Shown piece after piece: positions 1 through 32,000 of a stretch of DNA of 32,000 bases; position 1 is the first letter of the stretch; each line of letters begins with the position of its first letter. The notes under the pieces were generated by a model, which saw nothing but the letters and a program-made list of their open reading frames with translations, did not search any database and was not told where the DNA came from. The translations under genes and the position numbers were made by a program. This stretch comes from Pelagirhabdus alkalitolerans (GTDB taxonomy: Bacteria > Bacillota > Bacilli > Bacillales > Amphibacillaceae). The DNA lies in contig NZ_FMYI01000012.1 in assembly GCF_900096905.1 (NCBI RefSeq), forward strand, positions 15,180 to 47,179, read 5' to 3'.

Positions 1-1221
1 GATACAGCTGAAAAGACGCTGTTTAATATGAAAGACTTAGAAAAAAGCACTGGATTGAAACGGTCGTGTTTGAAGCACCCCAATGGCGAATCGATTACGA
101 TTGAATACACAGTTAATCAAATACGATCACAAAATAATGAAATGTTAGGCATCGTTTTTGTATTTCGTGATATTTCAGAACGAATAAAAAAAGAAGAAGA
201 AGTAACGTTTCTTAGCTTACGGGATCAATTGACGGGTCTTTATAATAGACGCTATTTCATTGAAATGATGAAAGAGTTAGATAGAAGCGATCAAATGCCG
301 ATTAGCATCATGATGATTGATGCTAATGGTTTGAAATTAATGAATGATGTATTCGGTCATAAGGCTGGAGATGAGCTTCTGCAAAAAATCGCTAGCTATT
401 TAACTCAGCATTCAAGAGAACACGATATAGCTTTTCGCGTTGGAGGCGATGAATTTGTTTTACTCCTACCGAAAACACCTCTTATTCAAGCTGATATGTT
501 AATGAAAAAAATTGATAAAAGCGTTAAGCAAGATAAAACGCATTTTCTTCCTCTTACGTTATCGATTGGTTTAGCGACTAAGAAAAATGAGGAAGATGAT
601 ATTTACCGAATCTATCGACAAGCTGAAGACCGTATGTATATTAAAAAGATGAGTGAGCGAACAGAGTTAAGACATGACATGATCGATAAGATTATCGATC
701 AATTACACGATCACATTCCAAATGAACGTGATCATGCGAATGAAGTAAGACGTTTATCAACAGATTTAGCTAAAAGGATCGGGATGTCTGAGGATCAACA
801 AAAGGAAATTGCTCAAATCGCTTGGTTTCATGACATTGGTAAAATTGTTTTATCTAAAGATTTATTGTTAAAATCGTCACCTCTAAATCGAGAGGAAGAG
901 CACCAACTGAAGCGCCATCCTGAAGCAGGATACAGCATATTAAGTGCTGTTAATCATTACGCGTCTTTTGCGGATCCAATTCTATCGCACCATGAAAAAT
1001 GGGATGGAAGCGGCTATCCAAAAGGATTAAATCAAGATCAGATCCCTTTATATGCAAGAATTATTGCCATTACAGAATCTTATGACCAAATGAGACGCGA
1101 CCAACCCTATCGAAAAGCTCTATCTTCAAAGGAAGCTAAACAAGTATTAATTGAGCAAAAAGGAAAGCAATTTGATCCTGAATTAGTGGATGAATTTATT
1201 CAACACGTTTTAACTAAATAA
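1..1221 (+). CDS. PAS(partial)-GGDEF-HD-GYP c-di-GMP turnover protein; 5' end probably cut by the window edge
   Basis: Frame 1 is open from nt 1, with no stop before the ATG at 28. The first residues look like the C-terminal part of a PAS domain (LGIVFVFRDISERIKKEEE). GGDEF signature is RVGGDEFVLLL, with an RxxD I-site (REHD) 5 residues upstream. HD-GYP signatures are WFHDIGK and HHEKWDGSGYPKGL. Confidence 0.85.
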   Translation, partial: DTAEKTLFNMKDLEKSTGLKRSCLKHPNGESITIEYTVNQIRSQNNEMLGIVFVFRDISERIKKEEEVTFLSLRDQLTGLYNRRYFIEMMKELDRSDQMPISIMMIDANGLKLMNDVFGHKAGDELLQKIASYLTQHSREHDIAFRVGGDEFVLLLPKTPLIQADMLMKKIDKSVKQDKTHFLPLTLSIGLATKKNEEDDIYRIYRQAEDRMYIKKMSERTELRHDMIDKIIDQLHDHIPNERDHANEVRRLSTDLAKRIGMSEDQQKEIAQIAWFHDIGKIVLSKDLLLKSSPLNREEEHQLKRHPEAGYSILSAVNHYASFADPILSHHEKWDGSGYPKGLNQDQIPLYARIIAITESYDQMRRDQPYRKALSSKEAKQVLIEQKGKQFDPELVDEFIQHVLTK

Positions 1222-1293
1222 ATAAAAGGTGAAATGAGTCTGGGACAAAACAAAAATGAATATCTTAAAACACGAACAATCCGATCAAAAGGT

Positions 1294-1425
1294 CACCGCA
1301 ATCTGAAATGGACTCCCTTTCTGCTCACACGGCCTCAGCTAACTTTAGAAGCAAAAATCGCTTCTAAAGTGGATCTTCAGCTCGTGCTTTTCCCGCAAGA
1401 GTCTCGTCCATTCCAGATTGCTGTG
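1294..1425. repeat. Long imperfect inverted repeat (about 130 nt extended hairpin); REP/MITE-like element or structured RNA
   Basis: The outer arms caccgcaatctgaaatggac (1294-1313) and gtccattccagattgctgtg (1406-1425) pair at 18 of 20 positions. The perfect inner hairpin is ctttagaagc (1343-1352), loop aaaaatc, gcttctaaag (1360-1369). The region is locally more GC-rich than its flanks. Confidence 0.5.
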
Positions 1426-1440
1426 AAATATGTAAACAAA

Positions 1441-1483
1441 TAGCCGGACAAAAAATAGTTAAAATACTATTTATGTCCGGCTA
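1441..1483 (+). terminator. Stem-loop downstream of the GGDEF/HD-GYP gene; possible terminator
   Basis: tagccggaca (1441-1450) pairs with tgtccggcta (1474-1483), with an inner aaatagt/actattt helix. The downstream tract is only moderately T-rich. Confidence 0.4.
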
Positions 1484-1546
1484 TTACATTGACTTATTTA
1501 CTTTTGTTTCAGACTCTTTTCTTTTTTTATAAAAAAGGGAAATCCT

Positions 1547-1575
1547 TTGTTTCAAGGCTCTAAATTAGCTATAAT
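1547..1575 (+). promoter_or_regulatory. SigmaA-type promoter candidate for the two-component operon
   Basis: TTGTTT (1547-1552), a 17-nt spacer, then TATAAT (1570-1575), about 35 nt upstream of the response-regulator start. Confidence 0.4.
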
Positions 1576-1611
1576 ATGTTTGAAATGAACCCAATAGGGA
1601 TGTGATGAAGT

Positions 1612-2283
1612 ATGCCAACTATTCTGGTCGTTGATGACGATGCACATATTCGTCAATTAATTCAATTGTATTTAACAAATGAGAAGTTCACAGTTATAGA
1701 AGCGAATGATGGTGAAGAGGCTTTAGATGTAATGGCTCAATCACCAGTAGATTTGGCGATTATTGACGTGATGATGCCTAAAGTAGATGGTGTTGAATTA
1801 ACAAAAGAAATAAAGCGCTATGATGCCATTCCAATCTTGATGGTAACGGCTAAAGGCGAGTCAGAAGATAAAGTAAAAGGATTTAATGCAGGAACAGATG
1901 ATTACTTAGTAAAACCATTTGATCCGATCGAATTAGTGTTACGTGTGAAGGCTTTACTGAAACGTTATAATGTAATGACAGACAAACAAAACACAATTAA
2001 AGACGTGACGATCGACCTCGAACGACTCATCGTTCAAAATGAAGAGATAACTCTAGAGCTAAAACGAAAAGAGTGTGAATTGCTCTTTGAATTATCCAAA
2101 GAACCAGGTCGAGTCTTTACAAGAGCTCAACTTGTTGATAAAATTTGGGGCTTCGATTATGAAGGAGATGAACGGACAGTCGATGTTCATATTAAACGAT
2201 TACGAGAAAAACTTATACCGTTTGATTCCATTCAAATTACAACGGTTAGAGGATTAGGTTATCGAATGGAGGCTGTCGATTAA
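1612..2283 (+). CDS. OmpR/PhoB-family response regulator, HssR-like
   Basis: Receiver domain (VVDDD, DLAIIDVMMP, TAKG, KPF) plus a winged-helix output domain (KIWGFDYEGDERTVDVHIKRLREKL, TVRGLGYR). The C-terminal part closely resembles staphylococcal HssR as I remember it. Confidence 0.9.
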   Translation: MPTILVVDDDAHIRQLIQLYLTNEKFTVIEANDGEEALDVMAQSPVDLAIIDVMMPKVDGVELTKEIKRYDAIPILMVTAKGESEDKVKGFNAGTDDYLVKPFDPIELVLRVKALLKRYNVMTDKQNTIKDVTIDLERLIVQNEEITLELKRKECELLFELSKEPGRVFTRAQLVDKIWGFDYEGDERTVDVHIKRLREKLIPFDSIQITTVRGLGYRMEAVD

Positions 2284-3630
2284 ATGCGCCGAAGTCTATA
2301 TTGGCAGTTTGTGACGACGTTTATCACGGGCGTCATTTTAAGTTTAGTTTTGTCGTATGGCATTACATCTATATTTTTTCAAAGTGAAGTGATCCATCAA
2401 GAGGAGATGGAAGATACGTCCCAGTACGTTGTTGAATTATTAGATATGGTGGATACAGATGACTTGCCTAGGTTATTAGATTTGTTGAATGATTTTGGTG
2501 TTGAGGCGGTCATATTGGATGAAACAGACGAGCCATATTTACCAAATATGAATACCGAGTTCATCACTGAAGAGATGGTTGATCAAATAAATGCGAATGA
2601 AACATCAGAGATTACAACGTTCACCCCCGGGAGACGTGATCTTGTTCGATACATCGGAACGCCAGTTGACTATGAAGGTGAACGGTTTACGTTATTTGTT
2701 AAAATGAATTTCGAAGATGAGTTTGCGGGATCTAGACGTCTTACATTAAACGCGCTTATCCTTGTTTTAATTATTGGTAGTGTATTTATTATTTTAGTAT
2801 CTCGCTATTTTGTGTCGAGTATTCGTTCAATAACAGATGCAGCAGAACAGCTTAAAATGGGAGATTTTAATGTCCAATTAAAAAGTGAGCGCGAAGATGA
2901 AGTCGGTCGATTAATTCGAAGCTTTAATCAAATGGCTGAATCACTTAAAAATATGGATGAAGTACGAAAAACGTTTGTTAGTAACGTTTCTCATGAAATT
3001 CAATCGCCCTTAACATCGATTAAAGGGTATGCTCGAGCACTCGTAGATGGTGTTGTCAAAAAGGAAGATGAGCACGATTATATGATGATCATCTATAAAG
3101 AAGCCGATCGATTATCTCGATTGTCTGATCACCTCTTACGAATGGCTTCGTTAGATTCAGACAAACATCCTGTAAAAAAAGCACCTTATCGATTAGATGA
3201 GCAAATTCGTCGAGTGATCTTATCAACTGAGATGCTTTGGCAAGAAAAAGACTTAGAAATTAAATTAGATTTGACAGATGATGTGATCGAAGCAGATCAG
3301 GATTTAATGGAACAAGTTTGGTTGAATTTAATTGTGAATGCGATCAAGTATAATCATGCAGATGGTGAGATTCATGTGTCCAATTACGAAGAGGACATAT
3401 ATAGGGTCGTTCGCGTTAGCGATAGGGGTATAGGAATTCCTGATGATTCAATCCCTTATTTGTTTGATCGCTTTTACCAAGTTGATCAATCACGGACAAA
3501 GACGCGTTCAGGAAACGGTCTAGGTTTATCTATTGTTCAGCGTATTGTTGCTCTACATGGAGGCTATATTGATGTCATCAGTGAAGAAGGTGTAGGAACG
3601 ACATTTTTTGTGTATTTACCCAAAAAATAA
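2284..3630 (+). CDS. Sensor histidine kinase (two TM segments, extracytoplasmic domain, HAMP, HisKA, HATPase_c)
   Basis: The ATG directly abuts the TAA of the regulator (TAAATG). H-box is VSHEIQSPLT, N-box LIVNAIKYN, G-boxes DRGIGIP and GNGLGLSIV. The two hydrophobic segments flank an acidic loop of about 125 aa. Confidence 0.9.
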   Translation: MRRSLYWQFVTTFITGVILSLVLSYGITSIFFQSEVIHQEEMEDTSQYVVELLDMVDTDDLPRLLDLLNDFGVEAVILDETDEPYLPNMNTEFITEEMVDQINANETSEITTFTPGRRDLVRYIGTPVDYEGERFTLFVKMNFEDEFAGSRRLTLNALILVLIIGSVFIILVSRYFVSSIRSITDAAEQLKMGDFNVQLKSEREDEVGRLIRSFNQMAESLKNMDEVRKTFVSNVSHEIQSPLTSIKGYARALVDGVVKKEDEHDYMMIIYKEADRLSRLSDHLLRMASLDSDKHPVKKAPYRLDEQIRRVILSTEMLWQEKDLEIKLDLTDDVIEADQDLMEQVWLNLIVNAIKYNHADGEIHVSNYEEDIYRVVRVSDRGIGIPDDSIPYLFDRFYQVDQSRTKTRSGNGLGLSIVQRIVALHGGYIDVISEEGVGTTFFVYLPKK

Positions 3631-3646
3631 TATAAAATTAGTGTTT

Positions 3647-3667
3647 AGTTCATATTCAGTTCATAAA
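3647..3667 (+). promoter_or_regulatory. Direct repeat with 11-bp periodicity; candidate OmpR-family (HssR-type) binding site
   Basis: GTTCATATT (3648-3656), CA, GTTCATAAA (3659-3667). A TATACT hexamer follows at 3675-3680. The repeat lies 17 nt after the kinase stop and 50 nt before the next coding start. Confidence 0.5.
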
Positions 3668-3716
3668 GTGGGTATATACTAACCTCAAGATCAATACATT
3701 GAGGTAGGTGACTACT

Positions 3717-3872
3717 GTGACTTATTATGACTCTAATTGGAGTCAAGCCCAAACAGATCATTACAACCAATTAACAAAAGAAAAATCAATTATGGAAAAC
3801 ATAGCATCCTCTTTGCAAGAAGAAGGAATCGATGCTACTGTAATAAAGAAAATCAAAATGCCTGAAAGGTAG
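3717..3872 (+). CDS. Candidate 51-aa small protein (below the ORF-track cutoff)
   Basis: GTG start 6 nt after AGGTG (3706-3710). It translates to V/MTYYDSNWSQAQTDHYNQLTKEKSIMENIASSLQEEGIDATVIKKIKMPER. Its TAG stop (3870-3872) lies 8 nt upstream of the ATG 3881 called here for the next gene and overlaps only the disfavoured alternative GTG start at 3872. I recognise no homology. Confidence 0.3.
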   Translation: MTYYDSNWSQAQTDHYNQLTKEKSIMENIASSLQEEGIDATVIKKIKMPER

Positions 3873-3880
3873 TGAAAAAC

Positions 3881-4567
3881 ATGTTTTTATTTCATCCAAT
3901 GGATTTCTTAATTTTCATTGCGTTCGGTTTAGCAATGTGGGCGCAATCTAAAGTGAAAAGTAATTTTCATAAATATGCGCGTGTCCAAGCGAATGCACAA
4001 GTGACAGGGTTACAAGTAGCTAGACGTATTCTTGATCAAAATGGCTTATACGATGTGACGATTGAACGATCAAAACGAGGAGATTTATCGGATCATTACG
4101 ATCCACGTTCGAAAACGGTTCGATTATCAGGACCGATTTACAGCGGTTCTTCCATTTCATCATTAGCAATAGCTGCCCATGAGGTGGGTCATGCGATCCA
4201 ACATGCTAAAGGTTATTCAATGCTTAAATTCAGATCTGCATTGTTCCCTGCAGCCAACCTTGGTTCAAGGATGGCACCACTTTTATTAATTTTAGGGATT
4301 ATGGCAGAGTTTAATCAGTTAATTGGCGTAGGAATTGGATTGTTCTCAGCAGCTGTGCTATTTCAAGTTGTCACGCTTCCTGTTGAATATGATGCAAGTA
4401 GACGTGCGAAGAATCAATTGATGGAGATGGGATTTGTCACTGCTAATGAGAAAAAGGGTATTAGTAATGTATTAAATGCGGCCGCTCTAACATATGTTGC
4501 AAGTACGTTAATTGCTGCTCTTCAACTCTTGAAATTTGTTATGATCTTTGCTGGTAGACGTGACTAA
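3881..4567 (+). CDS. YugP-type membrane zinc metallopeptidase (Zn_peptidase_2 family)
   Basis: HEVGHAIQH zinc motif, an N-terminal TM segment and C-terminal hydrophobic helices. The MFLFHPMD start resembles family N-termini. The ORF track starts at GTG 3872; I prefer ATG 3881 because of its spacing from AAAGG. Confidence 0.85.
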   Translation: MFLFHPMDFLIFIAFGLAMWAQSKVKSNFHKYARVQANAQVTGLQVARRILDQNGLYDVTIERSKRGDLSDHYDPRSKTVRLSGPIYSGSSISSLAIAAHEVGHAIQHAKGYSMLKFRSALFPAANLGSRMAPLLLILGIMAEFNQLIGVGIGLFSAAVLFQVVTLPVEYDASRRAKNQLMEMGFVTANEKKGISNVLNAAALTYVASTLIAALQLLKFVMIFAGRRD

Positions 4568-4583
4568 ATAAAAGGAGATCACT

Positions 4584-5999
4584 ATGTTCGGATTAAAGCT
4601 TAAAAGCCTAACAAAACGCATTTTGTTAGGCTATTTTTTTTACGTTGTTATAACAGGTGTGGTGATGTTTTGGTTACTTCAGCCAACCGAAGTAAAGGTA
4701 GGGTCAACGGATGATCTTTCTTTTCGTGAAACAGATGAAAAAGTGGCATCGATTGATGAAAGAGATGATGCGTTTAAAGTACGATTAGATTTAATAGAAG
4801 CGGCTGAAGAGTCACTTGTAATGAGTTATTATGCGATGCAAGGTGGCTATACCGTTGATTTATTTTATGATGCTATTTTAGAAGCAGCCGAACGCGGTGT
4901 TGACGTTCGGTTTATGATCGATGGTATTTTCCATAACATGCGCTTTCAAGATCGTCACATTGAACATATTTTTAATGAGCATCCTAACATTGAGCTTGCT
5001 TATTATGAGCGATTTTCTTTTTTGAAGCCGTGGTCATGGCACAATCGGTTACATGATAAATTTATGATTGCAGATGAGAAAAAAGCTTTGATTGGTGGTC
5101 GGAATATAGGTGATAAATATTTTGCAGATGATGGTGTAATGACAGTGTCTAATGATCGAGATCTGCTTATCATCAATCCAAACAATCGTGAACCAGTTAT
5201 TATTCGGGATATGCTAAATTATTTTGATTACGTATACGAGAGTGACTATGTTGAGGTTCAGTCAAATAGTCGGCTGGCTTCGATCAATGACCGTAGAGCT
5301 AAACGTTATAAAGATGATTTAAAGGAACGTACGCAACAATTAAAAAATGAGTATAACGATTTTTTTGAAGAAAGCATTCATTGGTCTGATGCTGCACGTC
5401 CTGTCAAACGGGCTGAATTTGTTCACAACTCGATTGATCGATTTTATAAACAACCTCATGTTCTTAGACGTCTGCTACTGCAAGCTGAAAAAGCGAACGA
5501 TTCATTAATGGTTCAAACCCCTTATTTAATTCCAACACGACCACTCAAAGAAAAAGTTGAAGCAATGAACATTGATCAGCTAAATAAAGCCGTTTTAACA
5601 AATAGCTTAAGTGCTACTTCAAATATAATGGCACACAGTGGTTACCGTAATCACCGTAAGAAACTTAAAAATTCAGATGTTACACTCTATGAATATCAAG
5701 GTCCTGACTCATCGTTGCATATGAAGACATGGCTTTTTGATCAAGATGTAGCGGCGGTCGGTTCGTTTAATGGTGATGCAAGGAGTACTTATTTAAATAC
5801 AGAGTCGATGTTAATCATCGAGAGTCCAGAGTTAGTAGCAGATATCCATGACTATAATCATGCGTCTTATCTTAGTAATAGTTTGACCGTTGATAATCGA
5901 GGGAAGAATGAGGTAAGAGAAGATGAAAGCCCTTTATCCAAAAAGGTAATGACATGGCTTATTCGTCCGATTGCAAGAGGGATTGCTTATTTACTCTAA
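4584..5999 (+). CDS. Membrane-anchored phospholipase D superfamily protein with two HKD motifs
   Basis: AAGGAG RBS and an N-terminal TM segment (ILLGYFFYVVITGVVMFWLL). First HKD motif is HDKFMIADEKKALIGGRNIGD; second is HMKTWLFDQDVAAVGSFNGD. Confidence 0.85.
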   Translation: MFGLKLKSLTKRILLGYFFYVVITGVVMFWLLQPTEVKVGSTDDLSFRETDEKVASIDERDDAFKVRLDLIEAAEESLVMSYYAMQGGYTVDLFYDAILEAAERGVDVRFMIDGIFHNMRFQDRHIEHIFNEHPNIELAYYERFSFLKPWSWHNRLHDKFMIADEKKALIGGRNIGDKYFADDGVMTVSNDRDLLIINPNNREPVIIRDMLNYFDYVYESDYVEVQSNSRLASINDRRAKRYKDDLKERTQQLKNEYNDFFEESIHWSDAARPVKRAEFVHNSIDRFYKQPHVLRRLLLQAEKANDSLMVQTPYLIPTRPLKEKVEAMNIDQLNKAVLTNSLSATSNIMAHSGYRNHRKKLKNSDVTLYEYQGPDSSLHMKTWLFDQDVAAVGSFNGDARSTYLNTESMLIIESPELVADIHDYNHASYLSNSLTVDNRGKNEVREDESPLSKKVMTWLIRPIARGIAYLL

Positions 6000-6023
6000 T
6001 AATTCCTGTTAGGATGTGAAAAC

Positions 6024-6689
6024 ATGCAGACACTGGAAGATATAAAACTAGCTTATGAAGAAGCCTTACTAAATGGGAAAACAAGAGAGGGCTATGAATT
6101 AATTCAAGAAGCGCTCAATGAAGGACAATCGTTAATTGATATTTATTTGATCATAGCTGAAGCGATGTATAGTATTGGTGACTTATGGGAAACCAATGAT
6201 ATTTCGATTGCGCAAGAACATGCGGCGACCGCTATTACACAGTTTGTTCTCACACAAATAAGTGCCGAATCCATCAAACACTATAGTCCACTAGATACAA
6301 AAGCCTTCATTTTTTCAATTGAGTCCAATACGCATTACTTAGGTATTCAAATGATTAAAAGTGTTTTTAATGTGTATGGTATTCAGACATTTGATTATGG
6401 TCCTAATGTTCCCAATACAGACATCGTAAATGAAATAAGTGAAAAACAACCACATTATGTTGCCTATTCTGTCTCAATGCCTGATCATATTGACAAAGCT
6501 AAACAGTTAAGCCAAATGATAAGAGAATGTCCGACGGGGACTTCACCGATGATTATTATAGGAGGGTATGCATTCGTAAAAGAGCCTCATTTGTTGGAAC
6601 AAGTCGATCACGATTATTATTTCCCTACTATTTTGGAATTAGAAGACTGGTTGAGAGAACAGACTAACATGATACCATCAAACACATAA
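6024..6689 (+). CDS. Stand-alone cobalamin-binding protein (B12-binding_2 helical bundle plus Rossmann B12-binding domain), CarH/AerR-like, with no DNA-binding domain
   Basis: W-x9-EH motif (DLWETNDISIAQEH) in the N-terminal helical part. A THYLG segment sits where (D/E)xHxxG occurs. IIIGGYAF is a GG motif late in the Rossmann fold. Length is 221 aa. Confidence 0.7.
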   Translation: MQTLEDIKLAYEEALLNGKTREGYELIQEALNEGQSLIDIYLIIAEAMYSIGDLWETNDISIAQEHAATAITQFVLTQISAESIKHYSPLDTKAFIFSIESNTHYLGIQMIKSVFNVYGIQTFDYGPNVPNTDIVNEISEKQPHYVAYSVSMPDHIDKAKQLSQMIRECPTGTSPMIIIGGYAFVKEPHLLEQVDHDYYFPTILELEDWLREQTNMIPSNT

Positions 6690-6709
6690 TCAACTTGGGG
6701 GCGACGAAG

Positions 6710-7633
6710 ATGCAAAACAATCGTGAATTAACAATGGAATCGATGCATCATTTATTTAATCAAGCACAACTATCATTGTTTCTAGTGAATCTTGATGGAT
6801 CCATTCTAAAGAAATATGGTTATGCACAGTTTCAGCTTGAGGCTGAATTAAACTCCATTTATCAAATTGTTGATAATCATTCGAAAAATCGATTAGAAAA
6901 AATATTGAAGGATGAGAAGAAAGAAGGAACGACAGATATTTATCTGTTAAGTTCAACGCACCCAGCTGCTTTTTTTCTAACGTATGTAAAAGAACAAGAT
7001 TTAGTCTGGCTTTTTATTCTACCGTATCCGCCAGAATATTCTCAAATGGTATCTAATATGCTTGATGCTAATGCAGAGTTGACTAAACTGTATGAGCAAA
7101 AAATTCAACTTGAATATGAGCTTAAACATCATATGAAAGAGCTAGAGAAATTAAGTATTACAGATCCTTTAACTGGTTTGTACAATCGTCAATATTTTTA
7201 TGATTATGTCAATGAGAAACTTGAGTCTAGAGATAGTTGGCAAATGTTATCGTTAGTGATGATTGACTTTAATGATTTCAAGAAGGTCAATGATCAATAT
7301 GGTCACAAAACGGGTGACTATTTATTAAAAGAGTTCGCTCACATTATACAATCACAATGTGACATGGCGTTTCGTTTTGGTGGCGATGAGTTTGTAGTGG
7401 TATCAGTTGATCTGTCGCACGATGTGATTAAAAAACGTCTTGATCATATAAATCGATTGTTTTCTCAAAAAACAGAAATTGTTTCATTGTCATACGGCAT
7501 TAGTTCTATTTCTAAGGATAAAGCCGGTCAGATTGGTACTAATCAAGATATTGATCATTATTTAAGATTAGCAGATCAAGCGATGTATCGTTATAAACAA
7601 GCATATAAAAATAACTCGAAAGAAATGGATTAA
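6710..7633 (+). CDS. Diguanylate cyclase (PAS-like N-terminal domain, coiled linker, GGDEF)
   Basis: LTGLYNRQYF, DFNDFKKVNDQYGH and RFGGDEFVVV. There is no RxxD I-site (SQCD occupies that position). The ORF track starts at TTG 6695; ATG 6710 has better spacing from GGGGG. Confidence 0.85.
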   Translation: MQNNRELTMESMHHLFNQAQLSLFLVNLDGSILKKYGYAQFQLEAELNSIYQIVDNHSKNRLEKILKDEKKEGTTDIYLLSSTHPAAFFLTYVKEQDLVWLFILPYPPEYSQMVSNMLDANAELTKLYEQKIQLEYELKHHMKELEKLSITDPLTGLYNRQYFYDYVNEKLESRDSWQMLSLVMIDFNDFKKVNDQYGHKTGDYLLKEFAHIIQSQCDMAFRFGGDEFVVVSVDLSHDVIKKRLDHINRLFSQKTEIVSLSYGISSISKDKAGQIGTNQDIDHYLRLADQAMYRYKQAYKNNSKEMD

Positions 7634-7654
7634 ATAATTTTCATGTGAAGCCTT

Positions 7655-7679
7655 TAAAATATTTTTCTAAAGCCGATAT
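7655..7679 (+). promoter_or_regulatory. SigmaD-type promoter candidate for flaG-fliD-fliS-fliT
   Basis: GCCGATAT (7672-7679) is a perfect match to the sigmaD -10 element. TAAA at 7655-7658 is a possible -35, but the 13-nt spacer is shorter than the roughly 15-nt consensus I recall. Confidence 0.5.
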
Positions 7680-7717
7680 AAGAACTAAATGGAGAATATA
7701 GAGGAGTTGGCAATGTT

Positions 7718-8101
7718 ATGGATGTAAACAACGTTATGTCTCAAGGAGCATTTTCAAGTCGGTCTACACAAGAGCGTTCAACTGTAGTACCAGATAGAAG
7801 TGCATCACATGTTCAACCAACGACCCAACCAACAAGAGAAGCAGAACAACATAGCCACTCAAGTGATTTAAATGATCGAAGAGCTGATATAGAAAGTATG
7901 GTTGATGGTCTTAATGAATTCTTAGAACCTGTTCGTACATCGATCAAATTTGAAATGCATGACAAACTTGAGCGTTACTATGTAAAAGTGGTCGATTCAC
8001 AAACAGAAGAACTTATTAGAGAAATTCCGCCTGAAGACATGTTGGATATGTATGCAGCAATGGCTGAATTTATGGGTTTTATTGTAGATGAAAAAATTTA
8101 A
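7718..8101 (+). CDS. flaG: Flagellar protein FlaG
   Basis: The C-terminal region (KFEMHDKLERYYVKVVDSQTEELIREIPPEDMLDM) is typical of FlaG, and the gene sits immediately upstream of fliD. Confidence 0.85.
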   Translation: MDVNNVMSQGAFSSRSTQERSTVVPDRSASHVQPTTQPTREAEQHSHSSDLNDRRADIESMVDGLNEFLEPVRTSIKFEMHDKLERYYVKVVDSQTEELIREIPPEDMLDMYAAMAEFMGFIVDEKI

Positions 8102-8116
8102 GCGAGGTGTTTTAAT

Positions 8117-9625
8117 ATGAGAATTGGCGGTATGGCCTCAGGTATGGATATTGACGGTATCATGGAAGACTTAATGGCAGCTGAACGATTGCCACTTGAT
8201 AAAATGGAACAAGATCGTACGAAAATTGAGTGGGAACAAGATGCCTATCGTGAAGTGAATGCTAAATTTGCAGACTTAGATCAAATGATGCTCGATATGC
8301 GTTTAAGTCGTAACTATAATTCGAAACAAGCAACCACATCAAATGATGCTATCTCAGCAACAGCAAATTCGTCTGCACCTGAAGGTAGTTTTGAACTATC
8401 CGTAGAAACCTTGGCATCGAATGCGGTGTATTCATCACAAGACGAAGATGGTAACGGAACTGGGATCTCAGTAGATAGCAATGATAAAATTGATCCTTCT
8501 AAACCAATTGCCGATCAGTTAGAAAAATTAGGAATTGATGATTTTAATGAAACAATAAAGTTTACTAGTTATCACGAAGGGGAGCCAGATGGAAAAGAGT
8601 ATGAAATTGAAATTTCTGATGAAGATTCTTTAAACGATGTGCTAACAAAAATTACCCGCGGTGATAATGGTGTGAGTGCTTTTTATGATGTGCAAACGGA
8701 TTCTGTTATTATGGAACGCACTGAGGCTGGTGCTTATAATGATGGAGATGAAATCGTATTTGAAGATAACTCCTTTTTTACTGATGTACTTAAATTAAAA
8801 GAATCAAGACCAGGTACTGATGCAGAGTTCACGTATAACGGTGTGGAATTGAGCTCAAAAACAAATTCAACAACACTAAATAACATTGAATATACGTTCA
8901 ACGATGTGACAGATGGTACATTTGTTAACGTAACAAATGATACAGAAGAAACCTTCGATATGATTATGGAGTTTGTCGATAAATATAATGATTTAGTTGA
9001 AGATGTTAATGGTCGATTACGCGAACCTTCTAATCGTGATTACCCCCCTTTAACTGAAGCTCAAAAGAATGATATGTCAGAGCGTGAGATTGAGTTATGG
9101 GAAGAACAAGCTCAAAGTGGATTATTACGGGGTGATTCTATTTTAAGCGGATCATTATCTCAAATGCGCCAAGCTTGGTCATCATCAGTTGATAATGATG
9201 GACCTTACTCACACTTTTCTGAGATTGGTATTATGACGACAGCTAATTATTTAGATGGTGGACGTTTACAGGTTGATGAAGATCAATTACGTGAAGCATT
9301 ATCAGAAGATGCTGATGGTGTTCATCGTCTATTTTCAAATAGTAGTGATGACGAGGGACGAGGTATTATTAATCGCCTGGATGACGTTGTTGATAATACA
9401 AGGTCACGTATTGATAGTCGTGCAGGACGCGCAACTCAACAGCCCCATCAGTACACGCTAGGTAGAGAGATGCGTAATATTGATAATCGAATGGAATCAT
9501 TCCAGCGTCGTTTGCAACAAACCGAAGATCGCTACTGGAATCAATTTAGCGCGATGGAACGCGCCATTTCTGAGATGAATAATCAATATAGCCAAATGAT
9601 GTCACAATTAGGTCAACCAATGTAG
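8117..9625 (+). CDS. fliD: Flagellar filament capping protein FliD
   Basis: N-terminus MRIGGMASGMDIDGIMEDLMAAERLPLDKM, a conserved C-terminal helical region (RYWNQFSAMERAISEMNNQ), and 502 aa in length. Confidence 0.92.
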   Translation: MRIGGMASGMDIDGIMEDLMAAERLPLDKMEQDRTKIEWEQDAYREVNAKFADLDQMMLDMRLSRNYNSKQATTSNDAISATANSSAPEGSFELSVETLASNAVYSSQDEDGNGTGISVDSNDKIDPSKPIADQLEKLGIDDFNETIKFTSYHEGEPDGKEYEIEISDEDSLNDVLTKITRGDNGVSAFYDVQTDSVIMERTEAGAYNDGDEIVFEDNSFFTDVLKLKESRPGTDAEFTYNGVELSSKTNSTTLNNIEYTFNDVTDGTFVNVTNDTEETFDMIMEFVDKYNDLVEDVNGRLREPSNRDYPPLTEAQKNDMSEREIELWEEQAQSGLLRGDSILSGSLSQMRQAWSSSVDNDGPYSHFSEIGIMTTANYLDGGRLQVDEDQLREALSEDADGVHRLFSNSSDDEGRGIINRLDDVVDNTRSRIDSRAGRATQQPHQYTLGREMRNIDNRMESFQRRLQQTEDRYWNQFSAMERAISEMNNQYSQMMSQLGQPM

Positions 9626-9659
9626 TTTGAATGGATAATGGCGAAAGGATGTTTTAAAG

Positions 9660-10058
9660 ATGGTTCAACAACACTATCAAGCTTATAAAAATAACTCAGT
9701 AAATACGGCATCACCAGCGGAATTAACGTTGATGTTATACAATGGATGTTTAAAATTTATAAAACATGCTAAAAAAGGGATTGAAAATAAAGATATTCAA
9801 ATGAAGAATACGAATATCCAAAAAGCTCAAAATATTATTAGCGAATTGATGGTGACATTAGATCAGGATGCTCCGATCGCAAAAGACATGATGCCTCTTT
9901 ATGATTATATTAATCGTCGCCTAATTGACGCGAATGTAAAAAATGATTTGACGATCTTGATGGAAGCATATGGCCTTGTTGAACAGTTCCGTGATACGTG
10001 GAAAGAAGTTGTGAAAAAAACGCGTATGCAAGAATATTCAGAAAGCGCGCGAGCTTAA
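9660..10058 (+). CDS. fliS: Flagellar export chaperone FliS
   Basis: YKNNSVNTASPAELTLMLYNGCLKFIK is a typical FliS N-terminus. Length is 132 aa and the gene follows fliD. Confidence 0.92.
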   Translation: MVQQHYQAYKNNSVNTASPAELTLMLYNGCLKFIKHAKKGIENKDIQMKNTNIQKAQNIISELMVTLDQDAPIAKDMMPLYDYINRRLIDANVKNDLTILMEAYGLVEQFRDTWKEVVKKTRMQEYSESARA

Positions 10059-10059
10059 T

Positions 10060-10413
10060 ATGCGTCCGTTAGATCAATTAAAAACAATAACGGATTCTTT
10101 GGAAAACCTTGTGAATAAACCTGTTTCTTCTAAAGATCGTGATATCGTGATTGAACAAATTCAGGATAAGTTAACCCAACGTCAAAAGGTAATCGATCAG
10201 TTAAAAACACCTCAAACTGATGATGACAAAAAGTTGGGGCAAGACATTTTAAAAAAAGATCGAGTAATTCAAGAAAAGGTTCAGGAGTTACTATTAGATG
10301 TCAAAAAAGATATGAATAAACATAAAAAACATAAAAACACATCAACTAAATATTTGAACCCTTACCAACATGTATCGGTAAAAGATGGATCTTATTGGGA
10401 TAAGAAAAAGTAA
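10060..10413 (+). CDS. fliT: FliT-like flagellar chaperone (called by position and composition)
   Basis: The ATG lies 1 nt after the fliS stop. The protein is 117 aa, helical, and rich in K/D/Q. Its position matches B. subtilis fliT, but sequence conservation in this family is low. Confidence 0.6.
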   Translation: MRPLDQLKTITDSLENLVNKPVSSKDRDIVIEQIQDKLTQRQKVIDQLKTPQTDDDKKLGQDILKKDRVIQEKVQELLLDVKKDMNKHKKHKNTSTKYLNPYQHVSVKDGSYWDKKK

Positions 10414-10415
10414 AC

Positions 10416-10450
10416 AAAAACACCGCGCTTTAAAAAAGCGTGGTGTTTTT
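10416..10450. terminator. Bidirectional intrinsic terminator between fliT and the convergent ABC ATPase gene
   Basis: aaaaacaccgcgctt / aagcgtggtgttttt stem, with an A-tract on one side and a T-tract on the other. Confidence 0.75.
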
Positions 10451-10454
10451 AAAT

Positions 10455-11201
10455 TTAAGCCTCATCATCCAATAGTTGAAGAAAGCTCTTCGTTTGTTGT
10501 TTTTCTGGGTGAACAAGCACTTTTTCAGGACTGCCTTCTTCAATAATATAACCATCATCCATAAATAACACTTTATCTGCAACACGTTTAGCAAAGTTCA
10601 TCTCATGTGTGACAATGATCATCGTTTGGCCTTCATTTGCTAGTTCTTCAATGACTTTTAGCACTTCTCGGACAAGTTGTGGATCAAGTGCTGAGGTAGG
10701 TTCGTCAAACAACATGACATCAGGTTCCATCATTAAAGCACGGGCAATCGCAACACGTTGTTGTTGCCCACCGGATAAAGCATCAGGGAATTTATCCAAA
10801 TGATCGATCATCCCAACTTTATCAAGTAGTGCTTCCCCTTTTTTGATAAGTGTTTCTTTGCTTTCTTTTTTCACGATAAGTGGCGCTTCAATTATATTTT
10901 CGATGACCGTTTTGTGTGGGAACAAGTGAAAGCCTTGAAAGACCATCCCAGAATATTGTCTAAGCTTTAATTTCTCTGTTTTTTTGAGGGGACGTTCGCT
11001 AAACACTTGAGTCGTATCTCCAATTGTGATCGTTCCACTGTTGGGTGTTTCAAGTAAATTTAAACATCTTAATAAGGTTGTTTTTCCGGAACCAGAAGCC
11101 CCGATTAATGCAACGACTTCCCCCTTTTTCACTGAGAAATCAATCGATTCTAAAACCGTTGTTTCATCAAACTTTTTATTTAAATTACTAATTTCAATCA
11201 T
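10455..11201 (-). CDS. Polar amino-acid ABC transporter, ATP-binding protein
   Basis: Walker [10 protein letters not shown], signature [15 protein letters not shown], Walker [22 protein letters not shown]. Resembles the GlnQ/TcyC type. Confidence 0.92.
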
Positions 11202-11220
11202 CTACTCACACCTCCTATTT

Positions 11221-11928
11221 TTAATTGGATATATAGCGATTGTAACGCGCTTCTAATCGTTGCTGGAAATAACCGATAATCACACAGACGATCCAATAAA
11301 TCAGTGCGGCTGCAATATACATTGTCATGCTTTCATACGTTCTACCTGCAACAATACGTGCTGAATATAAAAGTTCGTGAACAGTAATAACCGAAGCGAG
11401 TGATGTCCCTTTAATAATATCCATAAAAATACTAAAAGTAGGTGGTAGAGCAATACGTGTCGCTTGAGGAATAATAATGCGTCTCATCATTTGGAAGTAA
11501 TTCATTTGAAGAGATTCAGCAGCTTCCCATTGTCCTTTAGGCACGGACATAATCGCTGAACGGATAATTTCCGCATTATAGCCTGCAAAGTTCAAACTAA
11601 TCCCAACAATAGCCGCTACAATAGGGCTAGTGAATTGAATGCCAATGACAGGTAACCCGTAATATAAAATAAAGATGAAAACGAGTAAAGGCGTTCCACG
11701 CATAAATGATATATACGCGCGTGCAGGAAAACTTAATAGTTTGAATTTACTCATTCGTGCTATTCCAACAACCAGACCAAATAAAAGAGCGAAAAGCATG
11801 CTGAACAGTGAAATGATCATCGTTATTTGAAGCCCTTCAATCAATAAGGGTAAAGAATCAAGCGCAAGCTCAGGATTAAATAAATGTTCCCAGTGAATTT
11901 GGTTAAACCAATCAAACAAATCGATCAC
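11221..11928 (-). CDS. Polar amino-acid ABC transporter permease (His/Glu/Gln/Arg/opine family)
   Basis: Multiple TM segments and an EAA-like loop (EAAESLQMNYFQMMRRIIIPQA). The start is uncertain: GTG 11928 sits 1 nt after GAAGGG, so TTG 11919 is a plausible alternative. Confidence 0.88.
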   Translation of the reverse strand: MIDLFDWFNQIHWEHLFNPELALDSLPLLIEGLQITMIISLFSMLFALLFGLVVGIARMSKFKLLSFPARAYISFMRGTPLLVFIFILYYGLPVIGIQFTSPIVAAIVGISLNFAGYNAEIIRSAIMSVPKGQWEAAESLQMNYFQMMRRIIIPQATRIALPPTFSIFMDIIKGTSLASVITVHELLYSARIVAGRTYESMTMYIAAALIYWIVCVIIGYFQQRLEARYNRYISN

Positions 11929-12005
11929 ACCCTTCTAAAACAGAATAAAAACTCGACTCATACTAATTTTAAGAATTAGCATGTTTATCTTTCATGCGTA
12001 AAATA

Positions 12006-12041
12006 AAAGGTGATCAATGTATATTACATTGAAACACCTTT
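12006..12041 (-). terminator. Intercistronic hairpin plus U-tract between the binding-protein and permease genes (partial terminator or stabiliser)
   Basis: aaaggtg-a-tcaatgta, loop tat, tacattga-aa-caccttt. On the minus strand it is followed by ttattttac. Confidence 0.5.
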
Positions 12042-12055
12042 ATTTTATTGACTAT

Positions 12056-12964
12056 TTAAAAATCAAATTCAACAACATCGTCTGAATCAATCGGTTCAGA
12101 TGCATCGGCACCTAGAAATTCTTCAGATAGCTCGGCTACTGTACCATCTTCACGTAAAGCGTTAATCGCAACTGACAGTTGTTCAGCTAGTGCGTCATTT
12201 CCTTTTAAAACAGGAATAGCACTTGTTGTTGGGTGATATTTAACTTGATCAGCAACAACTAAGTTATCATCACCGAAATCTTCGATAATTTGAGCAAGAA
12301 CTAAACGGTCATTCAAGTAAGCATCTTGATTACCGTTTAAAATATCACGCAGAATAGCTTCTGTTCCACCATCGTATGCTACACCATCTGCTCCGACATA
12401 TTCACTGAAACGAGCATAATTACTTGTAAGTGATCCAAGTGCAACAGGAACATCTTCAAGATCATATGCATCGTCAAATTGATCAACATCGTCTTCACGT
12501 ACGATAATTGAGCCGTATGAGAATTTATATGGATCAGTAAAAGTAAATGTCTCTAGACGTTCTTCAGTAATAGCGAAATCATTAACAGCTAAATCAATTT
12601 GTCCGTTTCTTAGCGCTGGTAAAATCCCATCAAAATCCATTGTTTCAAATTCAACTTCTAAATCTAAATAATCAGCAATTTCACGTACAAGTTCTACATC
12701 GAAACCTGTTAATTCGTTCTCATCATTAAAGTAAGTGACAGGTGAATACGTACCAGATGTTCCGACAACGAGTGTTCCTTCTTCCTCAATATCGCTCCAT
12801 GAGGAATCTGTACTTTCATCTTCGATTGTTTCATCTTCTGTTTCCTCTGTTTGATCTGTATCTGCATCAGTATCAGCAGGTGATTCATCATTATCTAGTG
12901 TGCACCCAATGACACCAATTAATAGAATACTCATAAATAAAAATAAAGATAGCCATTTTTTCAT
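12056..12964 (-). CDS. Amino-acid ABC transporter substrate-binding lipoprotein with a long acidic linker
   Basis: Signal peptide with lipobox LLIGVIGC, followed by a D/E/T-rich tract of about 40 aa. The body is SBP_bac_3-like (GTSGTYSPVTYFNDENELTGFDVEL). GGGGGAGGAA RBS. Confidence 0.87.
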   Translation of the reverse strand: MKKWLSLFLFMSILLIGVIGCTLDNDESPADTDADTDQTEETEDETIEDESTDSSWSDIEEEGTLVVGTSGTYSPVTYFNDENELTGFDVELVREIADYLDLEVEFETMDFDGILPALRNGQIDLAVNDFAITEERLETFTFTDPYKFSYGSIIVREDDVDQFDDAYDLEDVPVALGSLTSNYARFSEYVGADGVAYDGGTEAILRDILNGNQDAYLNDRLVLAQIIEDFGDDNLVVADQVKYHPTTSAIPVLKGNDALAEQLSVAINALREDGTVAELSEEFLGADASEPIDSDDVVEFDF

Positions 12965-13081
12965 GTTAATTTCCTCCCCCTAATTTAATCCTGACTTTAT
13001 TAATCAGAATAATATGCATTAGGATAGCATGAATTTTATAGTCCGTCAATTGATTAAACAAAAAACAATTATATTTTGTTG

Positions 13082-13115
13082 GTTTATACAGGATTTTTAT
13101 AGGGTAATACAGAAT
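13082..13115 (+). promoter_or_regulatory. Overlapping sigmaB-type and sigmaH-type promoter candidates for hpf
   Basis: SigmaB-like: GTTTAT (13082-13087), 14-nt spacer, GGGTAA (13102-13107). SigmaH-like: AGGATTT (13090-13096), 14-nt spacer, AGAAT (13111-13115). Confidence 0.5.
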
Positions 13116-13142
13116 TATAGATATAGAAAGGAGGACACTTTT

Positions 13143-13706
13143 ATGAAATACAACATACGTGGAGAGAACCTTGAGGTGACTGGAGCGATAAAAAGCTACA
13201 TTGAAAAGAAGGTTAGCAAGTTAGAGCGCTACTTCGAAACACCTCCTACATCAGATGTAAACGTTAATTTAAGTGTCTATAATGATGAACAAGAAATTGA
13301 AGTGACCATCCCGATGCCGAATCTTTTACTTCGGGCAGAGGAGAACCACACTGATTTATACGCTGCTATTGATTTAGTAGTTGATAAATTAGAACGTCAA
13401 ATTAGAAAATATAAAACAAAAATCAATCGAAAGAATCGCCAGAAAGGCGCACCAAAACATATCTTTGCAGAGATGGAAAAAGATTTGTTAGAGGGTGAAG
13501 CTGAACAAGAGCAAGAAGATGATAATGGTTTAGAAGTTGTTCGTACTAAACGATTTGACTTAAAACCAATGGATTCAGAAGAAGCGATCCTACAAATGGA
13601 TATGTTAGGTCACTCGTTTTACGTGTTTACAAATGCGGAAACCGGTGATACAAACGTTGTCTATCGTCGTCACGATGGCAAATATGGCTTAATTGAGCCT
13701 AACTAA
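13143..13706 (+). CDS. hpf: Long-form ribosome hibernation promoting factor (YvyD)
   Basis: MKYNIRGENLEVTGAIKSYIEKKVSKLERYF follows a GGAGGA RBS. The C-terminal dimerisation domain includes RTKRFDLKPMDSEEAILQMDMLGHSFYVF. Length is 187 aa. The ORF-track start at 13029 is an unsupported upstream extension. Confidence 0.93.
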   Translation: MKYNIRGENLEVTGAIKSYIEKKVSKLERYFETPPTSDVNVNLSVYNDEQEIEVTIPMPNLLLRAEENHTDLYAAIDLVVDKLERQIRKYKTKINRKNRQKGAPKHIFAEMEKDLLEGEAEQEQEDDNGLEVVRTKRFDLKPMDSEEAILQMDMLGHSFYVFTNAETGDTNVVYRRHDGKYGLIEPN

Positions 13707-13720
13707 AAGTAATCGATAAA

Positions 13721-13755
13721 AAAAGCTGTTGAGTTTTTATAACTCAACAGCTTTT
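13721..13755. terminator. Bidirectional intrinsic terminator between hpf and the ROK regulator gene
   Basis: aaaagctgttgagtt, loop tttat, aactcaacagctttt. The 15-bp stem is perfect and has A/T tracts on both sides. Confidence 0.8.
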
Positions 13756-13756
13756 A

Positions 13757-14929
13757 TTAATTTTCTCTATTTAACAGGAATGCTTCGATGGTAAAGGCTG
13801 CCATACCAGATACCGTAGAATGAGAGCCTAGCTTTGCGCGCTCAATTGACAAGTCACGTTGATGGAAACCAATCGCATGTTCTTTAATATATCGAAGTAT
13901 AGAAGGGTAAAGCATTTCTTCAGCTTCACTAAGCTGATTTCCAATGACAACATATTCTGGGTTAAAAATGTTAATACAATTTGTTAACCCGATACCAATA
14001 TATGTTCCAATTTCTTCAAACAAATCAATAACTGATTGATTATCTTCCTTTGCTTGCGACATCAACTGTTTTAAGGGCGCTTCTTCATTTTCAGCTATCA
14101 TATCTCGTTTGATCGCTTCATCAATTAATGCTTGAAGTGAGGCATAGCGCTCCCAGCATCCAAGATTACCGCATTGACAAGGTCGTCCATCTTTTTCAAC
14201 GGTCATATGACCGACTTCACCAGCAAACCCATTTAAACCGCTGTATAATTGAGAATCGAGAATCATACCAACACCGATTCCAATGCCTATACTGGCATAG
14301 ATCATATCCCTTTTTACATGTTTTCCACCATAACGCATTTCACCATAAGCACCAGCATTGGCTTCATTTTCTACAAAAACAGGACAGCTAAATTCTGTTT
14401 CAAGTTTTGATTTAAGCTGAATTTTTTTCCATTTTAAATTGGGAGCTAATAAAATTTCACCATCATGTCCGACAACAGCAGGTACGCCAACACCAATACC
14501 AATTAAACCGTATCGACTTTTAGGCGATCGATTGTTCAATCGTTCAATTAGTTTTATTAAAGTAGGGTAAACGGTGTCAAAGTCATTAGCATGTGTTTGG
14601 ATCGTTTCCTGTTCAAGAATATCACCATTTAAATCAGTTAATGCTCCTAATATGTAACCAACGCCTAAATCTATGCTAATTGAATAGCCAGATTTTCCAT
14701 TAAACAAAAGCATAACCGGACGCCTACCACCACTAGATTCTCCAGGTCCCGACTCTTCAACTAATTCTTCATTTATAAGTTCGCTGACAAGCGAGGAAAC
14801 TGTTCCTTTATTTAACCCTGTTAATTGGGCAACACTTGCTCGTGAAATGGGTGTTTGATTAATTATCGTTGATAAAACTAATGTTTTATTTTCTTGTTTG
14901 ACAACATGTTGATTCCAAGTCCGTTTCAT
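13757..14929 (-). CDS. ROK-family transcriptional repressor, XylR-like
   Basis: N-terminal wHTH (ISRASVAQLTGLNKGTVSSLVSELINEELV), a SSGGRRPVML segment, ENEANAGAYGE, and the ROK zinc motif GHMTVEKDGRPCQCGNLGCWE. Confidence 0.87.
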   Translation of the reverse strand: MKRTWNQHVVKQENKTLVLSTIINQTPISRASVAQLTGLNKGTVSSLVSELINEELVEESGPGESSGGRRPVMLLFNGKSGYSISIDLGVGYILGALTDLNGDILEQETIQTHANDFDTVYPTLIKLIERLNNRSPKSRYGLIGIGVGVPAVVGHDGEILLAPNLKWKKIQLKSKLETEFSCPVFVENEANAGAYGEMRYGGKHVKRDMIYASIGIGIGVGMILDSQLYSGLNGFAGEVGHMTVEKDGRPCQCGNLGCWERYASLQALIDEAIKRDMIAENEEAPLKQLMSQAKEDNQSVIDLFEEIGTYIGIGLTNCINIFNPEYVVIGNQLSEAEEMLYPSILRYIKEHAIGFHQRDLSIERAKLGSHSTVSGMAAFTIEAFLLNREN

Positions 14930-15002
14930 TGATCTTGTCCACTCACTCTCTCTGCATAATTTAATTAAGTCTACTTTAACATATTGAAAACGTTAATTCT
15001 AT

Positions 15003-15031
15003 AAACTTTGTTTGTAAATTAAACAAAGTTT
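15003..15031. promoter_or_regulatory. Perfect 11-bp inverted repeat resembling a XylR-type operator
   Basis: AAACTTTGTTT (15003-15013), 7-nt spacer, AAACAAAGTTT (15021-15031). It lies in the divergent intergenic region and overlaps a TTGATT -35-like hexamer at 15030-15035. Confidence 0.5.
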
Positions 15032-15108
15032 GATTCCAATTTATTTACCAACTTAATATTTAATGATAAGCTATGAATATGTGAGTTAAATGCTAGATGA
15101 GGTGAAAC

Positions 15109-15717
15109 ATGGTTAAGTTAAGGGATACACTAAAAGGAATGACAAACAGAGAACGTATCGATTATTTATGGGAATATTACAAAATACATTTTTTCTTTAT
15201 CATTATTTTTTTTATTATGTCTGCTTTAGTTATTAACTGGTTGTTTTTTACAGAGAGTACACAAGTAGGGTTATATGTTGTTAGTGACTCGTCTATGGAA
15301 GAGGTAAATGACATAACAGAAGCACTTGAAAGTCATGAAACGAATGATTACGGTATTGTAATGGATCATTCATATCATGAAGGAGAGTTTGATGATACCG
15401 CAAATCCGCAATTTTATGAACGATTTACAATTCGTTTGGCTGTCGGGCAAATTGATATGATTGTAGCGAATGAATCATTTGCTGAACATCTTTTTGATCG
15501 TGATGCATTTATACCATTGAATGAAGTATTACACCTTGAATCGATTAACGTGGAGAGTCGAGACACATATGATGTTAATGATGAGGTGTACGGGTTAAGA
15601 GTGAATGAATTCGATATTTTTGATGCGTCAGAAGGATTATCAAATCATTATTTATTCGTTCCCGGTTCAGGGCATAACAAAGAAGAAACGGCAGAATTTA
15701 TTAAGTCCATTAACTAA
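15109..15717 (+). CDS. Hypothetical single-pass membrane protein with an acidic extracytoplasmic domain
   Basis: GAGGTGA RBS, one TM segment (FFFIIIFFIMSALVINWLFF) and 202 aa. I recognise no family. Confidence 0.6.
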   Translation: MVKLRDTLKGMTNRERIDYLWEYYKIHFFFIIIFFIMSALVINWLFFTESTQVGLYVVSDSSMEEVNDITEALESHETNDYGIVMDHSYHEGEFDDTANPQFYERFTIRLAVGQIDMIVANESFAEHLFDRDAFIPLNEVLHLESINVESRDTYDVNDEVYGLRVNEFDIFDASEGLSNHYLFVPGSGHNKEETAEFIKSIN

Positions 15718-15745
15718 GATTATTAAAAGTTTATATGATCAAAAA

Positions 15746-15778
15746 GAAACCGTGTAATCATAATGATTGCACGGTTTC
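15746..15778. terminator. Bidirectional terminator between the hypothetical gene and upp
   Basis: gaaaccgtg ... cacggtttc stem with an inner aatca/tgatt helix, flanked by aaaaa and tt. Confidence 0.7.
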
Positions 15779-15787
15779 TTATAATTA

Positions 15788-16420
15788 TTATTTTGTGCCA
15801 TAAAGGCGATCGCCTGCATCACCAAAACCAGGTGTAATATAACTTTTCTCATTTAAACCAGGATCAAGTGCCCCTGTGTAGATTGGAACTTCTGGGTGAT
15901 CCTCATGAATTTTATCAATGCCTTCTTGAACAGCAATTAAACATAAAAACTTAATATTTTTTGCACCGCGCTTTTTAATCGCACTAATGGCTGCAGAAGC
16001 GGATCCGCCAGTTGCTAACATTGGATCGACAACGATTAACTCTCTTTCACCGATATCCTCAGGTAACTTTGCATAATATTCAACAGGTTCAAGCGTTTCA
16101 GGATCACGATAAAGACCAATGTGCCCTACCTTTGCAACGGGAATCAAGCTTAAAATACCATCAACCATACCAAGACCGGCACGCATGATCGGTACAATCC
16201 CTAATTTTTTCCCACTGAGACGTTTAACGCTTGTATTCGTAACAGGTGTTTCAATTTCAACGTCAGATAAAGGTAAGTGTAGAGTGATTTCATAAGCCAT
16301 CAGTTTAGAGATTTCTTCAACGAGTTCTCTAAATTCTTTAGGACCTGTGTTTTTATCACGGACAATTCCGAGTTTGTGTTGAATTAATGGATGATTAAAA
16401 ACATGCACTTTTTTTGTCAT
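15788..16420 (-). CDS. upp: Uracil phosphoribosyltransferase
   Basis: [21 protein letters not shown], the PRPP-binding loop [12 protein letters not shown], and [29 protein letters not shown]. Confidence 0.96.
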
Positions 16421-16600
16421 TAGTGATCTCTCCTTCTTTTTACTAATTGTATATAGTACAGGAGGATTCGAAAAATAACAAGAGAAAATCGCTTCTGTTA
16501 TTCTTATATTTGTATAGGAACTGTATTAACATAAATGACAACAAACGAATACCCAACCATCACATTTTATGATTCTTGTTTTAAGAAAACCCCAGTGTTA

Positions 16601-16609
16601 TGATATAAT
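16601..16609 (+). promoter_or_regulatory. Extended -10 element (TGaTATAAT) upstream of secA
   Basis: TG at 16601-16602 and TATAAT at 16604-16609, about 65 nt before the secA ATG. There is no good -35 at 17-nt spacing. Confidence 0.3.
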
Positions 16610-16672
16610 TTGGAATAGTGAGAAACAGAATAATAAAGGCATCACTTTAAATGAAATAGAGGAGCGTAAATT

Positions 16673-19180
16673 ATGCGTCGAATGTTAAAGAAGTTATTTG
16701 ACGGAAATCAACGTCAACTAAAAGAAGTACAACAAATTGTTGATCAAATTGAAGCATTAGAACCGGATTATGAGCAATTGTCTGATACTGATTTAAAAGA
16801 CAAAACGGAAGAATTTAAAGAACGTTTTAAAAACGGTGAAACCCTAGATGATTTAATGGTAGAAGCTTACGCGGTCATCCGTGAAGCGTCCAAGCGTGTT
16901 CTTAATATGCGTCCATTTCAAGTTCAGCTGATGGGAGCGATTGTTCTCCATCGTGGTGACATTGCAGAAATGAAAACGGGTGAAGGTAAAACACTTGCAT
17001 CGACTATGCCTGCTTATTTAAATGCGATAGCTGGTAAAGGTGTTCATATTATTACAGTTAACGAATACTTAGCAGATCGTGACGCGAAGGATATGGGCGT
17101 ATTATATGAGTTTTTAGGACTGACTGTTGGATTGAATGTTAACAGTTTAACAAAGGAACAAAAAAGAGAAGCTTATTATGCTGATATTACGTACGGAACG
17201 AATAATGAATTTGGTTTTGACTACTTGCGTGACAACATGGTTCTATATAAAGAACAGATGGTACAGCGTCCACTGAACTTTGCGATTATTGATGAGGTAG
17301 ACTCGATTTTAATTGATGAAGCGAGGACACCTCTAATCATTTCAGGTTCAGCGCGCAAATCAGCGACGTTATATCAACAAGCAAATGCTTTTGTTCGTAC
17401 GTTAGTGAGAGAAGTTGATTATTCATTTGATGAAAAAACAAAAGGGGTTCAATTAACAGAAGAAGGGATTACTAAAGCTGAAAACTTTTTTAATATTAAA
17501 AACTTATTTGATTTAAATCATGTCACACTAACGCATCATATTAATCAAGCACTCAAAGCACACGCTTCTATGCACCGTGATACAGATTATGTGATTGAAG
17601 AAGGCGAAGTTGTCATTGTTGATCAGTTTACCGGTCGTCTAATGAAAGGTAGACGTTATAGTGATGGACTCCATCAAGCGATTGAGGCCAAAGAAGGTTT
17701 GCATATTCAAAACGAAAGCATGACACTTGCTTCTATTACGTTCCAAAACTTGTTCAGAATGTATGATAAGTTAGCAGGTATGACAGGAACAGCGAAAACA
17801 GAGCAAGAGGAATTTAGAAATATATACAATATGGATGTTGTTGCTGTTCCAACGAATAAACCAATTATTCGTGAAGATAAGTCTGATCTTATTTTTAAAA
17901 CAATGGACGGTAAGTTTAAAGCAGTTGTAGCAGATATTAAATCTCGTTATGAGAAAGGTCAGCCGGTATTAGTCGGTACGGTAGCTGTTGAAACATCTGA
18001 AGTGATTTCAAATTACCTTAAAAAAGCAGGCGTTAAACATAACGTGTTAAATGCTAAAAATCACTACCGTGAAGCGGAGATCATCGAAAACGCAGGTGAA
18101 CGTGGATCGGTCACCATTGCGACAAACATGGCAGGCCGTGGTACAGATATTAAACTTGGTGATGGCGTTAAGGAATTAGGTGGTTTGGCCGTGATCGGTA
18201 CCGAACGACATGAATCGCGTCGAATTGACAACCAATTAAGAGGACGTTCCGGTCGTCAAGGTGATCCTGGTCTTACACAATTCTATTTATCAATGGAAGA
18301 TGAGTTAATGAGACGTTTCGGTTCTGACAATATGAAGGCCATGATGGAACGTTTCAAAATGGATGATACACAACCTATTGAAAGTAAAATGATTTCAAAA
18401 GCGGTAGAATCAGCCCAACGCCGTGTTGAAGGTAACAACTTTGATGCACGTAAGAATATTCTAGCTTATGATGATGTCTTAAGAGAACAGCGTGAAATTA
18501 TTTATAAACAACGATTTGATGTGATTGATTCTGATAACTTACGAGATATTGTCATGAATATGATTGAGACAGTTGTTCAAGATGTGGTCTATACGCATAC
18601 ACAAGATGATGACGATGCTAATTGGGATCTAGATGCGATCATTGAATATGTTCATTCGAATCTCGTTGAGTCGAACTACATCACCAAAACAGACATTGAA
18701 AATCAATCACCAGATAAGATGATTGAAGCGATCATGGCTAAAGTTGTTGAAAAATATGATGCCAAAGAAGAAGATATGGGCTCTGAACAAATGCGCGAAT
18801 TTGAAAAAGTCATCCTATTAAAGATCGTTGATACGAAATGGATGGACCATATCGATCAAATGGATCAATTACGCCAAGGGATTCATTTACGTGCATATGC
18901 GCAAAATGATCCGTTACGTGAATATCAAATGGAAGGTTTTGCGATGTTTGAAGCGATGGTTCAAGCCATTAATGAAGATGCATCACGCTATGTCATGAAA
19001 GCGCAAGTTCGAGATAACTTGAAACGTCAAGAAGTAGCAAAAAATGCGACGGCTGTTTCAGGTGATGAAGGTAAAAAACAGAAGAAGAAAACACCATTTA
19101 AAAAGGCAGACAATATCGGAAGAAATGATCCATGTCCGTGTGGAAGTGGTAAGAAATATAAACATTGCCATGGAAAATAA
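16673..19180 (+). CDS. secA: Preprotein translocase ATPase SecA
   Basis: MKTGEGKTL Walker [33 protein letters not shown], and the C-terminal zinc motif [14 protein letters not shown]. Length is 835 aa. Confidence 0.98.
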
Positions 19181-19194
19181 CACATTCAAACACT

Positions 19195-19225
19195 GGGCAT
19201 CCTAAAAAAGGATGTCCTTTCAATT
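19195..19225 (+). terminator. Weak hairpin with a T-tract between secA and prfB (possible partial terminator)
   Basis: gggcatcc, loop taaaaaa, ggatgtcc, followed by tttcaattt. Confidence 0.4.
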
Positions 19226-19243
19226 TATTAGTGAGGTGACGAT

Positions 19244-20345
19244 ATGGAATTAAATGAAATGAAGCATGAAATTGATAAGATGACTAACCGCCTAGCGGAA
19301 TTTAGGGGGTCTCTTTGACTTAGAAGAGAAGCGAACACGGATTGCTGAACTCGAAAATGAAATGACCGATCCTAGTTTTTGGGATGATCAAACCTATGCG
19401 CAAAAAGTGATAGGTGAAGTTAACGGATTGAAAGATTTGGTTCATACGTATGATAAACATTCAGAGACACTTGAGAATTTAGAAGTTAGTTATGAACTCG
19501 TAAAAGAGGAAGATGATGCTGAACTTTATCAAGATCTAGAGGAAGAAATTAAACAATTAGCAAAAGATTTGAATGAATTTGAGTTATTTATGCTGTTAAA
19601 TGAACCGTATGATAAAAATAATGCAATCCTAGAGTTACATCCAGGTGCGGGTGGTACAGAATCACAGGATTGGGCCAGTATGTTACTGAGAATGTATAAT
19701 CGATGGGCTGAGTCAAAAGGATTTAGTGTCGAAACGCTGGATTACTTACCTGGCGATGAAGCAGGCGTGAAAAGTGTGACGTTATTAATTAAAGGCCATA
19801 ATGCATACGGGTATTTAAAAGCTGAAAAAGGTGTTCACCGCCTTGTACGTATTTCGCCATTTGATTCATCAGGACGTAGACATACATCTTTTGCATCATG
19901 TGATGTGATGCCGGAGCTCGATGATGATATTGATATCGATATAAACACTGAGGACTTAAAAATTGATACGTATCGTGCAAGTGGTGCAGGGGGACAACAC
20001 GTCAATACAACAGATTCTGCTGTTCGTATTACACACACACCAACCAATACAATTGTGACGTGTCAGTCAGAACGTTCTCAAATAAAAAATAGAGAACAAG
20101 CAATGAAGCTATTAAAAGGTAAACTTTATCAACTTGAGGTTGAAAAGCAACAAGCCGAGCTAAATGAGATTAAAGGTGATCAGAAGGAGATTGGATGGGG
20201 GTCGCAGATTCGTTCTTATGTGTTCCATCCCTACTCAATGATCAAAGACCACAGAACGAACGTTGAAGTCGGTAATACACAAGCCGTTATGGACGGGGAA
20301 CTTGATCCATTTATTGATGCTTATCTAAGACAACAAATGGATTAA
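19244..20345 (+). CDS. prfB: Peptide chain release factor 2, expressed through a programmed +1 frameshift at 19313-19319
   Basis: The zero-frame [27 protein letters not shown] ends at TGA 19316-19318 within AGG GGG TCT CTT TGA C. The +1 frame continues [24 protein letters not shown] and on to the SPF and GGQ motifs. The ORF track shows only the part from 19362. Confidence 0.94.
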
Positions 20346-20355
20346 TATAGAAGCT

Positions 20356-20393
20356 AAAAAACGTCGATTATTAAATAATGATCGACGTTTTTT
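20356..20393 (+). terminator. Intrinsic terminator after prfB
   Basis: aaaaaacgtcgat ... atcgacgtttttt. Confidence 0.8.
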
Positions 20394-20430
20394 AATGATT
20401 TCCTACATCGTGATAGAGCGATAAAACCAG

Positions 20431-20459
20431 TTGTCGCAAGAGTTGAGACGTGATATACT
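20431..20459 (+). promoter_or_regulatory. SigmaA-type promoter candidate for yvjA
   Basis: TTGTCG (20431-20436), 17-nt spacer, TATACT (20454-20459), preceded by TGa (extended -10). Confidence 0.4.
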
Positions 20460-20495
20460 CCTTAAGGTTGAGTAAAAGAAATAGAGGTGTTAAGT

Positions 20496-21362
20496 ATGAT
20501 TGCAAAATATAGACGTCAAGGTATCTCGTCTGAGTGGTTATTACTAATTGAATATAGTTTAGTTATAATTGGATCGTTTTTTATAGCGATTGGATTTAAT
20601 TTATTTTTACTACCTAACGATATTGCTTCAGGTGGTGTTGCAGGTATTAGTACGATTCTACGTGCTTTATTTGATTGGCAACCTTCTCTTGTGCAATGGG
20701 GAATCAATATACCACTGTTTGGTTTAGGGACATGGATTCTTGGTAAGAATTTTGGCATGAAGACGTTTGTAGGGACGATCGCAGTTCCCCTTTTCGTATC
20801 ATTAACCAGCACTTGGAACCCTGCAACACCAGATCCATTATTAGGAGCGATCTTCGGTGGTATGGCTTGTGGGCTCGGAATCGGTATTGTATTTAGAGGT
20901 AAAGGTTCAACAGGCGGTGTTGATTTAGCTGCACAAATATTTCATAAATATGTACCACTTCCATTCGGTATTTGTATTGCGTTGTTCGATGGGTTAATCG
21001 TTTTGACAGCGACGTTTGTCTTTTCAGTCGAACAAGGTTTGTATGCACTTATTGCTCTATTCATTACGAGTCGAACGATTGACCTCGTTCAAGTTGGTTT
21101 GAATTCATCTAAAAATATTATGGTCATTACAGATGAAGTAGACTCTGTTAGAAAAGCTTTGTTACATACGGTTGATCGTGGTGTAACAGTTTGGCATGCT
21201 GAAGGTGGATATACAAAAGAAAATAGAAAAATGGTCATGTGTGTTGTTAATCAACATGAATTTAGTCGAACGACCCAGATCATAAAAGGAATTGATCCAA
21301 GTGCATTCATCGTTGTCATGAATGCAAGTGAAGTCATAGGAGAAGGATTTAGCAGAAGCTAA
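20496..21362 (+). CDS. yvjA: YitT-family (UPF0750, DUF2179) integral membrane protein
   Basis: Multi-TM N-terminal part with NDIASGGVAGIS, and a C-terminal DUF2179-like domain (VTVWHAEGGYTKENRKMVMCVV). Its position after prfB matches B. subtilis. I prefer ATG 20496 to GTG 20487, which lies inside the AGAGGTG RBS. Confidence 0.82.
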   Translation: MIAKYRRQGISSEWLLLIEYSLVIIGSFFIAIGFNLFLLPNDIASGGVAGISTILRALFDWQPSLVQWGINIPLFGLGTWILGKNFGMKTFVGTIAVPLFVSLTSTWNPATPDPLLGAIFGGMACGLGIGIVFRGKGSTGGVDLAAQIFHKYVPLPFGICIALFDGLIVLTATFVFSVEQGLYALIALFITSRTIDLVQVGLNSSKNIMVITDEVDSVRKALLHTVDRGVTVWHAEGGYTKENRKMVMCVVNQHEFSRTTQIIKGIDPSAFIVVMNASEVIGEGFSRS

Positions 21363-21377
21363 ATCTTTCTTTTTTTA
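21346..21377 (+). terminator. Terminator overlapping the yvjA stop codon
   Basis: gatttagc, loop agaa, gctaaatc, followed by tttcttttttta. Confidence 0.6.
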
Positions 21378-21497
21378 TCCCTTCGATTTTCCTATCTTGA
21401 TAGAGTCATAAGTACTATAAATAGTGTTGAAACTTGAGGTTAAGCAGTTTTGAAATGAAATTGTAATAAAAATAATAACAAAAAAAGTCGATTTAGA

Positions 21498-21506
21498 TGT
21501 TATAAT
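21498..21506 (+). promoter_or_regulatory. Extended -10 element (TGtTATAAT) upstream of ftsE
   Basis: TG at 21498-21499 and TATAAT at 21501-21506, with no clear -35. Confidence 0.3.
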
Positions 21507-21579
21507 GTAATAGATTGAGCAGACGAAGCGTTTGTTTCAAAAGATAATTACTATAATTAAATCAAAGGTGATTGAGTTT

Positions 21580-22266
21580 ATGATAGAATTAAAAAATGTC
21601 AAAAAGACATATCCAAATGGTGTAACAGCTCTAAATGGTATTGATATACATATCGATTCCGGAGAATTTGTTTATTTAGTTGGTCAAAGTGGTGCTGGTA
21701 AGTCGACATTTATCAAATTAATATTCCGAGAAGAGATGGCTTCTTCTGGGGACATTTATATTAACAATCGTGATTTATCAACAATGAAATGGAAAGACGT
21801 TCCTCATTTAAGACGTGAAATAGGCGTTGTTTACCAAGATTTCAAATTACTTCCTAAAATGACAGTCTATGAAAATGTTGCATTTGCACTTGAGGTCGTA
21901 GAAGAATCCCCTCGTCAGATTAGAAAACGCGTGATGGAAGTGTTAGATCAAGTTGGACTTAAGAATAAAGCACGTTTTATTCCAGATGAATTATCAGGTG
22001 GTGAACAACAACGTGTTGCGATTGCTCGTGCGATTGCCAACTATCCGAAGTTGTTAATTGCTGATGAACCAACAGGTAATCTAGATCCCGATACATCTTG
22101 GGAAATTATGAAAATATTAGAAGAGATTAACGCAACAGGAACGACCATAATCATGGCAACACATAGTAAAGACATCGTGAATACGATCAAACGTCGAGTG
22201 ATTGCCGTTGAAGGTGGATTAGTTGTACGTGATCAGCATAGAGGTGATTATGGATATGAAGATTAG
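21580..22266 (+). CDS. ftsE: Cell-division ABC ATPase FtsE
   Basis: MIELKNVKKTYPNG follows an [34 protein letters not shown] and LIADEPTGNLD are present. Length is 228 aa, as in B. subtilis. The ORF-track TTG start at 21532 is an extension. Confidence 0.94.
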   Translation: MIELKNVKKTYPNGVTALNGIDIHIDSGEFVYLVGQSGAGKSTFIKLIFREEMASSGDIYINNRDLSTMKWKDVPHLRREIGVVYQDFKLLPKMTVYENVAFALEVVEESPRQIRKRVMEVLDQVGLKNKARFIPDELSGGEQQRVAIARAIANYPKLLIADEPTGNLDPDTSWEIMKILEEINATGTTIIMATHSKDIVNTIKRRVIAVEGGLVVRDQHRGDYGYED

Positions 22267-23149
22267 AACATTTAAGCGTCACTTCAGAGAAGGTTTAAAA
22301 AATACATGGCGAAACAATTGGATGACACTTGCTTCAGTTGCAGCTGTTACGACGACACTTTTACTCGTTGCGACATTTTTAGTTCTTATGTTTAATTTGA
22401 ATCATGTTGCCGATGCATTAGAAGAAGATGTTCAAATGAAAGTCCTAGTTGATTTAACGGCTGATGAAGATGAGACAGAAGCACTTGGTGATGAGTTAAA
22501 CGCGTTAAATAATATTGAAAGTGTAGAATTCTCATCACGTGATGAAGAGTTAGAGGGTCTTATTTCAAGTATGGGAGAGCAAGGAGATTCTTGGGGGCTT
22601 CAAGATGAAGATAATCCATTGAATGATGCTTATGTTGTGCGGGCAAATGAACCGCAAGATACTATTGAAATTGCAGAAGAAATTGAGCAAATGGATTCAG
22701 TAGAACGTGTCAATTATGGACAAGATGTCGTGCAAAACCTATTTACTTTTAACAACTACGCTAGAAATATCGGGCTCGTTTTAATCGTTGCCCTCTTGTT
22801 TACAGCAATATTTTTAATCTCAAATACGATTAAAATTACGATTATGGCAAGAAGACGTGAAATTGAAATTATGAAACTTGTCGGTGCGACGAATTGGTTT
22901 ATACGTTGGCCATTCTTTGTGGAAGGGTTACTACTGGGTGTTTTAGGTAGTATTGTTCCAATCAGTATACTGACGGTTGGGTATTATTATTTAGATCAGA
23001 ATGCTGCGGCAGTTAATCAATTTGAGTTTATTCAAATATTGCCATTCTACCCGTTCATTTTCCAATTAGCAGCGATTATATTAGCAATTGGTGCTGGTAT
23101 TGGTATATGGGGAAGCGTCATGAGTGTCCGTAAGTTCCTTAAGGTGTAA
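22256..23149 (+). CDS. ftsX: Cell-division ABC permease-like protein FtsX
   Basis: MKIRTFKRHFREGLKN and the KLVGATNWFIRWPFFVEGLLLGVLGS block align with Bacillus FtsX. The GAGGTGA RBS is 8 nt upstream. The gene overlaps the ftsE 3' end by 11 nt. Confidence 0.92.
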   Translation: MKIRTFKRHFREGLKNTWRNNWMTLASVAAVTTTLLLVATFLVLMFNLNHVADALEEDVQMKVLVDLTADEDETEALGDELNALNNIESVEFSSRDEELEGLISSMGEQGDSWGLQDEDNPLNDAYVVRANEPQDTIEIAEEIEQMDSVERVNYGQDVVQNLFTFNNYARNIGLVLIVALLFTAIFLISNTIKITIMARRREIEIMKLVGATNWFIRWPFFVEGLLLGVLGSIVPISILTVGYYYLDQNAAAVNQFEFIQILPFYPFIFQLAAIILAIGAGIGIWGSVMSVRKFLKV

Positions 23150-23170
23150 GTCTCTTATTTTAAGAGACTT
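23148..23170 (+). other. 9-bp hairpin right after ftsX, without a T-tract
   Basis: aagtctctt, loop atttt, aagagactt. The downstream sequence is not U-rich, so it is not a canonical terminator. Confidence 0.35.
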
Positions 23171-23215
23171 ACTCTCTTACATAATAAAAATATATTAAGC
23201 TAAAATGGAGGAGTA

Positions 23216-24619
23216 ATGATGATCAATAAAAATAAATACATATTAATTGTTCTAATCGTTTTCGCTTCGTTTTTCGCTTTTTCAAACTCGACTCATGCGC
23301 AAAGCATTGATGAATTAGAAGCTGAACTTAACGCTTTGGAAGAAGAGAGAGAAAGCATTAACGAAGACGCTAGTGATGCTGAAGAGAAAATTGCTGAGAA
23401 TGAAGAACGACAACGCGAAGTTGAAAGTAAAATTGAAGATATCGATGAAGATTTAGAAATAACAGAGGATAGTTTAGAAGAAAAAGAGAATGAGATTAAT
23501 TTAACAACAGAAGAAATATCACGAATTGAGCTTTCAATTTCAGAAACTGAAGAGGAGATCGATGAAACAGAAAATGAAATTGAAGAACTTAATGATGATA
23601 TTGATTACTTAATGGATCGTATAGAAGAACGTGATGAATTGATTAAAGAACGTTTGCGATCAATGCAGCATAATGGTGGTAATATCAACTACTTAGAAGT
23701 TTTATTTGGCTCACAAAGCTTTGGTGATTTCGTTAATCGTATTTCAGCTGTTACTCGTATAATGGAATCAGACCGAAGTATCTTGGACGCTCAAGAGAAA
23801 GATAGAATTGAACTAGAAGATAAGCGTGCGTCAGTAGAAGGTAAAAAAGAACAGTTGGTTGCAGACAAGCAAAAATTAGATGATGACCAACAAGAACTTG
23901 AAAATCAACGAGCAACTTTAGTTGCACAAGAACAAGAATTGTCAAATTTACATGCTCAATTAAACGAACAGCGTGATGAACAATCAGATTTAATGGTTGT
24001 CTTAGAAGATGAGCATGAAGAATTGGAAGAATTAACGATGTCTATGGAAGAAGAGAAGCAGACATTACAAGACCAAGAACGCATCATAGCTCAAATGATT
24101 GAAGAAGAAGAGCAAAGACAAGCTGAACAGTTAGCAGATGAAGAAAATCAAAATGGAAGTGGAGATAGTAATGCAGGTCCATCAAGTCCACCTAGTAATG
24201 GTGGAGGAGATGGTACGTTCATTTGGCCTTCCGAAGGATCATTACTCACTGAAAGATCCTATTATGGTCCTAGAATTCACCCGATTTCTAATGAAGAATC
24301 ATTCCATTATGGGATTGATTTGTCAAACCCTACTGGTACACCGATATACGCATCAGCTTCTGGTGTTGTAACTCGTGCCAATTATTCACCTTCATACGGA
24401 AATGTTATTTATATTTATCATCCTGAACTGAATAAATCAACCGTATATGCGCACTTACATACCATGGGCGTTAGTTTAGGTTCAAATGTGAATCAGGGTC
24501 AACAAATTGCTACAATGGGAAGCACTGGACAATCAACAGGTCCGCATTTGCACTTTGAAATTCATGAAGGACAATGGTCTCACAGAGGTGGAATAGATCC
24601 AATCCCGTACTTGCCATAG
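23216..24619 (+). CDS. Secreted coiled-coil M23 (LytM) peptidoglycan metalloendopeptidase; likely FtsEX-coupled hydrolase
   Basis: Signal peptide ending THAQ. About 280 aa of acidic heptad-rich sequence is interrupted by a NYLEVLFGSQSFGDFVNRISAV segment. A G/S/P linker follows, then an M23 domain with HYGID and HLHFE metal ligands. Confidence 0.87.
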   Translation: MMINKNKYILIVLIVFASFFAFSNSTHAQSIDELEAELNALEEERESINEDASDAEEKIAENEERQREVESKIEDIDEDLEITEDSLEEKENEINLTTEEISRIELSISETEEEIDETENEIEELNDDIDYLMDRIEERDELIKERLRSMQHNGGNINYLEVLFGSQSFGDFVNRISAVTRIMESDRSILDAQEKDRIELEDKRASVEGKKEQLVADKQKLDDDQQELENQRATLVAQEQELSNLHAQLNEQRDEQSDLMVVLEDEHEELEELTMSMEEEKQTLQDQERIIAQMIEEEEQRQAEQLADEENQNGSGDSNAGPSSPPSNGGGDGTFIWPSEGSLLTERSYYGPRIHPISNEESFHYGIDLSNPTGTPIYASASGVVTRANYSPSYGNVIYIYHPELNKSTVYAHLHTMGVSLGSNVNQGQQIATMGSTGQSTGPHLHFEIHEGQWSHRGGIDPIPYLP

Positions 24620-24645
24620 AATAGTATTAATTGATTAAATGAATT

Positions 24646-24678
24646 AAGGCATTGCACATGTGTTGCAGTGCCTTTTTG
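24646..24678 (+). terminator. Intrinsic terminator after the M23 gene
   Basis: aaggcattgca ... tgcagtgcctt followed by tttgtt. Confidence 0.65.
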
Positions 24679-24732
24679 TTAACTTTTTGTGATACACTAT
24701 AGAAATAAAGTTTATTTGTGAGGTGGAGCTAG

Positions 24733-26211
24733 TTGCATATTAAAAAAAGCGTTTTAATCATACTCTTTATGACAGCCCTTTTACTCGGTGGAATTAGTAC
24801 TTTAGTTACTGTGAGTGTTGTAACAGATGGGTCACTTAATCAAACTACACAAGAACCGGTAGATGGTGATATGTCACAAGAAGAATATGAGGCAATGCTA
24901 GATGATATAACAGAAGCGGTGTCACTACCAAAAGTTGTTCAAGCTTTTAATATTATTCAGGAAAACTACATTGAAGATATTGAACAAGAGGCATTAATTG
25001 AAGGTGCTGTTCGCGGGATGTTAAATACATTAGGGGATCCGTATAGTGAGTATATGGATGAAGATACGATGGCACAATTTGATGAACAAATAGAATCGTC
25101 ATTTGAAGGTATTGGTGCTGAAGTCAGTATGGTTGATGGAAAAGTGACGATTATTTCACCAATTCAAGACTCACCAGCAGAAAGTGTAGGACTTAGACCG
25201 AATGATCAAGTCATTACAATTGATGGTGAGAGTATTGAAGGACTTGATTTAACAGAAGCGGTATCTAAAATTCGTGGTGAAAAAGGCACAGAGGTTGTAA
25301 TAGAGATTGAACGTGCAGGTGTGTCTGATTTATTAGAGTTTGAAATTACACGTGATACTATTCCGTTAGAAACTGTTTATGCTGAAACAGAAGAAGTTAA
25401 CGGACAAACAGTCGGCATGATTCAAATCACATCATTCGCAGAACAAACAGGGAGTCGTTTCCAAGAGGAGTTAGAATCACTAGAGTCAGATGATATTGAT
25501 GGTTTGATCATTGATGTACGTAATAATCCTGGTGGTTTACTGCCGGTTATTGAAGATATTTTAAAATTATTTATTACGAGTGATCAACCCTATATGCAAA
25601 TTGAAGATGGAGAAGGGAATGCTGAACCTTATTACTCTGATCTTGAGGAAGAAAAAGATTATCCAGTTTCTGTTTTAATTGATGAAGGAAGTGCCTCCGC
25701 TTCTGAAATATTGGCAATTGCCTTGAACGAAGCCATTGATGCAGAAATTGTTGGGAAAAACAGCTTTGGAAAAGGAACTGTTCAACAAACTGTGCCCATG
25801 GGAGACGGTAGTTCCATAAAAATTACGATTCTAGATTGGCTTTCTCCCGAAGGGAATTCTATCCATGAAGTCGGTGTAGAACCTACCATTGAAGTCGATC
25901 AACCTGATTATTATTACGTGAATCCTATTCAATTAGAAGAAACACTTTCATTTGATGATAATAATGAGCAAATTGAATTTGCTCAGATTATGTTAGACGG
26001 ATTAGGTTATTCAGTTGATCGCCAAGACGGTTATTTTGATGGTTCAACTGTTGAAGCATTGGAAGCATTTCAATCTGAAAATGAAATTGATGTCACCGGT
26101 GAACTTAACCAAGACACAGCTGAAGTATTACAGACGCAAATCATTGAACAAATGCAAGCGAATCAAGATGACCTGCAACGAGAAGCCGCAAAAGAGTCAT
26201 TATTTGATTAA
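24733..26211 (+). CDS. S41 carboxy-terminal processing protease (CtpA/CtpB type) with PDZ and a C-terminal peptidoglycan-binding domain
   Basis: TTG start after GAGGTGGAG. N-terminal TM segment. PDZ region (GIGAEVSMVDGKVTIISPIQDSPAESVGLRPND). Catalytic region (DVRNNPGGL, GSASASEILA, and K in SFGKGTVQ). PG_binding_1-like tail (GYFDGSTVEALEAFQSENEIDVTGELN). Confidence 0.88.
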   Translation: MHIKKSVLIILFMTALLLGGISTLVTVSVVTDGSLNQTTQEPVDGDMSQEEYEAMLDDITEAVSLPKVVQAFNIIQENYIEDIEQEALIEGAVRGMLNTLGDPYSEYMDEDTMAQFDEQIESSFEGIGAEVSMVDGKVTIISPIQDSPAESVGLRPNDQVITIDGESIEGLDLTEAVSKIRGEKGTEVVIEIERAGVSDLLEFEITRDTIPLETVYAETEEVNGQTVGMIQITSFAEQTGSRFQEELESLESDDIDGLIIDVRNNPGGLLPVIEDILKLFITSDQPYMQIEDGEGNAEPYYSDLEEEKDYPVSVLIDEGSASASEILAIALNEAIDAEIVGKNSFGKGTVQQTVPMGDGSSIKITILDWLSPEGNSIHEVGVEPTIEVDQPDYYYVNPIQLEETLSFDDNNEQIEFAQIMLDGLGYSVDRQDGYFDGSTVEALEAFQSENEIDVTGELNQDTAEVLQTQIIEQMQANQDDLQREAAKESLFD

Positions 26212-26215
26212 AGAG

Positions 26216-26264
26216 GAGCTAAAAGGTTACACAGATGTGTATGCCTTTTAGCTCTTTATTTTTG
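26216..26264 (+). terminator. Intrinsic terminator after the Ctp protease gene
   Basis: gagctaaaagg ... ccttttagctc followed by tttatttttg. Confidence 0.75.
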
Positions 26265-26402
26265 TTGAAAATAGTGATAAAAAAGCTTTTTTTATAAAAA
26301 TTTGATGAAAGTCACGATTTGTCATTAATCTATGCTATAGTAAAAAAAGGAACTTAAATGCAACAGCTTTTACATAGTATGTGAGATGACGGAGGGTAAG
26401 AA

Positions 26403-27578
26403 ATGGAATTATGGTTAGTGGAGATTGCAAAGGCATTTATGCGTTTTTTGGCAAACCCTTTACTTTATTGGTTTTTAATCATTGCGCTTCTTGCTTCAAC
26501 AAGTCGTATTAAATATGAACGTCGACAATTCGGACAGAAAATTTTCCCGATTCTGGATGAAGTGTATGGGTATCGGAGAAAGAGTATGGTTTTTGGTCTC
26601 ATATTATCGCTCCTATTGTTACTTCTTGGTGTTGTACTCGAGCCACTTATGTTAATAGGCTTAGTGATCGTTACTATTTTGTTATCAATATCGAGACGAT
26701 TCACATGGCTCTCAACAGCTTATACATTTGGAATTACAGCTATTATTTTGTTATTTTTACCTTTATATGAGTCATGGTTACCAACATTTTTACAAGTCGA
26801 AATTTCAACCTTATCGTGGGTTAGCTTTACGGTGATTATGGGCTTGTTTTTAATCTTTGAAGCATTTATTAGTGGGCGAATCATTCAGGATCAGACTTTC
26901 CCTGAATTATTTAAAAGCCCTAGAGGGAAAACAATCGGACAACATCGTTTTAAAAAGATTATGATCATTCCAACACTTATGATTTGGCCTATAGGTGGTC
27001 TTGAATTAAACATCGATTGGTGGCCAGTTCTTGAATGGCAAGGTGAACAATTTGGCTTAATTATATTCCCGTTTATAATAGGCATTGAGCATGTTTTCAA
27101 AAGCGCTCTTCCCCAAAAGATGATGAAACGAATGAGTCACTATTTACTGCTACTAGGTTTAGTTGTAGTAGCTATTAGCTTAGTAGGTTATTTTGTAGAG
27201 ATTGCAGTTATTATGGGTGTCGCTGTCGCCTTAATTGGTCGGGAGTGGATCACGTACCGATTTAGACGACAAGACAGTCAAGGGGAACCATTTTTCAATC
27301 CGATTAATAACGGTATTAAAGTTTTGGCAGTATTGCCCGAATCACCTGCTGTGGATATGGGATTAGGAGTAGGTGACCGGATCACAAAAGTGAATGGGTT
27401 AGCTGTGTCAGGTGTAAATGACTTTTATCAAGCTTTACAAGAAAACCGTGCATTTTGCAAATTAGATGTGCTAGACGAACGTGGAGAGGTTCGGTTTGTT
27501 CAAAGAGCGCTTTATCAAAATGAACATCATGAACTAGGTGTTATTTTCTCCGTTAGCCATGATGAACGAGTAGGCTGA
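26403..27578 (+). CDS. minJ: Polytopic membrane protein with a C-terminal PDZ domain, MinJ-like
   Basis: About 7 TM segments followed by a PDZ domain (LAVLPESPAVDMGLGVGDRITKVNGLAV). Size (391 aa), N-terminal pattern and position after ctp all match B. subtilis MinJ (YvjD). Confidence 0.7.
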   Translation: MELWLVEIAKAFMRFLANPLLYWFLIIALLASTSRIKYERRQFGQKIFPILDEVYGYRRKSMVFGLILSLLLLLLGVVLEPLMLIGLVIVTILLSISRRFTWLSTAYTFGITAIILLFLPLYESWLPTFLQVEISTLSWVSFTVIMGLFLIFEAFISGRIIQDQTFPELFKSPRGKTIGQHRFKKIMIIPTLMIWPIGGLELNIDWWPVLEWQGEQFGLIIFPFIIGIEHVFKSALPQKMMKRMSHYLLLLGLVVVAISLVGYFVEIAVIMGVAVALIGREWITYRFRRQDSQGEPFFNPINNGIKVLAVLPESPAVDMGLGVGDRITKVNGLAVSGVNDFYQALQENRAFCKLDVLDERGEVRFVQRALYQNEHHELGVIFSVSHDERVG

Positions 27579-27591
27579 TTTGAAATACGAC

Positions 27592-27631
27592 AAAAGGTGC
27601 GATTATTTCCTAGGAAATAATCGCACCTTTT
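27592..27631. terminator. Bidirectional terminator between minJ and the convergent SNF2 gene
   Basis: Perfect 19-bp stem: aaaaggtgcgattatttcc, loop ta, ggaaataatcgcacctttt. Confidence 0.85.
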
Positions 27632-30600
27632 TTATTCATCAATGTTTAATTGAATTAATTCTTTTAATTCATCTTTTGAAAGAGAGGAGAGTAGTGTTTC
27701 TCCAGGCTCTAATATTTCATCAACGAGCTCTCGTTTTTTTTGCTGTAAATTAAAAATTTTCTCCTCGATCGTTCCTTCTGTAATTAATCGAATCACTTCG
27801 ACTTTGTTTTGTTGACCGATTCGATGGGCACGGCCGGCTGCTTGAGCTTCTACAGCAGGGTTCCACCATAAATCAAATAAAATAACAGTATCAGCGCCAG
27901 TTAAATTCAGGCCTGTGCCACCAGCTTTTAATGAGATTAAGAAGATTTCTTTCTCACCACTATTAAAAGCTTCGGCCATTTGAACCCGTTTTTCAGAGGG
28001 GGTTTGTCCATCGAGATAGAATGAAGAGATGTGATCGTCTTTTAATTGTTGATCAATAATCTGAAGCATACTAGAAAATTGAGAGAAGATGAGCACACGT
28101 CTGTTTTGTTCTCTTAGTTGGTCAATCATTGTCATCAGTAAATTTAATTTTCCGGATTCACCTTCATAATTTTCTACAAACAAGCTAGGGTGACAACAAA
28201 TTTGTCGTAAACGCGTTAAGCCGGCAAGAATTTCTAGCTTTCCTTTTTCAAATTGATCCGATTCGATCACTTCATTTATTTGTTGTTCAATTCGATTTAA
28301 ATAACCAATATAGAGCTGTTTTTGCTCTTTTGTCAGTTCGGCGTATTGTTCAAATTCAATCCTTTCTGGTAAGTCTGGTAATACGTCTGTTTTTAATCGT
28401 CTTAGAATGAAAGGGCGTGTTCTGAGTTTAACGTCATTAATGTCTTCTTTGATGAAGGCTTGTTTTGGTCCAAGAAACCCAGGCGATATCGTTTCAAAAA
28501 TAGACCAAAGTTCATCTAATCGATTTTCAATCGGTGTTCCACTCAAAGCAAATCGCTGTTTGGCAGTAATCTTTCGGGTAGCTTTGGCTGTTTGTGTTAA
28601 ATGATTTTTAATCACTTGTGCTTCATCTAAAATAAACTGGTCAAACAATTGATTTTGATAAAGTTCAATATCCTGTCTCAGTGATGGATATGATGTAATC
28701 CATACATCGGGTAAAGGGTCTTGACTGAGTTTCTTTCGTCTTTCATTTTTGGATCCTGAGATGACATCTGTTGATAATGTTGGCGCAAACTTTTCAAACT
28801 CTTTCTTCCAATTGAAAGTAAGAGATGCTGGTGCAACAATAAGTGCTGGAAGGTGATTCTCTTTTTGTTTTTCGCTTAAAATAAAGCTTATCGCTTGAAC
28901 CGTCTTTCCTAATCCCATTTCATCTGCCAAAATACCGCCCAGGTTATATTTAGCCAAAACATTGAACCATTGATAGCCTGTCATTTGATAATCTCTTAAC
29001 TCGGCATTCAATGATTTAGGAAGTGCATAGTTTACGTGTTCAGGTTGTTGTATATCTTCAACCAGTTGTGAGAAAGCTTCTGTATATTCCGTTTGATCTG
29101 TTAGGACTTGGTTAACTTCAAGACTTCTAGCGCCGTGAAGTGTTAGCTGGTTTCGCTCAATATCTTGTTTTTTAAGTTTTACACGATCCGCTAGTTCTTT
29201 AAATTGTTCAAAGGAATCATCGTCTAACTTTATTAAAGGGCCCTTCTTCGTACGATAAAACTGCTGTTTTTCAATTAATGCTTTTAGTAGTTCGTCTACT
29301 TCATCGTGAGATATACCGTCGATATCAAAATCAATCGAAAGCATGCCTGTTTCGTTATTGACCGATACCGATGATTTCAGTGTCGGTTCTTGATCTAATT
29401 GTAAATTTTCAACACTCTCAGAAAGGTAGACCGTACAATCATTCATTAAACCGGGGAGTACGTCATGAACAAATGTATAGATGGCTTCCACTTGAAAGAG
29501 GTGAAACCGTCCGTGGATCCATTTAAATCCGGCAGACTTTAGTCGGTCTATTAATGCGTTTTCAGTACTTATGTCTCTTTTAACAACAGCATCTGAACCT
29601 GATCGCGTTTGATTAGGGCCAAATCGTTTATCGCCATATACAAAGTCTACTGATGCCGTGAGAGCTTGTTTATTTTCTTCAATGTAGAGTTCAACTTGTA
29701 ATTCATCTGATAAGATCGCTCGACTAGCAGCGTCACTATAGGTTAATTCACCAAGTGTCTCCAATTTAGGCGTAACGAAGCTTAAAAATTGCGTCATATT
29801 ATGGCGCCCAATCTGATATGATTTCTTTTGGCGATAAGGTAAAATATCACGGATTTGTTTTAAACTCTGACTTTGTTCATTTGATAATTTATAAAAGTGA
29901 TTTTGATCAACTAAATAGTGATAATGGGTTAAAAATTGGTAGTCAAACAAGTCACTAAAATCAATTTCAAAATCCCTATTGTCTGATTCATTAATTCGAA
30001 TTGGAATCTGAGGTGACTCAGATTGTAATGTAATCGAAGACCATACTGTCCCGTCTTCTTTTGTTAAATCGAATGATTGATATTGAACAGAATCTAAGAA
30101 TGAATCGATTAAAAAAGGCGGAATTAAAATGTCTCGTTTTGAATACGTTGTGTACTCCCCGCCATATAAATGGGCATGTACAATCGCTTCTTGTAATAAA
30201 CGGATTAACTGTAAGTCAACATTATTAATAACGTGTTGGCTGGGATGGTAATGAAGGTTTTGAGTAATTGAATAGTCGTTTTGATCGATAACAGATTCAA
30301 TAAACTGTTTAATATCTTTTATTATATAGACGTTCGATTCACCTGCTTTTAACGATACGTTATACAAGAGATCTTGCCCTACAGGTTGTTTTGTCTCTTT
30401 TATATGGTAATGAATTAAAAGAGGTGTATCTGCTTTTGTTTTTTTCGCATTATGTGGACTAAACGCTTCGATCATACGTAATGGAAACGGGTCGGTATCT
30501 GTTCGCTTCTCAACAGGATCTTGCTTTTGTGTGTTGGGTTGGCTAATAGCTAGTAATACAGCAGCAATATGCTTACACGTATAATGGGTTTCATATGCTG

Positions 30601-30817
30601 GACAATGGCAGGTTGCCTCTAGGTCATCGTCCTCAAAAACGAATATGCGGACTTGATAGTTTTCGGCTCCCTTTACGGTCGCACTCCATGATTGAATGCT
30701 TGAATTGTAACTTAATTGATTGACGCGCCCCTTGTTGTAATAATCGAGGCCTCTTTTATAAAAACGGGTACCCGTCATTTTAATAATATCTTGTGATTCT
30801 AAATAGATGTAAGACAT
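27632..30817 (-). CDS. SWIM zinc finger / SNF2-associated domain / SNF2-family helicase (YwqA-like)
   Basis: SWIM motif CHCPAYETHYTCKHIAAV. Helicase motifs LADEMGLGKT, ILDEAQVIKN, SGTPIEN and QAAGRAHRIGQ. I prefer the start at ATG 30817 (MSYIYLES), which follows an AAAGGAG RBS; the ORF-track start at 30853 adds 12 unsupported residues. Confidence 0.9.
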   Translation of the reverse strand: MSYIYLESQDIIKMTGTRFYKRGLDYYNKGRVNQLSYNSSIQSWSATVKGAENYQVRIFVFEDDDLEATCHCPAYETHYTCKHIAAVLLAISQPNTQKQDPVEKRTDTDPFPLRMIEAFSPHNAKKTKADTPLLIHYHIKETKQPVGQDLLYNVSLKAGESNVYIIKDIKQFIESVIDQNDYSITQNLHYHPSQHVINNVDLQLIRLLQEAIVHAHLYGGEYTTYSKRDILIPPFLIDSFLDSVQYQSFDLTKEDGTVWSSITLQSESPQIPIRINESDNRDFEIDFSDLFDYQFLTHYHYLVDQNHFYKLSNEQSQSLKQIRDILPYRQKKSYQIGRHNMTQFLSFVTPKLETLGELTYSDAASRAILSDELQVELYIEENKQALTASVDFVYGDKRFGPNQTRSGSDAVVKRDISTENALIDRLKSAGFKWIHGRFHLFQVEAIYTFVHDVLPGLMNDCTVYLSESVENLQLDQEPTLKSSVSVNNETGMLSIDFDIDGISHDEVDELLKALIEKQQFYRTKKGPLIKLDDDSFEQFKELADRVKLKKQDIERNQLTLHGARSLEVNQVLTDQTEYTEAFSQLVEDIQQPEHVNYALPKSLNAELRDYQMTGYQWFNVLAKYNLGGILADEMGLGKTVQAISFILSEKQKENHLPALIVAPASLTFNWKKEFEKFAPTLSTDVISGSKNERRKKLSQDPLPDVWITSYPSLRQDIELYQNQLFDQFILDEAQVIKNHLTQTAKATRKITAKQRFALSGTPIENRLDELWSIFETISPGFLGPKQAFIKEDINDVKLRTRPFILRRLKTDVLPDLPERIEFEQYAELTKEQKQLYIGYLNRIEQQINEVIESDQFEKGKLEILAGLTRLRQICCHPSLFVENYEGESGKLNLLMTMIDQLREQNRRVLIFSQFSSMLQIIDQQLKDDHISSFYLDGQTPSEKRVQMAEAFNSGEKEIFLISLKAGGTGLNLTGADTVILFDLWWNPAVEAQAAGRAHRIGQQNKVEVIRLITEGTIEEKIFNLQQKKRELVDEILEPGETLLSSLSKDELKELIQLNIDE

Positions 30818-30955
30818 AATGAACTCCTTTTTAAAACAATAAAAGCTTATCATATCATTATAACAAATTTTGTTGACTTAGCACTTATATTTGTGCTACT
30901 TTTCAATAGGAAACATCTAAGCAGATGTTAATTTCGGTAGTGAGAAGGTTAAAAG

Positions 30956-32000
30956 ATGACATTAATAGAAGAAGTGAACGCAAGAAAGACATTTGCTATT
31001 ATTTCACACCCTGACGCAGGGAAAACAACGATGACAGAAAAATTGTTACAATTAGGTGATTTAATTCGAACAACAGGAACAGTAAAAGGTAAAAAGACAG
31101 GTAAGTATGCGACGTCAGATTGGATGGAAATCGAAAAACAACGTGGTATTTCAGTGACATCGAGTGTCATGAACTTTCCTTATAAATCCCATAAAGTGAC
31201 GATTTTAGATACACCAGGCCACGAAGATTTCAGTGAAGATACGTATCGGACGTTAACTGCTGTTGACAGTGTTGTTATGATTATTGATGCAACAAAAGGA
31301 ATTGAAGCCCAAACGATTAAATTGTTTAAAGTTTGTAAAATGCGAGGGATTCCAATTTTTACGTTTATTAATAAATTGGATCGAGAAGGGCGTGAACCAC
31401 TCGAACTTCTCGAACAAATTGAAGAGGTTTTAGATATTGAAACCTATCCTATGAACTGGCCAGTCGGTATGGGGAAACGATTTTTAGGTATTTTTGATCG
31501 TTATCATGAACAGTTTGTCGCTTATAATGGAAATGAGAAAGAGTCGTTTTATGACTATGAATCATTGGAAAACGGAGAGGTGCCGTCGATAACAGAAGAT
31601 GTAACATATCAAGAAACGAAAGATGAACTCGCACTCTTAGATGAAGCAGGGGACCCTTTTACACTTGATCGTGTCTTAAAGGGTGAGCAGACACCTGTCT
31701 TTTTCGGAAGTGCTTTAGCGCCTTTTGGTGTAGAATCATTTTTTGATACATTTGTTGAAATGGCTCCAAGTCCAAAGCCACGACGAACCACTGAAGGATT
31801 GAAAAGACCGGAAAACACTGATTTCTCAGGGTTTATCTTTAAAATTCAAGCGAATATGAATCCACAACATCGTGATCGTGTTGCTTTTTTACGTGTGTGT
31901 TCTGGAAAGTTTGAACGAGGGATGACGGTGAAGTTACCCCGTACGAATAAAACGATTAAACTGAATCAAACACAACAATTTGTTGCCTCATCAAGAGATA
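30956..32000 (+). CDS. prfC: Peptide chain release factor 3 (translational GTPase), 3' end cut by the window edge
   Basis: My own translation gives [31 protein letters not shown] ... [36 protein letters not shown] ... NKLDREG ... [33 protein letters not shown]. The frame is open to nt 32000. It is missing from the ORF track, presumably because no stop lies in the window. Confidence 0.93.

Follow-up and report, generated by a model that had tools for sequence, protein, structure and literature searches.

A direct-repeat operator of the HssR/HitR/YclJ-PieR-like type probably links a two-component system to a small orphan gene and yugP

In Staphylococcus aureus, Bacillus anthracis, and Listeria, the direct repeat in the hrt promoter (P_hrt) is the HssR site (PMC3968170; PMC6305404). 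The repeat is not confined to one regulator. The repeat used by B. anthracis HitR departs from that of HssR at four positions, and there is cross-regulation between the two systems; as HitRS shows, systems of this kind respond to envelope-active compounds as well as to heme (PMC3968170). A similar direct repeat is found in the YclJ/PieR site, with the consensus TTCAT-AG-TTTGT-TCATATTT, and PieRS of Listeria monocytogenes controls the envelope protein-quality genes prsA1, prsA2, and possibly htrA (PMC9545042). As for the peptidase that will concern us below, YugP of B. subtilis, found in the inner spore membrane, is a putative membrane metalloprotease (PMC13393411).

How does the present locus compare with these systems? 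The window, by which we mean the whole 32-kb stretch of DNA that was analyzed, carries a two-component operon, a direct repeat, and a short gene followed by yugP in the following arrangement.

1547..1575, + strand: candidate constitutive sigma-A promoter, TTGTTT-17 nt-TATAAT (sequence reading; no HssR-type box)
1612..2283, + strand: OmpR/PhoB-family response regulator, 223 aa, phospho-acceptor Asp52 (Response_reg and Trans_reg_C)
2284..3630, + strand: sensor histidine kinase, 448 aa, with HAMP, HisKA (His237), and HATPase_c (Pfam, hydropathy)
3648..3667, + strand: putative direct-repeat operator GTTCATATT-CA-GTTCATAAA (sequence reading; conserved in orthologous loci; type and geometry of S. 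aureus P_hrt)
3675..3680, + strand: −10 hexamer TATACT (TAnnnT at offset 7 in 34/34 family boxes; TATACT or TATAAT in Amphibacillus)
3717..3872, + strand: small hydrophilic orphan ORF, 51 aa (gene call; GTG start 7 nt after a GAGGTAGGTGA ribosome-binding site; abuts yugP)
3881..4567, + strand: YugP-family membrane zinc metallopeptidase, 228 aa (PF04298, HEVGH motif at residues 100-104, hydropathy)

The kinase gene stops with TAA at 3628-3630, and the box begins after a hairpin-free gap of 17 nt. Half-site 1, GTTCATATT, occupies 3648-3656, the CA spacer 3657-3658, and half-site 2, GTTCATAAA, 3659-3667, so that the half-sites recur with a period of 11 bp; TATACT lies 7 nt 3' of the box. Direct reading confirms the initial annotation in the position of the repeat, its 11-bp spacing, its distance from the kinase stop, and the placement of the hexamer. 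The same annotation had described the HssR box as a direct repeat with a 2-nt spacer, and this proved right when read on S. aureus hrt promoter DNA: the hrtB-hssR intergenic region (L085) contains GTTCATATT-GA-GTTCATATT followed after 7 nt by TATACT. This locus was located with an HssR query, a 100% match to a staphylococcal cluster of 1383 members; a full-text literature search for GTTCATATT returned unrelated papers only. The window element shares with P_hrt the half-site type, the length of the spacer, the distance to the −10, and the hexamer itself, and against GTTCATATT-N2-GTTCATATT it shows two mismatches, which fall on the final two positions. The surroundings are different, however. 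The S. aureus operator is divergent from the regulator gene, whereas the window operator lies downstream of the kinase gene, and the target in S. aureus is the MacB-type exporter HrtBA, whereas here it is the small ORF and YugP.

OmpR/PhoB-type activators bind over the −35 region of the promoters that depend on them. No usable −35 was found at workable spacing from TATACT in the window promoter, and such a promoter should therefore depend on an activator. Transcription would start near A3687/A3688, and the box would span about −39 to −20, as a class-II-type activator site. Could the repeat instead be a chance occurrence or a relic that regulates nothing, so that expression of the small ORF and yugP comes only from read-through of the two-component operon? 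Indeed, the kinase stop is not separated from the small ORF by a terminator, and repeats are frequent in AT-rich intergenic DNA. Yet the 32-kb scan for GTTCATATTNNGTTCATATT at ≤2 mismatches produced a single match, the box at 3648, against a shuffle expectation of 0.02 (2/100 shuffles gave one match) and of 0.15 at ≤3 mismatches, and the 7-nt spacing to TAnnnT is fixed throughout the family boxes. Conservation is a stronger argument against chance than these shuffle figures.

The order regulator-kinase-box-small ORF (49-54 aa)-yugP recurs in Amphibacillus cookii, A. xylanus, Amphibacillus sp. MSJ-3, A. indicireducens, and an Amphibacillus-like metagenomic contig (L167). In the four named Amphibacillus genomes the box follows the kinase gene directly and is either invariant or altered by one substitution; it is present as well in L167, in Halolactibacillus miurensis (L168), and in Ornithinibacillus (L169). 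When five Amphibacillus-type intergenic regions are aligned, AGTTCA(T/C)ATTCAGTTCATAA, the −10 hexamer, and the ribosome-binding site stand out as conserved blocks in diverged surroundings, and about 20 nt plus the −10 hexamer remain invariant at 46-66% kinase protein identity while the flanks diverge. In Halolactibacillus miurensis the kinase gene is followed by GTTCATATTCAGTTCACATT, 7 nt, TATACT, a 50-aa ORF, yugP, and a terminator. In Ornithinibacillus salinisoli a perfect GTTCATATTCAGTTCATATT, again with TATACT after 7 nt, lies about 300 nt before yugP, and the linkage of box and yugP is kept there despite an insertion of about 1 kb after the kinase gene. At every one of these loci the box precedes yugP, with the orphan ORF (49-54 aa) between them in all but Ornithinibacillus. 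On the evidence of these alignments we take the box to be under selection, and we consider it most improbable that it is an accident or a relic. In MSJ-3 an insert of about 190 nt separates the box promoter from the small ORF (L005 4990-5240) and forms a long 5' leader that is absent in the other species.

The link between box and yugP is specific. Neither the box nor a two-component system of this family was found near any of 80 other metagenomic YugP loci (0/80; proteins 43-56% identical), which shows that the link is not general to yugP, and the idea that yugP is generally preceded by the box was rejected on this count. Farther afield, a Clostridiaceae metagenomic genome has the order box, yugP, regulator, kinase, and Caldalkalibacillus, whose kinase is 47% identical, has the box before the regulator gene and no yugP. 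Within the clade formed by Amphibacillus, Halolactibacillus, and Ornithinibacillus, the conserved output of the system thus appears, from gene order, to be yugP.

What kind of two-component system is encoded beside the box? Both proteins have the features of the OmpR/PhoB type: the Pfam scores of the regulator (110.3 and 84.4 bits) and of the kinase (55.4, 53.1, and 98.5 bits) all exceed their cut-offs, and Asp52 and His237 are conserved. Hydropathy places hydrophobic segments of the kinase at about residues 5-32 and 151-181, on either side of an outside domain of about 120 aa, and S. aureus HssS is built alike, with two membrane segments, an outside domain, HAMP, HisKA, and an ATPase domain. 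The regulator is 65-74% identical to the regulators of its nearest relatives and the kinase 55-66% identical to the Amphibacillus kinases. Against S. aureus the figures fall to 44% over the full length for HssR and 34% for HssS, the latter for residues 166-446 only, that is, the cytoplasmic part (BLASTP); in the sensor half of the kinase BLASTP detects no similarity to HssS.

One explanation of the locus is a true HssRS heme sensor with a rewired regulon, in which yugP and the other downstream genes have taken the place of the HrtAB heme exporter. The box has the sequence and geometry of the S. aureus HssR box, the kinase has the architecture of HssS, UniRef labels several relatives 'Heme sensor protein HssS', and in the relatives an HrtBA-like FtsX + ABC pair persists within a few kb on the downstream side. 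The sensor itself tells against this explanation. HssS residues Phe25, Arg94, Phe128, and Arg163 are needed for heme binding and activation, and a single substitution of either Arg94 or Phe128 cripples activation in S. aureus (PMC11237747). In MAFFT and hhalign alignments these residues face Tyr25, Asn90, Gly116 or a gap, and Arg151, so that two of the four positions are retained and Arg94 and Phe128 are not conserved; because the alignment of the outside domain is of low confidence (25% identity overall), it does not prove the loss of the heme pocket. In a neighbor-joining tree of 77 regulator-plus-kinase pairs, which carries no support values and does not include B. anthracis HssRS/HitRS or B. 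subtilis YclJK, staphylococcal HssRS forms the most distant branch, and the sister group of the Amphibacillus clade consists of systems from alkaliphilic Bacillaceae and Paenibacillus that control their own exporter operon by autoregulation. The UniRef labels look like automatic naming, many non-heme targets use the same box, and the HrtBA-like pair of the relatives is boxless and sits behind terminators. Amphibacillus is described as lacking cytochromes and catalase, which also counts against heme as the signal; a literature search on Amphibacillus heme biology yielded nothing usable. We therefore regard a rewired heme sensor as unlikely. Of the features that define HssRS-HrtBA, the operator repeat is present in the window, but the HrtB permease/HrtA ATPase operon is not, two of the four heme-pocket residues appear to be missing, and the comparison of sequences does not support HssRS orthology.

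The repeat cannot decide the matter in favor of HssRS, for it is common to a wider family. The kinase alignment was used to scan representative genomes; in the loci so obtained we looked for the box and determined which genes follow it. Dozens of related two-component systems, with regulators 47-68% identical to that of the window, proved to have the same repeat beside them, and the occurrence of TAnnnT exactly 7 nt after every box collected indicates that the box-N7-(−10) architecture is common to the whole group. The first gene after the box may encode a fused MacB-type ABC exporter, HlyD + AcrB-type RND pumps, an ABC-2 exporter, a YhgE-like membrane protein, an MMPL protein, a YkcB-type glycosyltransferase, an alpha/beta hydrolase, or the regulator itself. 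The YkcB-type gene, which is a YclJ target in B. subtilis, stands behind a family box in Paenibacillus (L026). We conclude that the box is a shared operator type of a large HssR/HitR/YclJ-PieR-like radiation and is not diagnostic of HssR; it follows that automatic HssS/HssR names or motif matches alone are no evidence of heme sensing. One operator and one regulator family thus serve varied envelope outputs, among them RND, MacB, ABC-2, and MMPL transporters, the YkcB glycosyltransferase, and, at the present locus, a peptidase.

The window system belongs to this HssR/HitR/YclJ-PieR-like Firmicute group, whose members have diversified in sensor domain and in targets, and it resembles its described members to different degrees. 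HitRS of B. anthracis is a paralogue-type system acting on a closely related direct repeat (PMC3968170). Compared by arrangement only, HitRS drives an ABC transporter in front of its two-component genes and so autoregulates, whereas the window has neither such a box nor such a transporter. PieRS, with its envelope protein-quality targets, sets a precedent for a protease-type output. Nevertheless, the window proteins score far below the equivalog cut-offs of NCBIfam for PieR (NF041209; 161 bits against 450) and PieS (NF041210; 178 against 850) and are thus not PieRS orthologues, and unlike B. subtilis YclJK the window system has no adjacent yclHI-type transporter.

These comparisons separate the parts of what had been proposed at the outset. 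The identification of the system with HssRS is not supported by the alignments or by the position of staphylococcal HssRS in the tree. As for the resemblance of the regulator to HssR in the DNA-binding domain, the conserved recognition-helix region is general to the OmpR family. Likewise, of the suggestion that the locus represents a rewired heme- or envelope-stress regulon, the heme part is left without support, because the system is probably not an HssRS orthologue and the box is not HssR-specific, whereas an envelope-stress-type regulon is plausible. A membrane or envelope cue is a more likely signal than heme.

An operator type shared among paralogues, together with the cross-recognition of repeats by HssR and HitR in B. 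anthracis (PMC3968170), implies that a regulator encoded elsewhere could contribute or even be the true binder. On such an account the box is functional but used mainly by a paralogous regulator, and its position behind the kinase gene is historical. We find this improbable, since box and system have stayed adjacent across three genera despite a rearranged locus, and in the loci retrieved from the Amphibacillus/Halolactibacillus/Ornithinibacillus clade no further box lies ahead of the regulator gene or at any other place. The proposal in the initial annotation that the box is the output site of the adjacent two-component system is very probably correct on the same ground of retained adjacency. 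In the window, too, no HssR-type box lies upstream of the regulator gene, the box at 3648 being the only one in the 32 kb. A two-component operon with a promoter-like site of its own (1547..1575) and no box is not arranged for autoregulation, and we infer that the operon is not autoregulated; read-through from it may give basal expression of the small ORF and yugP.

We propose that the box is an activator-dependent operator of the adjacent two-component system that drives the small ORF and YugP, a reading that we hold to be likely from the sequence, geometry, conservation, and gene linkage described above. First, a membrane or envelope signal would act on the kinase (His237), and the regulator would become phosphorylated at Asp52. 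Second, the phosphorylated regulator would bind the two half-sites, 11 bp apart, as a head-to-tail dimer. Since the box would take the place of a −35, the bound regulator would recruit sigma-A RNA polymerase to TATACT, and transcription from near 3687 would yield an mRNA for the orphan protein (51 aa) and for YugP, the membrane zinc peptidase. A hairpin at 4605-4641 would stop most transcripts, and read-through would reach the genes for a phospholipase D-like (PLD) protein and, in this genome only, for a B12-binding protein and a GGDEF cyclase.

The most likely start of the small ORF is GTG 3717, which stands 7 nt after GAGGTAGGTGA, as in the homologues. Every Amphibacillus locus has such a homologue (49-54 aa) at the corresponding position, and Halolactibacillus has a distant one; the homologues are 27-41% identical and share the motif KS(I/L/V)M...L...G(I/V)(D/N)A..V.KK. 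In protein libraries of 5.8 billion and 1.8 billion entries the relatives are of Amphibacillus type only, and the small ORF has no match in Pfam or NCBIfam. An AlphaFold model shows two helices at a mean pLDDT of 74 and a pTM of 0.41, values that mark the model of so small a protein as uncertain. The stop codon of the small ORF adjoins or overlaps the start of yugP, an arrangement suggestive of translational coupling.

The membership of YugP in its family is clear: it matches PF04298 with 284.7 bits against a cut-off of 27, over profile positions 3-217 of 218, HEVGH is invariant in the YugP alignment, and hydropathy indicates about four hydrophobic segments in the window protein. It shares this clear PF04298 membership and the HExxH motif with B. 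subtilis YugP; the window yugP differs in being linked to the box and in being preceded by an orphan small ORF that is restricted to the Amphibacillus/Halolactibacillus lineage. Members of the family are widespread membrane zinc peptidases for which we know of no established function. The kind of element described here is well known, but its conserved output, YugP together with an orphan small protein, appears to be new: no report of it, or of YugP under two-component control, was found in the searchable literature. A dedicated two-component promoter before yugP in Amphibacillus, Halolactibacillus, and Ornithinibacillus offers a route to learning when YugP is needed. A bolder and rather unlikely extension is that the system, the 51-aa protein, and YugP constitute a dedicated module for stress-induced proteolysis, in which the small protein might be an adaptor, inhibitor, or feedback element of YugP and PLD might be gated by an embedded terminator that translation initiation could override. 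If true, this would give the uncharacterized YugP family its first regulatory and functional context.

How far does the transcript extend beyond yugP? The features that bear on this question are the following.

4584..5999, + strand: PLD/cardiolipin-synthase-like protein, 471 aa, with N-terminal membrane anchor (two PLDc_2 stretches)
4605..4641, + strand: terminator-like 12-bp hairpin and T-run (inside the first 20 PLD codons, about 40 nt after the yugP stop)
6024-6689, + strand: B12-binding protein (Pfam)
6695/6710-7633, + strand: GGDEF cyclase (Pfam)

The hairpin has the features of an intrinsic terminator: a G+C-containing 12-bp stem (−12.7 to −15.2 kcal/mol), a run of eight T directly after it, and conservation. 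Its nucleotides are nearly identical in four species in which the PLD proteins are only 47-50% identical, with equivalents at about 10336-10375 in L002, 6126-6165 in L005, and 9350-9390 in L007. At invariant residues, identical codons are used at 8/9 positions in the hairpin as opposed to 38/139 elsewhere in the PLD gene (Fisher p = 4e-4), and both substitutions in the hairpin preserve G-U pairs. The hairpin may accordingly be a coding-embedded terminator or attenuator that can be modulated by translation initiation. A PLD start downstream of the hairpin was considered and rejected, since no later start is conserved, whereas the N-terminal membrane segment encoded across the hairpin is.

The PLD protein scores below threshold against cardiolipin synthase models. 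Its gene is present in L002, L005, L007, and L167 and absent in A. xylanus and Halolactibacillus, which have unrelated terminators at the hairpin's place, and from this distribution PLD seems to be a facultative member of the cluster. The conserved hairpin and the facultative PLD gene together suggest that the small ORF and yugP form the core transcript, with PLD as an attenuated extension. In the window the B12-binding gene follows the PLD gene after 24 nt and the GGDEF gene follows after a further gap of 5 nt. The B12-binding + GGDEF pair is absent from the other Amphibacillus loci, and in Halolactibacillus it stands behind yugP after a terminator and a 250-nt gap; the two genes probably lie outside the conserved regulon. 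The list of downstream genes drawn up at first (small ORF, YugP, PLD, B12-binding, and GGDEF) is hence right in content, but the conserved output comprises only the small ORF and yugP. An Rfam scan of 1200-8200 returned no credible RNA family.

The recurrence of the B12-binding + GGDEF pairing in Halolactibacillus hints at a cobalamin- or light-linked cyclase. We note that c-di-GMP genes flank the two-component/yugP cluster on both sides, with a PAS-GGDEF, HD-GYP-like region at 28-1221 and the GGDEF gene at 6695-7633, near the flagellar late genes. Upstream of the two-component promoter, right after a 69-aa ORF (1234-1443), there is a long hairpin, GCCGGAC...GTCCGGC (1443-1481), with no run of T behind it. 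Transcripts may end or be processed at this hairpin, which would set the upstream GGDEF/HD-GYP gene (28-1221) apart from the two-component operon.

Is an HrtAB exporter encoded elsewhere in the neighborhood? The absence of hrtAB genes behind the box, remarked upon from the beginning, extends to the 32-kb window, in which no HrtAB-type pair was found. The ABC genes at 10455-12964 belong to an amino-acid importer, and the other weak ABC-ATPase similarity, at about 21583, looks ftsE-like from its position. The relatives do possess an FtsX protein (about 364 aa) and an ABC ATPase (about 227 aa) next to flaG, 30% identical to HrtB and 47% to HrtA, respectively. A box of its own for this pair was sought and rejected, none being present at ≤4 mismatches in L168 or by eye in A. 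cookii (L002). The B12-binding + GGDEF pair and the FtsX + ABC pair are ancestral neighbors of the two-component/yugP cluster just upstream of flaG (7472-11073 in Halolactibacillus miurensis, L168; 12028-13802 in A. cookii, L002), none with a box, and have undergone differential loss among lineages; in the window it is the FtsX + ABC pair that has been lost.

The remainder of the window holds flaG-fliD-fliS-fliT, hpf, and secA in an arrangement typical of Bacillaceae. A sigma-D-type −10, GCCGATAT, occupies 7672-7679, some 40 nt ahead of flaG, and is preceded at a distance of 13 nt by TAAA; the same octamer, GCCGATAT, precedes flaG in A. xylanus (L004, about 10450). This element is probably a flagellar late-gene promoter, and with it the upstream cluster would come to its end. 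In A. xylanus the two-component system linked to yugP is directly preceded by a second, BceRS/BceAB-like module (L004 2663-7110) made up of a regulator, a short kinase, an ABC ATPase, and a 631-aa FtsX permease. Finally, a gene for a RelA_SpoT-type small alarmone synthetase also recurs beside this clade of two-component systems: it follows yugP in Ornithinibacillus (L169 8441-9190) and the kinase gene in Caldalkalibacillus (L170 6752-7168).

Follow-up and report, generated by a model that had tools for sequence, protein, structure and literature searches.

A light-type cobalamin-binding protein encoded beside a diguanylate cyclase in Pelagirhabdus: a candidate two-protein sensory module for c-di-GMP synthesis

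A gene for a short, stand-alone protein with cobalamin-binding domains lies directly upstream of a diguanylate cyclase gene in Pelagirhabdus, and the locus raises the question of whether the two products act together and, if so, which signal the first passes to the second. To our knowledge, the demonstrated cases of B12 photoreception are transcription factors (CarH, AerR-CrtJ) and a single fused enzyme, AbDPcob, added in 2024. In this photocobilin cyclase from the Acidimicrobiaceae (PDB 8j2y), photolysis of adenosylcobalamin (AdoCbl) raises activity more than 10-fold (Zhang et al. 2024, PMC10979010). The same study found that isolated stand-alone photocobilins modulate the isolated cyclase domain in trans in vitro, and it acknowledges the natural partners of stand-alone B12 or photocobilin sensors as a gap (PMC10979010). 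Operons in which GGDEF genes accompany genes for B12-binding proteins and photoglobins have also been described bioinformatically (Schneider et al. 2021, PMC8717448). An earlier interpretation of this DNA, made without database searches and called here the sequence-only reading, was aware of no characterised two-protein system of a B12 photoreceptor and a GGDEF protein. This may hold for a natural pair of separate proteins, but it has to be narrowed, as B12 control of a diguanylate cyclase is known in the fused AbDPcob, trans regulation in vitro included, and the operons are on record. The features of the locus are listed in Table 1; the window is the whole 32-kb stretch of DNA that was analysed.

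Table 1. Features of the B12-cyclase locus and its downstream boundary (nucleotide positions within the window)
Feature	Position	Strand	Basis
Gene for the 221-aa stand-alone, putatively cobalamin-binding protein	6024..6689	+	ORF, Pfam, AF2
G52-D-L-W55-x9-E65-H66, predicted upper-face (adenosyl-capping) signature	6177..6221	+	Sequence, HMMER alignment to CtMerR 8jbs
E100-S-N-T-H104-Y-L-G107 (ESNTHYLG), predicted lower-axial-ligand loop	6321..6344	+	Alignment to CtMerR
G126-P-N-V-P130, GxxxP element	6399..6413	+	Aligns with G226-P-N-T-P230 of CtMerR (HMMER)
Intergenic spacer, 20 nt, with GGGGG ribosome-binding site	6690..6709	+	Sequence; no promoter or terminator detected
PAS-like N-terminal domain of the cyclase, aa 1-107, proposed docking/receiver domain for the B12 protein	6710..7030	+	AF2
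Single long helix, aa 108-150, coiled-coil-type signalling linker	7031..7159	+	AF2, pLDDT about 90-97
GGDEF catalytic domain, aa 151-307 and stop; GGDEF motif at nt 7379-7393	7160..7633	+	Pfam, TIGR00254
Sigma-D-type promoter, TAAA-N13-GCCGATAT, of flaG-fliD-fliS-fliT	7655..7679	+	Pattern scan

The 221-aa protein is 100% identical to a Pelagirhabdus alkalitolerans protein, and its domain layout is clear. Both Pfam B12 models, a profile search that the sequence-only reading had named as a check on itself, score above their gathering thresholds: B12-binding_2 at aa 11-78 (E 2.5e-13, 50.5 bits against 23) and B12-binding at aa 94-198 (E 1.2e-12, 48.2 bits against 32.1). The AF2 model (pLDDT 93.1) places a four-helix bundle at aa 4-84 and a Rossmann-like domain at aa 93-215, and its secondary structure agrees with the order of a B12-binding_2 bundle and then a B12-binding Rossmann domain, the arrangement first read from the letters. 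The Pfam scan found nothing beyond these two domains, which cover the whole length and leave no photoglobin domain. The N-terminal helix-turn-helix of MerR type is likewise absent; the NCBIfam CarH model aligns with the B12 part only, at 29.3 bits where its cut-off is 400. The protein was thus correctly described as having neither a DNA-binding nor a catalytic domain.

Its closest solved relatives are light receptors. In a profile search against the PDB the best values belong to photocobilins (6e-40 for SasPcob and 4e-30 for AbDPcob) and to CtMerR (2e-33), followed by CarH (3e-13) and AerR (5e-11), and corrinoid proteins rank below these photoreceptors; SasPcob is also found by phmmer (2e-13). 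The top Foldseek match of the AF2 model is SasPcob in its dark state (8j2w, TM 0.84, rmsd 1.9 Å), with AbDPcob at TM 0.82 and CarH at TM 0.72-0.74.

The residues expected of such a receptor can be followed one by one. The SignatureFinder signature of light-responsive cobalamin-binding domains consists of GxxW, EH, GxxH and GxxxP elements (PMC11796333). The exact W-x9-EH motif reported earlier is present as DLWETNDISIAQEH, with W55, nine residues and E65-H66 at nt 6186-6221. By HMMER alignment G52, W55, E65 and H66 correspond to G153, W156, E166 and H167 of CtMerR (8jbs), all of which touch AdoCbl in the crystal structure (PMC11796333). The GDLW-x9-EH cap residues are invariant among 22 stand-alone relatives, and GxxW-x9-EH occurs in 161/161 of the nearest proteins.

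On the lower face, His104 aligns with His204, the lower axial ligand of CtMerR (PMC11796333); it too is invariant in the 22 stand-alone relatives and is the predicted cobalt ligand. Two residues before it differ from the canonical form. Ser101 stands at position -3 for the Gly of GxxH, a position that in CtMerR touches the corrin through its main chain (PMC11796333), and Gly is found there in 72 of the 160 nearest W-x9-EH proteins. At position -2 Asn102 replaces D/E, as Asn does in 39/160. The loop had been rightly read as NTHYLG, but to treat this as a departure from (D/E)xHxxG is overstated, Asn at -2 being ordinary variation; judged from the alignment, Ser101 and Asn102 are both common variants in the clade, though either may affect B12 binding. 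The GxxxP element, G126 to P130, also aligns with residues of CtMerR that touch AdoCbl in the crystal (PMC11796333); G126 is invariant in the alignment of stand-alone relatives, and at least 90% of the sequences keep P130. The residue that follows W55 is Glu, where CarH has His (H132 in TtCarH). The light state of CarH is a bis-His form made by that very His, so that the light-state chemistry of the 221-aa protein would depart from that of CarH, a difference already known from CtMerR and the photocobilins. Taken with the profile and fold matches, the signature supports a B12 domain of the light-sensing (CarH/photocobilin) type, not the methyltransferase type, which is the class first assigned to it.

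The second gene encodes a 307-aa protein identical to the NCBI product (P0167), start codon included. Its GGDEF domain is recognised by Pfam (E 9.7e-33, 113.6 bits) and by TIGR00254 (1.3e-32), and contains the motif FRFGGDEF. Across the alignment D186, K191, N194, D195, R222 and G224-G225-x-E227-F228 are invariant and D226 is Asp or Glu; the catalytic motif is intact. The RxxD allosteric I-site sits five residues upstream of GGDEF and is optional rather than defining; it was not found in this cyclase, which has SQCD at that position, and close relatives also lack RxxD. An intact GGDEF motif and a missing I-site had both been noted from the letters.

The same reading had called the protein PAS-like, and the structural model bears this out. 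Although aa 1-107 gave no match in the Pfam scan, the AF2 model (pLDDT 88.7) shows a five-stranded alpha/beta domain there (helix 2-19; strands 22-27, 31-37, 72-79, 86-95 and 98-105), from which the long helix leads to the catalytic domain. We considered a disguised photoglobin in this position and ruled it out, the predicted fold being alpha/beta and PAS-like, not an all-helical globin. The nearest whole-protein folds are cyclases activated by phytochrome (5llw) and LOV (8c05) domains, which have similar helix linkers. Homologues of the N-terminal domain occur in four B12-associated cyclases, those of Gracilibacillus halophilus (9e-12), Alkalibacillus (9e-9), P0193 (4e-5) and metagenome contig L009 (4e-4). 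An HMM of the close-clade N-terminal domains, run against 65 cyclase N-termini, picked up P0193 and P0195 and no others, and other pairwise values were marginal (P0194, 0.06; P0180, 0.14). We claim homology of this domain on sequence comparison only for G. halophilus, Alkalibacillus, P0193 and L009; for P0180, P0194 and P0225 it is not statistically established.

The two genes are closely spaced, the B12 gene ending in TAA at 6687-6689 and the cyclase beginning with ATG at 6710, which agrees with the 20-nt gap given before. Neither a promoter nor a terminator was detected in the spacer, so that the genes are presumably co-transcribed; a scan of the + strand from 4633 to 10600 found no terminator-like sites.

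Conservation of the pair as neighbours was a test that the sequence-only reading had itself proposed. In the Pelagirhabdus and Halolactibacillus clade the B12 and GGDEF genes are adjacent in 5/5 related loci, while the flanks have been remodelled: this genome alone has an inserted PLD gene, and the ABC pair is confined to the relatives. In G. halophilus the two genes overlap and their neighbours are unrelated to those here. Alkalibacillus has an operon in the order B12 gene, HmoA-like ABM gene, stand-alone photoglobin, GGDEF, and L009 has the order GGDEF, B12 gene, ABM gene, photoglobin. Among distant full-length homologues of the cyclase, a B12-binding gene lies directly upstream in four contexts (L011/L012, L015, L019 and L020/L021); P0210, also distant, has no B12 gene nearby, and for P0025 and P0052 the contigs were too short to inform. 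Altogether the linkage recurs in at least seven further contexts, adjacent or within one operon; the flanking genes there are unrelated, and the gene order varies. On this comparative evidence the pairing is not chance, and functional coupling of the B12 protein and the cyclase is well supported by genomics. The recurrence of the gene pair in so many unrelated settings points to a probable natural two-protein counterpart of the B12-controlled cyclases.

Several smaller observations accompany this survey. Some relatives have a separate photoglobin and an HmoA-like heme-degrading gene, and others a fused photoglobin-B12 protein. In the 32-kb window tblastn detected no photoglobin or ABM homologue (all E > 0.4), and the loci of G. 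halophilus and of the five close relatives have neither of them. Other stand-alone B12 proteins of the clade adjoin histidine kinases. In L020 and L017 small ORFs of unknown kind lie just upstream of the B12 gene. Rfam found no family at its gathering threshold anywhere in the window, and hence neither a cobalamin nor a c-di-GMP riboswitch, and there is no sign of cobalamin synthesis or import within the window.

We hypothesize that the two proteins form a sensory module for c-di-GMP synthesis that is driven by light through AdoCbl, and this is the reading towards which, on balance, we lean. The 221-aa protein would bind AdoCbl, with His104 coordinating cobalt from below and the adenosyl group capped by the bundle residues W55, E65 and H66; cobalamin binding and light as the signal are what we infer from the type of the domain. 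Green or near-UV light would break the Co-C bond, and the cleavage would move the bundle against the Rossmann domain, altering the oligomeric state of the protein or its binding to a partner. That partner, presumably in direct contact, would be the cyclase, a dimer of PAS-like domain, coiled-coil helix and GGDEF domain. Binding or release of the B12 protein at the PAS-like domain or the helix could shift the register of the helix and thereby the pairing of the GGDEF domains, so that c-di-GMP synthesis would follow light. By analogy with AbDPcob, the cyclase is expected to be inhibited in darkness and activated by light.

The most serious competitor to this proposal keeps the module and changes its input: it would sense cobalamin status or redox state, not light, and loading with OH-, Me- or Ado-cobalamin, or the oxidation state of Co, would set cyclase activity and tie c-di-GMP to B12 supply or redox state. 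The evidence from gene pairing applies equally to it. Stand-alone B12 proteins need not be strict sensors of Ado photolysis, AerR having been reported to bind hydroxocobalamin, and the hosts here are non-phototrophic halophilic Bacillaceae. Moreover, AdoCbl binding alone lowers the activity of AbDPcob relative to the apo protein (PMC10979010). However, the invariant W-x9-EH cap contacts the adenosyl group and sets experimentally light-responsive domains apart, and the photoglobin and heme-degrading genes in related operons point to light, so we regard a pure cobalamin or redox sensor as unlikely, though worth keeping in view. Those same operons, in Alkalibacillus and L009, suggest another arrangement, in which the B12 protein works only in a three-protein complex, together with a bilin-binding photoglobin whose gene lies in another part of the genome; photocobilin B12 domains are the nearest relatives of the B12 protein by sequence and fold, and the small ORFs upstream of the B12 gene in L020 and L017 might be added in its favour. 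Against it stands the lack of photoglobins, both in the window and in the relatives' loci described above, where the B12 and GGDEF genes are directly adjacent, and this makes an obligatory third partner improbable.

A slightly smaller chance still attaches to the idea that the two genes lie side by side but are functionally unconnected, the B12 protein having another partner and the cyclase being run by its own PAS-like domain, which could bind a ligand of its own. The whole region is syntenic in the Pelagirhabdus and Halolactibacillus clade, and adjacency there is weak on its own; it is the further contexts, with their unrelated flanks and variable order, that speak against this view, as does the fact that other stand-alone B12 proteins of the clade likewise adjoin histidine kinases. 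Finally, the database name of the 221-aa protein, 'Methanogenic corrinoid protein MtbC1', would make it a corrinoid methyl carrier. Weak, sub-threshold matches to the MtaC, MtbC and MtgC models go with that name, and in the PDB profile search corrinoid proteins do rank next below the photoreceptors. Yet the methyltransferase corrinoid model TIGR02370 gives 44.3 bits against a cut-off of 215.3, every equivalog model stays far under its own, the W-x9-EH photoreceptor signature is fully conserved, the window contains no methyltransferase gene and the partner gene encodes a signalling enzyme. We reject this annotation, which is close to refuted and retains only a minimal chance of being right.

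The light-driven module proposed here is best understood beside AbDPcob, with which the pair shares a light-type B12 domain (GxxW-x9-EH and lower His) and a GGDEF cyclase. AbDPcob is one polypeptide with a biliverdin-binding photoglobin domain, whereas the window pair has a separate sensor and enzyme, no photoglobin, and a cyclase with its own PAS-like domain and long helix. Since relatives add a photoglobin and an HmoA-like enzyme or carry a fused photocobilin, we describe the pair as a minimal form of the photocobilin-cyclase system reported in 2024, split into two proteins and free of bilin. SasPcob of Saccharothrix syringae (8j2w/8j2x), the closest solved relative, is stand-alone as well and is proposed to act by protein-protein interaction, but it has 340 aa and a C-terminal biliverdin-binding photoglobin, whereas the window protein is a B12 domain only and has a conserved partner gene.

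AerR/PpaA (7te2) is likewise a stand-alone B12-binding_2 and B12-binding protein that binds a partner protein rather than DNA, as we propose for the window protein. It is distant in sequence (5e-11 by profile, against 6e-40 for the photocobilins), and its partner is the transcription factor CrtJ/PpsR of purple phototrophs, whereas the partner gene here encodes a GGDEF enzyme in non-phototrophic Bacillaceae. CarH/LitR (5c8d) shares the B12-domain fold, the W-x9-EH cap and the His lower ligand, but the window protein differs from it in having no MerR DNA-binding domain, Glu in place of H132 of TtCarH, and c-di-GMP rather than transcription as its putative output. For the enzyme, SiaC-SiaD (7e6g), PadC (5llw) and the LOV-cyclase (8c05) offer the same sensor, coiled-coil and GGDEF architecture, and SiaD shows that a cyclase can be switched when a small protein encoded apart from it binds to the stalk. 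Their inputs, phosphorylation state, bilin and flavin, are unrelated to the one proposed here, and none uses B12. The operons of Schneider et al. join stand-alone B12-binding genes to signalling enzymes, GGDEF proteins included, and to ABM monooxygenases, and the Alkalibacillus and L009 relatives fit this theme exactly (PMC8717448). That survey was anchored on photoglobin genes, and the window locus and its close relatives, having none, fall outside it (PMC8717448).

More tentatively than for the module itself, we propose that a cassette made up of a light-type B12 gene, with or without a photoglobin, directly upstream of a cyclase with a PAS-like docking domain is widespread and unrecognised, and that in Pelagirhabdus, Halolactibacillus and Gracilibacillus a bilin-free B12 domain may suffice to gate the enzyme in trans. 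The locus offers a specific, minimal sensor and partner (221 aa and 307 aa), conserved as a pair and available in cultivable bacteria, in which the gating of an enzyme in trans by a bilin-free B12 domain, the surface used and the physiological output all become testable. If our proposal is true, this would be the first natural two-protein pair of a B12 photoreceptor and an enzyme, and non-phototrophic halophilic Bacillaceae would have a route by which green light acts on c-di-GMP and possibly on motility. For optogenetics, too, a small trans-acting green-light switch for c-di-GMP would be of use. The series seen among the relatives (B12 protein only; with separate photoglobin and HmoA-like enzyme; fused photocobilin) amounts to a natural dissection of gain or loss of the bilin module.

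A more specific link to motility, suggested earlier by a flagellar operon said to start 85 nt downstream, is weak. The gap between the cyclase stop and the flaG ATG is in fact 84 nt (7634-7717), and the adjacency is peculiar to this genome; in relatives an ABC permease and ATPase pair lies between the GGDEF gene and flaG. In addition flaG has its own sigma-D-type promoter, whose pattern match is the sole one in the window, with 0.01 expected by chance. We reject a functional tie by adjacency and take this promoter as the downstream boundary of the B12-cyclase module, lying outside it. Beyond it follow flaG, fliD, fliS and a 117-aa ORF (10060-10413) without a match in the Pfam scan, which is assigned as fliT by position and synteny only.

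The 221-aa product of the B12 gene contains exactly two Pfam domains, B12-binding_2 and B12-binding, each above its gathering cut-off, and the reading frame, motifs and spacing given for it in the sequence-only reading are all confirmed on the sequence. In Pelagirhabdus alkalitolerans, a low-GC bacterium of the family Bacillaceae, the identical protein is named 'Methanogenic corrinoid protein MtbC1' by one source. Curated models, solved structures and a published signature place it instead, as the sequence-only reading had it, with light-sensing B12 domains and not with methyl carriers. A methyl carrier is rejected by every methyltransferase-corrinoid model, all of which score far under cut-off (TIGR02370, 44.3 bits versus 215.3). 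By sequence, the closest solved structures are the photocobilin SasPcob (8j2w/8j2x, E 2e-13) and the B12 domain of CtMerR (8jbs, 2.5e-11). A PDB search with a profile from 22 stand-alone relatives matched photocobilins (6e-40 and 4e-30) and CtMerR (2e-33), with corrinoid proteins and methionine synthase (1e-25 to 1e-17), CarH (3e-13) and AerR (5e-11) lower. The AF2 model (pLDDT 93.1) superposes best on dark-state SasPcob (TM 0.84, rmsd 1.9 A), followed by CtMerR and the photocobilin AbDPcob (0.82 each) and CarH (0.72-0.74).

The signature of light-responsive B12 domains is GxxW, EH, GxxH and GxxxP (PMC11796333). In a HMMER alignment to CtMerR, numbered after the crystal-structure paper (PMC11796333), G52, W55, E65 and H66 pair with G153, W156, E166 and H167, H104 with the lower axial ligand H204, and G126-P130 with G226-P230. 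The single departure from the signature is Ser101 instead of Gly. The lower-ligand motif had been flagged as deviating (NTHYLG), and Asn102 does stand in for the usual acidic residue; judged from the 161 nearest proteins (12 close homologues and 149 representatives at 50% clustering), however, neither Ser101 nor Asn102 is exceptional. All 161 have GxxW-x9-EH, and among the 160 with the lower-His motif, Gly occupies -3 in 72 and Asn occupies -2 in 39. In CarH, a His after the Trp gives a bis-His light state, whereas the window protein has Glu there; CtMerR, SasPcob and AbDPcob likewise lack the CarH-type His.

Of 1.84 billion representatives scanned exhaustively with HMMER, 4796 are relatives at E <= 1e-3, and only three reach E <= 1e-30: proteins of Streptohalobacillus (58% identity), Gracilibacillus halophilus (42%) and Alkalibacillus almallahensis (41%). 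Below them, at E 1e-28 to 1e-21, comes a tier made up mostly of ~350-aa proteins in which a ~140-aa N-terminal domain with weak phycobilisome-like matches precedes the B12 domains. They are fusions of photoglobin and B12 domains, i.e. photocobilins. Histidine-kinase fusions and ~30 stand-alone proteins belong to this tier too. Its place among these relatives makes the window protein a photocobilin-type B12 domain minus the bilin half.

The 307-aa partner, annotated in Pelagirhabdus as a GGDEF protein, has been described as PAS-like with an intact motif and no I-site, and this description stands: its GGDEF domain (E 9.7e-33) reads FRFGGDEF, SQCD occupies the RxxD position, and the AF2 model (20 homologues, pLDDT 88.7) has a PAS-like N-terminal fold. 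Catalytic residues are conserved in the homologue alignment. The N-terminal domain has no Pfam match, and its predicted fold rules against a photoglobin. It resembles the same domain of B12-linked cyclases from G. halophilus (9e-12), Alkalibacillus (9e-9), P0193 (4e-5) and L009 (4e-4), with marginal matches only to P0194 and P0180. The highest-ranking whole-chain fold matches are two cyclases, phytochrome-activated PadC (5llw) and a LOV-activated enzyme (8c05); the matches also include SiaD bound to its activator SiaC (7e6g).

The pair is conserved as neighbours, a positive outcome for a check that the sequence-only reading had proposed. B12 and GGDEF genes adjoin in five of five related loci, from three species of Halolactibacillus, from Streptohalobacillus and from a Bacillota MAG; the whole region is syntenic there, with remodelled flanks, and the pairing recurs amid unrelated flanks (Table). 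A PLD-like gene with two HKD motifs (4584-5999, +) lies between the zinc-peptidase and B12 genes in this genome only (0/5 related loci), and an ABC permease and ATPase pair separates GGDEF from flaG in the relatives only; the B12/GGDEF pair has been kept intact as its neighbours changed. The PLD-like gene looks like an insertion that captured the pair's upstream region. No terminator-like site was found on the + strand from 4633 to 10600. The PLD-like gene ends only 24 nt from the B12 gene, so it probably shares a transcript with the pair; in the five relatives, 240-470 nt of intergenic DNA 5' of the B12 gene is enough for a promoter of its own. A perfect 12-bp hairpin with a T-run (4605-4632, +), which falls within 50 nt of the PLD ORF start as called mechanically, is probably the zinc-peptidase gene terminator, and the true PLD start probably lies further downstream, e.g. 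at Met28 (nt 4665).

Features of the gene pair and its downstream boundary in the window, and arrangements at related loci
Feature	Position	Strand	Details
B12 gene	6024-6689	+	221 aa; 100% identity to Pelagirhabdus alkalitolerans protein
B12-binding_2	aa 11-78 of 221-aa protein		Pfam E 2.5e-13
B12-binding	aa 94-198 of 221-aa protein		Pfam E 1.2e-12
B12 gene stop codon	6687-6689	+	
GGDEF gene start ATG	6710	+	GGGGG ribosome-binding site ahead
PAS-like domain	aa 1-107 of cyclase		five-stranded alpha/beta, AF2
Single unbroken helix	aa 108-150 of cyclase		AF2
GGDEF domain	aa 151-307 of cyclase		AF2
Sigma-D (sigma-28) type promoter	7655-7679	+	TAAAATATTTTTCTAAAGCCGATAT, ahead of flaG-fliD-fliS-fliT
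L006, G. halophilus			B12, GGDEF, overlapping; unrelated flanks
L007, Alkalibacillus			B12, HmoA-like ABM monooxygenase, 130-aa stand-alone photoglobin, GGDEF; unrelated flanks
L009, metagenome contig			GGDEF, B12, ABM, photoglobin; unrelated flanks
P0178 (L007, Alkalibacillus)			in one operon with an upstream B12 gene; two small genes intervene
P0193 (L011/L012)			photocobilin, GGDEF, photocobilin, EAL
P0180 (L015)			B12 protein upstream/around, cut by contig end
P0194 (L019)			359-aa B12 protein overlaps GGDEF start
P0225 (L020/L021)			160-aa ORF, 211-aa B12 protein, GGDEF
P0210 (L013)			no B12 gene around cyclase homologue

The P-numbered loci come from six full-length cyclase homologues (26-35% identity). 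The 130-aa Alkalibacillus protein matches a photocobilin N-terminus (E 8e-11), and the L009 ABM is 63% identical to that of Alkalibacillus. Further stand-alone B12 proteins in the clade are likewise encoded ahead of histidine kinases; in general, it seems, a signalling-enzyme gene comes after a B12 sensor gene.

Since 2024, a diguanylate cyclase under the control of a B12 photoreceptor has been known in fused form (PMC10979010). In AbDPcob, AdoCbl binding lowers dark cyclase activity and light raises kcat >10-fold; isolated photocobilin proteins also alter the isolated cyclase domain's activity in trans, concentration-dependently, with evidence for a heterodimer (PMC10979010). Operons of B12-binding, photoglobin and signalling genes, GGDEF and ABM included, have been described computationally (PMC8717448). 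Full-text literature searches for a natural two-protein B12/cyclase system found only these two papers. AbDPcob is fused, whereas the window pair is split into separate sensor and cyclase proteins. What appears to be new is a conserved split pair whose sensor is a B12 domain alone, without a bilin module; a dedicated cyclase PAS-like domain that travels with the B12 gene; and the fact that both occur in halophilic Bacillaceae that are cultivable and non-phototrophic.

Folds, residues and the linkage of the two genes are observed. With AbDPcob as a direct precedent, we propose that its logic may carry over to two natural polypeptides, inferring cobalamin binding, dependence on light, contact between the proteins and the sign of their regulation. 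AdoCbl would be held via His104 beneath a W55/E65/H66 cap, and photolysis would reposition the helical bundle. The B12 protein would then either self-associate differently or bind differently to the PAS-like domain or the helix in the cyclase dimer, and the helix register would govern whether the GGDEF domains come together in a productive way.

Related loci vary in their accessory genes. L007 (5001-7251) and L009 (3737-6310) each have four separate genes, for a stand-alone B12 domain, an HmoA-like ABM of heme-degrading type, a 116-130-aa photoglobin and a GGDEF protein. These operons constitute a fully split photocobilin-cyclase system and may carry their own bilin-producing enzyme. The tandem order at L011 (GCA_900175145.1, 1299-5593; 376, 327, 350 and 350 aa) suggests paired B12/bilin sensors for c-di-GMP synthesis and breakdown alike. 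At L016 (3626-5807) and L017 (715-2964), same-clade stand-alone B12 genes lie directly 5' of histidine kinases, so the arrangement of a B12 sensor in trans extends beyond cyclases. The N-terminus of one kinase is ABM-like, and at the other locus a 139-aa ORF overlaps the B12 gene start. Small ORFs adjoining stand-alone B12 genes at L020 (2340-2822, 160 aa) and L010 (934-1383, 149 aa) have no Pfam match, and the latter shows no BLASTP similarity to the tested photoglobins at E <= 0.01; they may encode divergent photoglobins or some other accessory protein.

The proposed link to the flagellar operon is weak. The flaG gene has its own sigma-D-type site, TAAA-N13-GCCGATAT, the sole match in the 32-kb window (chance expectation 0.01), and GGDEF-flaG adjacency is absent from all five relatives. 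Because c-di-GMP reportedly brakes the Bacillus flagellar motor through a PilZ-domain protein, a motility output is plausible, with no support from the window locus. A second c-di-GMP enzyme (28-1221, +; 397 aa), in which GGDEF (1.6e-35) is fused to an HD_5 domain of HD-GYP type (2.4e-34), is encoded ahead of genes for an OmpR-type response regulator and a HAMP histidine kinase. The enzyme gene seems to be conserved, since the corresponding place in Streptohalobacillus also gives a second GGDEF match (L003, 1432-1911). No cobalamin-related genes occur in the rest of the window; 13029-13706, 16673-20345 and 21532-23149 hold the housekeeping genes hpf (ribosome hibernation factor), secA, prfB and ftsE/ftsX, a stretch resembling the Bacillus region after fliT.
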